Shown: one piece after another, positions 1-64,000 of the stretch
How the letters are laid out: each line of letters begins with the position of its first letter
Position numbering within the stretch: the stretch's first letter is position 1
Virus record (IMG/VR): IMGVR_UViG_3300042484_002457
Location: 124,001-188,000 of that record
Reading direction: 5' to 3' (one strand)
Length of the DNA stretch: 64,000 nt
The notes under the pieces: model-generated
The model's input: the letters and a program-made list of their open reading frames with translations, nothing else
The model's database searches: none
Told to the model about the DNA's origin: nothing
Program-made: the position numbers and the translations under genes

Positions 1-1
1 T

Positions 2-256
2 GGTATTCGGCCCCGCTGGGGCCGTGTGTATGCAGTGGGCCCTGACCAGTCTGGAGTGCGTGTAGGCGAATGGGTTTGTATAGAACATGGTCGTTGGACT
101 CGAGGTCTTGAAGTTGAAGACGAAGCTGGCAAACATACACTGCGCAGAGTTGATCCCAAGGATATCTTGATGAGTGCAGATGAGCGGCCAGATGATGTGA
201 CTTTCTCATCAGCCATTCACGTAGAAGCCAAACCCAGCCACATGCAGCACAACTGA
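2..256 (+). CDS. groES: GroES/Cpn10-like co-chaperonin (5' truncated by window edge)
   Basis: Open frame from base 2: GIRPRWGRVYAVGPDQSGVRVGEWVCIEHGRW resembles the GroES G-x-V-x-AVG...V-x-VG-D/E-x-V pattern. Confidence 0.7.
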   Translation, partial: GIRPRWGRVYAVGPDQSGVRVGEWVCIEHGRWTRGLEVEDEAGKHTLRRVDPKDILMSADERPDDVTFSSAIHVEAKPSHMQHN

Positions 257-257
257 T

Positions 258-518
258 ATGATAATCAACTGGGACGTAAACAAAGTTATTAGCGACTGCC
301 AGAAGATGTATTATGGGGCAAATGACCCATATGTGACCGGTTGGAACAACTGGCCTTGCAAACAAGACTTATATCGTGTAAAATTTGCTGTAGACGAAAT
401 GCTCAAGAACACTAGCAAATTTGCTGGTGAACAAGAGTGGTTGGAAGAACATGATAAAGAACAAGTTTGGAAAAAACTCAATGAAGTGCAACACTTGTCG
501 AAAAGACATAGATTCTAA
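258..518 (+). CDS. hypothetical protein
   Basis: 86-aa ORF starting 1 nt after the groES stop. Confidence 0.6.
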   Translation: MIINWDVNKVISDCQKMYYGANDPYVTGWNNWPCKQDLYRVKFAVDEMLKNTSKFAGEQEWLEEHDKEQVWKKLNEVQHLSKRHRF

Positions 519-612
519 TTGCGACTGGCACCAAGGCCGATGTCCGCATCGTCCCAGCACCTGGGACGTTTTTATTACATGGTGGAGAAATAGAAATGAG
601 CAAAGGAAGTAG
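481..612 (+). CDS. small Cys-rich hypothetical protein
   Basis: ATG at 481, MKCNTC...CDWHQGRCPH; fills the gap between neighbours. Confidence 0.45.
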   Translation: MKCNTCRKDIDSNCDWHQGRCPHRPSTWDVFITWWRNRNEQRK

Positions 613-790
613 ACCTCGTCCTTTAAGTATTCCAATTGTGGAATTGAACAATAGACTAGATACAATCTTTGGTGAAAAGCCAAAGAAACAGCGTTGGATA
701 CCACCAGCATTGCCCGAAGACATGCAAGGTATCAAAAGCTCGTTTGAGCAGCAACTGGGTGTGAATAAACTTCCACCTGGGCGCACATGA
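596..790 (+). CDS. hypothetical protein
   Basis: GGAG upstream; overlaps next ORF by ATGA. Confidence 0.6.
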   Translation: MSKGSRPRPLSIPIVELNNRLDTIFGEKPKKQRWIPPALPEDMQGIKSSFEQQLGVNKLPPGRT

Positions 791-1005
791 AATTATTCAA
801 CCAGGTATATCTAGGAATGAATCCCACAATACAACAACTGATGCAACAGGCAGGCACTGACACCAGCGGCAAATGGATGAGTATAGACAATGCCGAAAAG
901 TTTGCTCAGTTGGTAATTGCAGCGTATAATAAAGAACTTGACGAGTCTTGTCAGGAAAGCAAAAGCAAACTTGGCTACAGCCGAATTGGATTGGAAAACG
1001 TATGA
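787..1005 (+). CDS. hypothetical protein
   Basis: ATGA overlaps with both neighbours. Confidence 0.55.
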   Translation: MKLFNQVYLGMNPTIQQLMQQAGTDTSGKWMSIDNAEKFAQLVIAAYNKELDESCQESKSKLGYSRIGLENV

Positions 1006-1925
1006 AAGAATTATGGGTAGAAAAATATCGTCCCAACACTGTGGATGGTTATGTGTTTGTTGACACTGCGCAACGTGAGCAGGTAACACAGTGGATCCGA
1101 GACGGAAGTATTCCTCACTTGATGTTGAGTGGTAGTGCTGGTACAGGTAAAACAACCCTGGCCAAACTGTTGATCAATGAACTAGGCGTAGACGAATATG
1201 ACGTGATGTACGCCAACGGTTCAAAGGAAGCTCGCAAGGTTGAGTGGGTGGACAAGCTGATCAGCTTTTGTCAAACCATGCCATTTGGTGCATTCAAAGT
1301 GGTGTTGATTGACGAAGCAGACTACATGAATCCCAACTCGGTACAGCCCGCACTACGCAACTTGATGGAAGACTACAGCCAAACTGTGCGGTTTATTCTT
1401 ACTTGTAACTATCCCAACAAGATTATCCCGGCCTTGCACTCACGTTGCCAAGGCTTTCACATCACCAAAACAGATCATACAGAGTTCACTGCTAGAGTGG
1501 CCACTGTGCTGGTGTCAGAAAATGTAGAATTTGATCTGGACACCTTGGATACTTATGTCAAGGCCACTTATCCAGATCTACGCAAGTGTTTGAACTTGGT
1601 ACAACCCAATTCAGTAACTGGAAAACTTGCACCCCCGGGCGAAAGCGATCGTGCTGTTCGAGACTGGAAGCTGGACTGTGTGGATCTGTTCAAACAAGGC
1701 AAGATTCGTGCAGCTCGTACTTTGCTGTGTCAAAGTGCCAGTGCCGAAGAATCAGATGAGATTTTTCGCTGGATGTACGACAACCTTGAACTGTTTGGTA
1801 AAACAGCTGAGCAGCAGGATCAAGCCATTGTGATTATTCGCAACGGCATTGCCAACATTCCCTTGGTCACAGATCAAGAAATCAACCTGAGTGCTACTTT
1901 AATTGAACTTGGCAACATCGCTTGA
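1002..1925 (+). CDS. clamp loader AAA+ subunit (RFC small subunit / T4 gp44-like)
   Basis: LWVEKYRP N-terminal motif, Walker A GSAGTGKT, Walker B VLIDEAD, LHSRC motif; start reassigned to ATG 1002. Confidence 0.95.
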   Translation: MKELWVEKYRPNTVDGYVFVDTAQREQVTQWIRDGSIPHLMLSGSAGTGKTTLAKLLINELGVDEYDVMYANGSKEARKVEWVDKLISFCQTMPFGAFKVVLIDEADYMNPNSVQPALRNLMEDYSQTVRFILTCNYPNKIIPALHSRCQGFHITKTDHTEFTARVATVLVSENVEFDLDTLDTYVKATYPDLRKCLNLVQPNSVTGKLAPPGESDRAVRDWKLDCVDLFKQGKIRAARTLLCQSASAEESDEIFRWMYDNLELFGKTAEQQDQAIVIIRNGIANIPLVTDQEINLSATLIELGNIA

Positions 1926-3024
1926 GCCTGTGATTGATCCCAACAACAGGATCACATTCCTGTTGGATTGGGAACTCACAATGAAATGCAATCTGGATTG
2001 CAGCTATTGTGAAACTGGTATCTACGGTGGTCATGACAACAGCACACGACACCCGCCCAGGGCTGAGTGCTTGAAAACCATAGACTTTATGTTTGAGTAC
2101 GCTGATGCGTACATGAGCACCAAGCCCCAGGGCATTCGATATGTGATCCTGAATGTTTATGGCGGCGAAGCTTTGCACCATCCACACATTGTGGAAATTT
2201 TATCGGTGCTGCGATCTCGTCATGAGCAATACAAACAGCAATGGCATTTAACTGTTACCACAACTACCAATGCCATAATTGCGCCACACCGCTTGGACAA
2301 AATCATTCCTTTGATTGACGAGTTTACAGTAAGTTATCACACTGACAACACTCCTGAACAAAAACATCAATTTCAAGATAACTTGTTAAAAATCAAATCT
2401 GCGGGTGGTAGACTAAAGTGTGTGGTGCTCATGCATTCTGAGCCGGACAAGTTTGCCGATGCGCAAAACATGATTGAATGGCTAAAGAAAAATGATATCA
2501 AACATCTTCCGAGACAATTGGATCATGCAATTGAGCATGATTTCAACTACAATCAACAACAGGTAATTTGGTTTGAAAAACTCTACAACAAATCCCTGGA
2601 TCATGCTGTGGTACGAGACAACAAAATGGACCTGGCTGACACAGGTCGTGCCTGCTGCGGGGGCAGAAGTTTGTGTGCGGATCAAAATCGTCGAGACCCG
2701 CAAAAGTTTGTGTCAAACAAATTCCCAGGTTGGTACTGTAGTGTAAATCATTTCTTTTTGTATATCAAGCAAGTCAACGGCGAAGTCTACGTGAACAAAG
2801 ATTGCAAAATGAATTTTGATGGCACCGTGGGACCAATTGGGCATTTATCAAACACTCAGCCCATGATTGATCAGGCTCAAGATCATGATCGTCCTGTGAT
2901 ACAGTGTGCCAAACAACGCTGCTATTGTGGACTTTGTGCACCCAAGGCAGCAGATCTAGATACATATAACCACATAATGAAAAAATATGAGATACCTAAT
3001 TCTAACCTACGTGACCAGGCCTAA
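1903..3024 (+). CDS. radical SAM protein with Cys-rich C-terminus
   Basis: CNLDCSYC (CxxxCxxC), YGGEA, TTTNA; C-terminal CYCGLC. Confidence 0.85.
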   Translation: MNLATSLEPVIDPNNRITFLLDWELTMKCNLDCSYCETGIYGGHDNSTRHPPRAECLKTIDFMFEYADAYMSTKPQGIRYVILNVYGGEALHHPHIVEILSVLRSRHEQYKQQWHLTVTTTTNAIIAPHRLDKIIPLIDEFTVSYHTDNTPEQKHQFQDNLLKIKSAGGRLKCVVLMHSEPDKFADAQNMIEWLKKNDIKHLPRQLDHAIEHDFNYNQQQVIWFEKLYNKSLDHAVVRDNKMDLADTGRACCGGRSLCADQNRRDPQKFVSNKFPGWYCSVNHFFLYIKQVNGEVYVNKDCKMNFDGTVGPIGHLSNTQPMIDQAQDHDRPVIQCAKQRCYCGLCAPKAADLDTYNHIMKKYEIPNSNLRDQA

Positions 3025-3292
3025 TGGCAAAATTGACGAGCAAATGCAACTGGCTCGAAATATCAAACGCAGAGATTTGCAAACAGGCAATGTTATTCTT
3101 GACTTTCGTGAGCTCAAGGTAGTAAAATCTAGCATGAGTGGGCAACAAGTACCAAAAGATTTTGATCGAATTGTTGCTTACTATTATCAACACTATGCCA
3201 ACACAATAGATCGGCTACTGAAAGAAAATGGATACGAAATTGTCAAATCTGAAGAACCCCAAGCACAACCCGCAGAAACTGATCCTAGTTGA
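2987..3292 (+). CDS. hypothetical protein
   Basis: 101-aa ORF overlapping the upstream gene. Confidence 0.65.
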   Translation: MRYLILTYVTRPNGKIDEQMQLARNIKRRDLQTGNVILDFRELKVVKSSMSGQQVPKDFDRIVAYYYQHYANTIDRLLKENGYEIVKSEEPQAQPAETDPS

Positions 3293-4154
3293 TTAGTTTC
3301 CAACCTTTGTAACTTTTATACAGTCCTTTAACTAGTTTGTATGCTTCGGAGCCACTGCTAAAATTATATGCGGTGGCAAGATCTCCAGTTGTTCCGCAAA
3401 ATGTACCGTGGTTAGGATGAACAAAGTTATATTTGATAGCACGACTTTTTGTAGCATGGCTAATTTTCTTTCTTGATTCTGAGGCCCAAGCATGAGTTTT
3501 AAAACTTTCAGGTCTTTCTAATCTCCTTTGTTTTTGAGACTCTGATAATTTTTGTCGCATATCGTCGGTCCATATACGCTTACTATTAGATTCTCTTATT
3601 TTTTGTTTTTGGTAATCTGATATTGGATGAGACACATTTCCTTTAAGTTTTGCAGAAATTTTTTGTCTTGACTCTATAGTATGTGTTTTTCCATACATTG
3701 GATTATTTGTGCCTGAATTTCTATTAGATATATCAGACTTGAATTGTTTGGCTCGTTCGTCTCCAAATAATTCTTCATACGTCTTGTTTTTTCTGTTTTT
3801 GGATAATTGTTCTTTAGTTTCATTAGACAATGTGTGATGTTCTCCCCCTTTGGAGATATTAGTAAGGATACCACCGTCTTTTCTTCTACCGTATAAATCT
3901 ATTAGATGTGTTTCTCGGTCAATTGCTTCTTCTTTAGTTAACGATTCAAATACAACCTTGACTTCGGGAACTAAGTTTGCAGATAAGATGTTGCTAATTT
4001 CGTTAACTTTTTCTAAATTTACTATTTTAGTTCTAGTCTCCCGTATATGTTCTTTATATCGGAGTTCTGCTGTTCTTGATGTAATCCCTACATAAAAAAC
4101 GGTTTGAGTTAGTGGATTCAAAATCTCATAAACATAAAAAATTTTACTTGACAT
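3285..4154 (-). CDS. GIY-YIG family homing endonuclease with NUMOD3-type repeats
   Basis: FYVYEI...FYVGIT...RYKEH, LTNISKGGE, NPMYGKTHTIESRQKIS repeats; AT-rich and antisense to neighbours. Confidence 0.85.
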   Translation of the reverse strand: MSSKIFYVYEILNPLTQTVFYVGITSRTAELRYKEHIRETRTKIVNLEKVNEISNILSANLVPEVKVVFESLTKEEAIDRETHLIDLYGRRKDGGILTNISKGGEHHTLSNETKEQLSKNRKNKTYEELFGDERAKQFKSDISNRNSGTNNPMYGKTHTIESRQKISAKLKGNVSHPISDYQKQKIRESNSKRIWTDDMRQKLSESQKQRRLERPESFKTHAWASESRKKISHATKSRAIKYNFVHPNHGTFCGTTGDLATAYNFSSGSEAYKLVKGLYKSYKGWKLIN

Positions 4155-4176
4155 ATACTATTCTTTCTATTATAAT
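4148..4176 (+). promoter_or_regulatory. sigma70-type early promoter
   Basis: TTGACA (4148-4153), 17 nt spacer, TATAAT (4171-4176); ATG follows at 4183. Confidence 0.8.
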
Positions 4177-4182
4177 CATACT

Positions 4183-4797
4183 ATGACTAAAGATATTTAT
4201 CAAAAACGCATAATTTTAACGGATATCGACGGTGTCGCGCTTGACTGGGAATATGCGTTTGATGTGTATATGCGGCAACACGGTTTCAACAAACAAGAAG
4301 GCGGCCAATTCAAATACAACATTGGCACACGCTACGGAATTGATACAGAACAAGGCAAAAAGCTGATCAAGATTTTTAATGAATCGGCACACATGGGATT
4401 TTTGCCACCCTTGCGTGATTCTATGTATTATATTAAACGTCTGCACGAAGAGCACGGATACGTGTTTCACGCAATTACTTCATTGAGCAAAGACGAAAAC
4501 GCACAAGAACTTCGCCGCATGAATATTAAGAAATTGTTTGGCGAATCAACATTTGAAAAATTTGTGTTTTTGGACACTGGAGCAGACAAAGATGAAGCCC
4601 TGGAGCCATATCGTGACTCAGGGCTATGGTGGATTGAGGACAAAATTGTCAATTGTGAAGTTGGATACAATCTTGGACTCTATCCCTTGTTAATGGAACA
4701 CGGGCACAACCTGGACTACGAAAATCCTGCTATTCCTCGTGTTCGTAATTGGCGTGAAATTTATTCAATAATTGCTCCTAGCGAGAATACAATTTAA
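4183..4797 (+). CDS. HAD-superfamily 5'(3')-deoxyribonucleotidase-like protein
   Basis: ILTDIDGVALDW (DxDG), AITS, WIEDK motifs. Confidence 0.8.
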   Translation: MTKDIYQKRIILTDIDGVALDWEYAFDVYMRQHGFNKQEGGQFKYNIGTRYGIDTEQGKKLIKIFNESAHMGFLPPLRDSMYYIKRLHEEHGYVFHAITSLSKDENAQELRRMNIKKLFGESTFEKFVFLDTGADKDEALEPYRDSGLWWIEDKIVNCEVGYNLGLYPLLMEHGHNLDYENPAIPRVRNWREIYSIIAPSENTI

Positions 4798-5515
4798 GAA
4801 CATCACCAATGATCTTGTGTCGCTGTACGTCCCTGGATTCTAGTGGGCATACAGCGATTCCTTTGACCGGATGTGCTTGCAATCGATCACAAAGATCCAT
4901 CAAGCCGTTGTCGCCATTGGCGCGATCAGCTTGTTCTACGTCTCCTGTGATAACAATGCGACTGTTGACTCCAATACGAGTCATTAACATTTTGGCCTGT
5001 GCTGGTGTTGCGTTTTGCATTTCGTCTGCGATGATCCACGAGTGTTTGAATGTCCTGCCGCGCATGTAGGCCAGTGGCGCAATTTCAATGACTTGATCTT
5101 CAATCATGGCCACAATGTCTTGTGGTCTATAGTGTTCACGTAGTACGTCTAGCAAAGGCCTAGTCCATGGTTCCATTTTGGCGACCAAGTTGCCGGGCAA
5201 GAATCCGTGTTGTTCGCCTTCAACACCCACTGCTGGGCGTGTCATAATGATTCGTTCGCAGTCTCCTTCTTTTAATGCTTTGATTGCTGCCAACATGGCC
5301 AAGTAAGTTTTACCTGTACCTGCTGGCCCTGCAGTAACTACAATGTGCTGCCCTGGGTCTTGCAGTGCCATTACCAACTGTTCCTGATTTCGTGTTCGAG
5401 GGATCAAGTCTATGCGGCGCTGTGCCGCCTTAGGTGCCGGGTTAAAGGCTATGGTGTTTTCTACAGTTTGATTCATTCTCTTGTTTTGTGCTTTCGCAGC
5501 GCGGTTTCTACTCAA
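4778..5515 (-). CDS. phoH: PhoH-like ATPase
   Basis: GPAGTGKTYLA, GFLPG, YMRGRTF, IADEMQN, ITGDVEQAD; likely TTG start at 5515 behind AAGGAG. Confidence 0.92.
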   Translation of the reverse strand: MSRNRAAKAQNKRMNQTVENTIAFNPAPKAAQRRIDLIPRTRNQEQLVMALQDPGQHIVVTAGPAGTGKTYLAMLAAIKALKEGDCERIIMTRPAVGVEGEQHGFLPGNLVAKMEPWTRPLLDVLREHYRPQDIVAMIEDQVIEIAPLAYMRGRTFKHSWIIADEMQNATPAQAKMLMTRIGVNSRIVITGDVEQADRANGDNGLMDLCDRLQAHPVKGIAVCPLESRDVQRHKIIGDVLKLYSR

Positions 5516-5669
5516 AGTATTTTCTCCTTTAGTCCTCTCGGACCTGTTATTTACGGGCCTGCGCAACATGATAACACAACATTGATTTAACAACACCTGA
5601 TCACTAAATACTGACCTGGCGGCGTATTCCACAAAAACCCTGCTCTTGGTCAATCGACTAAATATACGC

Positions 5670-6278
5670 ATGGACCGAGAACTCTTTAAAGACCACACTG
5701 ATTACTGGCAAGTTGCTGACAACATCCGCGACATCTACATGAGCGACGGCAGTTTGACCACGCTGTTGGATTTTGAGCGTGTGCTGGACGAAGTTGATAT
5801 CTACGCATTTAAAAACTGGGAAATTGGCGAGCTTGTGGCCGGTCCTGAAATTGGCCGATATCGTGTGAGCTGCACATTTATGTGGCCACTCAAACTCATG
5901 CCCGATCCACGTGGCGGACGCAGACTGTTGAACTACGACTGCGAAATAAGTTATCAACGCAAAGAAATAAAGATTCCTGTAAAGATCACAGACCCCAGTG
6001 ATTATCGCCCTGGCACCAAAAAAGCCAAGTTAATGACACAGGAAGTGTGGCTGGTGGAAATTGTCATGCCCAAGGCCTTGATGAATGATATTCGCACTGG
6101 ATCAATTGAAATGGAAGATGAGGATATTGATCTTGAAGAACTGGATCAGGCCTATGAGCAAGATCTAGATCAGGAAGCCAATCAGAGTGATGAGGCTGCC
6201 GATGATGCACAGGCCAGCCTGGACACACCCAACCCTGGAGGCGCACCAGCTGCTGCGCCAGGACAACCACAGATTTAA
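5670..6278 (+). CDS. hypothetical phage protein with acidic C-terminus
   Basis: ATG 5 nt downstream of TAAATA (5659-5664); 202-aa ORF. Confidence 0.75.
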   Translation: MDRELFKDHTDYWQVADNIRDIYMSDGSLTTLLDFERVLDEVDIYAFKNWEIGELVAGPEIGRYRVSCTFMWPLKLMPDPRGGRRLLNYDCEISYQRKEIKIPVKITDPSDYRPGTKKAKLMTQEVWLVEIVMPKALMNDIRTGSIEMEDEDIDLEELDQAYEQDLDQEANQSDEAADDAQASLDTPNPGGAPAAAPGQPQI

Positions 6279-6280
6279 TC

Positions 6281-6847
6281 ATGAATACTTTTAATCCTTT
6301 TGACCCTGCCCGCCCCTTGCTGCTGGAAGGCCTACAGTACAAAGATCTTGACGGCATCATGAAACCCACAGTGCACGTGGATGAATTTTCTGCCAAACTG
6401 GGCGAAGATGCTGATGTGATTGTACTCAGCTTTTTTGTGCGCGACAAGCAAGCAGCACGTGATCTAATGGGCTGGTTTGAAAAAGGCTATGATTTTGTAC
6501 TAGATGCTGATGTCAGCCCCGGTGAAATCAAGCCTGGCCGGTATCTGGTGTATGTGGAAATTCGTCGCCGCAGCGCAGTACCTCGCCATGTTCAAACCTT
6601 GTTGGATGATCTTTCTACCCTGACAGAATTTGAGCCTGAAGACTGGCAGTTTGTGTATGAGGATGGTGACTTTGGCTGGGACCAGGATGAATTTATCAAA
6701 CGCATTCCACTAACACCCGACGCATATAGAGCCAGAAATGAATCTGATCTAAATGAAATGAGAGCTGCTGCCGGCTTGAAGCCAGTGCAGATTCATACTC
6801 CGCGGAGTGATGTCAAGGCATTAATGGCCGCAGCAGGGATATTGTAA
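6281..6847 (+). CDS. hypothetical phage protein
   Basis: 188-aa ORF coupled to the next gene by TAATG. Confidence 0.75.
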   Translation: MNTFNPFDPARPLLLEGLQYKDLDGIMKPTVHVDEFSAKLGEDADVIVLSFFVRDKQAARDLMGWFEKGYDFVLDADVSPGEIKPGRYLVYVEIRRRSAVPRHVQTLLDDLSTLTEFEPEDWQFVYEDGDFGWDQDEFIKRIPLTPDAYRARNESDLNEMRAAAGLKPVQIHTPRSDVKALMAAAGIL

Positions 6848-9800
6848 TGTTACTAAACCACTTGTTTGAAAACCGCCCCGGGGGCACACTAAACGAATTT
6901 GCACCTGCAGGTGGTGGTGGCAATCGCATGGGTGGTGGTCGTATTGGCGGTGGCGGAGATGACGATGGTGCCGGTGATGATCCCTACAAGTATCCACAGC
7001 CAGACCACTATAGCCGTAGCATAGACTTCTTTGGACGGTTTGAAGCAGATCATTTTGACGACGAAGAGTTTGACAAAGCCACAGGCGAGTTCCGGGGCTA
7101 CTGGGACGATCAAGAGGGCCGTGATCAGATTGCCTATTTCAAGTTTGACAATCCCCGACGCACCGGAGACGACGACCCAGGCATGGGCTGGTACTACGAG
7201 CCACAAAATGAAAGCATGGCAGAAGCACAAACTGAACCTGAGCAGCAACAGATTGATGCTAACCGTCAAGCAGCACTGCGTCGTGAGCGTGAACCTGGTG
7301 GCAGCGAAAAGATTGATGCCCAGCTGGCACAACAAAATGCACAGCGCCAAGAATATGAACGCACTGGCAACTTCTGGCTCAAGCGCAAAGACACACAAGA
7401 ACACATCAGTGATGAGTTTGTGGGCAAAGCTGCCGCAGTGGCTGCTGCACAAGACTTGTTGAAACAACAACCTGATTTGCGTGGCAACATTGTGATCACA
7501 GCATACGGCCCAGGCGAAACTCAGGGTGTGGCGGAAGGCTTCAAGAACATGTACGCAGAGTTCTCTGGATACGGAAACTACATGCAAGGTCGTGCTGTCA
7601 ATGTATTCAACAAAGCTGGCTTGGAGATTGTCAGCAAAGATTACACAGAAGATGATGACATACAAACCTATGTTGTAAAGGGTGACCGCCAAGCTATCGA
7701 AAAAGCCGGCGAGTTCTTGGAACGCAATCCCGAACAGTTTGGCGGATATCACTTTGTCAAGCAAGGTGTGGCGGAAGGCGGATATCCTGAAGTTGACCAT
7801 ATGCCAGGTCCCACTATAAAGAGAACACAGACTGGTTGCAAAAGATGCCACGGCAAGGGCTATGTTTATAAAACACCAGACGGTGAAGTTCATCCTATGA
7901 ATCGTCCAGATGCCAAGAAATACAAATGTGGCAAATGTGATGGTATTGGGTTTGTCAAAGTAGCAGAGCAAGGTGTGGCGGAAGGCTCACAGGATAATGG
8001 AATTAGTTTTCGTGTACAAAAGGGTAAAAATAAATTTGTCACTACCATGACAGTTAATAACGAGCAGGTGGGTGTATACCAATATGATGCTACTACAGGT
8101 CGTAGCATAGCCGAGGTTTATCCAGAATTCAAGGGCAAAGGATTTGGTAAATTATTGGTTTTACATGCTATCTATACCGCGGCCAAATTAGGATTAGATT
8201 TCCAAGAAGATGAATCAAGAACTGCTGAGTATGATAATGTGTTAGACAGTTTGAGTAGCAACAGTTATATTGTAGATGATGATGGATATTGGTACGTTAC
8301 TGGTGAGGGCGAACAATACCTACAACAATCATTAAAACAAGGTGTGGCGGAAGGCAAGAGAATGAAAACTGCCAGCGGCATGTATCGTGACCAGCATACT
8401 GGAGTTGCCTACAGAGGAAAAACAGGACAAGATGGAAACGATAGTTATATGACTCCTGATTACTTGATTCAAAAGTATCAAGAGCGTTTAGCGCAAATTG
8501 CATCAGGTCCATACAAGCGTCCTAAAGAAGTAGCACAACTAAAATCTCGTATTGCTAAACTACAAGGTCAGCAAGGTGTGGCGGAAGGTGCTCCTATTGT
8601 AGTGGCACAGGCTCCTATTCATATTCGCAATCCTAAGAAACAACAAAGTCGTCAAGACAAGCCACTTACAGCATACCAACAAGGTGTTGCAGCACAGGGC
8701 AAGCCATACAAGAATCCGCATCCGTTTGATCCTAAAGCAGGCGCAGATGTGAACTACGACCATAATCAATATCGTGCTGGATATAAGAAGCAAGGTGTGG
8801 CGGAAGGCTCCTTGGAAGAAATAGACCGTAGAGGATTCTTAAAAGGCATGGGTGCAGCGGCAGTAGCAGGCACTGGACTATCACCTATGCCTGCGAAAGC
8901 CTGGTTTTTCTTTATAATACCATTACCTAACACTAACCCAGATGCAGCGGCAAATGCATGCATGCCTCCGACTGTCCAGGTCGGACAACAGGTAAATTTT
9001 CAAAACGAATTACAGGTCATACAAAAAATACACGGAGTCTCTAATAGATGCCAAAATCCAAATATGCCTGTGGCTGTCACTATTGGCAAACCTGAACCCG
9101 TTCAAGCACCAGTAGTAAAAGAACCTCCTAATCAAAAAACACCTCCGAATTACGCATCAAGAATTATAGCTAGAATAAGACCAAACATTCATTATTCTGG
9201 CGACACCTCAGGTAATCCACGTGCAGAAATTGAAGTTCGAGTATCTTCTGATGGTACAATTACCGGAGTAAAATTAGAAAAATCAAGCGGTAACTCAGAG
9301 TGGGACCAGGCTGTAATTGATGCTGTTAAAAAAACCCAAACAATGCCTTTAGATTCTACTGGTAATGTTCCATCTATTATGATAATGGGTTTTAGACCAA
9401 TGGATAATCAATCTTTACAAAGAGAAAGCGTTGACCAAGGTGTGGCGGAAGGCGGTGAGAAAGATCGTCAATGGTCCAACAAAGACATGGAGAGGCTGCG
9501 TGTTGCTACCAGAGACTTTGATGATATAATGGCATCTGATGGACCTGACCAAACCAAGCACGATTTAATTAAGAAGCGAATTCAAACAAAACCAATGGCA
9601 GGTCCTAAAGGCGTATTGCCGGAGGAAGGTGTGGCGGAAGGCGGATACAGCGGTATCGACGATACTGACACCGTGGGCTTTAGCGTCAACAGTGAACGGG
9701 CATACAATGCAGTAATGGCTCGCTTTGGCGACCAGATTGATCATGACGAAACTTCGGGTATTCTGTATGTGCCTGCACGTTTGTGGCCCAAAGTAGAAAT

Positions 9801-10014
9801 GGTAGCTTTTGATGCCGACGGCGAAGGTGCTACACAAACTGATGGCTTGGACGAAGGCGAGAAAGTTGGCAACATGGATGCTGATGCATTTGATGCTGCC
9901 ATGGCCCGCCTTAAAAAGCTAGCAGGCGCAGGACCAATGAAAACAGTTTATGACCCCAACAAACGTGTGTATCGTAATGTGCCCACAGCAGTTCAACCAG
10001 GTACCAAAAAATGA
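6847..10014 (+). CDS. modular polyprotein (putative packaged internal protein) with QGVAEG-linked modules including a CxxCxGxG zinc finger, a GNAT domain, and a Tat signal plus TolA/TonB C-terminal domain
   Basis: 1055-aa ORF; eight Q/E-GVAEG linkers; CKRCHGKG...CGKCDGIG; VYPEFKGKGFGKLL; DRRGFLKG; SSGNSEWDQAVIDAV. Confidence 0.8.
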   Translation: MLLNHLFENRPGGTLNEFAPAGGGGNRMGGGRIGGGGDDDGAGDDPYKYPQPDHYSRSIDFFGRFEADHFDDEEFDKATGEFRGYWDDQEGRDQIAYFKFDNPRRTGDDDPGMGWYYEPQNESMAEAQTEPEQQQIDANRQAALRREREPGGSEKIDAQLAQQNAQRQEYERTGNFWLKRKDTQEHISDEFVGKAAAVAAAQDLLKQQPDLRGNIVITAYGPGETQGVAEGFKNMYAEFSGYGNYMQGRAVNVFNKAGLEIVSKDYTEDDDIQTYVVKGDRQAIEKAGEFLERNPEQFGGYHFVKQGVAEGGYPEVDHMPGPTIKRTQTGCKRCHGKGYVYKTPDGEVHPMNRPDAKKYKCGKCDGIGFVKVAEQGVAEGSQDNGISFRVQKGKNKFVTTMTVNNEQVGVYQYDATTGRSIAEVYPEFKGKGFGKLLVLHAIYTAAKLGLDFQEDESRTAEYDNVLDSLSSNSYIVDDDGYWYVTGEGEQYLQQSLKQGVAEGKRMKTASGMYRDQHTGVAYRGKTGQDGNDSYMTPDYLIQKYQERLAQIASGPYKRPKEVAQLKSRIAKLQGQQGVAEGAPIVVAQAPIHIRNPKKQQSRQDKPLTAYQQGVAAQGKPYKNPHPFDPKAGADVNYDHNQYRAGYKKQGVAEGSLEEIDRRGFLKGMGAAAVAGTGLSPMPAKAWFFFIIPLPNTNPDAAANACMPPTVQVGQQVNFQNELQVIQKIHGVSNRCQNPNMPVAVTIGKPEPVQAPVVKEPPNQKTPPNYASRIIARIRPNIHYSGDTSGNPRAEIEVRVSSDGTITGVKLEKSSGNSEWDQAVIDAVKKTQTMPLDSTGNVPSIMIMGFRPMDNQSLQRESVDQGVAEGGEKDRQWSNKDMERLRVATRDFDDIMASDGPDQTKHDLIKKRIQTKPMAGPKGVLPEEGVAEGGYSGIDDTDTVGFSVNSERAYNAVMARFGDQIDHDETSGILYVPARLWPKVEMVAFDADGEGATQTDGLDEGEKVGNMDADAFDAAMARLKKLAGAGPMKTVYDPNKRVYRNVPTAVQPGTKK
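7522..9642 (+). repeat. eight dispersed in-frame direct repeats, consensus CAAGGTGTGGCGGAAGGC
   Basis: Copies start at 7522, 7762, 7969, 8338, 8572, 8791, 9436 and 9625; 14-nt core GGTGTGGCGGAAGG is invariant; periods 240/207/369/234/219/645/189 nt. Confidence 0.95.
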
Positions 10015-10166
10015 GAAGCACTGCTAACGGTCGTGTTATAAGAACACTGCCTGGCGCTACAAAACCTGAAGCTCCTGTACAACCTCAGCAGCCCCAGGCC
10101 CGGATCAAACGAGCTATGCCAATAGCAGCGCTACTACAAAGTCATAGATTCAGACTAAACCCATGA
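10011..10166 (+). CDS. small hypothetical protein (51 aa, not in ORF track)
   Basis: ATGA overlaps at both ends; MRSTANGRVIRTLPG... Confidence 0.5.
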   Translation: MRSTANGRVIRTLPGATKPEAPVQPQQPQARIKRAMPIAALLQSHRFRLNP

Positions 10167-10597
10167 GAAATTTTATCAATCTAATAGAAGCAGTGCAATC
10201 TGGTTGCCCACCAGCTACCCAGAGCATTGAATTGAATCTAAAAAATCGTCAAAAAGCCATTGAAGAATACCATTATGGTCCGTTGAATCCCAACGAGCCC
10301 AATCAAGAATACTGGGCTGAATTGGCTGACAAATGGAACACCAATGACATTGAATCAGTCAAAAACAACCGCTGCGGAAATTGTGCTGCATTTGATATCA
10401 CAGACAAAATGCTAGACTGTATTGCCAAAGGCATTGGCTCAGAGCCTGGGTCAGACCCACAAGGCACAATTGATGCTGGCGATTTAGGCTATTGTAAGTT
10501 TTTGAAATTCAAGTGTGCTGCACTGCGCACCTGTGATGCCTGGGTTGAAGGCGGCCCTGTAACAGATAAAAAAGATGAGAGCACAAGAATTCGTTGA
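10163..10597 (+). CDS. Cys-rich hypothetical protein
   Basis: CGNC...GYC...KC...TCDAW; N-terminus MRNFINLIE. Confidence 0.7.
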   Translation: MRNFINLIEAVQSGCPPATQSIELNLKNRQKAIEEYHYGPLNPNEPNQEYWAELADKWNTNDIESVKNNRCGNCAAFDITDKMLDCIAKGIGSEPGSDPQGTIDAGDLGYCKFLKFKCAALRTCDAWVEGGPVTDKKDESTRIR

Positions 10598-10871
10598 AGC
10601 TGATCTGGGTACTAACCCACGTAGAGCAGCCCGACAAGGGTCAAGACCTCCACGCGGGCACAACCCTGTGCCGCGCTATCGTAGTAAAAAAGCCGAGCCT
10701 GACCAGGAACAACTGGACGAGCTGATGTTCATGAACATGAGTCCCTGCAAAACTGACTGCTCGGGACACAGAGCAGGCTACAAATGGAGCAAGGATCGCG
10801 GCGGTGTCAGCACTGCGTCCTGGAGCGACAGCTTTAATCGCGGTGCTGAAATAGCCCGAGCAGGCTATTAA
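10575..10871 (+). CDS. hypothetical protein, putative internal head protein
   Basis: N-terminus MRAQEFVE; CKTDCSGHRAGYKW module after LDE. Confidence 0.7.
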   Translation: MRAQEFVEADLGTNPRRAARQGSRPPRGHNPVPRYRSKKAEPDQEQLDELMFMNMSPCKTDCSGHRAGYKWSKDRGGVSTASWSDSFNRGAEIARAGY

Positions 10872-11602
10872 CGTCGAGTATAAACAAAATACAACCTACC
10901 CAGTTCGGTAGGTTCTTTTTTGAATGTGTCTAGATTCAAGTTGTATTTTTCTGCAAACGCATTAACAACTTCAAAGCTCCAGGGAAAGATATCCACATAC
11001 GGGCCTGTTCGGTGTGGAATTCCTGGGTTGGCTCGCAAAAAGAATTTGCCACCTGGGCGCAAGAGATTCACACAGTGCGAGAATCTTTCTTCAATTTCAT
11101 CCTGTGAATTAAAGTTGATACTGCCCAGCGCAATGATCACGTCGTAGCTCTCAGGTTTTACTTTGTAATCCAGTATATCTACTTCATAATCAGCAGCGTC
11201 ATTGTAAGGATCAATGCCAACAATATTGTTGATACGCCCCTTGAATGGATGATAGCCGCAACCTACATCTAAGACTTTTTCTGGATTCAGCTTGTTAACT
11301 TCGTCAGCTAGTTCCCAGCCTGTGTGTTCGTAGTCGCCTGTACGCGGCTTCCAGATTTCTGCAAAAAATCGCAATATGTAACGCTCGCTAAGATCATCAA
11401 CAATGTCTTTTAGGGTGCCCACGTAATCACATGGCAGATGTAGCTCTGCTTCTACTGCGTCTTTGAATTTGCGATATCGAGCCGGAGTCCATGGCAACGA
11501 ATCTACAACAGTATTTGCATCGATTGCAATGTTTGCATACTTGGGTAAAGCAAATGCAGTCTGCAAATTTTTTATTAAGAGAGAAAAAATTTTGTTATTC
11601 AT
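10868..11602 (-). CDS. class I SAM-dependent methyltransferase
   Basis: VLDVGCG, GIDPY, YDVIIALGS, LLRPGG. Confidence 0.85.
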   Translation of the reverse strand: MNNKIFSLLIKNLQTAFALPKYANIAIDANTVVDSLPWTPARYRKFKDAVEAELHLPCDYVGTLKDIVDDLSERYILRFFAEIWKPRTGDYEHTGWELADEVNKLNPEKVLDVGCGYHPFKGRINNIVGIDPYNDAADYEVDILDYKVKPESYDVIIALGSINFNSQDEIEERFSHCVNLLRPGGKFFLRANPGIPHRTGPYVDIFPWSFEVVNAFAEKYNLNLDTFKKEPTELGRLYFVYTRR

Positions 11603-11692
11603 AAATATTTTGGTATATACAGTAGAAATTTTACAGGGAATAGTAAAAAATTATAACCTCCCTGGATAATTTATTATATTTAAGGAAACAAC

Positions 11693-12661
11693 ATGAACCT
11701 CAAAAAATTATTAGCAACATTTGCTGTTGCACTTCCGATGCTAGCATTAGCATTTACACCGCCCAAAGTGGTTAACGTCACTGTGGGATATGCACCCGGA
11801 TCTGGTAACGAAACCTCATTTAGGGGAGTTGCAGCCATTGTAGAAAAAGCCAACCCAAACATCACATTTGTAGTTACAAATCGCCCAGGCGCTGACGAAG
11901 TAGTAGCACTAAACCATTTTATGAAACTGCCTGGTGATGGACACAATCTGTATATTAGTAGTCAGCAAGGGGTTTTTACCACTATCGAACAGTGGTATCC
12001 GGATCAGATCAAATTCAACCCGCTGGACATGGAATTGGTCACAACTATTGCTAAATCTCCATTGGCTGTGATTGCCAATATTGATTCTCCTACTAACACT
12101 CCGCAAGAATTACTAGCACGTCTCAAGAACACTAACAAGCCTATTACATTTGGTCTAGGTGCTGGCGCTCACAAGCTGGTGTTTGAATACTTGATGGATC
12201 GAGGCCAAGGCAACCACAATCAAGTCAAGTCTGTGATGTATCGTGGTCCTGCACAAGCCGCACAGGACGTGGCTGGCAATCAGGTAGAGTTTGGAATCAT
12301 GCCTACAGCAGTGGCCTATGGTCTTTATAAAGCAGGAAAAATCAAGTATATTGCATTAGCATCAGAATTTAAACTGACTCAACTGCCTAACGTGCCACTG
12401 TGGAAAGATTCTGGCATGCCCGGTCTGAACATTTATGGTGCTTGGATGATTGCACTACCACCGGGAACTCCTAAGGAAATAGTAAAGTATTATCAGGACT
12501 TGTTTGTGCCAGCCATTAGATCAGCCGACGCCAAACAGTTTTTTGATTCAAACTTGATGTTTCCGGTACCTGCTGAGCAGAGTCCTGAAGGAGCTCGAAA
12601 GTTCATAATGAGTATTCGAGAAACCTGGATCCCATATGTGAAGAAAATGAAGTTAGATTAA
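11693..12661 (+). CDS. Bug/TctC tripartite tricarboxylate transporter substrate-binding protein
   Basis: Signal peptide; VGYAPGSG, VVTNRPGA, DGHNL, YRGPAQAAQDVAGNQV, LPNVP, PPGTPKEIV. Confidence 0.88.
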   Translation: MNLKKLLATFAVALPMLALAFTPPKVVNVTVGYAPGSGNETSFRGVAAIVEKANPNITFVVTNRPGADEVVALNHFMKLPGDGHNLYISSQQGVFTTIEQWYPDQIKFNPLDMELVTTIAKSPLAVIANIDSPTNTPQELLARLKNTNKPITFGLGAGAHKLVFEYLMDRGQGNHNQVKSVMYRGPAQAAQDVAGNQVEFGIMPTAVAYGLYKAGKIKYIALASEFKLTQLPNVPLWKDSGMPGLNIYGAWMIALPPGTPKEIVKYYQDLFVPAIRSADAKQFFDSNLMFPVPAEQSPEGARKFIMSIRETWIPYVKKMKLD

Positions 12662-13290
12662 TGAAATATATTTTTGTAGCCGGTGCACCAGGCAGTAAAT
12701 GGAGCAGTGTAGTTAAAAACATTTACTACAGTCCAGACATTGATCGCAGTGATTATAGAGATGAATGGACTTATTACCACGATGCATCAGGCAAAGAAGA
12801 GCTCATGCATTTAGGTGCATACTTTGATCCTGGTATGGCTTGCCCACTGCCTGATGATCTATCAGTGATGAGTAAAAAAGAAGCGGAGGCCAGTTTTGAT
12901 TATCCTTTTAACCTGAACTCTAAAGGAGTTAGAATTATCAAGAGTCATATTTTCTCGTATAAAGAAAACCTGGAATACCTTAGAAAACAATGGCCTGACT
13001 GTGCCATTGTACTGGTTCACCGCGGCGATGATTCTTGCCTGGGTTGGTGGGTAAAATGTGGACATTTTGACATTACCTATCCTGACTATTCAGAGTACTA
13101 TCAAGACCTGAAACACATGGCACAAATAATTAAAAAACAAAATGCTGGTATCTTATCAGCATGGTGGAAACACGAAGGCAAAGTAGTCACAGACAATCTT
13201 CAACTTGCCCAGGCATTACGAATTGAAGCGGCACCTACGGAATATTCCCAGGACTATGTGGTATCAAATGTGAGCGTAAAAGTAATATGA
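12661..13290 (+). CDS. P-loop/sulfotransferase-like protein
   Basis: YIFVAGAPGSKWS at N-terminus, IIKSH, IVLVHR. Confidence 0.5.
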   Translation: MKYIFVAGAPGSKWSSVVKNIYYSPDIDRSDYRDEWTYYHDASGKEELMHLGAYFDPGMACPLPDDLSVMSKKEAEASFDYPFNLNSKGVRIIKSHIFSYKENLEYLRKQWPDCAIVLVHRGDDSCLGWWVKCGHFDITYPDYSEYYQDLKHMAQIIKKQNAGILSAWWKHEGKVVTDNLQLAQALRIEAAPTEYSQDYVVSNVSVKVI

Positions 13291-13946
13291 TAACAGAAGA
13301 ATTCAAAAGCAGTTGGGACTTTACCAAGAGCTACAGTACATACCATTTTGACCCTACAGTTAAAGACACACAGCAATCAGCGTTCACACAGCTAGGGCGT
13401 ATAAACCCCACATGGCTGGATGACATTGCTGACGTAGTGGCTAACTCGCGGCCTGCCACCTGGGAAACACGTGGCTACAAAGGCGAGGGTGTGCCTCCAC
13501 CGCGTGAAGATTTAATTGCCGAAGAGTATGACATTGAGCGTGTGGGTGCAGATCCCAAAATGATCATTACGCATCTGAATTGGCGCATACCTGATTCATT
13601 GAAATGGATCACTGAAGCATTTGCATTAGATGACTGCATGGAACGCATACACGTACAACAGCCTGGCGAAGTGTGGAATCTGCATATAGATAAACTGCAA
13701 AAGTGGTCACCGGAAGATCCTTCTAAAGTAGGACGCTATTTTGTTCAGCTCACAGACTGGCAACCAGGACAGTTTTGGGAGTATGGTAACTATCACTGGA
13801 ATCAATGGCGTGCCGGAGATGTCAGCACATTTGACTGGGCCAACATGCCACACAGCACTGCCAATGCTGGACATCACCCCAGAGTTACATTTCAGTTAAC
13901 TGGGGTTATTACTGATCAGACTCGAGCCTTTTTAGCCACACTATGA
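13287..13946 (+). CDS. 2OG-Fe(II) oxygenase / cupin-like protein
   Basis: LHID (HxD), PHSTAN, RVTFQLT. Confidence 0.65.
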   Translation: MITEEFKSSWDFTKSYSTYHFDPTVKDTQQSAFTQLGRINPTWLDDIADVVANSRPATWETRGYKGEGVPPPREDLIAEEYDIERVGADPKMIITHLNWRIPDSLKWITEAFALDDCMERIHVQQPGEVWNLHIDKLQKWSPEDPSKVGRYFVQLTDWQPGQFWEYGNYHWNQWRAGDVSTFDWANMPHSTANAGHHPRVTFQLTGVITDQTRAFLATL

Positions 13947-14569
13947 AAACAATGTTGATTTTAACAGGCCCTCAGGGGTCAGGAAATCATTTGTGGAGCA
14001 AGATATTTGCCCTGCATCCTCAAGTACAAGGCTGGAGCGAACTCAACAGCACATACTGGATAGGGCATGATCAAGAACCTTTTGCAGACTGCTGGGCCGA
14101 TCCTGACTTGTTACAGCAACGGGATTGGAGTTCTAGCAATTATTATGTAACAGGCGTAAGCACACCCTACATGCTCAACGGTGAATGCACAGTGCCTGAC
14201 ATTGTGCGCTTTGCTGCCACTGTAATGGGCCAGGGTATCCGTGTAAAAATTGCTATTATTGGCCGTGACCGCAACATATTAACATACCAGGAAACTCGTG
14301 TGCGTGGTGAGACTACATTTGAAATTGCTCAAAAAGAATTTGAACTTTTGCGCACTTGGAGCCCAGTGTTTTTAAGTTATGAATTACTGCATCTTTATCG
14401 AGATCTTTATCTACAACAGTTAAGTGATCAATTGGAATTTCCTATTGATTATGACAATCCTGCTGTGGATATTATTCTGCAGGATGACACAAACAGTAAA
14501 TATTTTAAGCCAGTGCTACATCATGCCACTGATGATCTAGCAAGACATACTTCAAGAAAATGGCGATGA
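13943..14569 (+). CDS. sulfotransferase-like P-loop protein
   Basis: LILTGPQGSGNHLW, IIGRD, LSYE. Confidence 0.5.
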   Translation: MKTMLILTGPQGSGNHLWSKIFALHPQVQGWSELNSTYWIGHDQEPFADCWADPDLLQQRDWSSSNYYVTGVSTPYMLNGECTVPDIVRFAATVMGQGIRVKIAIIGRDRNILTYQETRVRGETTFEIAQKEFELLRTWSPVFLSYELLHLYRDLYLQQLSDQLEFPIDYDNPAVDIILQDDTNSKYFKPVLHHATDDLARHTSRKWR

Positions 14570-15438
14570 CTAAACCAACTTTTTTACCAGAGTTATATTT
14601 GCCTTCGAGAGTCGATCAGCACTGGAACGAGTCTGGAATAGACAACATTAAATGGTGCAGGGATCGTGAACATTTTTTGTCATACCCACACCAGGTTGAA
14701 TATCATTATAACAGTCGAGGATTCAGAGATGCGGAATGGCCCGATGATATGCTTGAACTCAAAGAAGCTGTTTGGTGTATAGGGGACAGTTTTACGGTTG
14801 GTATTGGTAGTCCGGTGGAATTTACTTGGCCCCATCGGTTGTCAGTTGCAATTAATAAACGCACTATAAATGTCAGCATGGATGGCGCCAGTAACCAGTG
14901 GATAGCAAGAATTGCACAACATATTATCTCGGCTGTTGACCCTAAGAAAATAGTAATCATGTGGAGTTATACTCACCGTCGAGAACACAGTAATATGCTA
15001 CTAGACGACGAACATCGTAGAACACAGTTTATAAAAGCAACTGTTCAAGAAGACCTGGACAATTTGTTAGCTTGTAAAAAGCAAGTTGATTTGGTGGCCA
15101 GCAATGCTGTTGTGAATTTTGCAATCCCCGGCGCACATTCGGGCGTGTTGTTTAGTGTAACAGAGTGTTGGAATAAAATTCGAGATCCCAGCTGGCCCGT
15201 TGACGCTCCTGCTACTGCGGCTGAATTTATGGCATTGCCTTCAGACATATTGCTAGAAATAAAAAATTTACATAAACTCCAGGATGATATTCAAAACACC
15301 CTGGAGTTTGCACACTTTTTAAAAACTCAACATAATATTATGCCGGTTCAGCGGCTGGATATTGCACGAGATGGTCATCATTTTGACAAAATCACTGCTG
15401 ACTGGGTGGCGCAACAAGCTGTGTATTGCCTGGAGTGA
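14560..15438 (+). CDS. SGNH/GDSL-like protein
   Basis: CIGDSFTVG, GASN, C-terminal RDGHH. Confidence 0.6.
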   Translation: MAMTKPTFLPELYLPSRVDQHWNESGIDNIKWCRDREHFLSYPHQVEYHYNSRGFRDAEWPDDMLELKEAVWCIGDSFTVGIGSPVEFTWPHRLSVAINKRTINVSMDGASNQWIARIAQHIISAVDPKKIVIMWSYTHRREHSNMLLDDEHRRTQFIKATVQEDLDNLLACKKQVDLVASNAVVNFAIPGAHSGVLFSVTECWNKIRDPSWPVDAPATAAEFMALPSDILLEIKNLHKLQDDIQNTLEFAHFLKTQHNIMPVQRLDIARDGHHFDKITADWVAQQAVYCLE

Positions 15439-16633
15439 TAATAGATTTCCAAAATTGATCTTCAGTTTGTGTGCAGTCTTCAAACGTCTGATCAGTCATA
15501 GGTGAGGCAATGTCTGTGTTACAGCTGGCCCATTTGTTGTAAACCTCGACTAGCGCATCAAAGTTTTTTATTATTTTTCTTTTTTCGGTCAATGTTTGTT
15601 TTTTAATAGGCGGACCGTTTATCATAATGCCCAGCTCAATCATTTGATTTATAGTTTTTTGAGCCAACGCATATCCAGGTTTATAAGGCTCCAAGCACTG
15701 TTGTGTTTCTTGACTTAGTACAGAAATTATTCCTTCTCGACGTACAATATCTTGTGTCCACTGTTGTTTAATAGTAGCCGGAAGATTATCAATATCAGTA
15801 GATGAATGAACTGCCGGCCACTGGGCATGAGCATGTTGTTGATAGTCATTGACTAGGTCTAGGTCTGACGATATGAGTTTGTTTGCGGTGCTGTTGGTAC
15901 CCAGTGGCAGGCTGTTTATATCACTGCGAACATAATGCATTTGATTCCAGGAATTAAAACTTATTCCAAAATTCTTTTGCCAGGTAATTTTATTGGATTG
16001 ACTCGAAAATATTGGAAGGTCCAATATAAACTGTTCTAGTCTAGGAACATCTTGTTCGTAATTAAAGTATGTTCCAACGTCAAAGTACTGATTACTCCAT
16101 TGGATATACTGTTTGTAAGCATTTAATTGAGTGACAAATACCTGAGGATCTAGTGTTACTCCTGACTTGTATATTTCGTAAAAAGCATCAATTTTTTCAT
16201 ACGCATCGTATACATTTAACTTTTTGGTAATTTTATTAAGTGTCATGCTGATTCCGTGCTCAAAAACATTGGCACGTTTGCAAGCAATTATATAAAAGTT
16301 TTCATTGATATACTTGTAAAATGGAATCTGTTGTTCAACGCTGTCGCCGCGTTGTTTAATATGATAATGTGCAAGTCTTGATGTTTTGTAGTGATCAACA
16401 GTGTCTAGTAGTTCAGCTATTTCTTGAAGACTCTGATGATACCCCCATTTGGTATGCTTTTTACCAATTAGCTCTCTATTGAATTCGGGGCTGTAGTATG
16501 TTGACAACCCGTTTGTTAATTCGTGTAAATTAATAGTTGGACGATCAAACTCATGAAATTGCATGTATATAGTGATCATTCGTTGAAGCAGTGTGCTGCC
16601 TACTGCGTCAGGGGTTAAAATTAATACGTTCAT
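15392..16633 (-). CDS. sulfotransferase-like protein
   Basis: VLILTPDAVGSTLL, KRANVFEHGIS, FNYE; start reassigned to ATG 16633. Confidence 0.5.
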   Translation of the reverse strand: MNVLILTPDAVGSTLLQRMITIYMQFHEFDRPTINLHELTNGLSTYYSPEFNRELIGKKHTKWGYHQSLQEIAELLDTVDHYKTSRLAHYHIKQRGDSVEQQIPFYKYINENFYIIACKRANVFEHGISMTLNKITKKLNVYDAYEKIDAFYEIYKSGVTLDPQVFVTQLNAYKQYIQWSNQYFDVGTYFNYEQDVPRLEQFILDLPIFSSQSNKITWQKNFGISFNSWNQMHYVRSDINSLPLGTNSTANKLISSDLDLVNDYQQHAHAQWPAVHSSTDIDNLPATIKQQWTQDIVRREGIISVLSQETQQCLEPYKPGYALAQKTINQMIELGIMINGPPIKKQTLTEKRKIIKNFDALVEVYNKWASCNTDIASPMTDQTFEDCTQTEDQFWKSIITPGNTQLVAPPSQQ

Positions 16634-16656
16634 AAAATTACTTAGTAAATAACAAT

Positions 16657-17451
16657 ATGACACAACGTATTTTAATCATGGGCCTTCCAGGGGCCGGCAA
16701 AACATATCTGGCACAACACATTGTGGACCATTTGCAAGCAGACAAGAAACGAGTGGGTTGGCTCAATGCTGATGATGTACGCAAAAAATACAACGACTGG
16801 GATTTTAGTTCCGAAGGTCGTATCAGACAAAGTCTGCGTATGCGTGAACTTGCAGACGCAATGACTGACTGTGATTACGTAATTTGCGACTTTGTTGCGC
16901 CTTTAGTTGAAATGCGTAATAACTTCAAAGCTGATTGGACTATTTGGGTTGACACTATCGACAAAGGCCGTTACGAAGATACTAACAAAGCCTTTATTCC
17001 ACCTGAAGTTTACGACTTCCGCATCACAGAACAGCATAGCGAAAAGTGGGGTGAATTTGTTGCCGCACATATTTTAGATAATCGTCGCAGACCTGTGTTT
17101 GATTGGCAAAAAGAAACTGTTCAGATGTTAGGGCGTTGGCAACCGTGGCATGCTGGGCATCGTGCGCTGTTTGAACGTGCTATTGCAAAGACAGGACAAG
17201 TTGTTATTCAGATCCGCGACTGTCAAGGTTGGCAGGGCAGTAACCCATTTGAAATTGAAAAAGTCAAATCATTTATTCGCCGTGATTTAGATATGGTTTA
17301 TCAAGGCCAATACGAAATTCAAGTTGTTCCTAATATTGTTAACATCACATATGGGCGTGATGTTGGCTATCGCATAGAGCAAGAAGTCTTTGATGCAGCC
17401 ACCCATGCTATCAGCGCCACACAAATCAGACGAGATCTTGGACTAGCCTAA
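16657..17451 (+). CDS. adenylylsulfate kinase (CysC-like) fused to a cytidylyltransferase-like HxGH domain
   Basis: GLPGAGKT, LNADDVR, DFSSEGRIRQ, DFVAP; C-terminal GRWQPWHAGH. Confidence 0.8.
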   Translation: MTQRILIMGLPGAGKTYLAQHIVDHLQADKKRVGWLNADDVRKKYNDWDFSSEGRIRQSLRMRELADAMTDCDYVICDFVAPLVEMRNNFKADWTIWVDTIDKGRYEDTNKAFIPPEVYDFRITEQHSEKWGEFVAAHILDNRRRPVFDWQKETVQMLGRWQPWHAGHRALFERAIAKTGQVVIQIRDCQGWQGSNPFEIEKVKSFIRRDLDMVYQGQYEIQVVPNIVNITYGRDVGYRIEQEVFDAATHAISATQIRRDLGLA

Positions 17452-17475
17452 TTGTAAGAAGTGCTAAATATCTCT

Positions 17476-17943
17476 ATGTGGATTTTGCACTTTCTTCCTG
17501 ACGCTGTAATACTGTGGTTCACCAACCTGTTGCTGTTTGCGGGTGTTGCACTCACAGTGGCTGGATTTTTTATTCATCGAATTCCGTCCCCGTTGATATA
17601 TCAGTATCAATTGCCATTCAAAATAGTAGGCGTTGTTCTGCTGGTACTGGGCGTGTATTTTCGTGGCGGCTATGCTATAGAAATAACCTGGCGCGAGCGT
17701 GTGGCAGAAGTAGAAGCCCAGTTGCGAGTTGCTGAACAACAATCAGCTCAAGAAAACACACGTATAGAAACTCGAGTAGTTAAAAAGACCGAATACATCA
17801 CACGTCGCGGATCAGATATTGTTCAGTATGTTGACCGTGAAATCGTCCGGTATGACACCAAGTTTGCTCCTGGCGGACAGTGTGAAATACCACGAGAATT
17901 TATCAAGGCCCACAATCAGGCCGCTGAGGCACCACCCAAATGA
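17476..17943 (+). CDS. putative inner-membrane spanin (Rz-like)
   Basis: N-terminal TM helices, coiled coil and C-terminal Cys; near endolysin and lipoprotein genes. Confidence 0.55.
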   Translation: MWILHFLPDAVILWFTNLLLFAGVALTVAGFFIHRIPSPLIYQYQLPFKIVGVVLLVLGVYFRGGYAIEITWRERVAEVEAQLRVAEQQSAQENTRIETRVVKKTEYITRRGSDIVQYVDREIVRYDTKFAPGGQCEIPREFIKAHNQAAEAPPK

Positions 17944-19118
17944 AATTCAAAGACTTTCGAACAGAAGAAAAAGTACGCTTGGATCCCAAGTGTTGGACAG
18001 GTAAAAAAATTGGCAACCCCAAGACCAAGGTCAAGGGTGGAGTTAGAGTCAACAACTGTGTGCCCGCTGAATCTGTTGAAGAGGCTGTAAATCCTGCACA
18101 ACAGGCTGCTATTGCTATTGCTAAAAAGAAAAAGAAACAAGGTCTGAAGGAAGGTACAGACAATCCCTACGGATATCGCAAAGGGCAAACTGTAAAACTT
18201 GGCAATGGTCAACAAGGTCGTGTCATTGATATTTTTGATGACAGCATTGAAGTTTTACTAGTTGGCGGCCGAACAGTCACAGTAGACTTCCGTGATGCAC
18301 GGGTAATCGACGAGCAAGGTGTGGCGGAAGATGCTGTGGCAGATTTCTTGGCTCGTGGTGGAGAAATACAAAAAGGCAAGCTACACAAACCACGCAAGGG
18401 TGAAACTTGGCAAGGATCATCACACATTGGTGCAGCAGGCGGAAAAGGTACCAAAGGCACAGTGTCGGGTCGAGCTGCTAACACCAATCCCAAAGGTGGC
18501 AAGCCAGTGGTCAGTGCTGAAGGTTTCAACCCTGAATACAACGACGAAGCAGGCATGGCCGACAACAATCTTGAAACCTTGGAACGTGCTGTGGCAGGTA
18601 TTGACGACCTAATTCAAACCGGTGATAACTTGCCAGAGTGGTGTCAAGAAAAGATCGCAGTGGCCAAGTCAATGTTGGTGGCTGTATGGGACTACATGGA
18701 AAGTGAAGAAGACTCTGAGGAAGTAGATCCTGAAGTGGACGAAATGTTTGAAGCCATGCAAGACCTGGTGTCAGAAATGGCCCAGAAAAATCGTGTGAGT
18801 GAAGATCTAGTGTGGGAACAGTTTGAAGCCATGCCGGATAACGTACTGTACGAAACAGCAGCTTGGCGTCGCAAAGAAGGCAAAAGCGCCAAAGGTGGAC
18901 TCAACGCCAAGGGTGTGGCCAGCTATCGCAGAGAGAATCCTGGTTCAAAACTACAAACAGCAGTCACAACCAAGCCCAGCAAACTCAAGCCAGGATCCAA
19001 AGCAGCCAAGCGCCGTAAATCATTCTGTGCAAGAATGGGCGGAGTCAAAGGACCAATGAAAAAGCCCAATGGCAAGCCCACACGCAAAGCTCTAGCCCTA
19101 CGTAAATGGAACTGCTAA
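17940..19118 (+). CDS. modular polyprotein, putative internal head protein
   Basis: MKFKDFRTE start; short modules bounded by x-x-E sites; QGVAED linker at 18315; basic C-terminal module ...RRKSFCARM...RKWNC. Confidence 0.75.
   Translation: MKFKDFRTEEKVRLDPKCWTGKKIGNPKTKVKGGVRVNNCVPAESVEEAVNPAQQAAIAIAKKKKKQGLKEGTDNPYGYRKGQTVKLGNGQQGRVIDIFDDSIEVLLVGGRTVTVDFRDARVIDEQGVAEDAVADFLARGGEIQKGKLHKPRKGETWQGSSHIGAAGGKGTKGTVSGRAANTNPKGGKPVVSAEGFNPEYNDEAGMADNNLETLERAVAGIDDLIQTGDNLPEWCQEKIAVAKSMLVAVWDYMESEEDSEEVDPEVDEMFEAMQDLVSEMAQKNRVSEDLVWEQFEAMPDNVLYETAAWRRKEGKSAKGGLNAKGVASYRRENPGSKLQTAVTTKPSKLKPGSKAAKRRKSFCARMGGVKGPMKKPNGKPTRKALALRKWNC
18315..18331 (+). repeat. ninth copy of the QGVAE linker repeat
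   Basis: CAAGGTGTGGCGGAAGA, in frame (QGVAED). Confidence 0.9.
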
Positions 19119-19119
19119 A

Positions 19120-19389
19120 ATGAAATATTGGGCTATTGCAATATTGTTGTGCCTGTCAGGATGTAGTACTGTGGTGCCTGTGGTTGCTAAGTTTCCCGAA
19201 GCACCGGGCCAACTGGTAAGTGAGCCTTGTCCCAATCTTAAAAAATTAAATGATGATGCGGCCTTGAGCAACATTGCACGTACCATTACTGAAAATTACA
19301 CCGCGTACTACGAATGCGCAGTCAAACTAGACGCATGGATTGAGTGGCACGCAAAACAAAAAATAATATTTGAAGGAGCCAACAAATGA
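19120..19389 (+). CDS. lipoprotein, putative outer-membrane spanin (Rz1-like)
   Basis: Lipobox LSGC after a hydrophobic signal; Pro-rich; two further Cys. Confidence 0.7.
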   Translation: MKYWAIAILLCLSGCSTVVPVVAKFPEAPGQLVSEPCPNLKKLNDDAALSNIARTITENYTAYYECAVKLDAWIEWHAKQKIIFEGANK

Positions 19390-20006
19390 GCATATTAACA
19401 CTGGAACAACTAAAACAACTGGTACCGGGAAACCCGTATATAGAAGACTGGCACGAGGCCCTGGACCAGTTGCTGGATGACTACGGTATCAACACACCAC
19501 AACGGGTGGCACACTTTGTTGCACAATGCGCCCACGAATCAGGTGGGTTCAAGTTCATCAAAGAAAACTTGAACTACAGTGCAGCCGGCCTCAACACCAC
19601 GTTCCGTAAGTATTTCCCCACACTGGAATCAGCTCGTTCCTATGAGCGCAAGCCAGAAAAGATTGCCAACCGGGTGTATGCCAACAGAATGGGCAACGGC
19701 GACGAAGCATCAGGTGATGGCTGGCGCTACTGCGGACGTGGGCTGATTCAGCTCACAGGCAAAGACAACTACACATTCTTTGCGGGCAGCCTAGGCATTC
19801 CCGTGGAAGAAGCTGCTGAATACTTGGCCACATTTGAAGGCGCAGCACAGTCAGCCTGTTTCTTCTGGGAACAAAACAACTTGAATCGCTTTGCTGACGT
19901 CAATGATGTGCGGGGACTAACTCGTGCCATCAATGGCGGCGCAATTGGCCTAGAAGACAGACAAAAACACACCGAACATGCACTACATGTGCTGACCGGA
20001 CACTAA
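19386..20006 (+). CDS. glycoside hydrolase family 19 endolysin
   Basis: FVAQCAHESGGF, ENLNYS, YCGRGLIQLTGKDNY, INGG. Confidence 0.93.
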   Translation: MSILTLEQLKQLVPGNPYIEDWHEALDQLLDDYGINTPQRVAHFVAQCAHESGGFKFIKENLNYSAAGLNTTFRKYFPTLESARSYERKPEKIANRVYANRMGNGDEASGDGWRYCGRGLIQLTGKDNYTFFAGSLGIPVEEAAEYLATFEGAAQSACFFWEQNNLNRFADVNDVRGLTRAINGGAIGLEDRQKHTEHALHVLTGH

Positions 20007-20023
20007 AATAACAGGAGCCAACC

Positions 20024-20530
20024 ATGAGCAAAAAACAATTACCTCCCGGCAAAATTACCAAATCAGAAGAAGACTGGATGACCAAGAAATGGCGTCCCAT
20101 GATGGCCATTATGTACATGACCGCATGTTTGTTTGACTTTGTGTTCTTCCCTATTATGTTTACTGCGGTACAGTTCTGGGAAGTCAGTGCAGCCAACGAT
20201 GCCTTCCGTCAGTGGGCACCAATAACACTGCAAGGCGGCGGCTTGTTCCACGTGGCCATGGGTGCTGTACTGGGCGTTAGTGCATGGAGTCGTGGACAAG
20301 AGAAAATGGCTGGTGTGACTGGTGGCTCAGCGCCAGCACCTGGCTGGGGGTCAATGCCTGTAGCCAACAACAGCTGGGGCAGCGCACCTGGTGCACAAAC
20401 TGCTGCATACACTCCAGCACCCAGCTGGGGATCAACACCTGTGGCCAGCAACAGCTGGGGCAGCGCACCTGTACAAACAGGTTGGGGAGGCAAAAAGGCT
20501 CCGCCTGAAGCCGAATTCCCTGTATTATAA
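20024..20530 (+). CDS. putative holin with low-complexity WG-repeat tail
   Basis: KWRPMMA followed by TM helices, LFHVAMGAVLGV...RGQEK; directly after the endolysin. Confidence 0.65.
   Translation: MSKKQLPPGKITKSEEDWMTKKWRPMMAIMYMTACLFDFVFFPIMFTAVQFWEVSAANDAFRQWAPITLQGGGLFHVAMGAVLGVSAWSRGQEKMAGVTGGSAPAPGWGSMPVANNSWGSAPGAQTAAYTPAPSWGSTPVASNSWGSAPVQTGWGGKKAPPEAEFPVL
20333..20471 (+). repeat. imperfect ~58-nt direct repeat, period 81 nt, in the holin tail
   Basis: PAPGWGSMPVANNSWGSAP / PAPSWGSTPVASNSWGSAP. Confidence 0.85.
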
Positions 20531-20539
20531 GGAAACATT

Positions 20540-20761
20540 ATGAAATCCATAATCTTAGCAATCACCCTGGCTCTAGGTACTTCGCTGGTGTTGGCCGAAG
20601 GGCCCCGAGAAACTGTCAAGGTCTGCGTTGACGTAAAAGACAAAGCAGGCCAAACAGTCATTGACCCCAAGACCAAGCAGCCCAAACAAAACTGCAAAGA
20701 AGTCAAAAAGCACAAGAAACTAGAAGGCGCTGAAAAAGTACCCGACGGCAAGAAGAAGTAA
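20540..20761 (+). CDS. small secreted protein
   Basis: Signal peptide, two Cys, Lys-rich. Confidence 0.65.
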   Translation: MKSIILAITLALGTSLVLAEGPRETVKVCVDVKDKAGQTVIDPKTKQPKQNCKEVKKHKKLEGAEKVPDGKKK

Positions 20762-20815
20762 CATTTGACCTTGTGCCCCTGGGTCCTGTATAATTAAATG
20801 TACAGGACCTTTTTC

Positions 20816-21577
20816 ATGACTGACTACTACGCCACCCTGGGTGTTGCAAAAACTGCCACTGCCGAGGAAATCAAACGAGCCTATCGTCGACTGGCTTCGC
20901 AACACCATCCTGATCGGGGTGGCAACACTGCCCAATTTCAACAGATTCAAGCGGCCTATGACACACTAGGCGATGCTGCCAAACGTGCCGCTTACGACAA
21001 CCCACAGCCGCAATTTGGTGGATTTGGTTTTCAACAAGGCCAAAACATCCATGACATTTTCAGTCAGATGTTTGGGCAACAACCACGTCGTGGCCACATA
21101 CGCATGACCATTGGAGTTGACTTAGTGGATGTGATCAATGGCAGCACAAGAACTGTGCAACTGGGCACAACACAGGGCTCCAACACAGTGGAAATTGCTA
21201 TACCCCGGGGTATTGACAACGGAGACACAGTGCAGTATGGCGGAATTGGTCCCGGGGGTTCAGACCTCATGGTACAGTTTAGAGTCAACCCCATGCCCAA
21301 TTGGCGCAGAGAAGGTATAAATCTGCACACCGAAGTTCAAGTGTCAATTTGGCAACTGATCCTGGGCAGTGAAATCACCATGACTGCACTCACAGGCAAT
21401 GAGCTTACTATTACAGTGCCCCCAATGACTCAACCCAATACTGTGATGCGCCTACGAGCACATGGAGTACATCATAGGTCTGGACAGCAGGGCGACATCA
21501 TGGTAAGAATTGTGGCCCAAATTCCCCAGAACATTCCCGCCGAAGTCATGGCAGCAATACAGCAACACTGCCCGTAA
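20816..21577 (+). CDS. dnaJ: DnaJ/CbpA-like co-chaperone
   Basis: DYYATLGV, HHPDRGG J-domain, G/F region and C-terminal domain; no zinc finger. Confidence 0.92.
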   Translation: MTDYYATLGVAKTATAEEIKRAYRRLASQHHPDRGGNTAQFQQIQAAYDTLGDAAKRAAYDNPQPQFGGFGFQQGQNIHDIFSQMFGQQPRRGHIRMTIGVDLVDVINGSTRTVQLGTTQGSNTVEIAIPRGIDNGDTVQYGGIGPGGSDLMVQFRVNPMPNWRREGINLHTEVQVSIWQLILGSEITMTALTGNELTITVPPMTQPNTVMRLRAHGVHHRSGQQGDIMVRIVAQIPQNIPAEVMAAIQQHCP

Positions 21578-21591
21578 TGTCAGTAGATCAC

Positions 21592-21620
21592 TTGACACCA
21601 ACGACTGTAAGTAGTATAAT
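21592..21620 (+). promoter_or_regulatory. sigma70-type promoter of clpA
   Basis: TTGACA, 17 nt spacer, TATAAT, then AAGGAG. Confidence 0.8.
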
Positions 21621-21644
21621 AATCACTGTAACTCAAGGAGCTTT

Positions 21645-23909
21645 ATGAATCCCACCGCCGAAATTGAACACATTGTTGAACAATCTGTAGCAATTGCTCA
21701 AACATTTCAACACGAATATGTCACAACCGAGCACCTGCTGCTGGCCATGGTTCGATATGCACCATTTCGAAAAACACTGGAGAATTTTGGTGTAGAAATT
21801 GACATGCTGGATCAAGACCTAACCAGTTATCTGAGTGGGTTACAAAATCTTGTTAAAGAAAATTCAGATCTAACACCCAAAAAGACCACGGCTCTGGAGC
21901 GTATTTTTAATCGTGCCAATGTGCAGGTGATGTTTACCGGGCGTAGACAAATGTCCCTGATTGATGTTTATCTTTCAATCATGGCTGAAGGCCACAGTCA
22001 CGCACAGTACTATCTCATGAGATACGGTGTGAAGAAAGTGGAATTTGTGGAGTTCTGGCAAAAGAACTATTCTGCCCAGGCCAGTGCCACTGGCATGAGT
22101 GTGAATCAAGCCAATGACATTCTCAACGAGTACTGCGTTGATCTCAGTGGTCGTGCTGCCAAGAACGAACTTGAGCCCATGATTGGTCGAGACACTGAAC
22201 TACAGGAAATGGTCACTGTGCTGGCACGACGCTTCAAGGCCAACGTGCTCATGGTAGGCGATCCTGGCGTGGGCAAGACTGCCATCATTGAAGGCCTGGC
22301 CCAGGAAATTCAAGCCGGTCGTGTGCCTGAGTTTCTCAAGGGTCACGAAGTATGGAGTTTGGAAATTGGCTCGCTGCTGGCAGGATCAAAGTATCGTGGT
22401 GATTTTGAGGAAAAGTTCAAGGCCGTGGTGTCAGCACTGGAAGCCAAGAAAAACTGTATCTTGTTTGTGGACGAAGCGCACACCATGAAGGGTGCTGGTG
22501 CAGGATCTAGCTCTAGCCTGGACTTTGCCAACATGCTGAAGCCGGCTATTACCAAGGGCAGTTTAAAAATCATTGCGTCAACCACCTGGGAAGAGTATTA
22601 CGAAAGCTTTGAAAAGGATCGTGCCCTGATGCGACGTTTCTATCGTCTCAGCATTGACGAACCTGATGCTGCGACCACAGAAAAGATTCTTATTGGACTC
22701 AGTCCACGCCTGGAACAGTTCCACAATGTGTTGATTGACACTGAAGCTATTACTGCTGCTGTGGACTTGGCCAATCGCTACATTCATGATCGCAAGAACC
22801 CTGACAAAAGTATTGACTTGATTGATGCTGCTTGTGCTCGGGAACGTGTGAAAGATGCAGGCTTGACAACCATCAACAAAGGCATGATTGAAGAACAGCT
22901 GAGCCGTGTGACCAGTGTGCCTGTAGACAAGTTACAGAACGAGCGCAGTGCCAAGATTGTGGAGCTAGAAGGCAATATCAAGCAACGGCTGTATGGACAG
23001 GATTCAGCTGTGGACACTGTGCTGGAACGTGTGTACATTAACTTTGCTGGTATTGGCAACGAGCGACGCCCCATGGCATCATTCCTGTTCTTGGGCCCCA
23101 CAGGCACAGGCAAAACTGAATTGGCTCGACTGCTGGCCGACAACTTGGACATGAAGCTGTTGAAATATGACATGAGCGAGTTCCAAGAGCGTCACAGTGT
23201 GAGTGGACTTATTGGTGCTCCCCCAGGTTACGTGGGCTTTGAAGACGGCAACATCGGCGGCGGCAAGCTGATTGCAGACATCAGCAAGAATCCTTTTTCA
23301 ATTATCTTGTTTGACGAGATTGAAAAGGCACACCCTGACGTTGCCAACATCATGCTGCAAATGCTAGACGATGGTGTGCTGACCAGTTCAAATGGCAAGA
23401 AAGTCAGCTGCAAGAACACCATTATCATCATGACGTCTAACCTGGGCGCACGTGATAGTGAAAGCAATGCAATTGGCTTTGGATCACAAGAAAAAACTGG
23501 TGAGGACGATCGTGCACTCAAAGAGCACTTCCGCCCCGAACTGCGAAATCGTATTGATGCTATCTGCAAGTTTGGGCGCCTGGACCAACTGGCCATTAAA
23601 AAGATTGTGCTGAAGTTTGTGGCTGAATTGCAAACCAGTCTTGGCAACAAAAACATACGACTCACTGTGACCGAAGCCATGGTAGAACACTTGGCCGAAA
23701 AAGGTTATGATCCCAAGATGGGTGCGAGGCCTCTGGGTCGCAAGATTGACGAGTTACTGCGTGTGCCACTCAGCAAGCGTATCTTGTTTGATCGCCTGGA
23801 CAACTGTGATATCACAGCTGACTTGGTGGAAGGTGGGGTCAAGTTTGATATTGCAACACACGAGACCAGCTTGCTAGACAGTGACGGAATTATTCGTTTC
23901 CCAGCATGA
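21645..23909 (+). CDS. clpA: ATP-dependent Clp protease ATP-binding subunit ClpA
   Basis: Clp N domain (EHLLLA), GDPGVGKT, LFVDEAH, GPTGTGKTE, GAPPGYVG, FDEIEKAHP, MGARPL. Confidence 0.95.
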   Translation: MNPTAEIEHIVEQSVAIAQTFQHEYVTTEHLLLAMVRYAPFRKTLENFGVEIDMLDQDLTSYLSGLQNLVKENSDLTPKKTTALERIFNRANVQVMFTGRRQMSLIDVYLSIMAEGHSHAQYYLMRYGVKKVEFVEFWQKNYSAQASATGMSVNQANDILNEYCVDLSGRAAKNELEPMIGRDTELQEMVTVLARRFKANVLMVGDPGVGKTAIIEGLAQEIQAGRVPEFLKGHEVWSLEIGSLLAGSKYRGDFEEKFKAVVSALEAKKNCILFVDEAHTMKGAGAGSSSSLDFANMLKPAITKGSLKIIASTTWEEYYESFEKDRALMRRFYRLSIDEPDAATTEKILIGLSPRLEQFHNVLIDTEAITAAVDLANRYIHDRKNPDKSIDLIDAACARERVKDAGLTTINKGMIEEQLSRVTSVPVDKLQNERSAKIVELEGNIKQRLYGQDSAVDTVLERVYINFAGIGNERRPMASFLFLGPTGTGKTELARLLADNLDMKLLKYDMSEFQERHSVSGLIGAPPGYVGFEDGNIGGGKLIADISKNPFSIILFDEIEKAHPDVANIMLQMLDDGVLTSSNGKKVSCKNTIIIMTSNLGARDSESNAIGFGSQEKTGEDDRALKEHFRPELRNRIDAICKFGRLDQLAIKKIVLKFVAELQTSLGNKNIRLTVTEAMVEHLAEKGYDPKMGARPLGRKIDELLRVPLSKRILFDRLDNCDITADLVEGGVKFDIATHETSLLDSDGIIRFPA

Positions 23910-24547
23910 CACTAGTATACCAACCACAGCCAAGAGACCGACTCTACTACGATCAGTATCAGTACTGCTTGACTTTTCAGCTCAGTCATTCTGGTCGCAG
24001 TCGCAGCCTGGACCCTGAAAAGATTCGCTCAGCTATTCATTTTGCCAATCTTTTGAAGTGGACCAATTCAAAAATCAGTGATGAACAAGAGAAAAATTTA
24101 CTAGAGTGCGCCAAAATATTTAGAGAATGTAACCAGCCACACAAACGAATTGTGTATGCCAACTGGCAGTATGTTTATACCAATCATGAAAGTCTACTGG
24201 CACAATTGCACAGTCTTGACTTTGTAAAACATTCCAAACTCACTGAAGCCGCAGTGACTCTGCCCCGGGATGTGGTAGTGCTTAAAAACAGCCAGTATCA
24301 GTTTAGAAGCTATTTCAGCAGTCGCTGGTTCAATCGAGAAGAAGTTGCTGCAATAAAGAACTTTCTGGTAAGCCGTGGCACTCAGTTTAGAACCACACTT
24401 GGTGTTCAGTCTCGATTAAATGGCCGATTCTTTTATCCCAACGACTGGATGTTTGTGGATCACAATGACGAAAAAGATGCATTGTTGCTCAATCTTGTAG
24501 CAAGTCAGTGTATTAGAAAAACGCTGCCCATACAGATTGCTAAATAA
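23906..24547 (+). CDS. hypothetical protein
   Basis: 213-aa ORF with ATGA overlap. Confidence 0.7.
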   Translation: MTLVYQPQPRDRLYYDQYQYCLTFQLSHSGRSRSLDPEKIRSAIHFANLLKWTNSKISDEQEKNLLECAKIFRECNQPHKRIVYANWQYVYTNHESLLAQLHSLDFVKHSKLTEAAVTLPRDVVVLKNSQYQFRSYFSSRWFNREEVAAIKNFLVSRGTQFRTTLGVQSRLNGRFFYPNDWMFVDHNDEKDALLLNLVASQCIRKTLPIQIAK

Positions 24548-24553
24548 TTTACT

Positions 24554-24721
24554 ATGGCAAAAATACACGAAGAAACAGTTGTGATCACACTGAGCAAGTT
24601 GATCAAAGAACGAGACACTGAAGAACAGTATCTTGCTACCAATGACATCTGCGATGCATTGCAATCAGTAGCAGAAGAACTCCTGGGTCAAGGTGTATTG
24701 GTTGAAGTTGTGAGAGCATAA
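24554..24721 (+). CDS. small hypothetical protein (55 aa, not in ORF track)
   Basis: MAKIHEETVVITLSKL...VEVVRA; TAAATA at 24541; TAATG coupling to the next gene. Confidence 0.7.
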   Translation: MAKIHEETVVITLSKLIKERDTEEQYLATNDICDALQSVAEELLGQGVLVEVVRA

Positions 24722-25089
24722 TGACCCCCACAACACAAACCATTCTGGGCACCACAATCTACGGTGAAGCTGCGGGCAACTACGACGGCAGCAGCCAGGA
24801 TTGGTTCAGTGTGGCTCGCAAAGCTGCTGACTACTATCGTGGATACGGTGGTGTTCAAACTGTGACAATATCAGTTGCTGGGTTTGAAGGCATCATGTAC
24901 ATCGAAGCCACTCTGGATTCTGACCCTGACTCTGCGGCCTGGTTTCCAACCTATACCTATGGTGACGGATCTAGCACACCTGTCACCGACTATCATCCTG
25001 CTACCATTACCGGAAACTTTACATGGATACGTGTAAGAGTTGAGGGATTTTCAGGTGGCACAATAAACTCAGTAACCATAACATACTAA
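24721..25089 (+). CDS. hypothetical beta-rich protein (possibly virion)
   Basis: 122-aa ORF coupled to both neighbours. Confidence 0.7.
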   Translation: MTPTTQTILGTTIYGEAAGNYDGSSQDWFSVARKAADYYRGYGGVQTVTISVAGFEGIMYIEATLDSDPDSAAWFPTYTYGDGSSTPVTDYHPATITGNFTWIRVRVEGFSGGTINSVTITY

Positions 25090-25523
25090 TGAACCCTGAC
25101 AAAATTTCTTTTGAATTTGATGTGGAGCGCACCCCTGCTGAGCCTGCCTTGGCTTTTCGTGTGCTGCATAACAATGTAGTGGTACACACCATGACGTCAG
25201 ATCAAGAGTCTGTGAAATTTGACATTGACGACAGTAATGGCGTGCATCAAATAACATTTGAATTGCAGGGCAAGACCCAGGTTCATACTCATGTTGATGA
25301 TCAAGGACAGATCACACAGGATGCAGTGATCAACATCAAAAACATCACAGTTGACGGGATTGAGGTTGGTCTTTTGATTTTTAATCATGCTGAATACACA
25401 CATGACTTTAATGGCAATGGGCAACCAGTTGTTGAAAAATTTTACGGTACCATGGGCTGTAATGGTTTGGCCACTGTGGAACTCACCACACCCATTTACC
25501 TGTGGCTTTTGGAAAACATGTAA
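25089..25523 (+). CDS. hypothetical protein
   Basis: 144-aa ORF with TAATG coupling. Confidence 0.7.
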   Translation: MNPDKISFEFDVERTPAEPALAFRVLHNNVVVHTMTSDQESVKFDIDDSNGVHQITFELQGKTQVHTHVDDQGQITQDAVINIKNITVDGIEVGLLIFNHAEYTHDFNGNGQPVVEKFYGTMGCNGLATVELTTPIYLWLLENM

Positions 25524-25524
25524 G

Positions 25525-26193
25525 TTATCTCGACTTGCAATGGTCCCCGTGCCATCTACCAAAGTGTCCGGGAGCAAATGATTTTTGGCAGTATACACAT
25601 GAGATTCGTTCAGAGTGAGCAAATGCGTATTTTTCTTTTTGCTCTGTGGTTCTATTCAACTGCTGCTGCCTGATTATTTCTCTACGTTCAGGAGTCATTT
25701 GATCAATAGTTTTTTGTCTCAGTATTTGTTTCAGCTCGTTACTAATTGGGCCACGCTTGTGTCCAGTATTGCCAGATGTTTTACCTCGGCGAGCAATAGC
25801 TGCTTGATGGTTTTTTCTAACCTCAGGATCGTGCATTGGGTTGTTTGTTTTTGTGTGTATTGATTTAATTCTACTATATTGCTGCCTTAATAACTCGTAT
25901 GTTCTTCCAGTTATTTTGTGTCGTTGTTGATTCTGGTTTTCTAAATTCGCCATAGTCCAGGCAGCATAGATCATCTTTTCTTTGTGAGGGCTAACAACCA
26001 TTTTAGTCAGTAACCAATGACAAACAAAGTGTTCTCGTGCAGTTAAATCCACCAAATTTTCTTTGAGATTTGACCCATCTAAACTTCGTGGTATAATATG
26101 ATGTCGTTCTTTGTATTCTGTTAGAGATCTTGTTTTTGCTCGTTGAACAATGTTGTTATACCATGTGGTATATTTGTTGTCAATAAATATCAT
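25525..26193 (-). CDS. HNH homing endonuclease
   Basis: ERHHIIPRSLDGSNLKENLVDLTAREHFVCHWLL; C-terminal CVYC...RWHGDHC; ATG 26193 behind AAGGAG. Confidence 0.88.
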   Translation of the reverse strand: MIFIDNKYTTWYNNIVQRAKTRSLTEYKERHHIIPRSLDGSNLKENLVDLTAREHFVCHWLLTKMVVSPHKEKMIYAAWTMANLENQNQQRHKITGRTYELLRQQYSRIKSIHTKTNNPMHDPEVRKNHQAAIARRGKTSGNTGHKRGPISNELKQILRQKTIDQMTPERREIIRQQQLNRTTEQKEKYAFAHSERISCVYCQKSFAPGHFGRWHGDHCKSR

Positions 26194-26262
26194 TGCTGGT
26201 GCTCCTTTCAAGCATTAGAGTAGTTGGATATGTCCAGTATCGCGAACTACACCTTTATTTAT
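26191..26262 (-). promoter_or_regulatory. conserved structured leader upstream of the HNH gene (copy A)
   Basis: Closely similar to 44653-44723 with compensatory stem changes. Confidence 0.75.
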
Positions 26263-26269
26263 AAATAAA
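26254..26269. promoter_or_regulatory. palindromic divergent T4-type late promoters
   Basis: TTTATTTATAAATAAA is a perfect palindrome carrying TATAAATA on both strands, between divergent genes. Confidence 0.7.
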
Positions 26270-26288
26270 CGAACAAAGATTTAACTAA

Positions 26289-27350
26289 ATGGGCAAAACA
26301 ATAGTGATTCAACCGGGTGGTTATCATCCCTTTCACGCGGGCCATCTCGCGCTTTATCAAAGTGCACGCCGTGCTTTTCCTGATGCCGAAGTGTTTGTGG
26401 CCGCCACCAACGACACATCAACACGACCTTTTCCGTTTGCTGTGAAAGAAAAACTGGCCAAGTTGGCCGGAGTTGAGCCTGGACATTTTGTGCAGGTCAA
26501 GTCGCCATTTAGAGCTGAAGAAATCACCAGCAGATTCAATCCTGAACAAGACGTCCTGATTTTTGTGCGCAGCGAAAAAGACGAAAATAAACCTCCGCAA
26601 GCTGGCGGCGTTAAAAAAGATGGTGCACCTGCATACTTGCAACGGCTGGAAGATGCGCAGAGGCTGGAACCATTTGCCCGGCATGCATACATGGCTTACT
26701 TGCCCACAGTGGAGTTTGGTCCCGGAATGACGTCAGCTACAGAGATTCGTGCAGCATGGCCCAAGCTGAATGAAAAGCGCAAGACAGCTCTTGTGATGAG
26801 CTTGTATCCTGACACACAGCGAAATCCAGCCTTGGCAGCAGTAGTGGTCAAGATGTTGGACACTGCCATTGGTAGCACAGTGGACGAAAATCAAGGCTGG
26901 GCTGCTACATACACCAATGAAGGTAACAAGAATAAAAATTACGAAGCTGATCCTGAACTAAAACAATCAAAACTATTTGCTAAACAGCATTATTCGCAAC
27001 ACACCAATGATCCTGATATGGCTTTTGACAAGTGGGTACAGCGCAGCCTCATGCACAGCAAGCAAGACGATGTACAGCAGGATCAAATATTAAAACGTCT
27101 AACACAAAAAGTGGACATTCTAGCACGTCGTCTACAACAAGCACAGTTGCCCGTGGGCGAAAATGCTGGACAAATGGCCGGAACACCAGCTGTGGGTGGT
27201 ATGTGGGCCGGTTATCAGCAGCGTGAAAATCAGCCCGTGGACGAAGACTACGTTGAAGAAAAATGGAGCGCAAAATACAAGAGCAGTATCAATTGTGCCA
27301 ATCCTAAGGGATTTAGTCAACAAGCTCACTGTGCAGGTCGCAAAAAATAA
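26289..27350 (+). CDS. cytidylyltransferase-like (HxGH) protein with C-terminal appended modules
   Basis: PGGYHPFHAGH, SATEIR; terminal module EEKWSAKYKSSINCANPKGFSQQAHC. Confidence 0.75.
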   Translation: MGKTIVIQPGGYHPFHAGHLALYQSARRAFPDAEVFVAATNDTSTRPFPFAVKEKLAKLAGVEPGHFVQVKSPFRAEEITSRFNPEQDVLIFVRSEKDENKPPQAGGVKKDGAPAYLQRLEDAQRLEPFARHAYMAYLPTVEFGPGMTSATEIRAAWPKLNEKRKTALVMSLYPDTQRNPALAAVVVKMLDTAIGSTVDENQGWAATYTNEGNKNKNYEADPELKQSKLFAKQHYSQHTNDPDMAFDKWVQRSLMHSKQDDVQQDQILKRLTQKVDILARRLQQAQLPVGENAGQMAGTPAVGGMWAGYQQRENQPVDEDYVEEKWSAKYKSSINCANPKGFSQQAHCAGRKK

Positions 27351-27398
27351 CACAGTCGTTTATAATCCGTAAATACTACATCTTATTACGGAGAAAAC

Positions 27399-28292
27399 AT
27401 GGCTGACGCCCAACCCACAACTACACCCCCAACAGATCCCAACGCACAAGAACAAATGAACATTCAAGTTGATTTGGACTATTTGCGTACAACTCGTGTG
27501 CACATCTGTATGCCCTGCTATGGCGGCCAGCTTACAGAATCAACATTCATGAGTTTTATCAAATGGGCCAACATGGCTCGTCAATTAAGCATTGACTGGA
27601 CCGTGGAAACCATGACCAACGAGAGCTTGATTTCACGTGCTAGAAACACGCTCACTGCCAAGTTCTTGCACACCGAAGGCTCCACACACTTGATGTTTAT
27701 TGACGCTGACATTGGCTGGGAACCCTGGCACTTGTTGGTGTTGTTGAACCGCAAGGTTGATGTAATTGGTGGACTTTACCCCATGAAGAGCATGCCCATC
27801 AAGTGGTGTGTAAACGGCATTCCCGGCAAAGAAGATGGCGAAGACAATCTTGTAGAAGTCACCAAAACTGGCACAGGCTTCTTGTTGATCAAGCGCGAGG
27901 TGTTTGACAAGCTAGACGCACACCCTGCTGTGCGAGCCTTTGCTAATGACATTGGTTTGCCCCCTGAACTCAACAAGTACATGAAAACCTACTTTGACAC
28001 TGCTGTGCGCGAAGGTCGTTACTACTCAGAAGACTGGACATTCTGCGAAAATTGGCGCGACATTGGTGGGCAAGTGTTTGTGGACAAACGTGTGTTGCTC
28101 AAGCACACAGGCACATATGTGTTTGACGCTACCACACAGGACAAACTGTACTTTGAACTTGATGCTATTGCCAAGGCCAATACACAAAAAATCACACAAA
28201 TGGTACCGCAGGGTGGACACGAAGTTGCTGCGGACATTCTTGTCCCGGCAGCTGAACCTGAAGTGCTGGCCAGTTCTGACAACAGCAAATAA
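27399..28292 (+). CDS. GT-A fold glycosyltransferase-like protein
   Basis: ICMPCYGG, ESLISRARN, FIDADI, GTGFLLIKR, YSEDWTFC. Confidence 0.75.
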   Translation: MADAQPTTTPPTDPNAQEQMNIQVDLDYLRTTRVHICMPCYGGQLTESTFMSFIKWANMARQLSIDWTVETMTNESLISRARNTLTAKFLHTEGSTHLMFIDADIGWEPWHLLVLLNRKVDVIGGLYPMKSMPIKWCVNGIPGKEDGEDNLVEVTKTGTGFLLIKREVFDKLDAHPAVRAFANDIGLPPELNKYMKTYFDTAVREGRYYSEDWTFCENWRDIGGQVFVDKRVLLKHTGTYVFDATTQDKLYFELDAIAKANTQKITQMVPQGGHEVAADILVPAAEPEVLASSDNSK

Positions 28293-28308
28293 CAGCACAA
28301 CAGCCACC

Positions 28309-28336
28309 AGCGCCGGTTCCGCCGGCGCTTTCATTT
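28309..28336 (+). terminator. rho-independent terminator
   Basis: AGCGCCGG-TTCCG-CCGGCGCT followed by TTCATTT. Confidence 0.7.
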
Positions 28337-28354
28337 GTCCGCTAAATACACATT

Positions 28355-31300
28355 ATGAATATCGAAGAGTTAGATTCCTTCAATCTTGCAGACGCTGTGA
28401 AGTTTCACAATCAGTTAAATCCCCGATTGTGGGATCAGCGTGAACATCTCAAGCCTGATGTGCACGCCAAGCTCATGGAAATTGCTAGAGATTTCCAAGA
28501 GTTTCTGGGCGTTCCTGACCTTGAAGTCAAGGACATCACAGTATCTGGCTCAAATGCTGCATACAATTACACACCGCACAGCGATGTAGATCTACACCTT
28601 GTGGTGGATATGCCTGACGCTAAAAACAGCGAAGTGTTTCGCGAGCTGTTTGACGCCAAGAAATTCCAGTACAACGCTGAACATGACATTCGTATTGGCG
28701 GCTATGATGTAGAACTGTATGTGCAAGATGCTGAACAAGAGCATCACTCACAGGGCATTTACAGCCTGTTGCAAAACCGTTGGATCAGTGTGCCCAAGAG
28801 ACGCAAACCTGATGTAGATGATATCAGTGTGAAAAGCAAATACCAAGATGTGGGACACAGAATTGAAGCTGCTATCCGTGGCGGTGACGCTGCACAAATG
28901 GAAGATGTTTGGAACAAACTACGTGTGATGCGCAAGCAGGGTCTTGAGCGTGAAGGCGAGTTTGCCCCAGAAAACATTGTGTTCAAGATGCTGCGCAACA
29001 ACGGCACCATTGGCAACCTCAAACAAGCAAGACAGGCTGTGCGTGATCGAGAGCTGAGTCTTGCTGAAGTCAACCGCCCCAAGCAACGTGTGCATTATGG
29101 CTTTGTAAGTGAAAGCCCCGATGGTGTAAATCCCAGTACCAAGATGTTTCTTGAAGAAGATGATGCCGAAAGTCTTGTAACTGAATTTATTTTTACCACG
29201 GCTGACAAGCTGGGCATTAAACGTATACCAAAAATTCATATACACACCAATGATGACTGGAGCAGAGAAAACAACAGTTTTGGAATGTTTGTTCCTGACA
29301 CATATGAACTGCATGTGAGTTTGATAAATCGCCATCCCATGGATGTGATGCGCACCATTGCGCACGAACTAGCACATGTCCGTCAACACGAGATCAAGCC
29401 GGTCAAACCCGGTGATGGAGAAACTGGAAGTGATGTTGAAAACGAAGCGCATGCCATAGCTGGTATTGTCATGCGAGACTTTGCCAGCAGCCATCCTGAA
29501 TATTTTGAAAAGCCTGCTGTGAGCGAAAGCTCGGGATACATTCCTACCCGAGCACAGGCTCAAGATCCTCGCTTTAAAATGGCCCTGACTGTGGACATCA
29601 AGCCAGGACAAACTGGTAAGGAAGCCAACAAGCTGGCCTTGCAAACAGATGCACAAGGCCGTCCAGCACTGTTGATGAAAACAGCAAACCTGCGTGAAGG
29701 CCGGATGCCGCAGCCCAGCCAAGGGCAGGGCCAGTATAGAGATTTAAACAAGCCCCTGGGTCCAGAAACACCTCCTACCATGCCCGCAGGCACTGTCAAG
29801 GTAGATGTGAGTGATGTGTATGACTGGTACAAGCTGGGCAGTCATATCAGCAACCTCAAAGGTCTGGGCAAACACGACTTTGGCGCAGGACCTCCTAGTA
29901 CTATCATCAGTTTTGGTGATGAGGAAACTGAACACAAGTACATCCAAGACCTTGAAAAAACTGGACTCACTACCACAGATATTGACCCCAAGGATCCCAA
30001 GCAGCCTCCAGGAATGAAACGTCAAAAGACTGATCCCACCTACAACGTGGCAGAAGATGACATTGTAGAAAGCCTGCGTCAAGAATTTGCTTTGCTGGAA
30101 GACGAGTACATCAGCGAAATCAAAATGACCGGAAAGAACCTGCGAGCCGAAGCTGCTCAAACAGGTGCGCAGGCTGGCATGGAATTTGAAATGATTGTGC
30201 CCAACGTTGAGACCGAAGAGCTAGACCCTGAATACGAACCAGACTGGGATCAGGATCAGCGTACTAGAAGCTTCAGTGACATTCGAGACTTTTTCCACGA
30301 TGGAGACTACAACGGTCGTCGCGAAGCAGACAACCTAATGGAAGAAATACAAAACGAGTATGAAGAATGGCAAGCAGAACAAACTGACGAAGCCTGGGCT
30401 CGAGATGGAGTAGATTACATGCGTGACTTTGTTGAAGTCAATGACTTGTTTGATCGTGAAGAAGCTATAGACACTGCTCGAGACGAGGTCATTGACGCTA
30501 ACCCTGACTTGCCACCTGAAAGCAAAGACTTCCAGGACCTGCTTCGTGCCAGACTCGATGAACTACAAGAACAGTTTGTGCTAGAATCGTTTGAAGATCA
30601 AGGCCGCATCTACAATGACGCATTGCAAGCGTTTGCAGAAGAGCAAAGAGACGAATACGACGAACGCAGTTTCTTGGATGACAAGTATCCCATGATGACA
30701 GATATTCAAAGCAACTTTGATATTTCATGGCCCCACTACTACAACATCAACGATGGTCAAGACAGTGGAGAAGTGGATGTAGATCAAGTAGCTGATGAGT
30801 TTGGCTCATACATGGGCAAACCTGTGAATGCCAGCAGACAATACCATGGCGGTCGTCGCGAAGCAGGAACCTATGTAGTAGAACCCGACGGCAGCTTAGA
30901 AGGTGACAACCCAGGTGATGGTGGCCTTGAGTTTGTTAGTCCGCCCATGCCCATAGATGAAATGATTTCAGACTTGAACAAGGTCAAGGCCTGGGCAGAC
31001 AAGACTGGTTGCTATACCAACGACTCTACAGGCTTGCACATCAATATCTCAGTGCCCAATTATTCAATTGACAAACTGGACTATGTAAAATTGGCCATCC
31101 TCATGGGCGACGAATACATTCTGGACTTGTTTGGTCGCTCAGGCAACACCTATGCCAAATCAGCCATGGGCAAGATCAAGTCAGCACTGAAACAAAAACC
31201 CGAAGCGTCAGCACAAATCATGGACTTGATGAAACAAGGACTGGACGGTGCTGCAACCAAGGCCATACACACAGGTATCACAGACAAGTACACGTCAATC

Positions 31301-32476
31301 AACACCAAGACTGGCTATATTGAATTCCGTAGCCCCGGTGGTGACTGGCTGGACAGCAATTTTGACAAGATTGAAAACACCCTGTTGCGTTTTACTGTGG
31401 CCCTGAGTGCTGCTATCAATCCAGAAGCATACCGCAAAGAATACTTGACCAAGCTGTACAAGTTGTTGTCCGAAGGCATGGCGGACAAGAGTGACGTAAA
31501 CATTATTCAGTTGTTCTCCAACTACTCAGCTGGTGAACTGGACAAAGCTGCTCTAATCCGTCAAGTGCGTCAAAAGCAACTGGCTCGCAATGTTGCCAAG
31601 GGCAAGGCCACAGGCAAGATGTGGTGGAATGTTTCTAGACCAGGATACATGGGCAGCATCGAAGTTGTTGCTAACAGCAAAGAAGAAGCCATTGATGTTG
31701 CATTACAGCCGAGCAATTATCCAAACTGGGCAAGTGCTAGAAATACATTACAGGCTAAACCATTACGTCCATACCAAGAAAAGCCAAGCGCACCTGCACA
31801 ACCTGCTGCGGACAATCAAGGCAACTGGGGTATCTGGTTGGATGCTGCAGAACGCTTTGTCCGAATACCTCGCACCGAAACTGGTGGCGACGGGCAAGCC
31901 TTGCGTAGATTCTCTAGCCAAGCGGCTGCAATGGCGTTCTTGGAGCGAACTCGAGAAGAGAATCCACTAATGAGAAGAGACATCAGCATTCGCGAAATCC
32001 CTGCAGACTATCAGTGGCCACCCGTTGCACCGGCTGTTAACCGCAATACGCTGACACCAACCGGTCCTGGACCTTGGGAAGTGTTTAGAATCAGTGACGG
32101 GTCAAGTGTAGCAGAGCTGGGGCAGACCAACCGCATGAGTGCTGAAGTAGAAGCTCGCGGAGTGATTGATCAACGTGGCGAAGCACCTGAACTGTATGGA
32201 GTAAGAACTCGTCAGTCTGACGCAGCACAAGGTGGCACAGTTGATGTAGGGGGAGAAACACCTGCAACAGCACCGCAGACACTGACTCGTCCCGGACAAG
32301 GCCAACAACAGTTCACAGGCACATGGCGAGTGTTAGATCCTGAAGACCGTGAGATCTATCGCTTTAGTGGTGTGGGCAACAACCAATCAGATGCCAATCG
32401 TGTGGCCCTGAACTGGATGCGTCAAAATCCTGGTCGCATGCAAGCAGGTGTCACAGTGGTCCCGGAGATGACCTAA
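28355..32476 (+). CDS. multidomain polyprotein: nucleotidyltransferase, HExxH metallopeptidase-like and putative amidoligase domains plus C-terminal modules
   Basis: GSNAAYNYTPHSDVDLH; AHELAHVRQ; GMEFEM...EPDGSL...LEFVSPP...TNDSTGLHINIS...IEFRSPGG. Confidence 0.75.
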   Translation: MNIEELDSFNLADAVKFHNQLNPRLWDQREHLKPDVHAKLMEIARDFQEFLGVPDLEVKDITVSGSNAAYNYTPHSDVDLHLVVDMPDAKNSEVFRELFDAKKFQYNAEHDIRIGGYDVELYVQDAEQEHHSQGIYSLLQNRWISVPKRRKPDVDDISVKSKYQDVGHRIEAAIRGGDAAQMEDVWNKLRVMRKQGLEREGEFAPENIVFKMLRNNGTIGNLKQARQAVRDRELSLAEVNRPKQRVHYGFVSESPDGVNPSTKMFLEEDDAESLVTEFIFTTADKLGIKRIPKIHIHTNDDWSRENNSFGMFVPDTYELHVSLINRHPMDVMRTIAHELAHVRQHEIKPVKPGDGETGSDVENEAHAIAGIVMRDFASSHPEYFEKPAVSESSGYIPTRAQAQDPRFKMALTVDIKPGQTGKEANKLALQTDAQGRPALLMKTANLREGRMPQPSQGQGQYRDLNKPLGPETPPTMPAGTVKVDVSDVYDWYKLGSHISNLKGLGKHDFGAGPPSTIISFGDEETEHKYIQDLEKTGLTTTDIDPKDPKQPPGMKRQKTDPTYNVAEDDIVESLRQEFALLEDEYISEIKMTGKNLRAEAAQTGAQAGMEFEMIVPNVETEELDPEYEPDWDQDQRTRSFSDIRDFFHDGDYNGRREADNLMEEIQNEYEEWQAEQTDEAWARDGVDYMRDFVEVNDLFDREEAIDTARDEVIDANPDLPPESKDFQDLLRARLDELQEQFVLESFEDQGRIYNDALQAFAEEQRDEYDERSFLDDKYPMMTDIQSNFDISWPHYYNINDGQDSGEVDVDQVADEFGSYMGKPVNASRQYHGGRREAGTYVVEPDGSLEGDNPGDGGLEFVSPPMPIDEMISDLNKVKAWADKTGCYTNDSTGLHINISVPNYSIDKLDYVKLAILMGDEYILDLFGRSGNTYAKSAMGKIKSALKQKPEASAQIMDLMKQGLDGAATKAIHTGITDKYTSINTKTGYIEFRSPGGDWLDSNFDKIENTLLRFTVALSAAINPEAYRKEYLTKLYKLLSEGMADKSDVNIIQLFSNYSAGELDKAALIRQVRQKQLARNVAKGKATGKMWWNVSRPGYMGSIEVVANSKEEAIDVALQPSNYPNWASARNTLQAKPLRPYQEKPSAPAQPAADNQGNWGIWLDAAERFVRIPRTETGGDGQALRRFSSQAAAMAFLERTREENPLMRRDISIREIPADYQWPPVAPAVNRNTLTPTGPGPWEVFRISDGSSVAELGQTNRMSAEVEARGVIDQRGEAPELYGVRTRQSDAAQGGTVDVGGETPATAPQTLTRPGQGQQQFTGTWRVLDPEDREIYRFSGVGNNQSDANRVALNWMRQNPGRMQAGVTVVPEMT

Positions 32477-33462
32477 TGAGAGCACAAGAATTTGTAACAG
32501 AACTGTTTGAGCCAGGCAAAAAGTGGCAGTGGAGTTTTACTGGCAGTGAAGAAGCAGTAGCAGTATTTCATGTTGGTGAAGTGCCTTACATGTTCCATGC
32601 ATATGGCGCCGTCGGTGAATGGGAAGCAGAGTTCAAGCGGTATGGTAACAAACTAGATCGATCGCAAAAGTTTGGACTAACTGGCACTGGTAACTCAGCA
32701 GAAGTCATGAGCACAGTGGTTGACATCATGCGAGCGTTCTTGGAAAAATACAAGGACAAGATACAAGTGCTGACATTCAGTGCCAAGGAAGATTCCCGTC
32801 AGGGTCTATATGCCCGAATGGTCAAACGACTGCTGCCCGACTGGACCATGAAACAATCCGGTGAGCACTTTGTTCTTGTGGCTCCCAAACAAGATGTCAC
32901 AGAAACATGGGGTGTTGAAAAGTATCCTATTCCGCTGCCAATTGGGCAGTACCTTGCTGTTGGTAGTGATGAGTTTGCTCCGCCGGGCAACTATGCCAGT
33001 GCAGACGATCTTGTGGATGATGTGTACGACTTGATAGATGCAGGTGTTGAGCCCACAGTGGTTGCAGTTGATCCCAAGACTCTGTTGGCCACACAAGACT
33101 GGCTTAGTAACGAAGGCGGCGGCGATCCCTTGTTTGACGAGTACCCGGACAAGCCTGTGATATACAAGAAGGCAGGCAAGCTGTACATCCTTGACGGGCA
33201 TCACAGAACCACACGAGCTTGGAAAGCTGGTAGACCTATTTCAGTATACCTGTTTGGGGACGATCAACAAAACGAACTGGACGAAAACTTTGCAGATGGC
33301 CGAAACCCACAAGACAAAGGTGATTCAAAGCGTCACGGTATCAATACCAAAGCATCAGTTAGTAGTCTACGCAAAACTGCCAAACAAGGCGGCCGCAAAG
33401 GACAACTGGCACACTGGCTGGCTAACATGAAGTCTGGTAGAGCAAAGGCCAAACGAAAATGA
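32476..33462 (+). CDS. modular putative internal protein with a ParB/Srx-like module
   Basis: MRAQEFVTE start; ATQDWL...YILDGHHR; basic terminal module after LDE. Confidence 0.7.
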   Translation: MRAQEFVTELFEPGKKWQWSFTGSEEAVAVFHVGEVPYMFHAYGAVGEWEAEFKRYGNKLDRSQKFGLTGTGNSAEVMSTVVDIMRAFLEKYKDKIQVLTFSAKEDSRQGLYARMVKRLLPDWTMKQSGEHFVLVAPKQDVTETWGVEKYPIPLPIGQYLAVGSDEFAPPGNYASADDLVDDVYDLIDAGVEPTVVAVDPKTLLATQDWLSNEGGGDPLFDEYPDKPVIYKKAGKLYILDGHHRTTRAWKAGRPISVYLFGDDQQNELDENFADGRNPQDKGDSKRHGINTKASVSSLRKTAKQGGRKGQLAHWLANMKSGRAKAKRK

Positions 33463-33920
33463 GCGCATATCGACTTGATCCTTTTTATGGCATTGGTGCT
33501 GTTTCCTTGAATGCAAACACCGCTAGAGCTCAGATAGAGCTGCGACCCAGTATGTTTTTGAATTTGGCACACAGACTTGATGCCAACAGTGAATGTGCAC
33601 TCCGTATAATACCCTACATCAGAACCAGATTGCAGTCAAGAGGTATTGGATATCCAATACTGCACATTGCGCCGCCTTTGGAATGGCGTAATAACGATTT
33701 TTCCAAACCTTGTCAAGTTATTGAAAGCAACGGACGCCATCGTATGCATGCAATTATGGAGGTTCAAGGCGATGAACCTATTCCAGTATTGTTGGTACCT
33801 TGGCAAGATATTACACAACAAGAGTTAAATACATGGCTACCTCGCATGCGTGAGCAAATGCTCAGTCAGGATGGCGAGTTGGTATCAGGTCAATTATGGG
33901 ATCAAACACATGAGAGCTAA
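33459..33920 (+). CDS. ParB/Srx-like hypothetical protein
   Basis: YPIL...VIESNGRHRM...IPV. Confidence 0.5.
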   Translation: MSAYRLDPFYGIGAVSLNANTARAQIELRPSMFLNLAHRLDANSECALRIIPYIRTRLQSRGIGYPILHIAPPLEWRNNDFSKPCQVIESNGRHRMHAIMEVQGDEPIPVLLVPWQDITQQELNTWLPRMREQMLSQDGELVSGQLWDQTHES

Positions 33921-34110
33921 AGAGTTTGTTAATGAAAGTGTTGCGCCGGGCTTTCACGTGTATCAAGCACGAGTCAAAGTCAACAATCCTCTTTACTCTA
34001 ACAGTATTGATGTTGCAGTGTTTGCCAAAGGTCCGGCTATGGCTCGCGCTCTGTTACAGGCACAGTACGGCAAAGATAGTGTTGTGACCAACGTTACACA
34101 AATTGCATAA
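33910..34110 (+). CDS. small putative internal protein
   Basis: ATG 33910, MRAKEFVNE. Confidence 0.65.
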   Translation: MRAKEFVNESVAPGFHVYQARVKVNNPLYSNSIDVAVFAKGPAMARALLQAQYGKDSVVTNVTQIA

Positions 34111-34144
34111 TTCTCTGTGGCGCAAAGCCACAGATACATAAGTG

Positions 34145-34984
34145 ATGATAGACATTGTTACTGTTGTTTTCCAAGAAGAAATTCCAATTTTAAAAGTACA
34201 AGCAGAGTCAGTTGCACGATACTGCCAAAATATTGGTATCCGTAATATCTATGTGGTAGTCAATGATGACGAAGACACCATACACAAAATTGATGCTGGT
34301 TGGTGGGGTGACTTGGCCAATCATGTGTTGGTAGTACCGCGTTCAGCGTTTAGCACACAGTTTATAGATAATGGTTGGGTCAGTCAGCAGGCTCTTAAAT
34401 TGCTAGCGGCTGCTATGAGCCATAACACCTGGAGCATGGTACTAGATGCCAAAACAGTATTTGTGCGTGAGCTGCAACTGACTGATTTATTGGACTGTGA
34501 TGGCCGTGCACGAGTAGGCACATTACCAGTGTTCCCAGTGTTTGAACCCACACGACTCATGATCAATGAGTTGTACAACATAGACATGAAAGATCAACTG
34601 GGGCCAGGCGGCGTGCCCTTTTTCTTTCAAAATGATGTAGTGCGACTCATGATTGCAGAAACAACATTCTTGGCCAAGAAAAGTTTTCCCATATGGTTTC
34701 AAGCAAAAGGACGCATCACTGAGTTTATGCTGTACTCAGGATACTTGCAATATAGATTTGGCGGATACGATACATTTTACTCGTCTGACTCAGCATTTGG
34801 TGCAGTGAACATCAGCCATGGCGAAGTTGATCAATTCAACACCAAGCTCAAGCAAATGCAAGATCCACGTACTCTTACAGTGAGTATACATCGTGGCGCC
34901 TGGAGTCAACTCAGCGCAGACCAACGCCAAGAATATCAGTTTAGATTAATTGAAGCAGGCCTAATAGGAGCACACAGTTTATGA
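34145..34984 (+). CDS. glycosyltransferase-like (DUF6492-type) protein
   Basis: GWVSQQALKL, VLDAKTVF, TEFMLY. Confidence 0.55.
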   Translation: MIDIVTVVFQEEIPILKVQAESVARYCQNIGIRNIYVVVNDDEDTIHKIDAGWWGDLANHVLVVPRSAFSTQFIDNGWVSQQALKLLAAAMSHNTWSMVLDAKTVFVRELQLTDLLDCDGRARVGTLPVFPVFEPTRLMINELYNIDMKDQLGPGGVPFFFQNDVVRLMIAETTFLAKKSFPIWFQAKGRITEFMLYSGYLQYRFGGYDTFYSSDSAFGAVNISHGEVDQFNTKLKQMQDPRTLTVSIHRGAWSQLSADQRQEYQFRLIEAGLIGAHSL

Positions 34985-35493
34985 AAGCCCTGTGCTTGGT
35001 TGCACATCCCGACGACTGTGTTATATTTGCCTACAGCTATATTCATAACCATCCTGAACTGGATTGGACGATTGGCTATTTGACCTACACTGCTGACAGT
35101 GAACGTGGTGTTGAGTTATCAGCATTTTGGCAACGACGAAACATACCTTGTGTGTTCCTTGGCTTTGTTGATGACTACCGAGATCAGGAGCAGCAACAAT
35201 TGTTACAATGGTACGGTATTGATGCCATGGCCGAGTGTGCCAATCTTGCCCGACAATACGACTTAGTTTTGACCCACGATGAACACGGTGATTACGGGCA
35301 CATACATCATCAAGTGGTGCACGATGCAGTAAAACTCCATCCACGTTTGATTACATTTGCCAAGCCTGGTCAAGGTACAACATACACAGTACCGCCAGGC
35401 ACATACACTCTTGATGAATTGCCCATGCACGGTGAAATTGTTGCCAGCTTTCATAGCCATGAACACAAAAACAGTTACAAGGAATCAAAATGA
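34981..35493 (+). CDS. PIG-L/LmbE family deacetylase
   Basis: VAHPDD, THDEHGDYGHIHH. Confidence 0.8.
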   Translation: MKALCLVAHPDDCVIFAYSYIHNHPELDWTIGYLTYTADSERGVELSAFWQRRNIPCVFLGFVDDYRDQEQQQLLQWYGIDAMAECANLARQYDLVLTHDEHGDYGHIHHQVVHDAVKLHPRLITFAKPGQGTTYTVPPGTYTLDELPMHGEIVASFHSHEHKNSYKESK

Positions 35494-36302
35494 AATTGAT
35501 GGTAGCAGGATGCAGCTTTAGTGCTGTGAGTCAAAAGCATCCAGGCACAGCCTGGAGCGAAGTTCTAGCACAACGCCTGGGCTGGGACTTGGAAAATCTA
35601 GCACGCCAAGGATGCAGCAATGGCGGTATCCGCGTGCAGATTGAAGAAATTATTAGACAACGACCAGACTTTGCAATTGTGACTCCTACGTTTTGGGACC
35701 GGATGGAAATCCCTGCAACTGCTGCACCATTTGACTGGAAGAAAAGCACAGGCGGTTGGAATCCTGAAATTCAAAAACACCTACAGGATCGCACATTAAA
35801 AAATGGGTATAATCGTGCTGATGGTATCAACAATGTCAACTATGGCAACAACAACTACAACATGATTTGCGAGACCATCTATACCTTGGCAGAGAACTTT
35901 AGTCACCCCTATCGGTCAGGCCTGATCAGCAAGGTATCACAAAACGCAGTGCGTTACTACATTGATGCCATCTATGATTCAGAATGGAAGAAGCAACAAG
36001 ACGAGTGGTTGATCAAAGAAGGTATATTTGAGCTGTATCATGCCGGCATAGACTTCTTGTTTGTGCCTGTACTGCTGTGGCCCTTTGATCCTGTACTGGG
36101 CCAACAACAGTGGCGCAACGTGATTACCACGGCTATACCTGATCGCAATGTGATGTTCAATGAACCAGAATCAGTACTGCCCATTTGTGGCAACAATCCG
36201 TTTACGGGCGAAGATCCTGGATATCATAGCGGTGCACAAGGGCAAAAGATCATTGCTGAAAACTACTATCGCAGAATCACTCAAGACTTTGGGCTGACTT
36301 AA
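35490..36302 (+). CDS. SGNH-like protein
   Basis: VAGCSFS, LARQGCSN, DPGYH. Confidence 0.55.
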   Translation: MKLMVAGCSFSAVSQKHPGTAWSEVLAQRLGWDLENLARQGCSNGGIRVQIEEIIRQRPDFAIVTPTFWDRMEIPATAAPFDWKKSTGGWNPEIQKHLQDRTLKNGYNRADGINNVNYGNNNYNMICETIYTLAENFSHPYRSGLISKVSQNAVRYYIDAIYDSEWKKQQDEWLIKEGIFELYHAGIDFLFVPVLLWPFDPVLGQQQWRNVITTAIPDRNVMFNEPESVLPICGNNPFTGEDPGYHSGAQGQKIIAENYYRRITQDFGLT

Positions 36303-37347
36303 ACAACTGCTGCATTTGGTGCTTGACTTCAGGCACCATTTCCAGCAACCTGGCATGATTGTGATCCAGTACTGACTGCAATTGATTTTGCACAGCCACA
36401 GGATCTTGTTGGCTGAGATACACCACTTGCTGCATAGCAAGATCAAACCGCTCAAAATCCAAGGGACTATTGTCGTAGCTTTCATCTATCACACTACCAA
36501 ACGTTTGGAATCCTTGATCTCTCAAACGTTTTAAATGATGCTGATTTCCGAACAGAACAAATATGCGTTTGGCAAACAAGGCTTTGATACTTTTTTCACT
36601 CATGAAGAATCCGCCACCAGTGCCTAGGGTTTCGGTCAAGATACTATAGTATGTGCGTTGATAAATGCGTTCAGGTACAATAAAACTTATTTGATTGTTG
36701 ATATTTTGCGCAACCTCCCACGCAGGATCAAGATGCGGACTCACATAAGGATACAGCAAAGGTGTGTCTTTAAATATTTCAGCAAACTCTTGATTTTGAT
36801 GATTGATCACACCACCTGGAAAACAATCACGATATGTAACAATGCACTGATCCAACAAGTTGTTTTTTGCTAGACCCAGTATCACATAGTCTCTGTTGGG
36901 CCTGCGAGCACCTAGCAGTGCATCAAACATATAGTGCTTGTGGTCATTGCGTGTGTCCACAAAGGTATTTGTATCAACAAAGCGTTCAATGTAAAAATTG
37001 CGATACAACATTCGACCAGGATCTAACACATTGTTTTGATGGGTGCCGCCCAGTGCAATCAAGTAGTTGTTGATGCGATTATCACGACACCACTGTTCAA
37101 TTTGCGGCTGCGAAAAATATTCAGGATCACTTATCAACACAAGATCAAACTGGTCAAGTTGGATATTGGCAATTAATGCATCGTAACTAAAGATCCAGGC
37201 ACAATTATAAAAGGGTCGTACTGCTGCTACACGATATGGTTGTGCTAGAGCTGTCTCTAAATCAGTTGTGGTTTGGTCAGGCGTAAAACCCCAGTCATGT
37301 GCACAGTTTACACTTTGCCAGCAGGGGTTATAAACTTTGAATTGCAT
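36277..37347 (-). CDS. hypothetical protein, glycosyltransferase-like
   Basis: SILTET...SEKSIK...GFQTFGSVIDESYD block. Confidence 0.5.
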   Translation of the reverse strand: MQFKVYNPCWQSVNCAHDWGFTPDQTTTDLETALAQPYRVAAVRPFYNCAWIFSYDALIANIQLDQFDLVLISDPEYFSQPQIEQWCRDNRINNYLIALGGTHQNNVLDPGRMLYRNFYIERFVDTNTFVDTRNDHKHYMFDALLGARRPNRDYVILGLAKNNLLDQCIVTYRDCFPGGVINHQNQEFAEIFKDTPLLYPYVSPHLDPAWEVAQNINNQISFIVPERIYQRTYYSILTETLGTGGGFFMSEKSIKALFAKRIFVLFGNQHHLKRLRDQGFQTFGSVIDESYDNSPLDFERFDLAMQQVVYLSQQDPVAVQNQLQSVLDHNHARLLEMVPEVKHQMQQLFKSAQSLE

Positions 37348-38209
37348 GACATTTCTCTTTTACTTTGGCAAGGTGCCGATTAAAGTTGGCTATGGTCAAG
37401 GTGTCCCAATCCATTTGCATACTGAGACTGAGATCAGGTATGGCATCGCATATGGAATTGTGCGCGGAACCAAATCCAGCAATGTTGCTCAAGGTATTGT
37501 ATTCGTAACGATGTTGTGCTTGGTATGTTACACTGCCCTGGGACACTGCCCAGTTACCCAGTAGCTCGTATTCACTGAACCATTTGATAATGTTGCCTGT
37601 ACCCCAAGGCGGAACTGTGGGCATCCCTGGTACCGCATCAATAATTGCATCCAACCAGTGCTTGTTGGGCCAACGCTGTTGCAGATGTTCACGAAGTTTT
37701 ACAAAATCTTTTTTTCTAACTGCACATAATTCAGTAACAAAGCAATGTGGTGATTGATGGCGCAACCCTGTGATGGCTTCAAACACCCCATTGTAACTGC
37801 CTTGGGTGGTGTTCATTAGTGACAACAAATTTAACTGATTGTTGGGATAGGGATTGTATGGCTCAAGCATAAATGTATCAGCATCGTGCATGAGAAAAAC
37901 ATCATGCTCCAATATGTCAAGATATGCTAACTTGATAGCTTGCTGGCGCAACCACCAGCCACGGTAGTCATCTGGAAACACCCAGTTGTTGACTTCAGGG
38001 TATTGTTTATATATTATGCTATCGTTAATGTATTCAAAGCGACTGCTGTCAATATTGTATTTGTGCCAGACTGGCTCAAGTTCGTCCCGTGTCATTGGAC
38101 TAGCAATCACTGTGGTATCAATACCTTTAAGGTTGTGATCCCACTGCATAGCAAATGCTGCATGAGGCACACGATACTTGGCCAAAAACAAAACTCTTGC
38201 AACTGTCAT
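37328..38209 (-). CDS. glycosyltransferase-like (DUF6492-type) protein
   Basis: GWWLRQQAIKL, MHDADTF, FSEYELLG; shares motifs with 34145-34984. Confidence 0.55.
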   Translation of the reverse strand: MTVARVLFLAKYRVPHAAFAMQWDHNLKGIDTTVIASPMTRDELEPVWHKYNIDSSRFEYINDSIIYKQYPEVNNWVFPDDYRGWWLRQQAIKLAYLDILEHDVFLMHDADTFMLEPYNPYPNNQLNLLSLMNTTQGSYNGVFEAITGLRHQSPHCFVTELCAVRKKDFVKLREHLQQRWPNKHWLDAIIDAVPGMPTVPPWGTGNIIKWFSEYELLGNWAVSQGSVTYQAQHRYEYNTLSNIAGFGSAHNSICDAIPDLSLSMQMDWDTLTIANFNRHLAKVKEKCHAIQSL

Positions 38210-39204
38210 GTTTGATTACAACTGTTGACACAGGCATATAACCTGCCTGTGGAAATACTAGTGTTTTGCCAAGATGCTTCCACCTGATCAAACCACTCCA
38301 TACAATGCTCTAGACTATGCTCAAGAGCATTGTTTTCACGAACCATGTCAGTTAATTGGCTGTTTCCTGGATGTGTCATTTGTCCAGGATAGAATCCCAA
38401 ATAGCAACAGGGATAAACAGATCCATCGGCGGCCAAATATATTTCTCTATTGACTTTGTGTTGACATCTCAAATTCAATTGCTCAGTATCTTTTTGTAGT
38501 TGTATTGTTTTGGCATCAAACCATGTGACATGACTGTGAAGCAAAGCGTCAATAGGTGGCGGTGTTGATGCAGGGCCCAACCAATGCGAAAAGGTGCCAT
38601 CTCGGGCATACACTGGCCCTGCATCGCGGCCATCATAGATGTTTTCAAACCGCGCAAACCCCCACTCCTGGGCCAATCTTTTGCATTCAGCTTCTTGGTG
38701 ACGATTGTGATCAAACGGTACAAATCTCCAAAGTGCTTGCCCCCCAGCATTGATATAGGCACGAGCATTTTCTGTTACTCGATTCCAATCTGTATCTTGA
38801 CGGTACAGTGCGTGGGTGTCAGCAAGGCCGTCCAGAGCAAAGCCTATAGTGACCAAGGGATGGGCCATCTGTGCCCACCAATCAGGGGTTCTTGCTCCCC
38901 CATTGGTGTTGATGTTTACTTGTATGCCCTGACTGCTCAACCACTGCACAATTTCTGCTCCGTCTCGGGCCAGTGCAAAATCTCCAAGATTGCCGTTGAA
39001 ATTTACAGCATAGTTGGAATTGAGTTTTAGTTGGGGTATCAAGGGCTCAATAATATGTTTAAACTCAGGTAGCCTAAGCTCGCATGTGGGATATCCTGAG
39101 TTGTAATCTACCCCGCGGTAGTTTCTTGGGCACATTGGACACCTGGCATTACACCGTGTTGTGAGTTCAACATGAACACGACGTATATCGCTAACTTTCA
39201 GCAT
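38206..39204 (-). CDS. radical SAM protein with SPASM/twitch-like domain
   Basis: CNARCPMC, NTNGG, ADGSVYPCCY; start reassigned to ATG 39204 just after minus-strand TATAAATA. Confidence 0.85.
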   Translation of the reverse strand: MLKVSDIRRVHVELTTRCNARCPMCPRNYRGVDYNSGYPTCELRLPEFKHIIEPLIPQLKLNSNYAVNFNGNLGDFALARDGAEIVQWLSSQGIQVNINTNGGARTPDWWAQMAHPLVTIGFALDGLADTHALYRQDTDWNRVTENARAYINAGGQALWRFVPFDHNRHQEAECKRLAQEWGFARFENIYDGRDAGPVYARDGTFSHWLGPASTPPPIDALLHSHVTWFDAKTIQLQKDTEQLNLRCQHKVNREIYLAADGSVYPCCYLGFYPGQMTHPGNSQLTDMVRENNALEHSLEHCMEWFDQVEASWQNTSISTGRLYACVNSCNQT

Positions 39205-39241
39205 TGGATATTTATAGGCATACATTTTGCTAAATATTATT

Positions 39242-39544
39242 ATGCAAGCTGAATTTATTATTGCCGTGGTAGATGTTTATTGCAAATGGACTGGCGAGCA
39301 CCCACGCTATCGCTGCTATGTTAATGATGAGCTATTTGCCGAGCGCACATGGATATGGCACAACGAGTACCTTGAAGAAGAATTTCAAATTCAAGCGCCA
39401 CCAGGTAACTATAAAATCAGATACGAGCTGGTTGATCCAGCCAATGCCAAGTTAAAAATTCGCAATGTTAGAGTGTGTGTGGGTCCAGCAGTGGTAGACC
39501 CAAATGGCATAGTTCAAATATACACGCCGGAGAAACCACAATGA
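39242..39544 (+). CDS. hypothetical protein
   Basis: ATG 5 nt after TAAATA (39231-39236). Confidence 0.65.
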   Translation: MQAEFIIAVVDVYCKWTGEHPRYRCYVNDELFAERTWIWHNEYLEEEFQIQAPPGNYKIRYELVDPANAKLKIRNVRVCVGPAVVDPNGIVQIYTPEKPQ

Positions 39545-39744
39545 GACTGCGGGAAATTACTGAAAACGTCAGCACTGTAGCAGGATCTTTTGCTCCAGTC
39601 GTTATGCCCATGGGCACTGTGTCAAGAAACGGCGGAGGCTTGCTTTCAGGTAAATATACAACTGATCCTACGCCTAACACGCCCAAGGAATACAAAAGGA
39701 ACAAAAATGCTCGCGGACGCTTTAAAAACTCTCCTGGCAACTGA
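39541..39744 (+). CDS. small putative internal protein
   Basis: MRLREITE start; GGAG upstream. Confidence 0.6.
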   Translation: MRLREITENVSTVAGSFAPVVMPMGTVSRNGGGLLSGKYTTDPTPNTPKEYKRNKNARGRFKNSPGN

Positions 39745-40150
39745 ATACGCATTCGTAATCAAGGCCCAGCTATTTCACTGGAATGTGGAGGGTCCAGACT
39801 TTGCTCAACTGCACAAGTTCTTTGGCAAGATCTACGACGAAGTGTACGAAAATTCTATAGATCAAACCGCAGAGTTTATCCGCATTTTAGATGACTACAC
39901 TCCTGGCAGCTTTGAACGTTTTGGTGAGCTGTCTACAATTTCTGGCCAAACCAAGATTCCGCGTGCTCGACTCATGATTGAAGAGTTGTATGCCAACAAC
40001 GATCAAATGATAGACTTACTGAACAAAACATTCCAAATTGCTGAACAAGAAAATCAGCAAGGCATCATGGACTTCCTGGCCGCTCGCATTGACGCACACG
40101 GCAAGCACGGTTGGATGTTGAGAAGTTTTTTGAAAGACGCTAGAGCATGA
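39707..40150 (+). CDS. dps: Dps/ferritin-like DNA starvation protein
   Basis: FHWNVEGPDFAQLHKFF...DQTAEFIR...HGWMLRS; start ATG 39707. Confidence 0.9.
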   Translation: MLADALKTLLATEYAFVIKAQLFHWNVEGPDFAQLHKFFGKIYDEVYENSIDQTAEFIRILDDYTPGSFERFGELSTISGQTKIPRARLMIEELYANNDQMIDLLNKTFQIAEQENQQGIMDFLAARIDAHGKHGWMLRSFLKDARA

Positions 40151-40884
40151 GTTCATCAGACATTAGAGATATACTAAGCCGACTGTCATCACTGGAGGAG
40201 TCTCAATTGACTCCAACTTCGGTTCGGCACGGATTAAATCCACAACAGAAAAAAGCAGGGCAACTACCTGCACTGTTCAAACCCAAGGATATAAGTCCCA
40301 CACTTACAAAGAAACCCTATCAAAAGCATCCCATGGACGGCAAGCTGGTTGGCGACAGTGTAGAGCCAAAAAAGAATCCGCTTGAAGAAGCCATGCAAGA
40401 AGTTGAAGAAGACATGCTCAGCAAGGTCAAATCAACTTTTGTTGATTATCTTGAGCAATTAGAAGATAAAAACAAAATTGACAGTCGCTTGGTGCGCAAA
40501 GCCAAGGCTGAACTCAACATTGATGACGATCCACAAACTGAAGAAGTTGATGGCGGCGCAACCTGGGACGCTGATGTGGCCCCCCCAAGTGATCCTGGTG
40601 ATACAGAAACTGCACACGGGCTGGAAGATCATATAGCCGCTGCGGTGAGTCAGCCAGCAGCACCTGTTGCAACCATGGAAATGGTTGCACAATTTGAAGG
40701 TCACGATGGTATCCCGTTTGAATGCTGGGGCGACAACGATCAAGGATACGAAATACGACGCCAAGACAAAGCATTACCCACACGCTTTAAATCGCCAGGC
40801 GAGGCAGAAGTAGCAGTAAAGTTGTTTCAACAAAGAAGAAAGAAGCAACAGGACTTGAGTCAAGATTATATAGAAGAACGCTGA
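40147..40884 (+). CDS. acidic hypothetical protein
   Basis: 245-aa ORF with ATGA overlap. Confidence 0.7.
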   Translation: MSSSDIRDILSRLSSLEESQLTPTSVRHGLNPQQKKAGQLPALFKPKDISPTLTKKPYQKHPMDGKLVGDSVEPKKNPLEEAMQEVEEDMLSKVKSTFVDYLEQLEDKNKIDSRLVRKAKAELNIDDDPQTEEVDGGATWDADVAPPSDPGDTETAHGLEDHIAAAVSQPAAPVATMEMVAQFEGHDGIPFECWGDNDQGYEIRRQDKALPTRFKSPGEAEVAVKLFQQRRKKQQDLSQDYIEER

Positions 40885-40885
40885 T

Positions 40886-43591
40886 ATGTACATTACACAA
40901 CTATTACCACAACAAACGTCTAGCATTCGTAGACTAGACGAAAGTGTCCTATTAGAAGATCCAGTATACCGCAAGTTCAAGACTGTGGGTCGTTACATTG
41001 CTGAACGCCGCATGAGCGAAAAAGAAATTCTACAAGTATTTGCAGACGCCGAAGCAGGCATGACTGACAAAGCTACCGGAGCCAACCGTACTATGTTAGG
41101 CCGTGGCAAAGATACCACCATGGACTTTGCTGGCGGTGTAAAAGACGCAGTGTCTAGTGTACTCAACAGCATACAGAATTCAGTTCCTGTTGCCGCAGTA
41201 GATGTTGCTTATGACCAAGCCACTGACGCTTTGGCCAATATGGCTGGCGGACAAAAAGGCAAAGTCATGCAGGCCATCAAAGGCTATCGCAACTTGGTCA
41301 AACAGTATCCTAAAACAGCAGGCTTTGCCAAAGCAGCCTTGGTTGCTATCGCTGGTCTAGCCACAGGCGGTGCAGGGTTGCCTGCTATTGCAGGTTTGAC
41401 CTATGCACTGGATTCGGCTATCCGTGGAGATAAACTATCCAGCGTTCTTGGCAAAGGTGCTGGCGCTACTGCTGTTACTTGGGGCGGTCAACAAGTGGCC
41501 GGTGCTTTGGGCGGTGGAGATGCTGCTACTCCTGATTCAAATTCTCAAGGTCCAAATGTTGATGATAGAATTGATGCTGCTAGAGCAAGAGTTGACGCAG
41601 CCAATTCCAAATTAGGAATAGACGGGTCTGCACAGAACTACGATGTTACAGGTAATGTCAGTCAGGCTGCCGGAGTTGATACACCTTTGCCACAAGGTGC
41701 CACAGTAAGATGCCCGTTGGGATCATGCAATGGTGATGCATGGCAAGTGAAGCCTGGCGAAACTTTTAGCGATATTGCACAACAAATTGGTGTGCCACCA
41801 GAAGAGCTAGTTAAACTGAATCCTGGGCTTGCTGGACCTGGCGGCACTTATACTGTGATGAAAGGTGACCAACTGGGATTTATTGCTCAAGCGCAAGGAA
41901 CAACACCCGAAGCAATTCGCGCAGCAAATCCAGATATTAATTTTTCCAAGGCATTGCAGCAAGGACAAGAAATCAATTTACCTGCTGCTGGTACTCCTGG
42001 TCAAGGCAGTGTGTGGGCAGATTACAAGGGCGGCATGTATGGAGACAAAGCAGCCGCGCAAACAGCAGGTTCTGGCACAGGATCTGTTGGACCAACAAAT
42101 CTTGGACCAAATTTTAATCCGGACAATGTTCCTGCAGGTTGGACAATGAAACAAGCACCTAGTCCAATAGACACAACTGCTGGAACTACTCAACGTTATA
42201 TTCCACAGTCTGATGGTACTTGGATTGATGCTAGCACGGGCAAAGTTGCAGATGCTGCTAAACTACAAGCATCGCAGGACGCTGTGAGAAATGCGTTGCG
42301 CACAGGATTTAAAGAATCTATCAAGTTTAAAACACTGCCAGTTGACAAATTAATTGATCACAAACTCACTGTAATGTCTTGGGCACTAAATGAAAGTGTA
42401 GGCAAACCACAAGGTCAAAGCGTACAGCTGACCACTGCTGGTACCTACACAGTGTTTGAAAACGTTGACCGATATCGCAAGGCCGTCATGGAACTCAAAG
42501 GTGTGCCAGGCAGCACACGCCCAGCTCAATATCGACCAGACATGTCCGGCGGCGCCGGCGTGAAATCCAAGCCAGGGATTGTTGGCAAAGGCCTTAACTG
42601 GTTAGACAAAACTGCAGGCAAAGTAGGCGGAGCACTGAGCAATTTTGGACATCAGTTTACTACTAACGTCACAAAAGAAAAACTCAAGATGAACTGGCAC
42701 CAGGCCGGCAAGCCCAGTGATTCAGATCAATTGGCTGCTTGGTTAGCCAAACAAGGTGTGCCACAAGACGTTGTTACCAGTGTGTATAGCAAGATGGGTA
42801 TTCCTGTTAGTGCGCCAAGTCCAGTCCCAACACCTGAGCCTGCGCCAATGGATACTAATCCCGCACCAACACCGTCTCCAACACCTGTATCGATAAATCG
42901 TTCAGGCATTGGAAGAATAGCAGGATCAACTGAAGTTGCGTCAGGCTTGATAAATCCCAAAACTAAAAAACCATACACTTATCAAGAACTCAGAGCCATG
43001 GGCAGCGAACCAGAGACTGCACCAACTACTCCAACTACGCCAAGTACAACACCAACAGTTGCCCCAGTAGGTTACAACGCCAAGAACGTTATGAACCTGC
43101 CAGGCATGGAAAAATATGCCAAGCAGCCTGCAGCGCCGGCCAAGACAGCCAACTTTGGCGTACCCAATGCATACAGCAAAACTACTACCACAGTTAAACC
43201 CATGGCTGGGGTACCTGGTGCCAAGACTGCTACACCAGCAGCACCTGTTGCACCAGCAGCACCTGCAGCGCCTGGCGTACCAGCAGCACCTACAATGAAA
43301 ATTGGTGGCCAGGCCTTGAATCCAAAGAATCCCGCCGATAAAAAGATCATTGACAAAGTACAAGCACAGGCTGAAAAAGTAGCAGAAGCTCTTGAAATAC
43401 CTGTGTCCAAAATGCTAGACCTAGTTGAGACAAAAGAAGATGTGCGCCAGATTAAAAATTTCATTGATCAGACCTTTGTAAAATATGGTATGATAGGCGA
43501 AAGTGCATTTGTTGTTCGTAACAAATTGATTGAGCACGTGACACATGTTGGCGCACAACGCCGTAGAGAGTTTGCCCGCAAGAACAGCTGA
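40886..43591 (+). CDS. large virion-type protein with a hydrophobic segment, two LysM domains and Pro/Ala/Thr-rich linkers
   Basis: WQVKPGETFSDIAQQIGV...LNP and YTVMKGDQLGFIAQAQGTT...ANPDI; ALVAIAGLATGGAGLPAIAGL. Confidence 0.75.
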   Translation: MYITQLLPQQTSSIRRLDESVLLEDPVYRKFKTVGRYIAERRMSEKEILQVFADAEAGMTDKATGANRTMLGRGKDTTMDFAGGVKDAVSSVLNSIQNSVPVAAVDVAYDQATDALANMAGGQKGKVMQAIKGYRNLVKQYPKTAGFAKAALVAIAGLATGGAGLPAIAGLTYALDSAIRGDKLSSVLGKGAGATAVTWGGQQVAGALGGGDAATPDSNSQGPNVDDRIDAARARVDAANSKLGIDGSAQNYDVTGNVSQAAGVDTPLPQGATVRCPLGSCNGDAWQVKPGETFSDIAQQIGVPPEELVKLNPGLAGPGGTYTVMKGDQLGFIAQAQGTTPEAIRAANPDINFSKALQQGQEINLPAAGTPGQGSVWADYKGGMYGDKAAAQTAGSGTGSVGPTNLGPNFNPDNVPAGWTMKQAPSPIDTTAGTTQRYIPQSDGTWIDASTGKVADAAKLQASQDAVRNALRTGFKESIKFKTLPVDKLIDHKLTVMSWALNESVGKPQGQSVQLTTAGTYTVFENVDRYRKAVMELKGVPGSTRPAQYRPDMSGGAGVKSKPGIVGKGLNWLDKTAGKVGGALSNFGHQFTTNVTKEKLKMNWHQAGKPSDSDQLAAWLAKQGVPQDVVTSVYSKMGIPVSAPSPVPTPEPAPMDTNPAPTPSPTPVSINRSGIGRIAGSTEVASGLINPKTKKPYTYQELRAMGSEPETAPTTPTTPSTTPTVAPVGYNAKNVMNLPGMEKYAKQPAAPAKTANFGVPNAYSKTTTTVKPMAGVPGAKTATPAAPVAPAAPAAPGVPAAPTMKIGGQALNPKNPADKKIIDKVQAQAEKVAEALEIPVSKMLDLVETKEDVRQIKNFIDQTFVKYGMIGESAFVVRNKLIEHVTHVGAQRRREFARKNS

Positions 43592-43686
43592 ACACACCTT
43601 AGGACCGGTACTTGTTACCGTAAGTGTGAGGCGGCTGCTGCCTTGGAATTGAACGATTCGCTACCTAGTAAATTCCTAAAACGAGC
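43592..43686. ncRNA. candidate structured intergenic RNA
   Basis: Four compact helices visible by eye in a ~95-nt intergenic stretch. Confidence 0.45.
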
Positions 43687-43697
43687 ATATACATCCC

Positions 43698-43725
43698 GCA
43701 GCGGCTTGACCAAGGCCGCTGTTTT
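43698..43725 (+). terminator. rho-independent terminator overlapping a TTGACC...TATACT promoter
   Basis: CAGCGGC-TTGACCAAG-GCCGCTG-TTTT; TATACT at 43730. Confidence 0.65.
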
Positions 43726-43758
43726 CATTTATACTAGTACTTTACAACAGGAGGTCCT

Positions 43759-44019
43759 ATGTCGGACAAAACTTTTAACGGCGATCAAAAAATCAAACTG
43801 ATAACTATCATCAATGAGGGCATGGCAGTCATGCACGAAATTGAAACACTGCAAGGTGGCCTCAATGACACCATCAAAGCTGTGGCCGAAGAACTGGAAG
43901 TCAAGCCAGCTATTCTCAAGAAGGCAATCAAACTTGCACACAAAGCTGAATTTGGCAAAGAGAAACAAGACCACGAAACTCTAGAAACTATTCTTGAAAC
44001 AGTGGGGCGCACATTGTAA
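43759..44019 (+). CDS. T4 DsbA/GapR-like dsDNA-binding protein
   Basis: 86 aa helical; DTIKAVAEELEVKPAILKKAIKLAHK; GGAGG RBS. Confidence 0.6.
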   Translation: MSDKTFNGDQKIKLITIINEGMAVMHEIETLQGGLNDTIKAVAEELEVKPAILKKAIKLAHKAEFGKEKQDHETLETILETVGRTL

Positions 44020-44655
44020 TTAATTTTTAGAAGCAGCTCTTCTCTGGTGTGCTAGTCTCATACGTTCTTTGGTCTCCGCAGAATGCGTTTTTCCTAGCAT
44101 GCCCGACACTTTAGGTTTTTTACTGTATGTCTCTCTAAGAGACTCTTTAATTTTCTTTTTTGTTTCTTCCGATCGCATCGATTTGCTACGCGAATTTCCA
44201 ATTAGTGATTTACTAATTTTTTCCTTAGTTTCATCACTGGTTATTTGCAAGGCTCGTTTATTGCGAATTTTTTGTTTGATTTTCTCAGATAGCATTTTGC
44301 CTGTTTGAGCAAGACGAATACTATTCTTGTGTTCTTCACTAAGTGATTCGCACTTGAATCGATTTTTTCCGTGAAAACAAGATCGATTCAATAGTAAATT
44401 GCTACCCCAGTTTTCAAATATCAATTGCTGTTCAAAATCGTATGCATCATTGCCAGTATAAAACTCTGCAATAATATACCATACATAATCATCAAAGTTG
44501 TTAGAAACAATAAGGGATGATGTTTTATAATACATAAAATCTACATTAGATGGTAATGTGTTGGCTTCTCTGTAGCCGATATAAAATTCTTTTGATTCTT
44601 TATGAATGCACATATAAACATACGGCATTGCCTTCGTTGATGGATAAGTATTCAT
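44020..44655 (-). CDS. GIY-YIG-like homing endonuclease with NUMOD3 repeats
   Basis: PYVYMC...FYIGYR, repeated SEETKKKI / GKTHSAETKERM; ATG 44655 behind AAGGAG. Confidence 0.8.
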   Translation of the reverse strand: MNTYPSTKAMPYVYMCIHKESKEFYIGYREANTLPSNVDFMYYKTSSLIVSNNFDDYVWYIIAEFYTGNDAYDFEQQLIFENWGSNLLLNRSCFHGKNRFKCESLSEEHKNSIRLAQTGKMLSEKIKQKIRNKRALQITSDETKEKISKSLIGNSRSKSMRSEETKKKIKESLRETYSKKPKVSGMLGKTHSAETKERMRLAHQRRAASKN

Positions 44656-44723
44656 GCTGATTGCTCCTTTTAGCATTAGAGCCGGTGGATGCGTCCAACA
44701 TCGCGACTGGCAACTTTATTTAT
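44653..44723 (-). promoter_or_regulatory. conserved structured leader upstream of the endonuclease gene (copy B)
   Basis: Closely similar to 26191-26262. Confidence 0.75.
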
Positions 44724-44785
44724 CTTTTAAATTGTATTTAGACTGCGTTTAGTTTATACTCTTAACTTAATATTGGAGAATTATC

Positions 44786-47449
44786 ATTAGCTACGTAGAC
44801 AGTTTATTTGATCGTGAGCACGATCGCATTCATGTTGTTGAGCGCCGTGATGGTGTTCGCAAATATCAAGAATACCCGGCCAATTATGTTTTTTATTACG
44901 ACGACCCACGTGGCAAGTTCAAAAGCATTTATAGTACGCCAGTATCAAGATTCAGCACACGCAACAACAAAGAGTTTCGCAAAGAAGTTCGCATGCATTC
45001 CGGCAAGCAACTTTACGAAAGCGACATCAACCCTATCTTTAGGTGCTTGGAAGAAAACTACAAAGATGTCGATGCTCCAGAACTGCACACAGCATTTTTC
45101 GACATTGAAGTAGATTTTGATAAAGTTCGGGGTTTTAGTCCTGTTGAAGATCCATTCAATCCTATCACTGCAATTTCTGTTTATCTAGATTGGTTGGATC
45201 AGTTAATAACCTTGGCGGTGCCGCCCAAGGGCCTGAGTTGGGAAACTGCGCAAGATTTGGTCAAAGAATTTGATAATACTATTCTGTTTGATAACGAAGC
45301 AGACATGATCAAAACTTTTCTTGATCTCATTGACGATGCAGACGTACTGTCAGGTTGGAACTCGGAAGGTTATGACATTCCGTACACTGTAAACAGAACC
45401 ATACGTATTCTCAGCAAAGACGATACTCGTAAGTTTTGTTTATGGGGGCAGTTGCCCAAGAAGCGCATGTTCGAACGCTTTGGTGCTGAACAAGAAACTT
45501 ATGACTTGGTGGGCCGTGTTCACATGGACTATATGCAGTTGTACCGCAAGTACACTTATGAAGAACGGCACAGCTACAGCTTGGACGCCATTGCTGAATA
45601 CGAGCTAGGTGAACGCAAAACACAGTTTGAAGGTACACTGGATTCCTTGTATAATCAACACTTCAAGACATTTATTGAATACAACCGTCAAGATACCTTG
45701 TTGTTAAACAAGCTGGACAAGAAATTGCGATTCCTGGAACTGGCCAGCGAACTGGCACATGCCAACACTGTGCTACTACAGACCACCATGGGCGCTGTGG
45801 CAGTTACCGAACAGGCCATTATCAACGAAGCACACGAACGTGGCATGGTTGTGCCCAATCGCAAACAGCGACTGGACAGTGAAGACACACAAGCAGCTGG
45901 AGCATATGTTGCATATCCCAAAAAAGGCATGCACGAGTGGGTGGGATCAGTAGACATTAACTCACTGTATCCGTCGGCCATTCGAGCCATGAACATGGGC
46001 CCCGAGACTGTGATTGGACAGTTGCGACCCATCATGACTGACAGGTATATTGCAGACAAAATGGCCAAGAACCGTGGCAACTTTGCTGACGCCTGGGAAG
46101 GCTTGTTTGGATCGCTTGAATACACTGCTGTGATGGAACAGAATCGTGGCACTGAAATCATCATCGACTGGGAGTCAGGCCAAGAAACCAAGCACAGTGC
46201 CGCTGAAGTTTGGAACTTGATGTTTGACAGTAACCAGCCTTGGATTTTGACTGCAAACGGTACTATTCTAAGTTTTGAGAAACGAGGTATCATTCCTGGT
46301 TTGCTGGAGCGTTGGTATAGTGAACGTAAAGAAATGCAGGCCAAGAAAAAAGATGCCACTGATCCCAAAGAGATTGCGTTCTGGGACAAGCGACAACTGG
46401 TCAAAAAGATTAACTTGAACAGCTTGTATGGTGCTATTTTGAATCCAGGTTGCAGATTCTTTGACAAACGCATTGGACAGTCAACCACACTCACTGGTCG
46501 AGCAATTGCTAGACACATGGATGCTTACATCAATGAATGTGTAACTGGCAAGTACGACCACCTGGGCGAAGCAGTGATTTATGGTGACACAGACTCATGC
46601 TATTTCTCAGCCTGGCCGGTGCTACAGAAGGAAGTTGAACAAGGACGTATGGAGTGGAGCAAGGAAACTTGTATTGCACTGTATGATTCAATTGCAGACC
46701 AAGTCAACGAAAGCTTTCCTACATTCATGGAACAGGCATTTCATTGTCCCAGAGACATGGGCTCATTGATCAAGTGTGGTCGAGAAATGGTTGCAGATCG
46801 CAGTTTGTTTATCACAAAGAAACGCTATGCCGTAAACATCATTGATCTAGAAGGCAAACGACTAGATGTCAATGGCAAGATTGGCAAGACCAAGGCCACT
46901 GGCTTGGACTTGAAACGTAGTGATACACCCAAAGTTATTCAAGACTTCTTGTTGGAAATTCTAAATAGTCTGTTGGCAGGCGCTGACAAAGATACTATTG
47001 TAGAAAAAATTCGTGAGTTCAAATACAAGTTTATGGAACGCCCGGGTTGGGAAAAAGGCTCACCCAAGCGTGTGAACAACTTGACCAAGTACGCTGCTGA
47101 CGAAGCACGTGAAGGCAAAGCAAACATGCCTGGTCATGTGCGAGCAGCACTGAACTGGAACAACCTGCGTAGAATGAACTCGGACAACTACAGTATGCAG
47201 ATTGTGGATGGTATGAAAACCATTGTGTGCAAGCTCAAGAGCAATGCACTGGGCTGGACGTCAATTGGTTATCCCACAGATGAACAACGTTTGCCTGCTT
47301 GGTTTACAGAATTGCCGTTTGATAACGACCTCATGGAAGCCACTGTTGTGGACAAAAAAGTTGACAACTTGTTGGGTGTACTAGAATGGGATCTAGCCTC
47401 AGCAACCAATACTGAAAATACATTTACATCATTGTTTAGCTTTGAATGA
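44786..47449 (+). CDS. family B DNA polymerase (T4 gp43-like), probable ATT start
   Basis: Exonuclease motifs FDIEVD, GWNSEGYDIPY, YNRQD; polymerase motifs DINSLYPS, KINLNSLYG, YGDTDS; frame open 69 codons upstream of ATG 44993 to an ATT 7 nt after GGAG. Confidence 0.93.
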   Translation: MSYVDSLFDREHDRIHVVERRDGVRKYQEYPANYVFYYDDPRGKFKSIYSTPVSRFSTRNNKEFRKEVRMHSGKQLYESDINPIFRCLEENYKDVDAPELHTAFFDIEVDFDKVRGFSPVEDPFNPITAISVYLDWLDQLITLAVPPKGLSWETAQDLVKEFDNTILFDNEADMIKTFLDLIDDADVLSGWNSEGYDIPYTVNRTIRILSKDDTRKFCLWGQLPKKRMFERFGAEQETYDLVGRVHMDYMQLYRKYTYEERHSYSLDAIAEYELGERKTQFEGTLDSLYNQHFKTFIEYNRQDTLLLNKLDKKLRFLELASELAHANTVLLQTTMGAVAVTEQAIINEAHERGMVVPNRKQRLDSEDTQAAGAYVAYPKKGMHEWVGSVDINSLYPSAIRAMNMGPETVIGQLRPIMTDRYIADKMAKNRGNFADAWEGLFGSLEYTAVMEQNRGTEIIIDWESGQETKHSAAEVWNLMFDSNQPWILTANGTILSFEKRGIIPGLLERWYSERKEMQAKKKDATDPKEIAFWDKRQLVKKINLNSLYGAILNPGCRFFDKRIGQSTTLTGRAIARHMDAYINECVTGKYDHLGEAVIYGDTDSCYFSAWPVLQKEVEQGRMEWSKETCIALYDSIADQVNESFPTFMEQAFHCPRDMGSLIKCGREMVADRSLFITKKRYAVNIIDLEGKRLDVNGKIGKTKATGLDLKRSDTPKVIQDFLLEILNSLLAGADKDTIVEKIREFKYKFMERPGWEKGSPKRVNNLTKYAADEAREGKANMPGHVRAALNWNNLRRMNSDNYSMQIVDGMKTIVCKLKSNALGWTSIGYPTDEQRLPAWFTELPFDNDLMEATVVDKKVDNLLGVLEWDLASATNTENTFTSLFSFE

Positions 47450-48390
47450 AATTAAGTGAAATAGTTGCATATCTAAACTTGCTGGACACCCTGGACGTTG
47501 AGGCCGAGGGTGCCGAAACTCTGCGTCGTTTACAAGCAATTGCTCATGTGATTGAGACTAATCAGATACAGATAAAAAGTCATACCAAGGACATGAAAGA
47601 CAGTATTGATTCCATCAACTACTATGTTGGTAAATTTTCAGAATCAATGCAACAACTCAAACAAGAACTAAAACAACAGGTTGCAGAACAAGAACCCAGT
47701 TACTTGCATGACAGTTACAGGGTGTTTGAACATGAAATGGTATTTGAGAACAACGATTACATTCTCAACCGTAGGCTCAAGATTGACGATGACAGCAATA
47801 TTTTGTTAAGAACAAAACTAAGAAATTTGTCTGATTGGCGGTTGCCTGGTTTAATTTTTAGACCAGGACTTGAAGACTTTGTTGAAGACCTAGTGCCACT
47901 TGATCCATTGTACCTGGTGGACCAACACCAAGATCTATTGGCGCCGTCAGTTCGCAAGTTTACCCCCGAATATCAACGACGGCTTCGCGAATATGTAGTT
48001 GATGACAGACAACCCAACGCCATATTAGAAAAACTGCCCAACAACCAATTTGGCTTTGTGTTTGCCTACAACTATTTTAATTACAAGCCCTTGGAAATTC
48101 TAAATAGGTATATTGCAGAACTTGCTGTAAAACTGAGACCAGGTGGAACACTGTTGATGACCTATAACAATTGTGATCAAGCACAGGGCGTGGGTCTTGC
48201 TGAACGGGCCTGGATGATGTATCAGCCTCAACGCTTGGTTGTTGCACAGGTTGAACAGTCGGGACTAGAAGTTGCTGGTGCCTATGATGGACCTGGCGAC
48301 ATAAGCTGGCTGGAAATACGCAAGCCTGGCAATATTGAAACACTTCGTGGTGGCCAGACTCTGGCCAAAATTGTTGCACTTTCGCAATAA
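47446..48390 (+). CDS. methyltransferase-fold protein with N-terminal coiled coil
   Basis: LPNNQFGFVFAYNYFNY, KLRPGGTLLMTY. Confidence 0.55.
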   Translation: MKLSEIVAYLNLLDTLDVEAEGAETLRRLQAIAHVIETNQIQIKSHTKDMKDSIDSINYYVGKFSESMQQLKQELKQQVAEQEPSYLHDSYRVFEHEMVFENNDYILNRRLKIDDDSNILLRTKLRNLSDWRLPGLIFRPGLEDFVEDLVPLDPLYLVDQHQDLLAPSVRKFTPEYQRRLREYVVDDRQPNAILEKLPNNQFGFVFAYNYFNYKPLEILNRYIAELAVKLRPGGTLLMTYNNCDQAQGVGLAERAWMMYQPQRLVVAQVEQSGLEVAGAYDGPGDISWLEIRKPGNIETLRGGQTLAKIVALSQ

Positions 48391-48402
48391 AATCTATATA
48401 AT
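48374..48402 (+). promoter_or_regulatory. sigma70-type promoter
   Basis: TTGCAC, 17 nt spacer, TATAAT, then AAGGAG. Confidence 0.6.
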
Positions 48403-48419
48403 GTATACAAGGAGCACTT

Positions 48420-49142
48420 ATGAGAGATCATCTTTTAGATTTAGTAGAACACACTTTTGACCTTGGTTGTATTGACCTAGTTAAAATTACCGGCGACGAT
48501 ACCAGTACACAAATTGCCGGCCTGGCCGAAGATTTAAGTGTGGTAATTCAAGCCAACTTCCACAATCCTGTGGCAGACTTTATTGGCACATTTGGCATGC
48601 CAAACTTGGCCAAACTCAAGACCTTGCTTAATCTGCAAGAGTACAAAGAACATGCCAAGCTTACCATTACACGCAAAGTCACAGGCGAACCTGATGGTAT
48701 CAATTTTGAAAACAAAGCTGGCGACTTTAAAAACAACTACAGATTCATGGCCAGTGAGATTGTAAACGACAAACTCAAAACTGCCAAGTTCAAAGGTGTT
48801 AACTGGCACATTGAATTTGAGCCCACAAACGCCAGTATCCAAAGACTCAAGTGGCAAATGAGCGCCAACACTGAAGAGCCTAACTTTCAAGCCAAGACTG
48901 AAAACGGTGATCTCAAGTTCTTCTTTGGTGATCACTCAACTCATGCTGGTAACTTTGTGTTCCAAGCTGGTGTTACAGGACAGTTGAAACGTGCATGGTC
49001 GTGGCCAGCAGCTCAGGTTGCTAGCATCCTGAGCCTTACAGGTGACAAAGTTGTGCGCATCAGCGACGACGGTGCTGCACAGATCACAGTGGATTCTGGC
49101 TTGGCCGTGTACAACTACATCTTACCAGCACAAAGCAAGTAA
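48420..49142 (+). CDS. probable DNA sliding clamp (gp45-like)
   Basis: 240 aa alternating beta/alpha pattern ending YNYILPA; near the polymerase, with a clamp loader in the window. Confidence 0.55.
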   Translation: MRDHLLDLVEHTFDLGCIDLVKITGDDTSTQIAGLAEDLSVVIQANFHNPVADFIGTFGMPNLAKLKTLLNLQEYKEHAKLTITRKVTGEPDGINFENKAGDFKNNYRFMASEIVNDKLKTAKFKGVNWHIEFEPTNASIQRLKWQMSANTEEPNFQAKTENGDLKFFFGDHSTHAGNFVFQAGVTGQLKRAWSWPAAQVASILSLTGDKVVRISDDGAAQITVDSGLAVYNYILPAQSK

Positions 49143-50776
49143 TGAGCGAACCAATCAGTCAAGATGATCTCACAGCCAAGCAGTTGACCTATGCTGTGTT
49201 CCTTCCGGCTATAAGTGGTTTCTATGCTACATTTGTGGGCCGCCAAAGAAATGAACCGTATGTGGATCCTGCAAGATTTCCACAGGGTCTTAAGGATATG
49301 GAACAGCTTAACTGGCTCAACTCTAGCAAGGCCCTGTTTCCTTATCGATGGAGCCTCTACTCAGGCGGTCATGCCAACTTGGATCTCTCAAAGCAGGATT
49401 GGTCAGAGGACATGGTACGAAGTCGGGAGCCTGGGAATTTTATACTGGGAGACTCGGGCGGCTTTCAGATTGCCAAGGGACTATGGGAAGGTGACTGGAA
49501 AGCCAACTCAGGTTGTGCCAAGGCACAGAAAAAACGAGACGGTGTCCTAAAGTGGTTGGATAACATTGCTGATTACGGCATGATTCTTGATATTCCCACC
49601 TGGGTTATTCATGACAAGAAGTCTAGCCAGGCTTGCGGAATTTCTACCTTGGATCAAGCATTTGAAGCCACCAAGTTCAACAACGAATATTTCATTGCCA
49701 ATCGCCGAGGCAAAGAAAATGGCGGTGCCAAATTCCTAAACGTGTTACAAGGTGATAATCATACCTCAGCAGAGATTTGGTATCAAGAGATGAAGAAATT
49801 TTGTGATCCTGCTCAATACCCTGGACGTCACTTTGATGGTTGGGCCATGGGCGGACAGAACATGTGCGATGTACACCTGGTGTTGAAACGCCTGGTGGCA
49901 TTGCGTTATGATAACTTGCTGCAAGAAGGTGTGCATGATTGGATGCACTTTTTGGGAACCAGCAAGCTAGAGTGGGCAGTTCTCTTAACTGTTATTCAAC
50001 GAGCCGTAAGGAAATATGTCAATCCAGCGTTTACCATCTCTTTTGATTGCGCCAGCCCATTCCTCGCAACAGCGAACGGACAGGTCTACTATGAAAATGT
50101 CTTCCCGCAAGACGGCAAATGGTCGTATCGCATGGCTCCTTCAGCCGATGACAAAAAATACTCCACTGACACACGAAAGTGGAATACAGGAGTAATTGCT
50201 GATGGTATCTATCCGCGTTGGCAAGATAGTCCCATAAGTGATATGTTGACCATGAAGGATGTTTGCATCTACAAAGATGGTATACCCAAGGCTGGTGTTA
50301 CTATTACCGAAGAAAATTTTAAAGATCCTGCGCTATACGATGTATTGCCAGATCAAAACAAAAATGGTAAATGGGGCAAAACAAGCTGGGATAGTTTTAG
50401 CTATGCCTTGCTCATGGGTCACAATGTGTACATGCACTTGACTGCTGTGCAAGAAGCCAATCGACGTTTTGATGCAGGAGAGCATCCTGCCATGATGCGT
50501 CGAGATGGTGGCAATTATGAGTATTTTGAACACATTGTAGAAGCCATTTTTGCTGCACCAGATAGGCAAACTGCTGATGCCATAATTGAACAATACAGTT
50601 CATACTGGATGCAAATTGTGGGCACACGCGGATTCAAAGGCAAAAAAGCCATGAATGCACGTACACAGTTCAACGCACTGTTTGATTTAGAAGAAACTGC
50701 GGTTGAAGACGAATTGGATGATAGTGTACAATTAGACAACAACAAACTTGATCAACTAGAACAGGACCAGCAATGA
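49142..50776 (+). CDS. TGT-fold transglycosylase, DpdA-like (7-deazaguanine insertion into DNA)
   Basis: LGDSGGFQ, MILDIP, NVLQG, GWAMGG, MHFLG, SFDCASP are TGT-family motifs; lies among folE/queD/queE genes. Confidence 0.75.
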   Translation: MSEPISQDDLTAKQLTYAVFLPAISGFYATFVGRQRNEPYVDPARFPQGLKDMEQLNWLNSSKALFPYRWSLYSGGHANLDLSKQDWSEDMVRSREPGNFILGDSGGFQIAKGLWEGDWKANSGCAKAQKKRDGVLKWLDNIADYGMILDIPTWVIHDKKSSQACGISTLDQAFEATKFNNEYFIANRRGKENGGAKFLNVLQGDNHTSAEIWYQEMKKFCDPAQYPGRHFDGWAMGGQNMCDVHLVLKRLVALRYDNLLQEGVHDWMHFLGTSKLEWAVLLTVIQRAVRKYVNPAFTISFDCASPFLATANGQVYYENVFPQDGKWSYRMAPSADDKKYSTDTRKWNTGVIADGIYPRWQDSPISDMLTMKDVCIYKDGIPKAGVTITEENFKDPALYDVLPDQNKNGKWGKTSWDSFSYALLMGHNVYMHLTAVQEANRRFDAGEHPAMMRRDGGNYEYFEHIVEAIFAAPDRQTADAIIEQYSSYWMQIVGTRGFKGKKAMNARTQFNALFDLEETAVEDELDDSVQLDNNKLDQLEQDQQ

Positions 50777-51300
50777 ATCGAGAAGGTCATGACAACGTCA
50801 ACTTTTTTGTGGGAACAGAAGTTGAGCGTACACCAGCATTTGGAAAGCGCACACTATTTGTGGTAGGAGTGCAACCGGTTGCAGAAATTCAAGACTGGCT
50901 GGATGACTTAAACAGCTACGAAGATCAATCCAAGCACGTCAAGCATATCTTCTTTGGTGCCAATCACAGTTTTTGCCCAGACAACAACTCAGAATGGGCA
51001 CAATGGGAAGGCATGATTGGGCACTTTCTTAAAAAAGGTCACATGTGCAGTCTTGATATTCCTGTCAAGTGTGTGGAAGAATTTAACGATTCGGGCTTGT
51101 GCGAGTATCGTAACTTTGTTCCGCAGATTCGAGTAAGCATTCCGTATGTGCGGCTATGGAACTACAACACCATGATCAAGATTGACGACAACAATTTTGA
51201 TGCAACCAACCCAGGAGTGTGGACTCACAGTTTGCACAGCCTGATGTCAAGACGAACATTCACTGACTGGGATCAGTACAACGAGGACAAACCTGTATGA
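50773..51300 (+). CDS. hypothetical protein
   Basis: 175-aa ORF coupled to both neighbours. Confidence 0.7.
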   Translation: MNREGHDNVNFFVGTEVERTPAFGKRTLFVVGVQPVAEIQDWLDDLNSYEDQSKHVKHIFFGANHSFCPDNNSEWAQWEGMIGHFLKKGHMCSLDIPVKCVEEFNDSGLCEYRNFVPQIRVSIPYVRLWNYNTMIKIDDNNFDATNPGVWTHSLHSLMSRRTFTDWDQYNEDKPV

Positions 51301-51725
51301 ATCAACAACAAAGAGAAACCGTGGAAAGAATTAAAAGTGCAGCAAAACGACAAATCTGGGTCACCTTTCAACGTGCCGGATTTCATCGTTATCCAGCAGC
51401 TAGCGAAGATCCAAAATTAAGTGACGTAAGCTATCTTGGATCTCGGCATAGACACCTGTTTAAATTTAAGGTAGAGATTGAAATTTTTCATAACGATCGT
51501 GAGTTAGAATTCCATCAGGTCCTAAATTATTGCGAATCTCTTTACAAAGACACCCATCTCGAAATAGATTACAAAAGTGTTGAAATGCTTGCAGATGATC
51601 TGTATCTACAATTAGCCAGTAGATATCCAGGAAGATTCATGTCCATTGAAGTAAGTGAAGACGGCGAGTGCGGATGTAGGATTGAATACAAAACTCAACA
51701 ACCAAATTTGATGGTCAAGATTTAA
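51297..51725 (+). CDS. QueD/PTPS-like T-fold protein
   Basis: GFHRYP, HRHLFKFKV, SVEMLA, IEVSEDGE. Confidence 0.65.
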   Translation: MNQQQRETVERIKSAAKRQIWVTFQRAGFHRYPAASEDPKLSDVSYLGSRHRHLFKFKVEIEIFHNDRELEFHQVLNYCESLYKDTHLEIDYKSVEMLADDLYLQLASRYPGRFMSIEVSEDGECGCRIEYKTQQPNLMVKI

Positions 51726-51768
51726 GATTGATATGGAATATATGCTAAATATCCGTAGAGGAAATGCT

Positions 51769-52485
51769 ATGAAATATTATGTGTATATACTATCTGACCC
51801 AAGAAACAACGTTCCTTTTTATATAGGTAAGGGCAAAGGCAAAAGATCTATGTCCCACCTTAAGGAAACAAAAGAAACTACAATCAACATTAGAAAATAT
51901 AATAAGATACAATCAATTTTCAGTGAAGGTCTGACACCCTTGATTTCTTACTATGCCACTGACTTGTCTGAGCAAGATGCTTATGAATTAGAAGCTTCTC
52001 TTATTAAACAATACGGACGCAAAGATTACGATGCTAACGGAATCTTACTTAACATTTGTGAAAACAATCGCCCTCCTGGGCACGATAATTTTTTAACCAA
52101 CAACCCTGGATTGAGGATGAAAGGGAAAACGTATGAGGAGATCTACGGTGAAGAAAAAGCCAAACAGTTAAAACTTCAAAGAACATTATCTTCTTCTGTA
52201 AGAGAAGTTACACAAGAGACTAAAGACAGAATGAAAGAATCTGCCCTTGTCAAGATGGCTAATGGATACAAAATGCCGTCAAGAAAAGGAAAGAGAGATT
52301 CTGAAGAGACACGTTTGAAAAAATCTTTGGCACACAGAGGCAAAATTAAGCCGTCGATGAGCGAAGAGACAAAGAAAAAAATTTCAGACACAAAGCGAAA
52401 AAATAGTAAAAAATTTTTAAACATTCAATATTTAAGGAAGTACCATGGCCAAGCCTACATTCAAACCCAACCAGCGCCTGACTGA
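51769..52485 (+). CDS. GIY-YIG family homing endonuclease with NUMOD3-type repeats
   Basis: YYVYILSDPR...FYIGKGKGKR, SEETRLKKS / SEETKKKIS; AT-rich; TAAATA at 51746. Confidence 0.82.
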   Translation: MKYYVYILSDPRNNVPFYIGKGKGKRSMSHLKETKETTINIRKYNKIQSIFSEGLTPLISYYATDLSEQDAYELEASLIKQYGRKDYDANGILLNICENNRPPGHDNFLTNNPGLRMKGKTYEEIYGEEKAKQLKLQRTLSSSVREVTQETKDRMKESALVKMANGYKMPSRKGKRDSEETRLKKSLAHRGKIKPSMSEETKKKISDTKRKNSKKFLNIQYLRKYHGQAYIQTQPAPD

Positions 52486-52672
52486 GATCTTTGAAGATCT
52501 TGAAGTGTTCTTGGAATTCTGCCAAGACTTTGGGTATCGTTACAACGAGAGCGATCTCTACAACTTCAAGAGCTATGCTTGGCAACAGTTTACCAAGCAT
52601 AGCACCGGCAAGAACGCCAAGAACATGTGGAGTGAAGACGCTCGACGCTTTGCAGGATACCGTCCAGCATGA
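52445..52672 (+). CDS. hypothetical protein
   Basis: AAGGAAG RBS; 75 aa. Confidence 0.65.
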   Translation: MAKPTFKPNQRLTEIFEDLEVFLEFCQDFGYRYNESDLYNFKSYAWQQFTKHSTGKNAKNMWSEDARRFAGYRPA

Positions 52673-52923
52673 GCGCCGCTCGAGAGAAAGACCAAGCGGA
52701 CTTTGATCTCGAGCGATTCGTTGACATGTTCGACGAGGCCCTGACCAGTCAGGATCCGCGAGTGATTGAAACGCTACGCAATCTCTTGATGATGGTAACA
52801 CTAACACGACCGGAAACTCGCGAGGAACACGGTCGTAGGTCTGGACCGCTGAGAAGATTGTTTGAGGACGTGAACGATCTAAATAGAAGCATGAGTCGCA
52901 TGCAGGAAGAAGTTTTACTATAA
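52669..52923 (+). CDS. hypothetical protein
   Basis: ATGA overlap; 84 aa. Confidence 0.65.
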   Translation: MSAAREKDQADFDLERFVDMFDEALTSQDPRVIETLRNLLMMVTLTRPETREEHGRRSGPLRRLFEDVNDLNRSMSRMQEEVLL

Positions 52924-52941
52924 TCAAACAAAGGAAGTTTT

Positions 52942-54156
52942 ATGCGAAAGTTAATTTATATGGGACTCGAACAACTGGAGTCAAGATACACACTACAGCT
53001 AACTGAGTGGAATCGACGGGTATTTGATCGTCGAGGGCTCGATGTTGTCTATGTCCCTGGGCTAAACATTGATAATACTAAACAGATTTCTGTTGGACAA
53101 GTTTTAGATGCTCATGGTCGAAGTTATTTTTCTATGAGCCAGATGATGAACTTAGTTCAGATGATGCGTAATGGAGAAATTACAAACGAAGATGTAGTGT
53201 ATTTCGAGGACATGTTTACTCCTGGCTTCGAAAGTCTTGGTTACATCATGAATCAGATTCCCCGCGAGCAGTGCCCACGCATCTATGTTCGCTGTCTAGC
53301 ACAAGCTATTGATCCTGATGACTTTGTGCATGTTTGGGGCATGGCTCGATGGATGAACTTGTATGAACAAATGGTCAATGAGATGGTGGTTTTCTCGGGG
53401 GGTGCAGTATTGGCAACCAATGAGGAAATGGTCGCGCACATGCGCATCGCTGGATGGACTGCTCCAATCTACAACATTTCTGGGTTGGCATTTGGAAAAA
53501 CAGAAGTACTGGAGCGGATCGGTGGGAAAGAAAACATCCGGCCGTTTGATTCGCGTCCGCGGAGGGTGGGTTTCGCAGCTAGGTTCGACCAAGAGAAACA
53601 GCCTGGTTTTTTCATGGACCTTATTGAAATGTACGGTGAGCTCACCAATGAACCATGTGAGTTTGCAATTTTCAGTGGGGGGCCACTCAGGTCTAATAAT
53701 CCAGAGTACGTGGAGAGAGCCCGCCGCATGGAATCCAAAGGCAAACTCCAGATTTACGAAAATCTAAACAAGAATCAGTATTATGATTTACTTAACAATA
53801 CTCGTGTTCTCTTTAATTGTGCTCTTCAAGACTGGGTATCTAACACTGTATCCGAAGCCGACACTGTGGGGTGCAATGTTCTTTACCCTGCATATCGTAG
53901 CTTTCCTGAAACTTTTGCAAATGATCCTAACCGACTATATGTTCCTTGGAGCATAGATGACGCTTATCATAAGATACAAAATTTATTGCGAGAACCGCAT
54001 CACAACATGGGTCTCATCTCGGATTGGAACAACGCCACTATTGACCGTATTGTTGATATTATTACTGGTCGAGGTGAGCAATGGAATCGGGCGGGCAATC
54101 GATATCGTGACCACGTTGCTCACGAAAAATATCAAGTTGTAAAGATTGAGGAATGA
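52942..54156 (+). CDS. GT-B fold glycosyltransferase
   Basis: ARFDQEKQPGFF, NTVSEADTVGCNVLYPAYRSFPE (GT4-like C-terminal domain). Confidence 0.75.
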   Translation: MRKLIYMGLEQLESRYTLQLTEWNRRVFDRRGLDVVYVPGLNIDNTKQISVGQVLDAHGRSYFSMSQMMNLVQMMRNGEITNEDVVYFEDMFTPGFESLGYIMNQIPREQCPRIYVRCLAQAIDPDDFVHVWGMARWMNLYEQMVNEMVVFSGGAVLATNEEMVAHMRIAGWTAPIYNISGLAFGKTEVLERIGGKENIRPFDSRPRRVGFAARFDQEKQPGFFMDLIEMYGELTNEPCEFAIFSGGPLRSNNPEYVERARRMESKGKLQIYENLNKNQYYDLLNNTRVLFNCALQDWVSNTVSEADTVGCNVLYPAYRSFPETFANDPNRLYVPWSIDDAYHKIQNLLREPHHNMGLISDWNNATIDRIVDIITGRGEQWNRAGNRYRDHVAHEKYQVVKIEE

Positions 54157-55097
54157 GCACCGTAGTTGTAACAGGAGCTTCTGGATATATTGGAGGGCAA
54201 TGTGCTCTCCAATTGCACGATGCTGGCCACCAGGTGGTTGGCATTGATCGCAGGCCGCTGCCTTTGCAGTTGAAGGGCATGATACAGTTTGTGCAGGCTG
54301 ACTTTGACAGTGACGAGTCGTTTAGAAAAATCATTGAGCTAAGACCCAGTGCCATAATTCACTGTGCCGGTACTAGTCTTGTGGGACCAAGCATCCGGCA
54401 TCCATCAGACTACTACAACAACAACGTGGTCAAGACCTTGCACCTGTTGGGTATAATTGTGTCAGCTGTGCCCCGGACTAGATTTATTTTTAGTAGCAGT
54501 GCAGCCACATACGGAGTTCCCGCAGCCAGCTTGCCCTGCCAAGAAACTGATGCGCTAAAGCCTATCAGTCCATACGGTGAAAGCAAGCAGATGGTAGAAC
54601 AAATCCTTAAATCATACCATCGTGCTTACAATTTAGACTATGTGGCATTTCGTTATTTCAATGCTTGCGGGGCTGATCCACAACAACGACATGGGCAAGA
54701 GCCTGGTGCCACACACATTATTGCTCGTGTGCTAGAAAGCATTAGAGACCAACAGGAGTTTACGTTGTATGGTAACGATTACGATACACGAGACGGGACT
54801 TGTGTTCGCGACTATGTTCATGTTGGTGATATTGCGCAGGCACATGTTGCAGCCCTGTCTAATAAAATTCCTGCGGGCATCTACAATCTCGGATCTAGCA
54901 CTGGAACCAGCAACCAAGAAATAATTGCTGCGGCTGAACGTATCACTGGGCAAAAGGTCCAGCTGCATCACAGTGCTAGGCGCGAGGGTGATCCTGACGT
55001 GTTAGTAGCTGATGCTGCTCGGTTTAATCAGCTGGTACACTGGCAACGTTTTGATCTAGATCACATGATTCAACATGCATGGAACTGGTATGTTTGA
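54153..55097 (+). CDS. galE: UDP-glucose 4-epimerase
   Basis: VTGASGYIG, FSSSAATYG, PYGESK, FRYFNACGA, RDYVHV. Confidence 0.92.
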   Translation: MSTVVVTGASGYIGGQCALQLHDAGHQVVGIDRRPLPLQLKGMIQFVQADFDSDESFRKIIELRPSAIIHCAGTSLVGPSIRHPSDYYNNNVVKTLHLLGIIVSAVPRTRFIFSSSAATYGVPAASLPCQETDALKPISPYGESKQMVEQILKSYHRAYNLDYVAFRYFNACGADPQQRHGQEPGATHIIARVLESIRDQQEFTLYGNDYDTRDGTCVRDYVHVGDIAQAHVAALSNKIPAGIYNLGSSTGTSNQEIIAAAERITGQKVQLHHSARREGDPDVLVADAARFNQLVHWQRFDLDHMIQHAWNWYV

Positions 55098-55677
55098 TAA
55101 AATTTTAAAATTTGAACAAGAGCTAGCAGAGTTTACAGGTGCGCCCTATGCCATCATGACTGACTGCTGCACTCATGCCATAGAATTGTGCCTGCGTCAT
55201 GAACGAGTGCAAGAAGTTGTAATGACTCCTTACACCTACTTGAGCATTCCTATGACCATGCACAAGTTGGACATTCGTTACTACTATCGAGAAGAAGAGT
55301 GGACTGGAGAATATCAGTTTCATGGCACACGCATCTGGGATTCAGCACGTAGACTGGAACCCAACATGTATCGAACTGGACAAATGCAATGCTTGAGTTT
55401 TGGGCATGACAAGCCTTTACACATAGGCCGTGGTGGTGCTATACTACTAGATAACGAGTCAGCATATCGTCGACTAATTCGTATGAGGTACGATGGTCGC
55501 GATCTAAATATATCGCCCTGGGCAACACAAAAGGAATTTGAGGTTGGATATCATTACAAGCCCACTCCCGAAGAAGCTGTGCAAGGACTTGCACAGCTGG
55601 AAGGTTTGCGTGAGTTTTGTGCTCCTCCGCGAGCAGTTGTGTATCCAGATTTAAGAACCATCACTATCAAGAACTAA
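55090..55677 (+). CDS. short DegT/DnrJ/EryC1/StrS-like aminotransferase
   Basis: FEQELAEFTG, CTHAIELCL, LSFGHDKPLHIGRGGAI; lacks the usual C-terminal domain. Confidence 0.7.
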   Translation: MFDKILKFEQELAEFTGAPYAIMTDCCTHAIELCLRHERVQEVVMTPYTYLSIPMTMHKLDIRYYYREEEWTGEYQFHGTRIWDSARRLEPNMYRTGQMQCLSFGHDKPLHIGRGGAILLDNESAYRRLIRMRYDGRDLNISPWATQKEFEVGYHYKPTPEEAVQGLAQLEGLREFCAPPRAVVYPDLRTITIKN

Positions 55678-55678
55678 T

Positions 55679-56380
55679 ATGACAGATACAAGCAAACACC
55701 TATCACAAGCAATCCGCGAGCGTATGAAATCCGACGGCAAGAGATTCTGGGCCGGGGACAACATTAGTGAATACATCAAACCAGAAGAACGCAGACTGCT
55801 AATCGACGAGGCTGCAGAAGCATTTGAAGTAGTACTGGACCGACTACTGATTGATCGAGAAACAGATCCCAACTCAAAGGGCACAGCCCGTAGGTTGGCC
55901 AAAATGTACTACAATGAAATAATGGCAGGTAGATATGAACAAGCACCAGATGCAACAGCATTTCCAAACGATTCGCAGGACCGCTACGAAGGTATGCTCG
56001 TGGTTCGCAGTGAACTTCGTAGTATGTGTAGTCATCATCACCAACCCGTTGCTGGGGTTGCTTATATTGGCATTATTGCGGCAGAGAAATTAATTGGCCT
56101 CAGCAAGTACACCCGAATCGCACAGTGGTGCGCCCGCCGTGGTACACTACAAGAAGAACTATGTAATGACATTGCTCGCGAGATTAGCAAGGCTACTGAA
56201 TCAGAAAACGTAGCAGTATATGTGCAGGCAATTCATGGTTGTTGTGAGAATCGTGGTATTATGGCTCACAGTAGTCTTACACAGACCACAGTTCTTAGAG
56301 GCGCTTTCAAAGAAGATCAAAGTGTCAAGAAAGAGTTCTTTGACAACATCAAGTTGCAGCAGGACTTTGCACCACGTTAA
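55679..56380 (+). CDS. folE: GTP cyclohydrolase I
   Basis: TARRLAKMY, SMCSHHHQP, IGLSKYTRI, LQEEL, HGCCENRG. Confidence 0.93.
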   Translation: MTDTSKHLSQAIRERMKSDGKRFWAGDNISEYIKPEERRLLIDEAAEAFEVVLDRLLIDRETDPNSKGTARRLAKMYYNEIMAGRYEQAPDATAFPNDSQDRYEGMLVVRSELRSMCSHHHQPVAGVAYIGIIAAEKLIGLSKYTRIAQWCARRGTLQEELCNDIAREISKATESENVAVYVQAIHGCCENRGIMAHSSLTQTTVLRGAFKEDQSVKKEFFDNIKLQQDFAPR

Positions 56381-56422
56381 ATTTATCTAACTAAATATAA
56401 TTTCAATCAAGATGATACACTA

Positions 56423-57241
56423 ATGTTTTTAGCGTTAGAACAAGATTTACCCAACAATAAAATTATTCCATTGCCCCAGTTTAACAATCAAGTCAGCATT
56501 GTTAACACTGAGCAATACCGCCTTATATCCAACATTTGTCCGCATCAGAACTCCAAAATTGCAAAATCTGCTACGGAGCATTTGCGCTGCCCTTATCATG
56601 GCATGACATTTGACTGTCAGGGCAAAGGTACCAACAACAACTATGAATTGAAAACATGGGACACCTATCGAACACAGACCATGTTGTTTGATAAGCCTGT
56701 TGACCATTTTCCAATTGCAACGCATAACATGACCTTGGTTGAACATCGACAAGATTATGTGAATGCATCAACGCACGTTATCATGGATGTGTTTCTTGAT
56801 ATTGATCATATACCTGTTGCGCATCAAGGTGTATATGACCAGGTGGGTATTCATAGCGTGGACAATGTATCGTGGACCATATTTGAGAATGGAAGCATAC
56901 AATATGTACCAGCACAAGATACTGATCACATACTTGAGTCAGACAAGATCTACAATCTTGGTGCAGTATGGATGGCTGTTTATCCCGGTAGCATGATTGA
57001 GTGGCAGCCTGGTGCATTGTTTGTAACCGTTGCATGCAAACGCGGTTTGGGCAGTGCTGTACAAGTCTACAAGTATCGGGATACCAGGTACGATCAGAAC
57101 AGTTGGGATCTTAATGAACAAGTATGGGAACTGGCTTGGTCACAAGATCGAGCACTGGCAGAAGGTATCTGCTTGCTGGCAGAAAACAACCTAGACGATT
57201 TAAAAAAACATTACAGAAACTGGATCAATCATGCTGTGTAA
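56423..57241 (+). CDS. Rieske 2Fe-2S oxygenase-like protein
   Basis: NICPHQ...RCPYHGMTF; mononuclear iron motif DIDHIPVAH. Confidence 0.85.
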   Translation: MFLALEQDLPNNKIIPLPQFNNQVSIVNTEQYRLISNICPHQNSKIAKSATEHLRCPYHGMTFDCQGKGTNNNYELKTWDTYRTQTMLFDKPVDHFPIATHNMTLVEHRQDYVNASTHVIMDVFLDIDHIPVAHQGVYDQVGIHSVDNVSWTIFENGSIQYVPAQDTDHILESDKIYNLGAVWMAVYPGSMIEWQPGALFVTVACKRGLGSAVQVYKYRDTRYDQNSWDLNEQVWELAWSQDRALAEGICLLAENNLDDLKKHYRNWINHAV

Positions 57242-58094
57242 AGATAACTGGATTGAGATGTCCTGGGACGGATTGCCTGCTAGACAAGGTCCTGAGAACC
57301 TGTCAGTCAATATCAATCGCAAGGCCAAAGAGCTTTTGCCCTTTGACACTGCTTGCAGTCGCGTAGCAGAAGAAATATATAGCACACATAAAAATTTATA
57401 CATTGCCATGAGTGGCGGCAGTGACAGTGAAAACGTTGCCAACACGTTTTTACGCATGGGTATTCCGTTTACCCCAATCATGATAACATACGATGTAACT
57501 CGCCACAATGATCAAAAATTAGAAATGTGGTGGGCGCAACAATGGTGCAAAAAACACAACATAGAACCTCTTGTAGTTGATGTGGGTAATTATGCCAACA
57601 GTAAAACAGAAAAACAATATACTTCAATTGTTAAACCGCGACTTGGCAATGGCACAGTAACTCATGGACTAATCTTAGACACTGTACAACAACTAAACGG
57701 GCATATAGTATCTGGTTTCCAACTTGAATACTATCCTGACCACGAACAGATGGAATACCTAACACCAGTGCTGGGAAACTACAATGGCTTTGTAATGGAA
57801 GAAGCTGACCTCTATGTAGAAACCTTGGTGCCAAATCAACATCCCTGGGCGTTTTATTATTGGAACGCCGAAGTCATGGCCAGTTTTGTGTCAGAGTGGG
57901 ATACTAATCTTACTATGCAGGAAAACAAAGCCAAAATTTACGGCACTGTGCATAGACCAAAATTTGTTTACCATCAAGATGTGTTTGAACCAACCATTAA
58001 AAAAATTCGAGACCGATGTAAACAGCATTGGGGAACCAGAGATTGTGCATTGTTGGGCTCTAGAGAACAACTACTTGCACAATTACTTGGGTAA
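57231..58094 (+). CDS. PP-loop (adenine nucleotide alpha hydrolase-like) protein
   Basis: IAMSGGSDSE. Confidence 0.55.
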   Translation: MLCKDNWIEMSWDGLPARQGPENLSVNINRKAKELLPFDTACSRVAEEIYSTHKNLYIAMSGGSDSENVANTFLRMGIPFTPIMITYDVTRHNDQKLEMWWAQQWCKKHNIEPLVVDVGNYANSKTEKQYTSIVKPRLGNGTVTHGLILDTVQQLNGHIVSGFQLEYYPDHEQMEYLTPVLGNYNGFVMEEADLYVETLVPNQHPWAFYYWNAEVMASFVSEWDTNLTMQENKAKIYGTVHRPKFVYHQDVFEPTIKKIRDRCKQHWGTRDCALLGSREQLLAQLLG

Positions 58095-58106
58095 ATAGTT
58101 CTTTAC

Positions 58107-58170
58107 AGCGGTCTTCGGTCATCATCCCGCTATACAAACTCTGCTGCCTATGCTACAATAACATAGGAGA
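58107..58170 (+). promoter_or_regulatory. preQ1-I-like riboswitch candidate plus an RBS-occluding hairpin
   Basis: AGCGG/CCGCT stem, loop ending CATC, tail ATACAAAC; CCTATG/CATAGG hairpin overlaps the GGAG of queD. Confidence 0.5.
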
Positions 58171-58175
58171 ATAAC

Positions 58176-58673
58176 ATGCAACCAGTAGTTTACAAATACA
58201 CAAGTACTAAAGAATATCACGATGCGTTTCCGTGTGCTTATCGACAATGGCGGGCCGACAGCCATTGCAATCTAATTCACGGATACAGCTTCTCAATGAA
58301 GTTCTATTTTGGCACCAACGATCTTGATGTTCGCAATTGGGCAGCTGATTACGGTGGCCTCAAGGAACTAAAGAAAATATTAGAAGACCAATTTGATCAT
58401 ACACTGATCGTGGCACAAGATGACCCTGAACTAGAAACCTTCAAGCTTTTACAAGAGCGCAAGATGGCCAAGATTGTTGTGTTGCCAAAGCTGGGCTGCG
58501 AAGGACTGGCTGACCAACTGTACAAGTTTGTGAACGGCATCTATATTCCTGAAAACTGGGGACCTGGAGAAGCCGAACGCTTGTGGTGCTATCGTGTGGA
58601 AGTTCGCGAAACACAGGCAAACATGGCTTTCCGTGAAGGCCACCGTGAATGGAACGAAGATTTATTTGCCTAA
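58176..58673 (+). CDS. queD: 6-carboxy-5,6,7,8-tetrahydropterin synthase
   Basis: HCNLIHGYS, DYGGLK, FDHTL, GCEGLA, VEVRET. Confidence 0.88.
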   Translation: MQPVVYKYTSTKEYHDAFPCAYRQWRADSHCNLIHGYSFSMKFYFGTNDLDVRNWAADYGGLKELKKILEDQFDHTLIVAQDDPELETFKLLQERKMAKIVVLPKLGCEGLADQLYKFVNGIYIPENWGPGEAERLWCYRVEVRETQANMAFREGHREWNEDLFA

Positions 58674-58674
58674 T

Positions 58675-59529
58675 ATGGAACAAACAGTACAAGAACCCAA
58701 ATTTGACATTGCAATATTGCTGGCCACACGTGGTCGCACAGACTCGGTAAGTCGCAGTATTCGCAGCCTAGTTGACCTTGCTGACAACATCAAAAGTGTA
58801 CAAATCATGTTTGCTTTTGACAAGGATGACAGTGTGGGCCCGTCACACTTTTTGACAGACATCAAACCCATGTTGGATCAGGCTGGTGTATCATACACTG
58901 CCATGAACTTTGAACCCATGGGTTATGTGAACTTGCACAAGTACAACAATGCCATGGCCGCAAGGACCAACAGCCGATGGTTGGTTATCTGGAATGACGA
59001 CGCTGTGATGCAGACCAAGGGCTGGGACAGCAAGATCATGGGTTATCATGAGCAATTCAAGTTGCTGGCATTTCGCACACACAATCTGCATCCGTATAGT
59101 ATTTTTCCAATTGTGCCAAGAAAGTGGTATGACTTGTTGGGTTACATCAGTCCGCACCCCACACAGGATGGTTGGGTAAGTCAACAAGCATATCTGTTGG
59201 ACATATATGAGCGCATTGACGTAGATGTATTGCACGACCGCTATGACTTGACTGGCAACAACAACGACGAAACATTCCGCAATCGCCCCATGCTAGAAGG
59301 CAAACCCAACGATCCCAATGATTTTCACAGTGAGAACATGATTGATTTACGGCACCGTGATGCTGCAAAACTGGCTACATGGATGCGGGGACAAAGTATC
59401 AGTACCAAGTTCTTTGAAGCGGTGTTTGCCGGAACACAAGACCCCTGGGAAAAACTAGCCCAGAACGATGTGAATCAGTTAATGGTACAATTTGCCAACC
59501 CACACAAGCACTTCTCTGACAGTAAATAA
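58675..59529 (+). CDS. GT-A fold (family 2-like) glycosyltransferase
   Basis: ILLATRGR, FDKDD, IWNDDA; start reassigned to ATG 58675. Confidence 0.7.
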   Translation: MEQTVQEPKFDIAILLATRGRTDSVSRSIRSLVDLADNIKSVQIMFAFDKDDSVGPSHFLTDIKPMLDQAGVSYTAMNFEPMGYVNLHKYNNAMAARTNSRWLVIWNDDAVMQTKGWDSKIMGYHEQFKLLAFRTHNLHPYSIFPIVPRKWYDLLGYISPHPTQDGWVSQQAYLLDIYERIDVDVLHDRYDLTGNNNDETFRNRPMLEGKPNDPNDFHSENMIDLRHRDAAKLATWMRGQSISTKFFEAVFAGTQDPWEKLAQNDVNQLMVQFANPHKHFSDSK

Positions 59530-59532
59530 CAA

Positions 59533-61533
59533 ATGAAAAACAAAATTGCCTGGGTTCAACCCAACTTTCAGCAAGGTCCCAAAGAGTTTAATGCTTATTA
59601 TCTTCCTTACTCTGCAGGTGTAGTATGGAGTTACAGTCTAGCTGATCCAGCCATACGTGAACGATTTGAAGCCACTGACTGGATCTGGCGCCGAGATGCA
59701 CTGGAGCCAACAGCACAACGCCTGGCACTCAATAACATTGTGACTTTCAGTACCTATGTATGGAATCACCGCTATAACTATGAGTTGGCCCGCCGAATCA
59801 AAGAAATCAATCCCACGGTATTGACTGTGTTCGGGGGTCCTGAGCCGGCAATAACTGACCCAGATCTGTTTCGCAAAGAACCTTTCATGGACCTGGTGAT
59901 CTGTTACGAAGGCGAAATCACATTCAAAAGAGTGCTGGAACACTTTGAAACTGCTGACTGGGAATCGGTGCCAGGACTGTTGATCAATCGCAACGGTGAG
60001 GCTGTGAAAACCCAAGACGCTGAACGTATTGAAAGTCTTGAGCAGGTAGCTAGTCCTTACTTGTCGGGCATATTTGATCAAATGATGGCGGACCATCCTG
60101 AAGTAACATGGCAAGGCACCCTGGAAACCAATCGTGGTTGTCCGTTTGCCTGTACTTTTTGTGACTGGGGTAGTCTAACTTACAACAAGGTCAAGCAGTT
60201 TGAACTCACTCGAGTGTTCCACGAACTTGAATGGATGGCCCAACGCAACTTCGATTGGATCTCAATCACCGATGCCAACTTTGGCATGTTTCCCGAACGT
60301 GATGGCATGATTGCAGACAAGATCATTGAGATGCAGGAAAAGTACGGATCACCGCGCACCTTCTCAGTGGCCTGGGCCAAGAATCAAAAGAAGGAAGTGA
60401 TTGACATTGTGAAAAAACTGCTGGATGCTCGAGGCTTCAATCAAGGTCTCACGCTGAGTGTACAGAGTCTTGACTTGGATGTGCTGGAAAATATTCGCAG
60501 AAAAAACATGGAAATGAACAAACTAAACGAAGTGTTTGAACTGTGTGATCAACGCAATATTCCTGCCTATACCGAGCTGATCCTTGGCTTGCCCGGGGAA
60601 ACGTTAGAGACCTGGAAGAAAAATTTCTATGCATTGTATGATCTAAATCAGCACACTGGTATCACTGTGTTCCAAGCCCAGCTGTTGGAAAATGCTGAGA
60701 TGAATCTACTACAGAAAAAACTGTTCAAGATCACTAGCCAACCAGTTACCGATTACTTTGCTGGCTCATACAGTGTGGAACACATTGAAGAAAGCATTGA
60801 CGTTATAACTGGCACCAAAGACATGCCCACCCCTGTGATGTTGGATGCACAGATTTTTTCGTGGTTCCAAACTACTATGCACATCAATGGATTTGCTACT
60901 ATAGTGGCCAGGTTTATCAACAAGTATCTAGGCATCAGTTACCACAACTACTATGAAGACCTGTTTGCATATGCCATGACTCATGACTGGTTGAAGAAAG
61001 AAGCAGACGAAGCTAGAACGTATTTTTCTAACTGGATGGATACTGGCCGGATCAACCATCCCAAGATTGGTGTGGAGATTCATGGTTGGAACATCATACA
61101 TCGTACATCAATGAACATGCACCAAGAAGACCGTGTGGATGACTTGTATGATTTCTTGGAAACTTTCTTAGAGCGTTACAACTTGCCCAAAAATCTATTA
61201 GCCAGCCTCATGCGTCTCCAACGCAGTTACTACATCAAGTATGATGACAGAAATGCCTATCCCATGAATTTGACTCTAGACTATAATATTTGGGAATACC
61301 TCAGTTTTAACCGACCCTTGGTCAATGAACCCACAGTGTATCGTTTGGATTTTCCTGAAGACAAGACCATGAGCCTCAATAGATTTTTGGAATTGTTTTA
61401 TTTTGCTCGACGTCGCAACTTTGGCAAAGCCACAGTTGATTTAGTAGGCAAAGTTGACAGCAAAGCAAGTCAGCGCGGCAAAGGTGCTGCCAAGGCACAA
61501 GGTTCATTCTCAATCAAACAACTAGCAGCCTAA
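59533..61533 (+). CDS. B12-binding domain radical SAM protein
   Basis: FSTYVWN, FGGPE, EGE, ETNRGCPFACTFCDWG, DANFG, ELILGLPGET. Confidence 0.9.
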   Translation: MKNKIAWVQPNFQQGPKEFNAYYLPYSAGVVWSYSLADPAIRERFEATDWIWRRDALEPTAQRLALNNIVTFSTYVWNHRYNYELARRIKEINPTVLTVFGGPEPAITDPDLFRKEPFMDLVICYEGEITFKRVLEHFETADWESVPGLLINRNGEAVKTQDAERIESLEQVASPYLSGIFDQMMADHPEVTWQGTLETNRGCPFACTFCDWGSLTYNKVKQFELTRVFHELEWMAQRNFDWISITDANFGMFPERDGMIADKIIEMQEKYGSPRTFSVAWAKNQKKEVIDIVKKLLDARGFNQGLTLSVQSLDLDVLENIRRKNMEMNKLNEVFELCDQRNIPAYTELILGLPGETLETWKKNFYALYDLNQHTGITVFQAQLLENAEMNLLQKKLFKITSQPVTDYFAGSYSVEHIEESIDVITGTKDMPTPVMLDAQIFSWFQTTMHINGFATIVARFINKYLGISYHNYYEDLFAYAMTHDWLKKEADEARTYFSNWMDTGRINHPKIGVEIHGWNIIHRTSMNMHQEDRVDDLYDFLETFLERYNLPKNLLASLMRLQRSYYIKYDDRNAYPMNLTLDYNIWEYLSFNRPLVNEPTVYRLDFPEDKTMSLNRFLELFYFARRRNFGKATVDLVGKVDSKASQRGKGAAKAQGSFSIKQLAA

Positions 61534-62213
61534 TGAAGAGACTGTTCACTTTTGGGTGTAGCTTCACTAACTACAGATGGAGCACCTGGGCTGACTGTCT
61601 AGCACCCGAATTTGACTACTTTGAAAATTGGGGTCAGAGCGGCGGTGGCAACGGCTATATCATGAACTCAGTGATGGAAGCCGATCAACGCAATCGATTT
61701 GGTCCAAATGACACTGTGGTTGTGTGCTGGACCAGTCACACGCGAGATGATCGATATGCCAATCGAAAGTGGCAGACTTTGGGAAATATTTTTACTTGCC
61801 CCATATACGATCCTGCGTATTTGAAAACTCATGTTGATGATCGTGGTTACATGATACGTGATCTTGCGTATGTCAAGGCTGTAAAAACTTTATTGGAATC
61901 TCGGCCTGGACTGACCTGGAGATTTATCAGCATGACCACCTGGGGGTCAGTATCATTTTATAGTGACGCTGTTGAGCTGTATAAAGATTGTGTTGATATT
62001 ATTTCCAAAGGCTACGATCAAGTGCTTTACCCCAACGGCTGGCCCAATCGAGAAGATCCACACCCTAGCCCTGCTGAGCATTTGGCCTATTTGGATGCAG
62101 TATTGCCTGGTTGGGTTACAAAACAATCTACTCGTGTTATAATGCATGATGAAAGCGTCAATCTAAATAAAGATCCCCGTAAGTCGGGTATGGCAAAAGT
62201 AACAAGACTATGA
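61533..62213 (+). CDS. SGNH-like protein
   Basis: FGCSFT, GQSGGGN, DPHPSPAEH. Confidence 0.55.
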   Translation: MKRLFTFGCSFTNYRWSTWADCLAPEFDYFENWGQSGGGNGYIMNSVMEADQRNRFGPNDTVVVCWTSHTRDDRYANRKWQTLGNIFTCPIYDPAYLKTHVDDRGYMIRDLAYVKAVKTLLESRPGLTWRFISMTTWGSVSFYSDAVELYKDCVDIISKGYDQVLYPNGWPNREDPHPSPAEHLAYLDAVLPGWVTKQSTRVIMHDESVNLNKDPRKSGMAKVTRL

Positions 62214-62485
62214 CACCACAACACAAAGAGATTCTAGATATCACACAAGAAGAGTGTGCTGAGGTAATTGTTGCCGTCAGCAAAATTAACCGTTTTGGTC
62301 TAGACAATGTCAAGCCTGGCAAACCATTGACCAATAGGCAACACCTGGCAGAAGAACTAGGGGACTTGCAGGCCATGATTGATTTGTGCACTGACTTCGA
62401 CCTTGTGAGTCGCGAGGAGGTGCTTGCTGCTGCCAGCAACAAGATTACCAAACTAAAACAGTGGTCAAACATTTTTAAGGACTAA
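62210..62485 (+). CDS. MazG-like NTP pyrophosphohydrolase
   Basis: QEECAEV...LAEELGDL. Confidence 0.8.
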   Translation: MTPQHKEILDITQEECAEVIVAVSKINRFGLDNVKPGKPLTNRQHLAEELGDLQAMIDLCTDFDLVSREEVLAAASNKITKLKQWSNIFKD

Positions 62486-62486
62486 C

Positions 62487-63332
62487 ATGAAATTAAAAGT
62501 AAGTGAACTATTTTATTCTGCACAAGGCGAAGGCCGCTATGTAGGCGTTCCTTCAATTTTCCTCCGCACATTTGGTTGTAACTTCACCTGTTCAGGCTTT
62601 GGTTGTAAGCCTGGAGAAAAAAGCACAGGTGCTGACGAAGTTGCCAAGACTGTGCATTTATACAAGACTTTTGAAGAACTGCCATTAGTAGATACTGGCT
62701 GCGACAGCTATGCTAGTTGGCATCCAGACTTCAAACATCTAAGCCCCACATACACTCCTGAAGAACTTGTGGAAAAGATGGCAGCATTGTTGCCTAACAA
62801 TAACTGGCAACAACCCAACGGCAACCCTGTACACTTGGTTATCACTGGTGGCGAGCCATTGCTGGGCTGGCAGCGAGCATATCCTGAGTTGTTGGACCTG
62901 TTGCACGAACGTGGTTTGCGACACATTACATTTGAAACCAATGGTACTCAAGAACTCACACGTGACTTCAAACAGTATCTGGCAAACTGGCACGGTGAGA
63001 TCACATTCTCAGTAAGCCCCAAGCTGAGTGTATCAGGTGAGACTTGGGCAGATGCAATCAAGCCAGATATTGTATGGGATTACGAAACACATGGCATCAC
63101 TTACTTGAAGTTTGTGGTAGACAAGATTGAAGACTTCGACGAGCTGGATCGTGCTGTGGATGAGTATCGACTGCGTGGTTTCAGTGGCCCCGTGTTCGTG
63201 ATGCCAGTGGGCGGTGTGGTTAGCGTATATGACAGCAATAGAATTCATGTTGCAGACGAAGCACTCAAACGCGGTTACTGGTATACCCCAAGATTGCATG
63301 TGGATCTTTGGGGCAATGGCTGGGGGAAATAA
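62487..63332 (+). CDS. queE: 7-carboxy-7-deazaguanine synthase (radical SAM)
   Basis: SELFYSAQGEG, FLRTFGCNFTC...GCDS, VITGGEPLL, FETNGT, SVSPKL, PRLHVDLW. Confidence 0.9.
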   Translation: MKLKVSELFYSAQGEGRYVGVPSIFLRTFGCNFTCSGFGCKPGEKSTGADEVAKTVHLYKTFEELPLVDTGCDSYASWHPDFKHLSPTYTPEELVEKMAALLPNNNWQQPNGNPVHLVITGGEPLLGWQRAYPELLDLLHERGLRHITFETNGTQELTRDFKQYLANWHGEITFSVSPKLSVSGETWADAIKPDIVWDYETHGITYLKFVVDKIEDFDELDRAVDEYRLRGFSGPVFVMPVGGVVSVYDSNRIHVADEALKRGYWYTPRLHVDLWGNGWGK

Positions 63333-63333
63333 C

Positions 63334-64000
63334 ATGTTTGATTGTGTACTGGTTAATGGTGACAGCTATTCTGCAAAGAACAGCTCGACTCATGTTTACA
63401 GCGATTTTTTAAAAAAAGAGCTAGACTTACCAGTACACAACATAGCAGCAATTGGTGCAAACAATCAAAGAATTATAAGAAGTACGATAGAAAAAGCACT
63501 AGAGTTAAAATATCAAGGTAACATGCCATTGATATTGATTGGTTGGAGTTTTATTCGGCGTATAGAAGTTTGGTATTATGGCAACAAACCTGGAGTGTTA
63601 AATCGAATTCCAGATTCTCTAGTAGGTAACGAACATAAAAATCCAAAGTTTGTTACACTCGATGTGTTGTTGAAGGAGAACGAAGCTACCTTAGAACAGA
63701 AATGTTTAATCAACAACGACATGTTTGTACACTCACAATTGACTAATTTTTATACCAGTCTTTTTATGCTTGCAAACACCTTAGAAGCATTGGGGCTTGA
63801 ATATCGATTTTTTTCTGCTGCTAAAAACACTGAGATCCCAGTAAATAGTTTTCCCTACATTGAATCTTTACAACAAGTGCAATGGTGTATTAACAATAAG
63901 AATTTTTATCAGTTGCATAATTTTTGTGTGCTAGATTGGGCCAAAGACAATGATCCTAATGCTCATCAAGTCACTGGGCATCTAAGTACAGAAGGGCACA
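63334..64000 (+). CDS. SGNH-like protein (3' truncated by window edge)
   Basis: MFDCVLVNGDSYS...IGANNQRI...TGH; open to the end of the window. Confidence 0.55.
   Translation, partial: MFDCVLVNGDSYSAKNSSTHVYSDFLKKELDLPVHNIAAIGANNQRIIRSTIEKALELKYQGNMPLILIGWSFIRRIEVWYYGNKPGVLNRIPDSLVGNEHKNPKFVTLDVLLKENEATLEQKCLINNDMFVHSQLTNFYTSLFMLANTLEALGLEYRFFSAAKNTEIPVNSFPYIESLQQVQWCINNKNFYQLHNFCVLDWAKDNDPNAHQVTGHLSTEGH

What the first reader, a model, noticed from the sequence alone, without database searches (positions are those of the whole stretch)
43592..43686. Compact multi-helix intergenic RNA candidate after the LysM gene
Seen: CACAC(C)TTA/TAAGTGTG enclosing CGGTA/TACCG, then AGGCGG/CTGCCT, then GGAATT/AATTCC with a 20-nt loop whose TTCG could pair with the downstream CGAG (pseudoknot). 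A separate terminator follows at 43698. The reverse strand contains CCGGTCCTAAG, loosely reminiscent of twister-type cores, but I cannot fit a known ribozyme. Inference: an sRNA, self-cleaving RNA or processing element.
Basis: partly seen in the sequence, partly recalled or inferred. Interest (0 to 1): 0.6.

Follow-up and report, generated by a model that had tools for sequence, protein, structure and literature searches.

The report
Phage RNA antisense to 23S rRNA
The flagged intergenic stretch is a real, strongly conserved, pseudoknotted RNA of uncultivated lake-water jumbo phages. Its invariant loops are exact antisense copies of the universally conserved helix 69/70 region of bacterial 23S ribosomal RNA, which points to a phage RNA that pairs with the host's large ribosomal subunit.

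Summary
A single-sequence fold is not significant (z -1.7), but a covariance model finds the element once in this 209-kb phage contig and in more than 150 related viral contigs, always on the gene strand. In 100 sequences 90.5% of cells pair (63.5% shuffled) and 17 of 21 pairs show compensatory changes. No Rfam family matches, and the twister resemblance lies on the wrong strand. The architecture is P1 (loop CCUUAGGACC, with optional hairpin P1a), P2, P3 (loop AUUCGCUAC) and a pseudoknot. A second class replaces P2 or the canonical tail pairing with an intrinsic terminator. The main finding is that CUUAGGACC and UUCGCUAC are reverse complements of 23S rRNA nt 1921-1929 and 1930-1937, one contiguous 17-mer. 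P1a loops complement the helix 69 loop (1910-1916). The target is identical across four bacterial phyla. Best reading (about 0.5): the RNA lies at the 3' end of the upstream mRNA, right after its stop codon, and displays rRNA-antisense loops that bind exposed helix 69/70 of free or nascent 50S. Binding and its effect are untested, and no RNA-seq exists for this phage.

The parts
40886..43591 (+). Upstream 901-aa ORF (weak LysM-type hits at aa 283-371). Its TGA stop (43589-43591) lies 1 nt before P1.
   Evidence: Homologous upstream ORFs occur in only about 47 of 179 motif loci; elsewhere more than 40 unrelated ORF families end here.
43593..43597 (+). P1 5' strand (CACAC). It pairs with 43624-43628.
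   Evidence: All four modelled P1 pairs show changes on both sides (for example ACUC/GAGU, ACAC/GUGU, CACC/GGUG).
43597..43607 (+). Block A, CCUUAGGACCG, displayed in the P1 loop. It is antisense to 23S rRNA nt 1920-1930; the core CUUAGGACC matches 1921-1929.
   Evidence: Near-invariant in the unbiased p86-derived set: 44 of 45 distinct rows carry CTTAGG[A/G]C and L029 lacks it. The reverse complement occurs once in E. coli 23S, at 1920/1921.
43606..43620 (+). P1a, an optional inserted hairpin (CGGUA / UACCG, loop CUUGU). GUUAC at 43614-43618 is complementary to the helix 69 loop, 23S 1910-1914.
   Evidence: Present in 'long' forms and absent in 'short' forms. 80 of 82 long forms have at least 5 nt of Watson-Crick complementarity to 23S 1900-1921, mostly GUAAC(UA), against 21% of shuffles.
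43624..43628 (+). P1 3' strand (GUGUG).
43629..43643 (+). P2: a 4-bp stem (43629-43632 / 43640-43643) with the 7-nt loop GGCUGCU (43633-43639).
   Evidence: Stem pairs are 99.2% paired with G-C, C-G, A-U and G-U interchange. The loop GGCUKCUG is near-invariant in class I.
43634..43638 (+). Pseudoknot 5' strand (GCUGC, with G43637 bulged). It pairs with GAGC at 43683-43686.
   Evidence: Loop GGGU always occurs with tail GACC (8 sequences). Loop GCUAC occurs with GUAGC or GUGGC, and GCCAC with GUGGC. Class II-b variants carry quite different complementary pairs such as CCCCC:GGGGG.
43645..43676 (+). P3: outer stem 43645-43650 / 43671-43676, internal loop, closing pair G43655-C43665, and the invariant 9-nt loop AUUCGCUAC (43656-43664).
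   Evidence: Outer pairs covary. The closing pair is G-C 74, A-U 24, C-G 1, with none unpaired.
43657..43665 (+). Block B, UUCGCUAC(C). It is antisense to 23S rRNA nt 1930-1937 (1929-1937 with the closing C) and abuts the target of block A.
43677..43686 (+). Tail: the A-rich linker UAAAAC, then GAGC, the 3' strand of the pseudoknot.
43698..43732 (+). Separate intrinsic terminator (10-bp stem plus T-run). This feature is not typical of the family.
   Evidence: Only 4 of 124 distinct class I copies have a terminator-like hairpin within 110 nt of the tail; three lie close behind it (window, L118, L197) and one weak match is in L134.
43706..43735 (+). Sigma-70-like promoter (TTGACC-18-TATACT) for the next gene, partly inside the terminator.
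   Evidence: Relatives have TTGACA-17-TATAAT at the same place.
43759..44019 (+). 86-aa gene 'p86' (phrog_12534 / phrog_639), the conserved downstream landmark. A DNA polymerase gene follows at 44993-47449.
   Evidence: The p86-to-DNA-polymerase order is shared with phages Phosso, SCTP-2 and Atu_ph07, and one record annotates the homologue as DsbA-like.

Best explanation
This is a previously undescribed structured RNA family of uncultivated freshwater jumbo phages, present once per genome. It is transcribed as the 3' end of whatever gene lies upstream and starts within a few nucleotides of that gene's stop codon. It folds into P1 (+/- P1a), P2 and P3, locked by an H-type pseudoknot between the P2 loop and the 3' tail. 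This variable, covarying scaffold holds out invariant single-stranded loops. Those loops are exact antisense copies of neighbouring pieces of the universally conserved 23S rRNA domain IV: the P1a loop matches the helix 69 loop (1910-1916), CUUAGGACC matches 1921-1929, and UUCGCUAC matches 1930-1937. I propose that the RNA base-pairs with this region when it is exposed, in free 50S subunits (for example the one released at the adjacent stop codon) or in nascent 23S rRNA. Pairing would start with a hairpin-hairpin kiss at helix 69. It would hold or block the element that forms intersubunit bridge B2a. Shown here: the structure, conservation, strand, genomic position, and the exact, contiguous complementarity to a universal target. 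Inferred: that the RNA binds rRNA, and what that binding does (50S capture, anti-association, interference with 50S assembly, or protection of the site).
For: Conservation and structure: the covariance model finds one copy in the window at 45.7 bits, E 9e-12, and one in the 209-kb contig. It finds a copy in 63 of 80 p86-anchored loci, one of them cut at the contig end, and in 100 of 100 selected loci. The motif is 75-93% identical where the upstream protein's C-terminus is 36-65% identical. Covariation is given and the strand evidence. rRNA complementarity: the 18-mer CGGTCCTAAGGTAGCGAA lies at 23S 1920-1937 of E. coli rrlH. The reverse complements of the two invariant cores map to 1921-1929 and 1930-1937, abutting, and nowhere else in 23S, 16S or 5S. 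In 2,000,000 random 10-mer plus 8-mer pairs only 10 matched rRNA within 12 nt of each other. P1a loops complement the helix 69 loop in 80 of 82 long forms against 21% of shuffles, and block A plus P1a is collinear with antisense 23S 1909-1931. The 28-nt target is identical in Bradyrhizobium, Flavobacterium, Synechococcus and Collinsella genomes. That explains why the loops stay invariant across phages whose p86 proteins are only 44-50% identical. The minimal class II-a copies keep only these loops plus a terminator, so the loops are the essential part. A published table lists a 13-mer PNA directed at helix 69 of 23S rRNA and tested in E. coli K12, so this helix has been used as an antisense target (PMC12916000). 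A same-strand ORF stops 4-15 nt before block A in 66 of 101 non-redundant contexts, although the ORFs belong to more than 40 unrelated families.
Against: There is no expression or binding data: no RNA run holds this phage. In mature 50S most of nt 1920-1937 is base-paired or packed (established ribosome structure), so invasion may need free or nascent rRNA. Pairing 8-11 nt inside closed loops needs partial opening of P1 and P3. The 5' A of the P3 loop is invariant yet faces A1938, a mismatch. In some class II-b copies block A is paired in cis with a CCUAAGG segment, and in the window it is partly paired (UUA/UAA). The two arms are in 'A then B' order, not the order of a simple interrupted antisense, so both helices cannot stack without the scaffold spanning them. 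The complementarity could be a relic of an ancestral inverted rDNA fragment exapted for another job. A single mRNA 3' end is few against tens of thousands of ribosomes. Much of the large data set was gathered with a pattern that required both blocks, so the invariance claim rests on the smaller p86-anchored set.
Confidence: 0.5

Rival explanations
1. It is a protein- or RNA polymerase-binding element at the 3' end of an operon. It would act as a regulated terminator, antiterminator, retroregulator or mRNA stabiliser. The conserved loops would be a bipartite binding site, and the rRNA complementarity would be a relic or coincidence.
For: The element always sits between the stop codon of one gene and the promoter of the next. 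All of the roughly 20 class II copies are intrinsic terminators: either the AUUCGCUAC hairpin itself or the pseudoknot helix is followed by a U-run. The window copy is followed by its own terminator. The P3 hairpin with its invariant loop recalls protein-bound operators such as boxB and the T4 gene 43 operator (from established knowledge).
Against: Only 4 of 124 class I copies have a terminator-like hairpin after them. There is one copy per genome, whereas general terminator elements would recur. No partner protein gene is consistently adjacent: upstream genes are unrelated and 0-11 kb of variable genes can separate the element from p86. This rival does not explain why two separate loops match one contiguous 17-mer of rRNA (about 5e-6 by chance).
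Confidence: 0.25
2. It is a new class of self-cleaving ribozyme, or a site for host RNases, that cuts the polycistronic transcript between genes.
For: About 30 invariant nucleotides sit in loops and junctions of a small pseudoknotted fold, which is typical of small ribozymes. The element lies between co-oriented phage genes, as many hammerhead, twister, pistol and hatchet examples do (from established knowledge). No known family matches, so it would be a new class.
Against: There is no match to any ribozyme model. The minimal class II-a form lacks P2 and the pseudoknot, so the 'core' would be only two loops. The invariant nucleotides are fully accounted for as antisense to rRNA. There are no read data to show a cleavage site.
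Confidence: 0.1
3. It is a riboswitch or other ligand-sensing RNA whose pseudoknot controls a terminator or downstream expression.
For: It has a pseudoknotted, aptamer-like fold with conserved junction nucleotides. Class II copies end in a terminator, like an expression platform. The window copy has a terminator 11 nt downstream, and its 5' arm could compete for the P2 loop.
Against: The promoter of the downstream gene lies after the element, so the element is not in that gene's leader. Flanking genes are unrelated, so there is no common regulated function. Most class I copies have no expression platform.
Confidence: 0.05
4. It is a DNA-level element: a single-stranded-DNA structure at a replication origin, or a homing-endonuclease target related to the I-CeuI rDNA site.
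For: It is a single copy next to replication genes (p86, DNA polymerase). The region is a hot spot of variable insertions, and a homing endonuclease gene lies at 44020-44676. Block A plus P1a resembles one half of the rDNA site cut by I-CeuI.
Against: G.U pairs outnumber A.C 101 to 29 and all lie on the transcribed strand. There is no GC-skew turn at the site. The two rDNA-like halves are separated and permuted, so no intact endonuclease site exists. The inserted genes next to the motif are mostly not endonucleases.
Confidence: 0.04

Closest known systems
Antisense RNAs that start pairing by hairpin-loop kissing (ColE1 RNA I/RNA II, R1 CopA/CopT)
   Same: A structured RNA displays short complementary sequences in loops. 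P1a is the antisense image of the helix 69 hairpin, so the two hairpins could kiss through their loops and then extend pairing into the flanking 17 nt.
   Different: The proposed target is a ribosomal RNA, not a cognate mRNA or primer transcribed from the opposite strand. The RNA is trans-encoded in a phage, and its complementary arms are split over three loops of a pseudoknotted scaffold.
Group II intron EBS2/EBS1 pairing with IBS2/IBS1, and T-box leaders binding tRNA at two sites
   Same: Two separate loops of one folded RNA read adjacent (group II) or distant (T-box) parts of one target. They are in the same 5'-to-3' order as here: the upstream arm binds the target's 5' part and the downstream arm its 3' part.
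   Different: There is no intron core (domain V and the rest), no reverse transcriptase and no splice sites. The RNA is about 75-100 nt. It has none of the T-box conserved sequences and no tRNA target, and Rfam finds neither family.
Calicivirus TURBS (termination upstream ribosome-binding site)
   Same: It is a viral mRNA element placed next to a stop codon that is complementary to rRNA and thought to tether the post-termination ribosome.
   Different: TURBS pairs with 18S rRNA of the small subunit, lies upstream of the stop and restart site, and serves reinitiation on an overlapping ORF. Here the target is 23S rRNA, the element lies downstream of the stop, and the next gene has its own promoter.
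Twister ribozyme
   Same: It is a small pseudoknotted RNA, and a GGUCCUAAG-like string on the minus strand loosely recalls the twister loop.
   Different: The resemblance is on the wrong strand. There is no match to twister, twister-sister, pistol, hatchet, hammerhead or HDV models. The string is explained as the sense sequence of 23S 1921-1929.
Synthetic antisense directed at helix 69 (13-mer PNA against E. coli 23S H69, Kulik et al. 2017, as listed in PMC12916000)
   Same: It targets the same helix by Watson-Crick pairing.
   Different: It is man-made, short and unstructured. I know of no natural counterpart and found none in the paper searches.

Membership tests
Any Rfam 15 family (including twister, twister-sister, pistol, hatchet, hammerhead, HDV-like, riboswitches, T-box, group II domains) | Score at or above the family's gathering threshold with its covariance model | tested here: not met
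   There were 0 hits in the whole window at gathering thresholds. At E<=10 in 43400-43900 there were only three chance-level hits at 14-15 bits (snoZ30a, mir-1976, flavivirus xrRNA), against gathering scores of 50-80.
Twister ribozyme | The functional strand carries the conserved core, with P1-P2-P4 and two pseudoknots | tested here: not met
   The resemblance is on the minus strand. Paired columns show 101 G.U against 29 A.C, so the plus strand is the folded one. The helices found do not have the twister arrangement.
Self-cleaving ribozyme (any class) | Site-specific self-scission | not testable with these tools
   No RNA reads exist for this phage, and a biochemical assay is needed.
Conserved structured RNA (general criterion) | Base pairs maintained by compensatory substitutions beyond what shuffled and slid controls give | tested here: met
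   90.5% of cells are paired against 63.5% in shuffles and 30-46% when slid. There are 563 doubly changed cells against 201, and 0 of 500 shuffles reach the observed values. Relatedness of the sequences inflates such counts, but several pair types occur at nearly every position.
H-type pseudoknot (P2 loop x 3' tail) | Loop nucleotides pair with a downstream single strand, supported by covariation | tested here: met
   Pair 58-115 is C-G in 91 sequences and G-C in 8, with none unpaired. Variants GCUAC:GUAGC, GCCAC:GUGGC, CCCCC:GGGGG, CCUACA:UGUAGG, GCCCCAU:AUGGGGC and GAACCC:GGGUUC were read directly from the sequences.
   No pair changes on both sides, and 8 sequences are unpaired at 84-115 where the alternative pseudoknot is compensated.
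Intrinsic (Rho-independent) terminator | A G+C-rich hairpin directly followed by a U-run | tested here: inconclusive
   The criterion is met by all class II copies, where the element itself ends in a U-run. It is not met by class I: the element has no U-run, and only 4 of 124 copies have a separate terminator-like hairpin behind it, the window among them.
rRNA-directed antisense RNA (proposed) | Extended, exact complementarity of the conserved single-stranded parts to a conserved rRNA site | tested here: met
   CUUAGGACC matches 23S 1921-1929 and UUCGCUAC matches 1930-1937, each unique in E. coli rRNAs. P1a loops match 1910-1916. The target is identical in four phyla. Chance is about 5e-6.
rRNA-directed antisense RNA (proposed) | Physical pairing with 23S rRNA or 50S, and a functional consequence | not testable with these tools
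   This needs binding, probing or ligation experiments. There are no transcriptome data.
IS110-type bridge RNA, TnpB/IscB guide RNA, or group II intron | An adjacent recombinase, nuclease or reverse transcriptase gene, with a guide at the element's boundary | tested here: not met
   Flanking genes are unrelated and variable: LysM protein, Dps-like protein, ribonucleotide reductase, radical SAM proteins and unknowns. Both arms pair to the same target strand.

The most novel reading that the evidence does not exclude
Jumbo phages of lakes encode a dedicated 'anti-helix-69' RNA. It would be a natural, structured antisense RNA that captures or blocks the host's 50S subunit by pairing with 23S rRNA nt 1910-1937, possibly seizing the subunit released at the stop codon just upstream. 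The purpose would be to re-programme, sequester or shield ribosomes during infection. It would be the first natural RNA known to target the intersubunit-bridge helix of the large subunit by Watson-Crick pairing.
Probability: 0.4. Interest if true: 0.92.

Novelty: categorically new. Interest (0 to 1): 0.85.

Why it matters
If the pairing is real, it shows a new way for a virus to take hold of the bacterial ribosome: through an RNA aimed at one of the most conserved and functionally central pieces of 23S rRNA (bridge B2a, with contacts to tRNA, release factors and the recycling factor), and not through a protein. It would be a natural precedent for antisense antibacterials aimed at helix 69. It would also fit, at the RNA level, the picture of huge phages carrying translation genes. 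Even if the rRNA link proves to be a relic, the family is a well-supported new structured RNA. It has more than 140 distinct sequences, a covariation-proven pseudoknot and two architectural classes, and it belongs to a widespread group of uncultivated phages. A consensus, a covariance model and clear mutational tests are already in hand.

Tried and rejected
- **Rfam.** Searches at gathering thresholds and at permissive thresholds gave nothing.
- **tRNA/tmRNA scan.** None found in the window.
- **BLASTN to cultured phages.** Only an unrelated 66-nt hit.
- **Cultured distant relatives.** Phosso, SCTP-2 and Atu_ph07 share the p86-to-polymerase order but carry no motif by model or by pattern.
- **First related-loci run with the upstream C-terminus.** It failed on a frame error; I used tblastn in scripts instead.
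- **MAFFT alignment of all forms.** It misaligned short and long forms. I built the model from the short forms only and realigned everything to it.
- **Scan of bacterial genomes with the two-block pattern.** It gave 82 hits, but I estimate about 1000 are expected by chance for that pattern, and nearly all lack any stem. The only real copies are in five metagenome-bin contigs (L217, L242, L271, L275, L278), which are probably phage DNA.
- **Promoter upstream of the motif.** No conserved promoter appears in 104 non-redundant upstream sequences, so a free-standing sRNA gene is unlikely.
- **Replication origin.** There is no GC-skew turn.
- **Leader of the downstream ORF.** A promoter-like NATAAATA or TTGACA/TATAAT lies between the motif and the next gene.
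- **Direct pairing between the P1 loop and the P3 loop.** At most 3 bp are possible, by inspection.
- **Sequencing runs.** All 24 are lake-water DNA runs and none is RNA.
- **P2 loop against rRNA.** It is antisense to 16S 519-526 and wobble-complementary to 23S 1902-1911. These 8-10-mers are within chance. Natural variants break them while keeping the pseudoknot, so I do not rely on them.
- **Whole-motif local alignment to 23S.** The score of 32 is not above shuffles (mean 27.8, maximum 37). The significance rests on the invariant blocks and their adjacency, not on overall similarity.

Full report
**Setting.** The window is bases 124001-188000 of a 209.5-kb IMG/VR viral contig, estimated 58% complete. 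It comes from lake water: 24 DNA runs from lake metagenomes hold it and no RNA run does. The finding lies between two genes. Upstream is the TGA stop (43589-43591) of a 901-aa ORF with weak LysM-type matches. Downstream are an intrinsic terminator (43698-43722), a sigma-70-like promoter, and an 86-aa gene at 43759-44019, here called p86. A minus-strand homing-endonuclease gene and a DNA polymerase gene follow. The p86-to-polymerase order is shared with the cultured jumbo phages Phosso, SCTP-2 and Atu_ph07.

On this sequence alone they are not more stable than chance: z is -1.72 on the plus strand and -0.24 on the minus strand. Rfam gives nothing. The case therefore rests on homologues.

p86 has at least 592 relatives in IMG/VR. 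In the 80 fetched loci the stretch upstream of p86 showed a shared motif. It had 75-93% nucleotide identity where the C-terminus of the upstream protein was only 36-65% identical.

A covariance model built from 21 short-form copies gave the following results:
- one copy in the window, 43590-43690 on the plus strand, at 45.7 bits and E 9e-12;
- one copy in the whole contig;
- one copy per locus in 63 of the 80 loci, one of them cut at the contig end, always on the p86 strand.

Some of the remaining loci carry the motif further upstream. For example, the contig of L030 has it 4.8 kb away, seen as L112. A pattern scan with the two invariant blocks added 119 further viral loci, giving 146 distinct copies in all.

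**Architecture.** The parts, in window coordinates:
- P1 (43593-43597 with 43624-43628) closes a loop that holds the invariant CCUUAGGACC.
- In 'long' forms such as the window, that loop also holds an inserted hairpin, P1a (43606-43620).
- P2 is a 4-bp stem (43629-43632 with 43640-43643) with the 7-nt loop GGCUKCU.
- P3 has a variable outer stem (43645-43650 with 43671-43676) and a closing pair (43655 with 43665) around the invariant 9-nt loop AUUCGCUAC.
- An A-rich linker then leads to GAGC (43683-43686).

On 100 sequences, 90.5% of cells pair, against 63.5% in shuffles and 30-46% with slid partners. Changes on both sides occur at 17 of 21 pairs, and the covariation score is 0.64 against 0.19. 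The P3 closing pair is G-C in 74 sequences, A-U in 24 and C-G in 1, and is never broken. G.U outnumbers A.C 101 to 29 at paired columns, which fixes the plus strand as the folded one.

**The pseudoknot.** It is broken in eight sequences whose tail reads GACC. In exactly those eight the P2 loop reads GGGU instead of GGCU, which restores a pair with the tail (C-G 91, G-C 8, none unpaired).

Other matched variants, read directly from the sequences, are:
- loop GCUAC with tail GUAGC or GUGGC, and loop GCCAC with tail GUGGC;
- in class II-b copies, wholly different complementary pairs: CCCCC:GGGGG, CCUACA:UGUAGG, GCCCU:AGGGC, UCUCCCUG:CAGGGAGA, GCCCCAU:AUGGGGC and GAACCC:GGGUUC.

The tail therefore pairs with the P2 loop, forming an H-type pseudoknot that spans P3.

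**Two classes.** About 20 distinct copies form class II. They keep CUUAGGACC, P1/P1a and the AUUCGCUAC loop. Either they lack P2 and the tail, so that the P3 hairpin is followed directly by a U-run (II-a), or they keep P2 and a pseudoknot of different sequence followed by a U-run (II-b). All of these are intrinsic terminators. Class I copies are not: only 4 of 124 have a terminator-like hairpin behind them, the window among them. The minimal II-a form shows that the two invariant loops, together with P1a, are the essential part. P2 and the pseudoknot are scaffold.

**Genomic context.** The element is not tied to either neighbour.
- Upstream ORFs fall into more than 40 unrelated families. They include the LysM protein, a Dps-like protein and ribonucleotide reductase.
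- Between the element and p86 there can be 0 to 11 kb of variable genes, such as radical SAM proteins and unknowns.
- In 66 of 101 non-redundant contexts, a same-strand ORF of at least 60 codons stops 4-15 nt before CTTAGG.
- No conserved promoter precedes the element.
- Directly after the tail comes a promoter for the next gene. It is either TTGACA-17-TATAAT or a T4-late-like NATAAATA, a motif that is frequent in this genome.

The RNA is thus the 3' end of the upstream message. It occurs once per genome, inside a hypervariable stretch.

**The key finding.** The invariant loops are antisense to 23S rRNA. E. coli rrlH carries CGGTCCTAAGGTAGCGAA at nt 1920-1937. The reverse complement of CUUAGGACC is nt 1921-1929 and that of UUCGCUAC is nt 1930-1937. 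These two segments abut, each is unique in 23S, 16S and 5S, and there are no sense copies.

P1a loops are complementary to GUAAC(UA), nt 1910-1916, which is the loop of helix 69. This holds in 80 of 82 long forms against 21% of shuffles. Block A plus P1a is collinear with antisense 23S 1909-1931, so P1a is the mirror image of the helix 69 hairpin.

In a Monte Carlo test, only 10 of 2,000,000 random 10-mer plus 8-mer pairs both matched rRNA within 12 nt of each other. The 28-nt target is identical in an alphaproteobacterium, a Flavobacterium, a Synechococcus and an actinobacterium. It is also the I-CeuI site widely used in cloning. A universal target explains why the loops are frozen while every stem drifts.

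**How it most likely works.** The scaffold displays three antisense loops that pair with helix 69 and the adjoining strand when these are exposed. That would be in free 50S subunits, perhaps the one released at the adjacent stop codon, or in nascent 23S rRNA. Pairing would begin with a loop-loop kiss at helix 69. From established ribosome knowledge, helix 69 forms bridge B2a and contacts tRNAs, release factors and the recycling factor. A published table lists a 13-mer PNA directed at this helix and tested in E. coli (PMC12916000). The arm order (the upstream arm binds the target's 5' part) matches group II EBS2/EBS1 or T-box recognition, not a simple interrupted antisense.

What is shown is the structure, conservation, strand, position and complementarity. 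What is inferred is the binding and its consequence, which could be capture, anti-association, an assembly block or protection. I put this reading at about 0.5.

**Caveats.**
- There are no RNA data.
- The target is largely structured in mature 50S.
- Pairing of 8-11 nt inside closed loops needs partial unfolding.
- The invariant A at the 5' end of the P3 loop faces A1938, a mismatch.
- Block A is paired in cis in some copies.
- The complementarity might be a relic of a captured inverted rDNA fragment.
- Much of the large data set was gathered with a pattern that required both blocks, so the invariance claim rests on the smaller p86-anchored set.

**Rivals.** These are a factor-binding terminator or retroregulator (0.25), a new self-cleaving ribozyme (0.10), a riboswitch (0.05) and a DNA-level element (0.04). 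The evidence for and against each is given in the Rival explanations section.

**Comparison with the known.** No Rfam family matches, and the paper searches found no phage RNA complementary to 23S rRNA. The nearest analogies are functional ones: kissing antisense RNAs, two-arm recognition in group II introns and T-boxes, the calicivirus TURBS, and synthetic anti-H69 PNA. The element belongs to none of these families.

**Verdict.** This is a real, new and widespread structured RNA. The proposal that it acts on rRNA is striking and directly testable.

Noticed in passing
window 43698-43758; relatives e.g. L004:2410-2461: In many relatives the p86 promoter (TTGACA-17-TATAAT) sits inside an inverted repeat, TCTCCTAAA...TTTAGGAGA. 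In read-through transcripts this repeat would sequester the p86 ribosome-binding site, while transcripts starting at the promoter would leave it free, as in the T4 strategy. The window instead has a terminator hairpin with the -35 box in its loop.
   Followed up: partly
G000-wide; in the window e.g. 26260 (+), 39216 (-), 44724 (-), 4201 (-), 11600 (+): The T4-late-promoter-like motif NATAAATA occurs 29 times in the 209-kb contig, often only 4-8 nt before an ATG. This suggests near-leaderless late mRNAs. In relatives the RNA's tail GAGC is often followed directly by ATAAATAC and then an ORF with no Shine-Dalgarno sequence.
   Followed up: partly
window 44724 (-) and 26263 (-); G000 53105, 46758, 21262 (-): Five paralogous stretches of about 35 nt (GTGTAGTTCGCG...CCAACTAC-like) follow NATAAATA on the minus strand. 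One lies just upstream of the homing-endonuclease ORF at 44020-44676. They are probably the shared 5' ends of a family of free-standing endonuclease genes.
   Followed up: no
window 43633-43640: The P2 loop GGCUGCUG is the exact antisense of 16S rRNA nt 519-526 (the 530-loop region), and GCGGCUGCUG can wobble-pair with 23S 1902-1911. Both are within chance for 8-10-mers. Natural variants (K=U, GGGU) break them while keeping the pseudoknot. It is curious that all three conserved loops match rRNA in antisense.
   Followed up: partly
L271, L278 (Haliscomenobacter sp. MAG EUL_031 contigs of 39 kb and 183 kb); L242, L275, L217: The only true motif copies in 'bacterial' genomes lie in metagenome-bin contigs. 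Two different copies sit in one Haliscomenobacter bin. This is either a host hint or mis-binned phage DNA. The sigma-70 promoters and Shine-Dalgarno site of p86 argue against a Bacteroidota host.
   Followed up: no
region between the motif and p86 in relatives (e.g. L008:1858-2958, L055:1907-2962, L083:3346-5859): The stretch flanking the RNA is a hot spot for variable cargo. ORFs of about 330-390 aa from several unrelated families (radical SAM-like proteins and unknowns) start 10-20 nt after the tail, and up to 11 kb is inserted in some phages.
   Followed up: partly
window 43200-43300: The 901-aa upstream protein has an Ala/Pro-rich low-complexity linker (PAAP-type repeats) before a conserved C-terminal domain of about 100 aa. 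This linker gave the only BLASTN hit to a cultured phage, Yersinia fEV-1.
   Followed up: no
window 39590-40150: A Dps-like (ferritin-fold, DNA-protecting) protein gene lies two genes upstream. A homologue lies directly upstream of the motif in L090, L087 and L190.
   Followed up: no

Follow-up and report, generated by a model that had tools for sequence, protein, structure and literature searches.

The 64,000-nt stretch of the 209-kb IMG/VR record IMGVR_UViG_3300042484_002457 that we analysed (hereafter the window) belongs to an uncultured lake-water phage and encodes a queD-like gene at positions 58176-58673 on the plus strand. Its 165-residue product is a member of the PTPS/QueD family (Pfam PF01242, 4e-14; phrog_2389, 8e-36). 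An earlier note, made from the sequence alone, had described a preQ1-I-like riboswitch candidate in front of this gene, consisting of a TAAATA promoter, a 5-bp stem, a 15-nt loop (58112-58126), an A-rich tail (ATACAAAC, 58132-58139) and a hairpin overlapping the Shine-Dalgarno sequence (SD). All of these elements are present where the note placed them, and its observation is confirmed. What the note missed is that the loop pairs with positions 58142-58148 to form a pseudoknot, and that the SD hairpin competes with this pairing. The region is organized as follows:

58092..58097 (+), TAAATA, a promoter-like element of the T4-late type (consensus TATAAATA), 9 nt before P1 and overlapping the TAA stop codon of the upstream ORF
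58107..58111 (+), 5' strand of helix P1 (AGCGG), paired with 58127-58131
58112..58116 (+), loop L1 (UCUUC)
58117..58121 (+), 5' strand of helix P2b (GGUCA, with U58119 bulged)
58122..58122 (+), conserved U opposite the conserved C58144, an internal mismatch separating P2a from P2b
58123..58124 (+), 5' strand of helix P2a (CA)
58125..58126 (+), loop L2 (UC), with C58126 directly 5' of the P1 3' strand
58127..58131 (+), 3' strand of P1 (CCGCU)
58131..58159 (+), sigma70-like site inside the leader (TATACA, 17 nt, TACAAT, with TG at 58151-58152); the -35 overlaps L3 and the -10 lies in the hairpin loop
58132..58141 (+), loop L3 (AUACAAACUC), the A-rich tail
58142..58148 (+), 3' strand of P2: U58142 and G58143 (P2a), C58144 (mismatch) and UGCC 58145-58148 (P2b)
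58147..58167 (+), anti-SD hairpin CCUAUG (58147-58152)/CAUAGG (58162-58167), which shares C58147 and C58148 with P2b and pairs them with G58166 and G58167 of the SD
58166..58178 (+), SD (GGAG, 58166-58169) and queD start codon (58176-58178)
58176..58673 (+), queD-like gene, the putative regulated gene

Taken alone, the leader does not fold better than chance (minimum free energy -15.1 kcal/mol against -13.05 +/- 2.81 for shuffled sequences, z = -0.73), and we did not use single-sequence thermodynamics as evidence. The evidence that the element is real comes from its conservation, with compensatory base changes, in more than a hundred related phage contigs. A covariance model found one copy upstream of queD in 77 of 80 IMG/VR loci retrieved by their QueD protein. 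Two of the remaining three are cut off before the leader, so that the motif is present in 77 of 78 loci with enough upstream sequence. In the window there is a single hit, at 58104-58154 (49.9 bits, E = 2.5e-9). In a pattern scan, 182 of 184 ORFs following the motif are QueD homologs, with identities of 31-100%, and the three apparent exceptions have queD 0.4-1 kb further on.

The 15-nt loop is not a plain loop, since its 3' part pairs with the sequence just after the A-rich tail, giving an H-type pseudoknot with a P1 of 5 bp and a P2 of 2 plus 4-7 bp around the conserved U/C mismatch. A MAFFT alignment of all aptamers put P2b in inconsistent registers, and we therefore replaced it with a seed restricted to the 5-nt P2b class and with alignments guided by the covariance model. 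In these, 94.6-95.7% of cells are paired, compared to 30-52% when the partners are slid, 7 of 12 pairs show double changes, and none of 500 shuffles reaches the observed score. In P1 about 99% of cells are paired. The top two pairs are G-C in every sequence, while 3 of the 5 pairs show compensatory changes (A-U/U-A; G-C/C-G/U-A; C-G/A-U/U-A), and these states are scattered over the QueD tree, with 18, 11 and 18 changes. In P2b, the pairs are G58117-C58148, G58118-C58147, C58120-G58146 and A58121-U58145, and covariation is seen across classes, for example GGCA/UGCC, GGCU/AGCC, GGCG/CGCC, GGUG/CACC, GACAA/UUGUC and GACGC/GUGUC. In P2a, which consists of C58123-G58143 and A58124-U58142, the A-U pair becomes G-C in 5 distinct sequences (loop ..CGUC together with tail ..CCGC) and is never unpaired. 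A permutation test of duplex energies showed that cognate P2 strands pair better than non-cognate ones (z = -9.6, 0 of 5000 permutations).

Unpaired nucleotides at the helix junction are also invariant, as in aptamers. The L1 consensus is N-C-U-U plus 0-5 variable nt. Its first nucleotide is C, U or A in roughly 39%, 38% and 23% of 124 unique aptamers, its second position is an invariant C, and the following U is near-invariant. L2 is UC in 98, CC in 18 and AC in 8 of these 124 aptamers, so that C58126 is invariant and preceded by U in 79%. Both U58122 and C58144 are invariant in the protein-retrieved sample. In L3, A58134, A58136, A58138, U58140 and C58141 are invariant, with the invariant adenines alternating with variable positions.

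The 3' strand of P2 is shared with the translation start. In 147 of 148 unique leaders the nested minimum free energy fold pairs at least 2 nt of this strand with the SD or AUG, and blocking it costs a median of 4.5 kcal/mol; in the window the stability of the platform falls from -6.6 to -1.6 kcal/mol. The window has the anti-SD hairpin of platform class A, while the other platform classes pair the same strand with the start-codon region, so that three different designs keep this arrangement. The coupling is only partial in silico, as predicted pairing of SD and AUG falls on average from 4.3 to 3.0 of 7 nt when P2 is formed, and within a class the start-codon helices vary only by wobble-compatible single changes.

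Promoter-like elements precede the knot. TAARTA and/or a -10-like hexamer lies within 30 nt upstream of P1 in 132 of 148 unique leaders; TAARTA most often ends 5-9 nt before P1, and sigma70-type -10 hexamers peak 7 nt before it. In L201, TTGACA-16-TGTATAAT ends 7 nt before P1. The promoter function, and with it the predicted transcript 5' end, is inferred from sequence. The only RNA run examined contained short contigs of relatives and gave no 5' ends.

The occurrence of the motif appears to be restricted to phages. A strict pattern scan of 185,579 species genomes found it only on three short MAG contigs. The motif is found only in uncultured phages and is absent from GenBank phages. The cultured relatives ACP17, Phosso, X1 and R5C have no leader or no motif, and blastn of the leader against GenBank phages gave only chance matches. 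The motif is abundant in lake viromes, with more than 600 copies in IMG/VR and metagenomes, and full-text literature searches found no description of it.

We next compared the element with the preQ1 riboswitches. A search with the Rfam covariance models had been named beforehand as a test of the riboswitch reading. No Rfam 15 model, including those of preQ1-I (RF00522), preQ1-II (RF01054) and preQ1-III (RF02680), gave a hit at the gathering threshold in the window or in 20 varied loci. At E≤10, searches of two short stretches (57950-58300 of the window and 2880-3020 of the locus L033) gave no preQ1 hit either. Only chance-level hits appeared in these searches (Mu-gpT-DE at 12.5 bits, Chloroflexi-1 and emrB-Lactobacillus). 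Known riboswitches, small ribozymes and phage RNA families are therefore excluded as far as those models reach. While preQ1-II and preQ1-III adopt HLout pseudoknot folds, the fold found here is a plain H-type pseudoknot of about 45 nt. On the other hand, several core features match preQ1-I, especially type I, as reviewed in PMC11625349: the H-type topology with P2 formed between the hairpin loop and the sequence after L3, a 5-bp P1 with a conserved G-C closing pair, which in preQ1-I is the floor of the pocket, an invariant cytosine at the position of the specificity base, mostly preceded by U (the type I signature; A in types II and III), and location in the leader of a queuosine/7-deazaguanine gene, with putative control of translation initiation. 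L3 is A-rich with three invariant adenines, although contacts to the ligand edge and the P1 minor groove could be proposed here only by analogy. There are clear differences. P2 is 6-9 bp with a conserved mismatch instead of 3-4 bp, L2 is 2 nt instead of about 5-6 nt, L3 is 10 nt, and the uridine at the start of L1 that reads N9 of the ligand in preQ1-I is not conserved. Moreover, in preQ1-I the SD, or a terminator, is part of or next to P2 and ligand represses, whereas here the SD lies outside the aptamer, 18 nt after P2, and P2 contains the anti-SD or anti-AUG strand, so that the predicted logic is inverted relative to known preQ1 switches.

Other small H-type pseudoknot riboswitches (SAM-II, SAM-V, SAM/SAH, guanidine-III and fluoride) also combine loop-helix tertiary contacts with action on the ribosome-binding site, but they show no sequence or covariance-model similarity to the element, their gene context is different, and their SD lies in or next to the knot helix. 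In ON-type translational riboswitches such as the adenine (add) riboswitch, the ligand-stabilised aptamer captures a strand that would otherwise sequester the SD or start codon, as inferred here only from the strand sharing, but the fold is a three-way junction. The T4 gene 32 leader pseudoknot and the T4 RBS-sequestering hairpins with internal late promoters (gene e) resemble our leader in combining, in a T4-superfamily phage, a pseudoknot at the mRNA 5' end, an RBS hairpin and a possible second promoter inside the hairpin. Those elements are operated by a protein or by promoter choice rather than by a metabolite, share no sequence with the motif and are not linked to queD.

We interpret the element as a phage-specific cis-regulatory RNA at the 5' end of the queD mRNA, with a preQ1-I-like core in which L3 probably lies along P1. 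Because the P2 3' strand is also the strand that otherwise pairs with the SD or start codon, there are two mutually exclusive folds: in one the sequestering helix forms and translation would be off, in the other the knot forms and the ribosome site should be free. We hypothesize that a small planar ligand with a guanine-like edge, namely a 7-deazaguanine- or pterin-pathway compound or guanine itself, stacks between P1 and P2, pairs with the invariant C and locks the knot, which would make this a translational ON riboswitch for the first committed enzyme of the FolE-QueD-QueE pathway. The fold, its covariation, its exclusive link to queD and the sharing of a strand with the SD/AUG helix are established by our analysis, and together with the invariant junction nucleotides they agree with what is expected of a riboswitch leader, whereas ligand binding, the nature of the ligand, the resulting effect on expression and the direction of the switch are inferences. 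We consider this model about as likely as not. An ON switch on a biosynthetic gene is unusual, and no obvious inducer is known. We read the element as a preQ1-I-like variant or a new riboswitch candidate. A bolder possibility, which we put forward only tentatively, is a riboswitch class found only in viruses, a preQ1-I-like pseudoknot rewired into an ON switch that senses a guanine-faced metabolite of the 7-deazapurine/pterin branch point (for example the FolE product dihydroneopterin triphosphate, CPH4, CDG, preQ0 or guanine) and licenses QueD during late infection.

The interpretation given in the earlier note, that a preQ1-I-like switch, perhaps with specificity shifted by a longer loop, feedback-controls 7-deazaguanine precursor synthesis for DNA modification, is only partly supported. 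A conserved structured leader tied to queD, directly after a promoter-like element and with preQ1-I-like topology, is borne out. However, the long loop is one strand of P2 rather than an enlarged loop, and stabilising the knot should activate rather than repress, so simple end-product feedback does not fit the anatomy. Given also the lack of a covariance-model match, a divergent preQ1-I member binding preQ1 or preQ0 and repressing queD appears unlikely. As to DNA modification, this purpose remains a proposal: FolE, QueD and QueE are present, but tblastn with phage Iggy and R5C proteins found neither DpdA nor canonical QueC in the window or in the fetched flanks of about 200 loci, although distant DpdA types could have been missed.

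A pseudoknot that binds no ligand is possible but less likely than our model. It could be the target of a phage or host protein, as in T4 gene 32 autoregulation or with a RegA-type repressor, a 5'-terminal structure protecting the mRNA from decay, or a folding timer that sets how much queD is translated from the long transcript. The phage belongs to the T4 superfamily by its DNA polymerase, T4-like phages use leader pseudoknots and RBS-sequestering hairpins, the motif sits at the predicted transcript 5' end, and it has no known ligand and no match to a riboswitch family. Nevertheless, L2, L3 and mismatch nucleotides are invariant across QueD proteins diverged to 31% identity, the near-isoenergetic two-state design is typical of metabolite aptamers, and a protein partner would have to be conserved in all these phages, with none evident next to the motif. 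It is very unlikely that the conservation reflects only DNA-level signals, that is, overlapping promoters. A sigma70-like TWTACA-17/18-TGnTAnnnT is embedded in 81 of 84 class A leaders and may be a second promoter yielding an unregulated transcript, and promoter-like hexamers lie just upstream. But promoters do not need complementary double substitutions, classes B and C lack the internal site yet keep the knot, and the -35-like hexamer is simply the conserved L3.

Riboswitches carried by phages are few, and those known are copies of bacterial classes, whereas this motif appears to be phage-only and is tied to one enzyme. If it binds a ligand, it would be either a fourth architecture for 7-deazaguanine sensing or a sensor for a new pathway intermediate, with inverted logic. 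It would also give a handle on how large T4-superfamily phages time an unusual FolE-QueD-QueE pathway, which sits here beside Rieske, PP-loop, B12-radical-SAM and sugar-modifying enzymes. The small size of the aptamer makes it easy to test biochemically, and it could serve as a compact regulatory part.

Alternative structures and roles were also considered. A small hairpin inside the loop (GNC...GNC) is not maintained across variants and was dropped in favour of P2. A pairing of the P1 5' strand with CUGCUG, seen in the minimum free energy fold of the window, is not conserved in AGAGG-type relatives. A role as frameshift or stop-readthrough stimulator for the upstream ORF was rejected because the upstream genes differ between loci while the motif stays with queD.

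The leader of queD reads as the earlier note had described it, and that observation held in every element. The elements lie in the window as follows:

58092-58097, TAAATA, overlapping the stop codon of the upstream ORF
58107-58111 and 58127-58131, the two strands (AGCGG and CCGCT) of the stem
58112-58126, the 15-nt loop
from 58132, the A-rich tail
58147-58152 and 58162-58167, the two strands (CCTATG and CATAGG) of the hairpin
58166-58169, the GGAG Shine-Dalgarno (SD) sequence
58176, the ATG of queD
58176-58673, the ORF that follows, which encodes a QueD-like PTPS protein

Taken alone, the leader is not special (MFE z = -0.73). No Rfam 15 family reaches its gathering score anywhere in the window, and no preQ1 model appears even at E<=10 in a 351-nt stretch. 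The SD hairpin (58146-58178) gives a weak, sub-threshold match to the Rfam Mu-gpT-DE motif (12.5 bits against a gathering score of 49, E = 3.6); because the shared part is a hairpin ending in AGGAGA followed by ACAUG, this is probably generic similarity between ribosome-binding sites.

To find relatives, we performed a protein-based scan of IMG/VR with the QueD sequence and examined the best 80 of at least 596 relatives. Nucleotide similarity to the window starts at about 58092-58107, and in all but the closest relatives the upstream gene is not alignable. A covariance model (CM) finds exactly one copy, on the queD strand and upstream of queD, in 77 of these 80 loci. Two of the other three are cut off before the leader, while one (L080) truly lacks it. 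The window has a single hit, 58104-58154, at 49.9 bits. A second retrieval was based on RNA, using a degenerate pattern over loop L2, the first helix P1 and loop L3, and yielded at least 120 further viral stretches. Of 100 sources searched (the window plus 99 of those stretches), 95 carry the full motif. Across both sets there are 189 instances and about 146 unique leaders, and of 184 ORFs that follow the motif, 182 are QueD homologs at 31-100% identity to the window protein. In the apparent exceptions, the relatives L140, L153 and L195, queD lies 0.4-1 kb further downstream, with an extra ORF or insertion between the motif and queD (a 113-aa ORF in L140 and a 243-aa ORF in L153), and the putative switch would there control a small operon rather than queD alone.

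The stem recognized in the earlier note is helix P1. It is 5 bp long and always closed by two G-C pairs, with compensatory changes at the other three positions: AGCGG/CCGCU, AGAGG/CCUCU, AGUGG/CCACU, ACCGG/CCGGU, AUCGG/CCGAU and UGCGG/CCGCA. The 15-nt loop, on the other hand, is not a passive loop, as its 3′ part pairs with the sequence right after the tail to form a second helix, P2. In the window, P2 consists of the pairs C58123-G58143 and A58124-U58142 (P2a), a conserved U58122 opposite C58144, and then A58121-U58145, C58120-G58146, G58118-C58147 and G58117-C58148, with U58119 bulged (P2b). P2b varies freely but in step, for example GGCA/UGCC, GGCU/AGCC, GGCG/CGCC, GGUG/CACC, GGCAU/AUGCC, GACGC/GUGUC, GACAA/UUGUC and ACG(N)CAU/AUGUCGU. 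P2a changes from CA/UG to CG/CG in five distinct sequences and is never unpaired.

Covariation was counted on three alignments: a MAFFT seed, a CM alignment of the pattern-retrieved set, and a CM alignment of the protein-retrieved set, which is unbiased with respect to the RNA. Between 93.7 and 95.7% of cells are standard pairs, compared to 29-52% when the 3′ partners are slid by 1-3 columns. Changes on both sides are seen in 6-7 of 12 pairs, and 0 of 500 shuffles reach the observed covariation score. The CM alignments lean towards the modelled P2, but the MAFFT seed alignment agrees with them, as does an alignment-free test in which the duplex energy of each loop with its own 3′ strand was compared to that with the 3′ strands of other sequences (z = -9.6, with 0 of 5000 permutations as good). 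On a FastTree of the downstream QueD proteins, the three variable P1 pairs need 18, 11 and 18 state changes, numbers that are probably inflated by tree error and recombination; the compensated states are therefore not single inherited events.

Conserved unpaired nucleotides cluster at the junction of the two helices. Loop L1 starts with N-C-U. L2 is 2 nt long and ends in an invariant C (UC in 98, CC in 18 and AC in 8 of 124). L3 is 10 nt long, with three invariant adenines at alternate positions followed by UC, and the U/C mismatch inside P2 is invariant. Because the pattern-retrieved set fixes part of L3 by construction, statements on conservation rest on the protein-retrieved set.

The 3′ strand of P2 has a second partner. 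In the window, C58147 and C58148 pair either with G58118 and G58117 (P2b) or with G58167 and G58166, the first two bases of the SD, in the hairpin described in the earlier note. Three platform designs exist. Class A (84 unique leaders, including the window) has this anti-SD hairpin. Class B (41) pairs GYCRUC, which overlaps the end of P2, with GAUGGC, the start codon plus the next two bases, and class C (21) pairs GYCAUUG with CAAUGGC. Within a class the 5′ strand varies only in wobble-compatible ways, because the 3′ strand is fixed by the AUG and the second codon, while between classes B and C the pair at position -1 of the AUG switches from C-G to U-A. With P1 enforced and no pseudoknot allowed, the MFE pairs at least 2 nt of the P2 3′ strand with the SD or AUG in 147 of 148 unique leaders. 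Forbidding that strand from pairing, as if P2 were formed, costs the platform a median 4.5 kcal/mol (-8.7 to -4.2), and at least 3 kcal/mol in 116 of 148, while the median P2 duplex energy is -6.0 kcal/mol; these energies ignore pseudoknot loop penalties and tertiary contacts. The two folds are thus roughly balanced and mutually exclusive, which is the anatomy of a switch. Because the knot captures the anti-SD strand rather than the SD, stabilising the knot should open the ribosome site.

We compared the motif to the preQ1-I class, which is defined as an H-type pseudoknot whose ligand stacks between P1 and P2 (PMC11625349). A strictly conserved C just before the P1 3′ strand pairs with the ligand and is preceded by U in type I or A in types II and III; the G-C closing pair of P1 forms the floor, a U at the start of L1 and an adenine of the A-rich L3 read the other edge, and SD nucleotides are buried in P2 (PMC11625349). 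The topology, the C, its UC or AC context, the G-C floor and, at the level of sequence, the A-rich L3 are all seen in the queD leaders. The CM score, the L1 U, the short P2 and long L2, and the inclusion of the SD in P2 are not. Therefore, we do not file the motif as a member of RF00522. It is best described as a preQ1-I-like pseudoknot with an extended P2 and an inverted platform, and may be a distant offshoot of that class or an independent invention. The interpretation in the earlier note, a preQ1-I-like riboswitch by which the phage feedback-controls 7-deazaguanine precursor synthesis for DNA modification, is thus supported only in part.

We hypothesize, at roughly even confidence, that the element is a ligand-stabilised pseudoknot that turns queD translation on. 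While the fold, its covariation and the strand shared with the SD or AUG helix come out of the sequence analysis itself, the binding of a ligand, its identity and the direction of the switch are inferred. In this view the ligand would be a planar compound with a guanine-like edge that pairs with C58126. For an ON switch, precursors or signals make more sense than the end product, and candidates are the FolE product, guanine nucleobases or nucleotides, and pathway intermediates. If the ligand proves to be preQ0 or preQ1, then either the logic is positive feedback or our reading of the platform is wrong. A true preQ1-I repressor appears unlikely. A ligand-free pseudoknot used by a protein, for mRNA stability or as a folding timer is somewhat less improbable, though still doubtful, whereas conservation of promoters only is very unlikely, as the compensatory changes argue against it.

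Promoter-like elements precede the motif. TAARTA and/or a -10-like hexamer lies within 30 nt upstream of P1 in 132 of 148 leaders; sigma70-type -10 hexamers peak 7 nt before P1, and TAARTA most often ends 5-9 nt before it. The copy L201, from a contig binned into a Bacteroidota MAG, shows TTGACA-16-TGTATAAT ending 7 nt before P1. The phage DNA polymerase is of the T4 type and is closest to the Phosso, Atu_ph07 and Rak2-like jumbo phages at 43-52% identity, which fits use of a T4-late-type TATAAATA promoter. The RNA should therefore start 0-3 nt before P1, a position that is inferred, as the only RNA run holds fragmentary contigs of relatives. In the window, ATAAATA is not enriched overall (7 found, 7.5 expected). 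However, four of the seven copies (4194, 11601, 26261 and 44717) sit 28-92 nt upstream of an ORF start in the matching orientation, consistent with use as a late promoter core.

In class A only, the L3 sequence and the hairpin loop together read TWTACA-17/18-TGnTAnnnT (81 of 84 leaders), a pattern that is absent from classes B and C. In the window this sigma70-like promoter (58131-58159, TATACA-17-TGnTACAAT) has its -10 in the loop of the anti-SD hairpin. It may be an internal promoter whose transcript would begin inside the 3′ half of the hairpin and escape control, an arrangement that resembles that of T4 gene e.

The motif lies in an unusual que cluster (54153-63332). Around it the window encodes FolE (55679-56380), a Rieske protein, a PP-loop ATPase-like protein with an SGGSDS motif (57231-58094), QueD, a glycosyltransferase-like protein, a 666-aa B12-binding radical SAM methyltransferase-like protein, a MazG-like protein and a QueE-like protein (62487-63332), and just upstream an NAD-dependent epimerase/dehydratase and a DegT-type aminotransferase. 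In the pattern-retrieved sample of 113 loci, QueD is present in 112, FolE in 45 and QueE in 43 of the roughly 10-kb pieces. A tblastn search with phage Iggy DpdA and QueC and with R5C QueC found nothing in the window or in the fetched flanks of the relatives' loci. The pathway to 7-carboxy-7-deazaguanine is supported, whereas its use for DNA modification, which the earlier note had proposed, is not. The cluster could be a pathway to an undescribed 7-deazapurine derivative. The QueD-like proteins of the window and its relatives carry SHCxxxHGY where canonical QueD has CxxxHGH, and some relatives (for example L019, L034, L051 and L076) have N-terminal extensions of 20-35 residues between the motif-proximal AUG and the conserved core.

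A strict pattern scan of one genome for each of 185,579 bacterial and archaeal species gave five hits, of which three are true copies (L201, L203 and L205). All three lie on 5-6 kb contigs binned into Bacteroidota MAGs (an uncultured Bacteroidetes bin and a Crocinitomicaceae bin) and are probably phage fragments. This could hint at the host or be a binning artefact, and the TTGACA/TATAAT-type promoters next to the motif do not look like Bacteroidota promoters. GenBank phages hold no copy, and literature searches found no description of the motif. The window itself recurs in at least 24 lake-water metagenome runs. In one lake-water DNA run (X1), the summed contig depth over the leader (58086-58193) is 176-250, compared to about 50 in the flanking genes, and many co-occurring relatives match the leader at 85% or more but not the neighbouring coding sequence.
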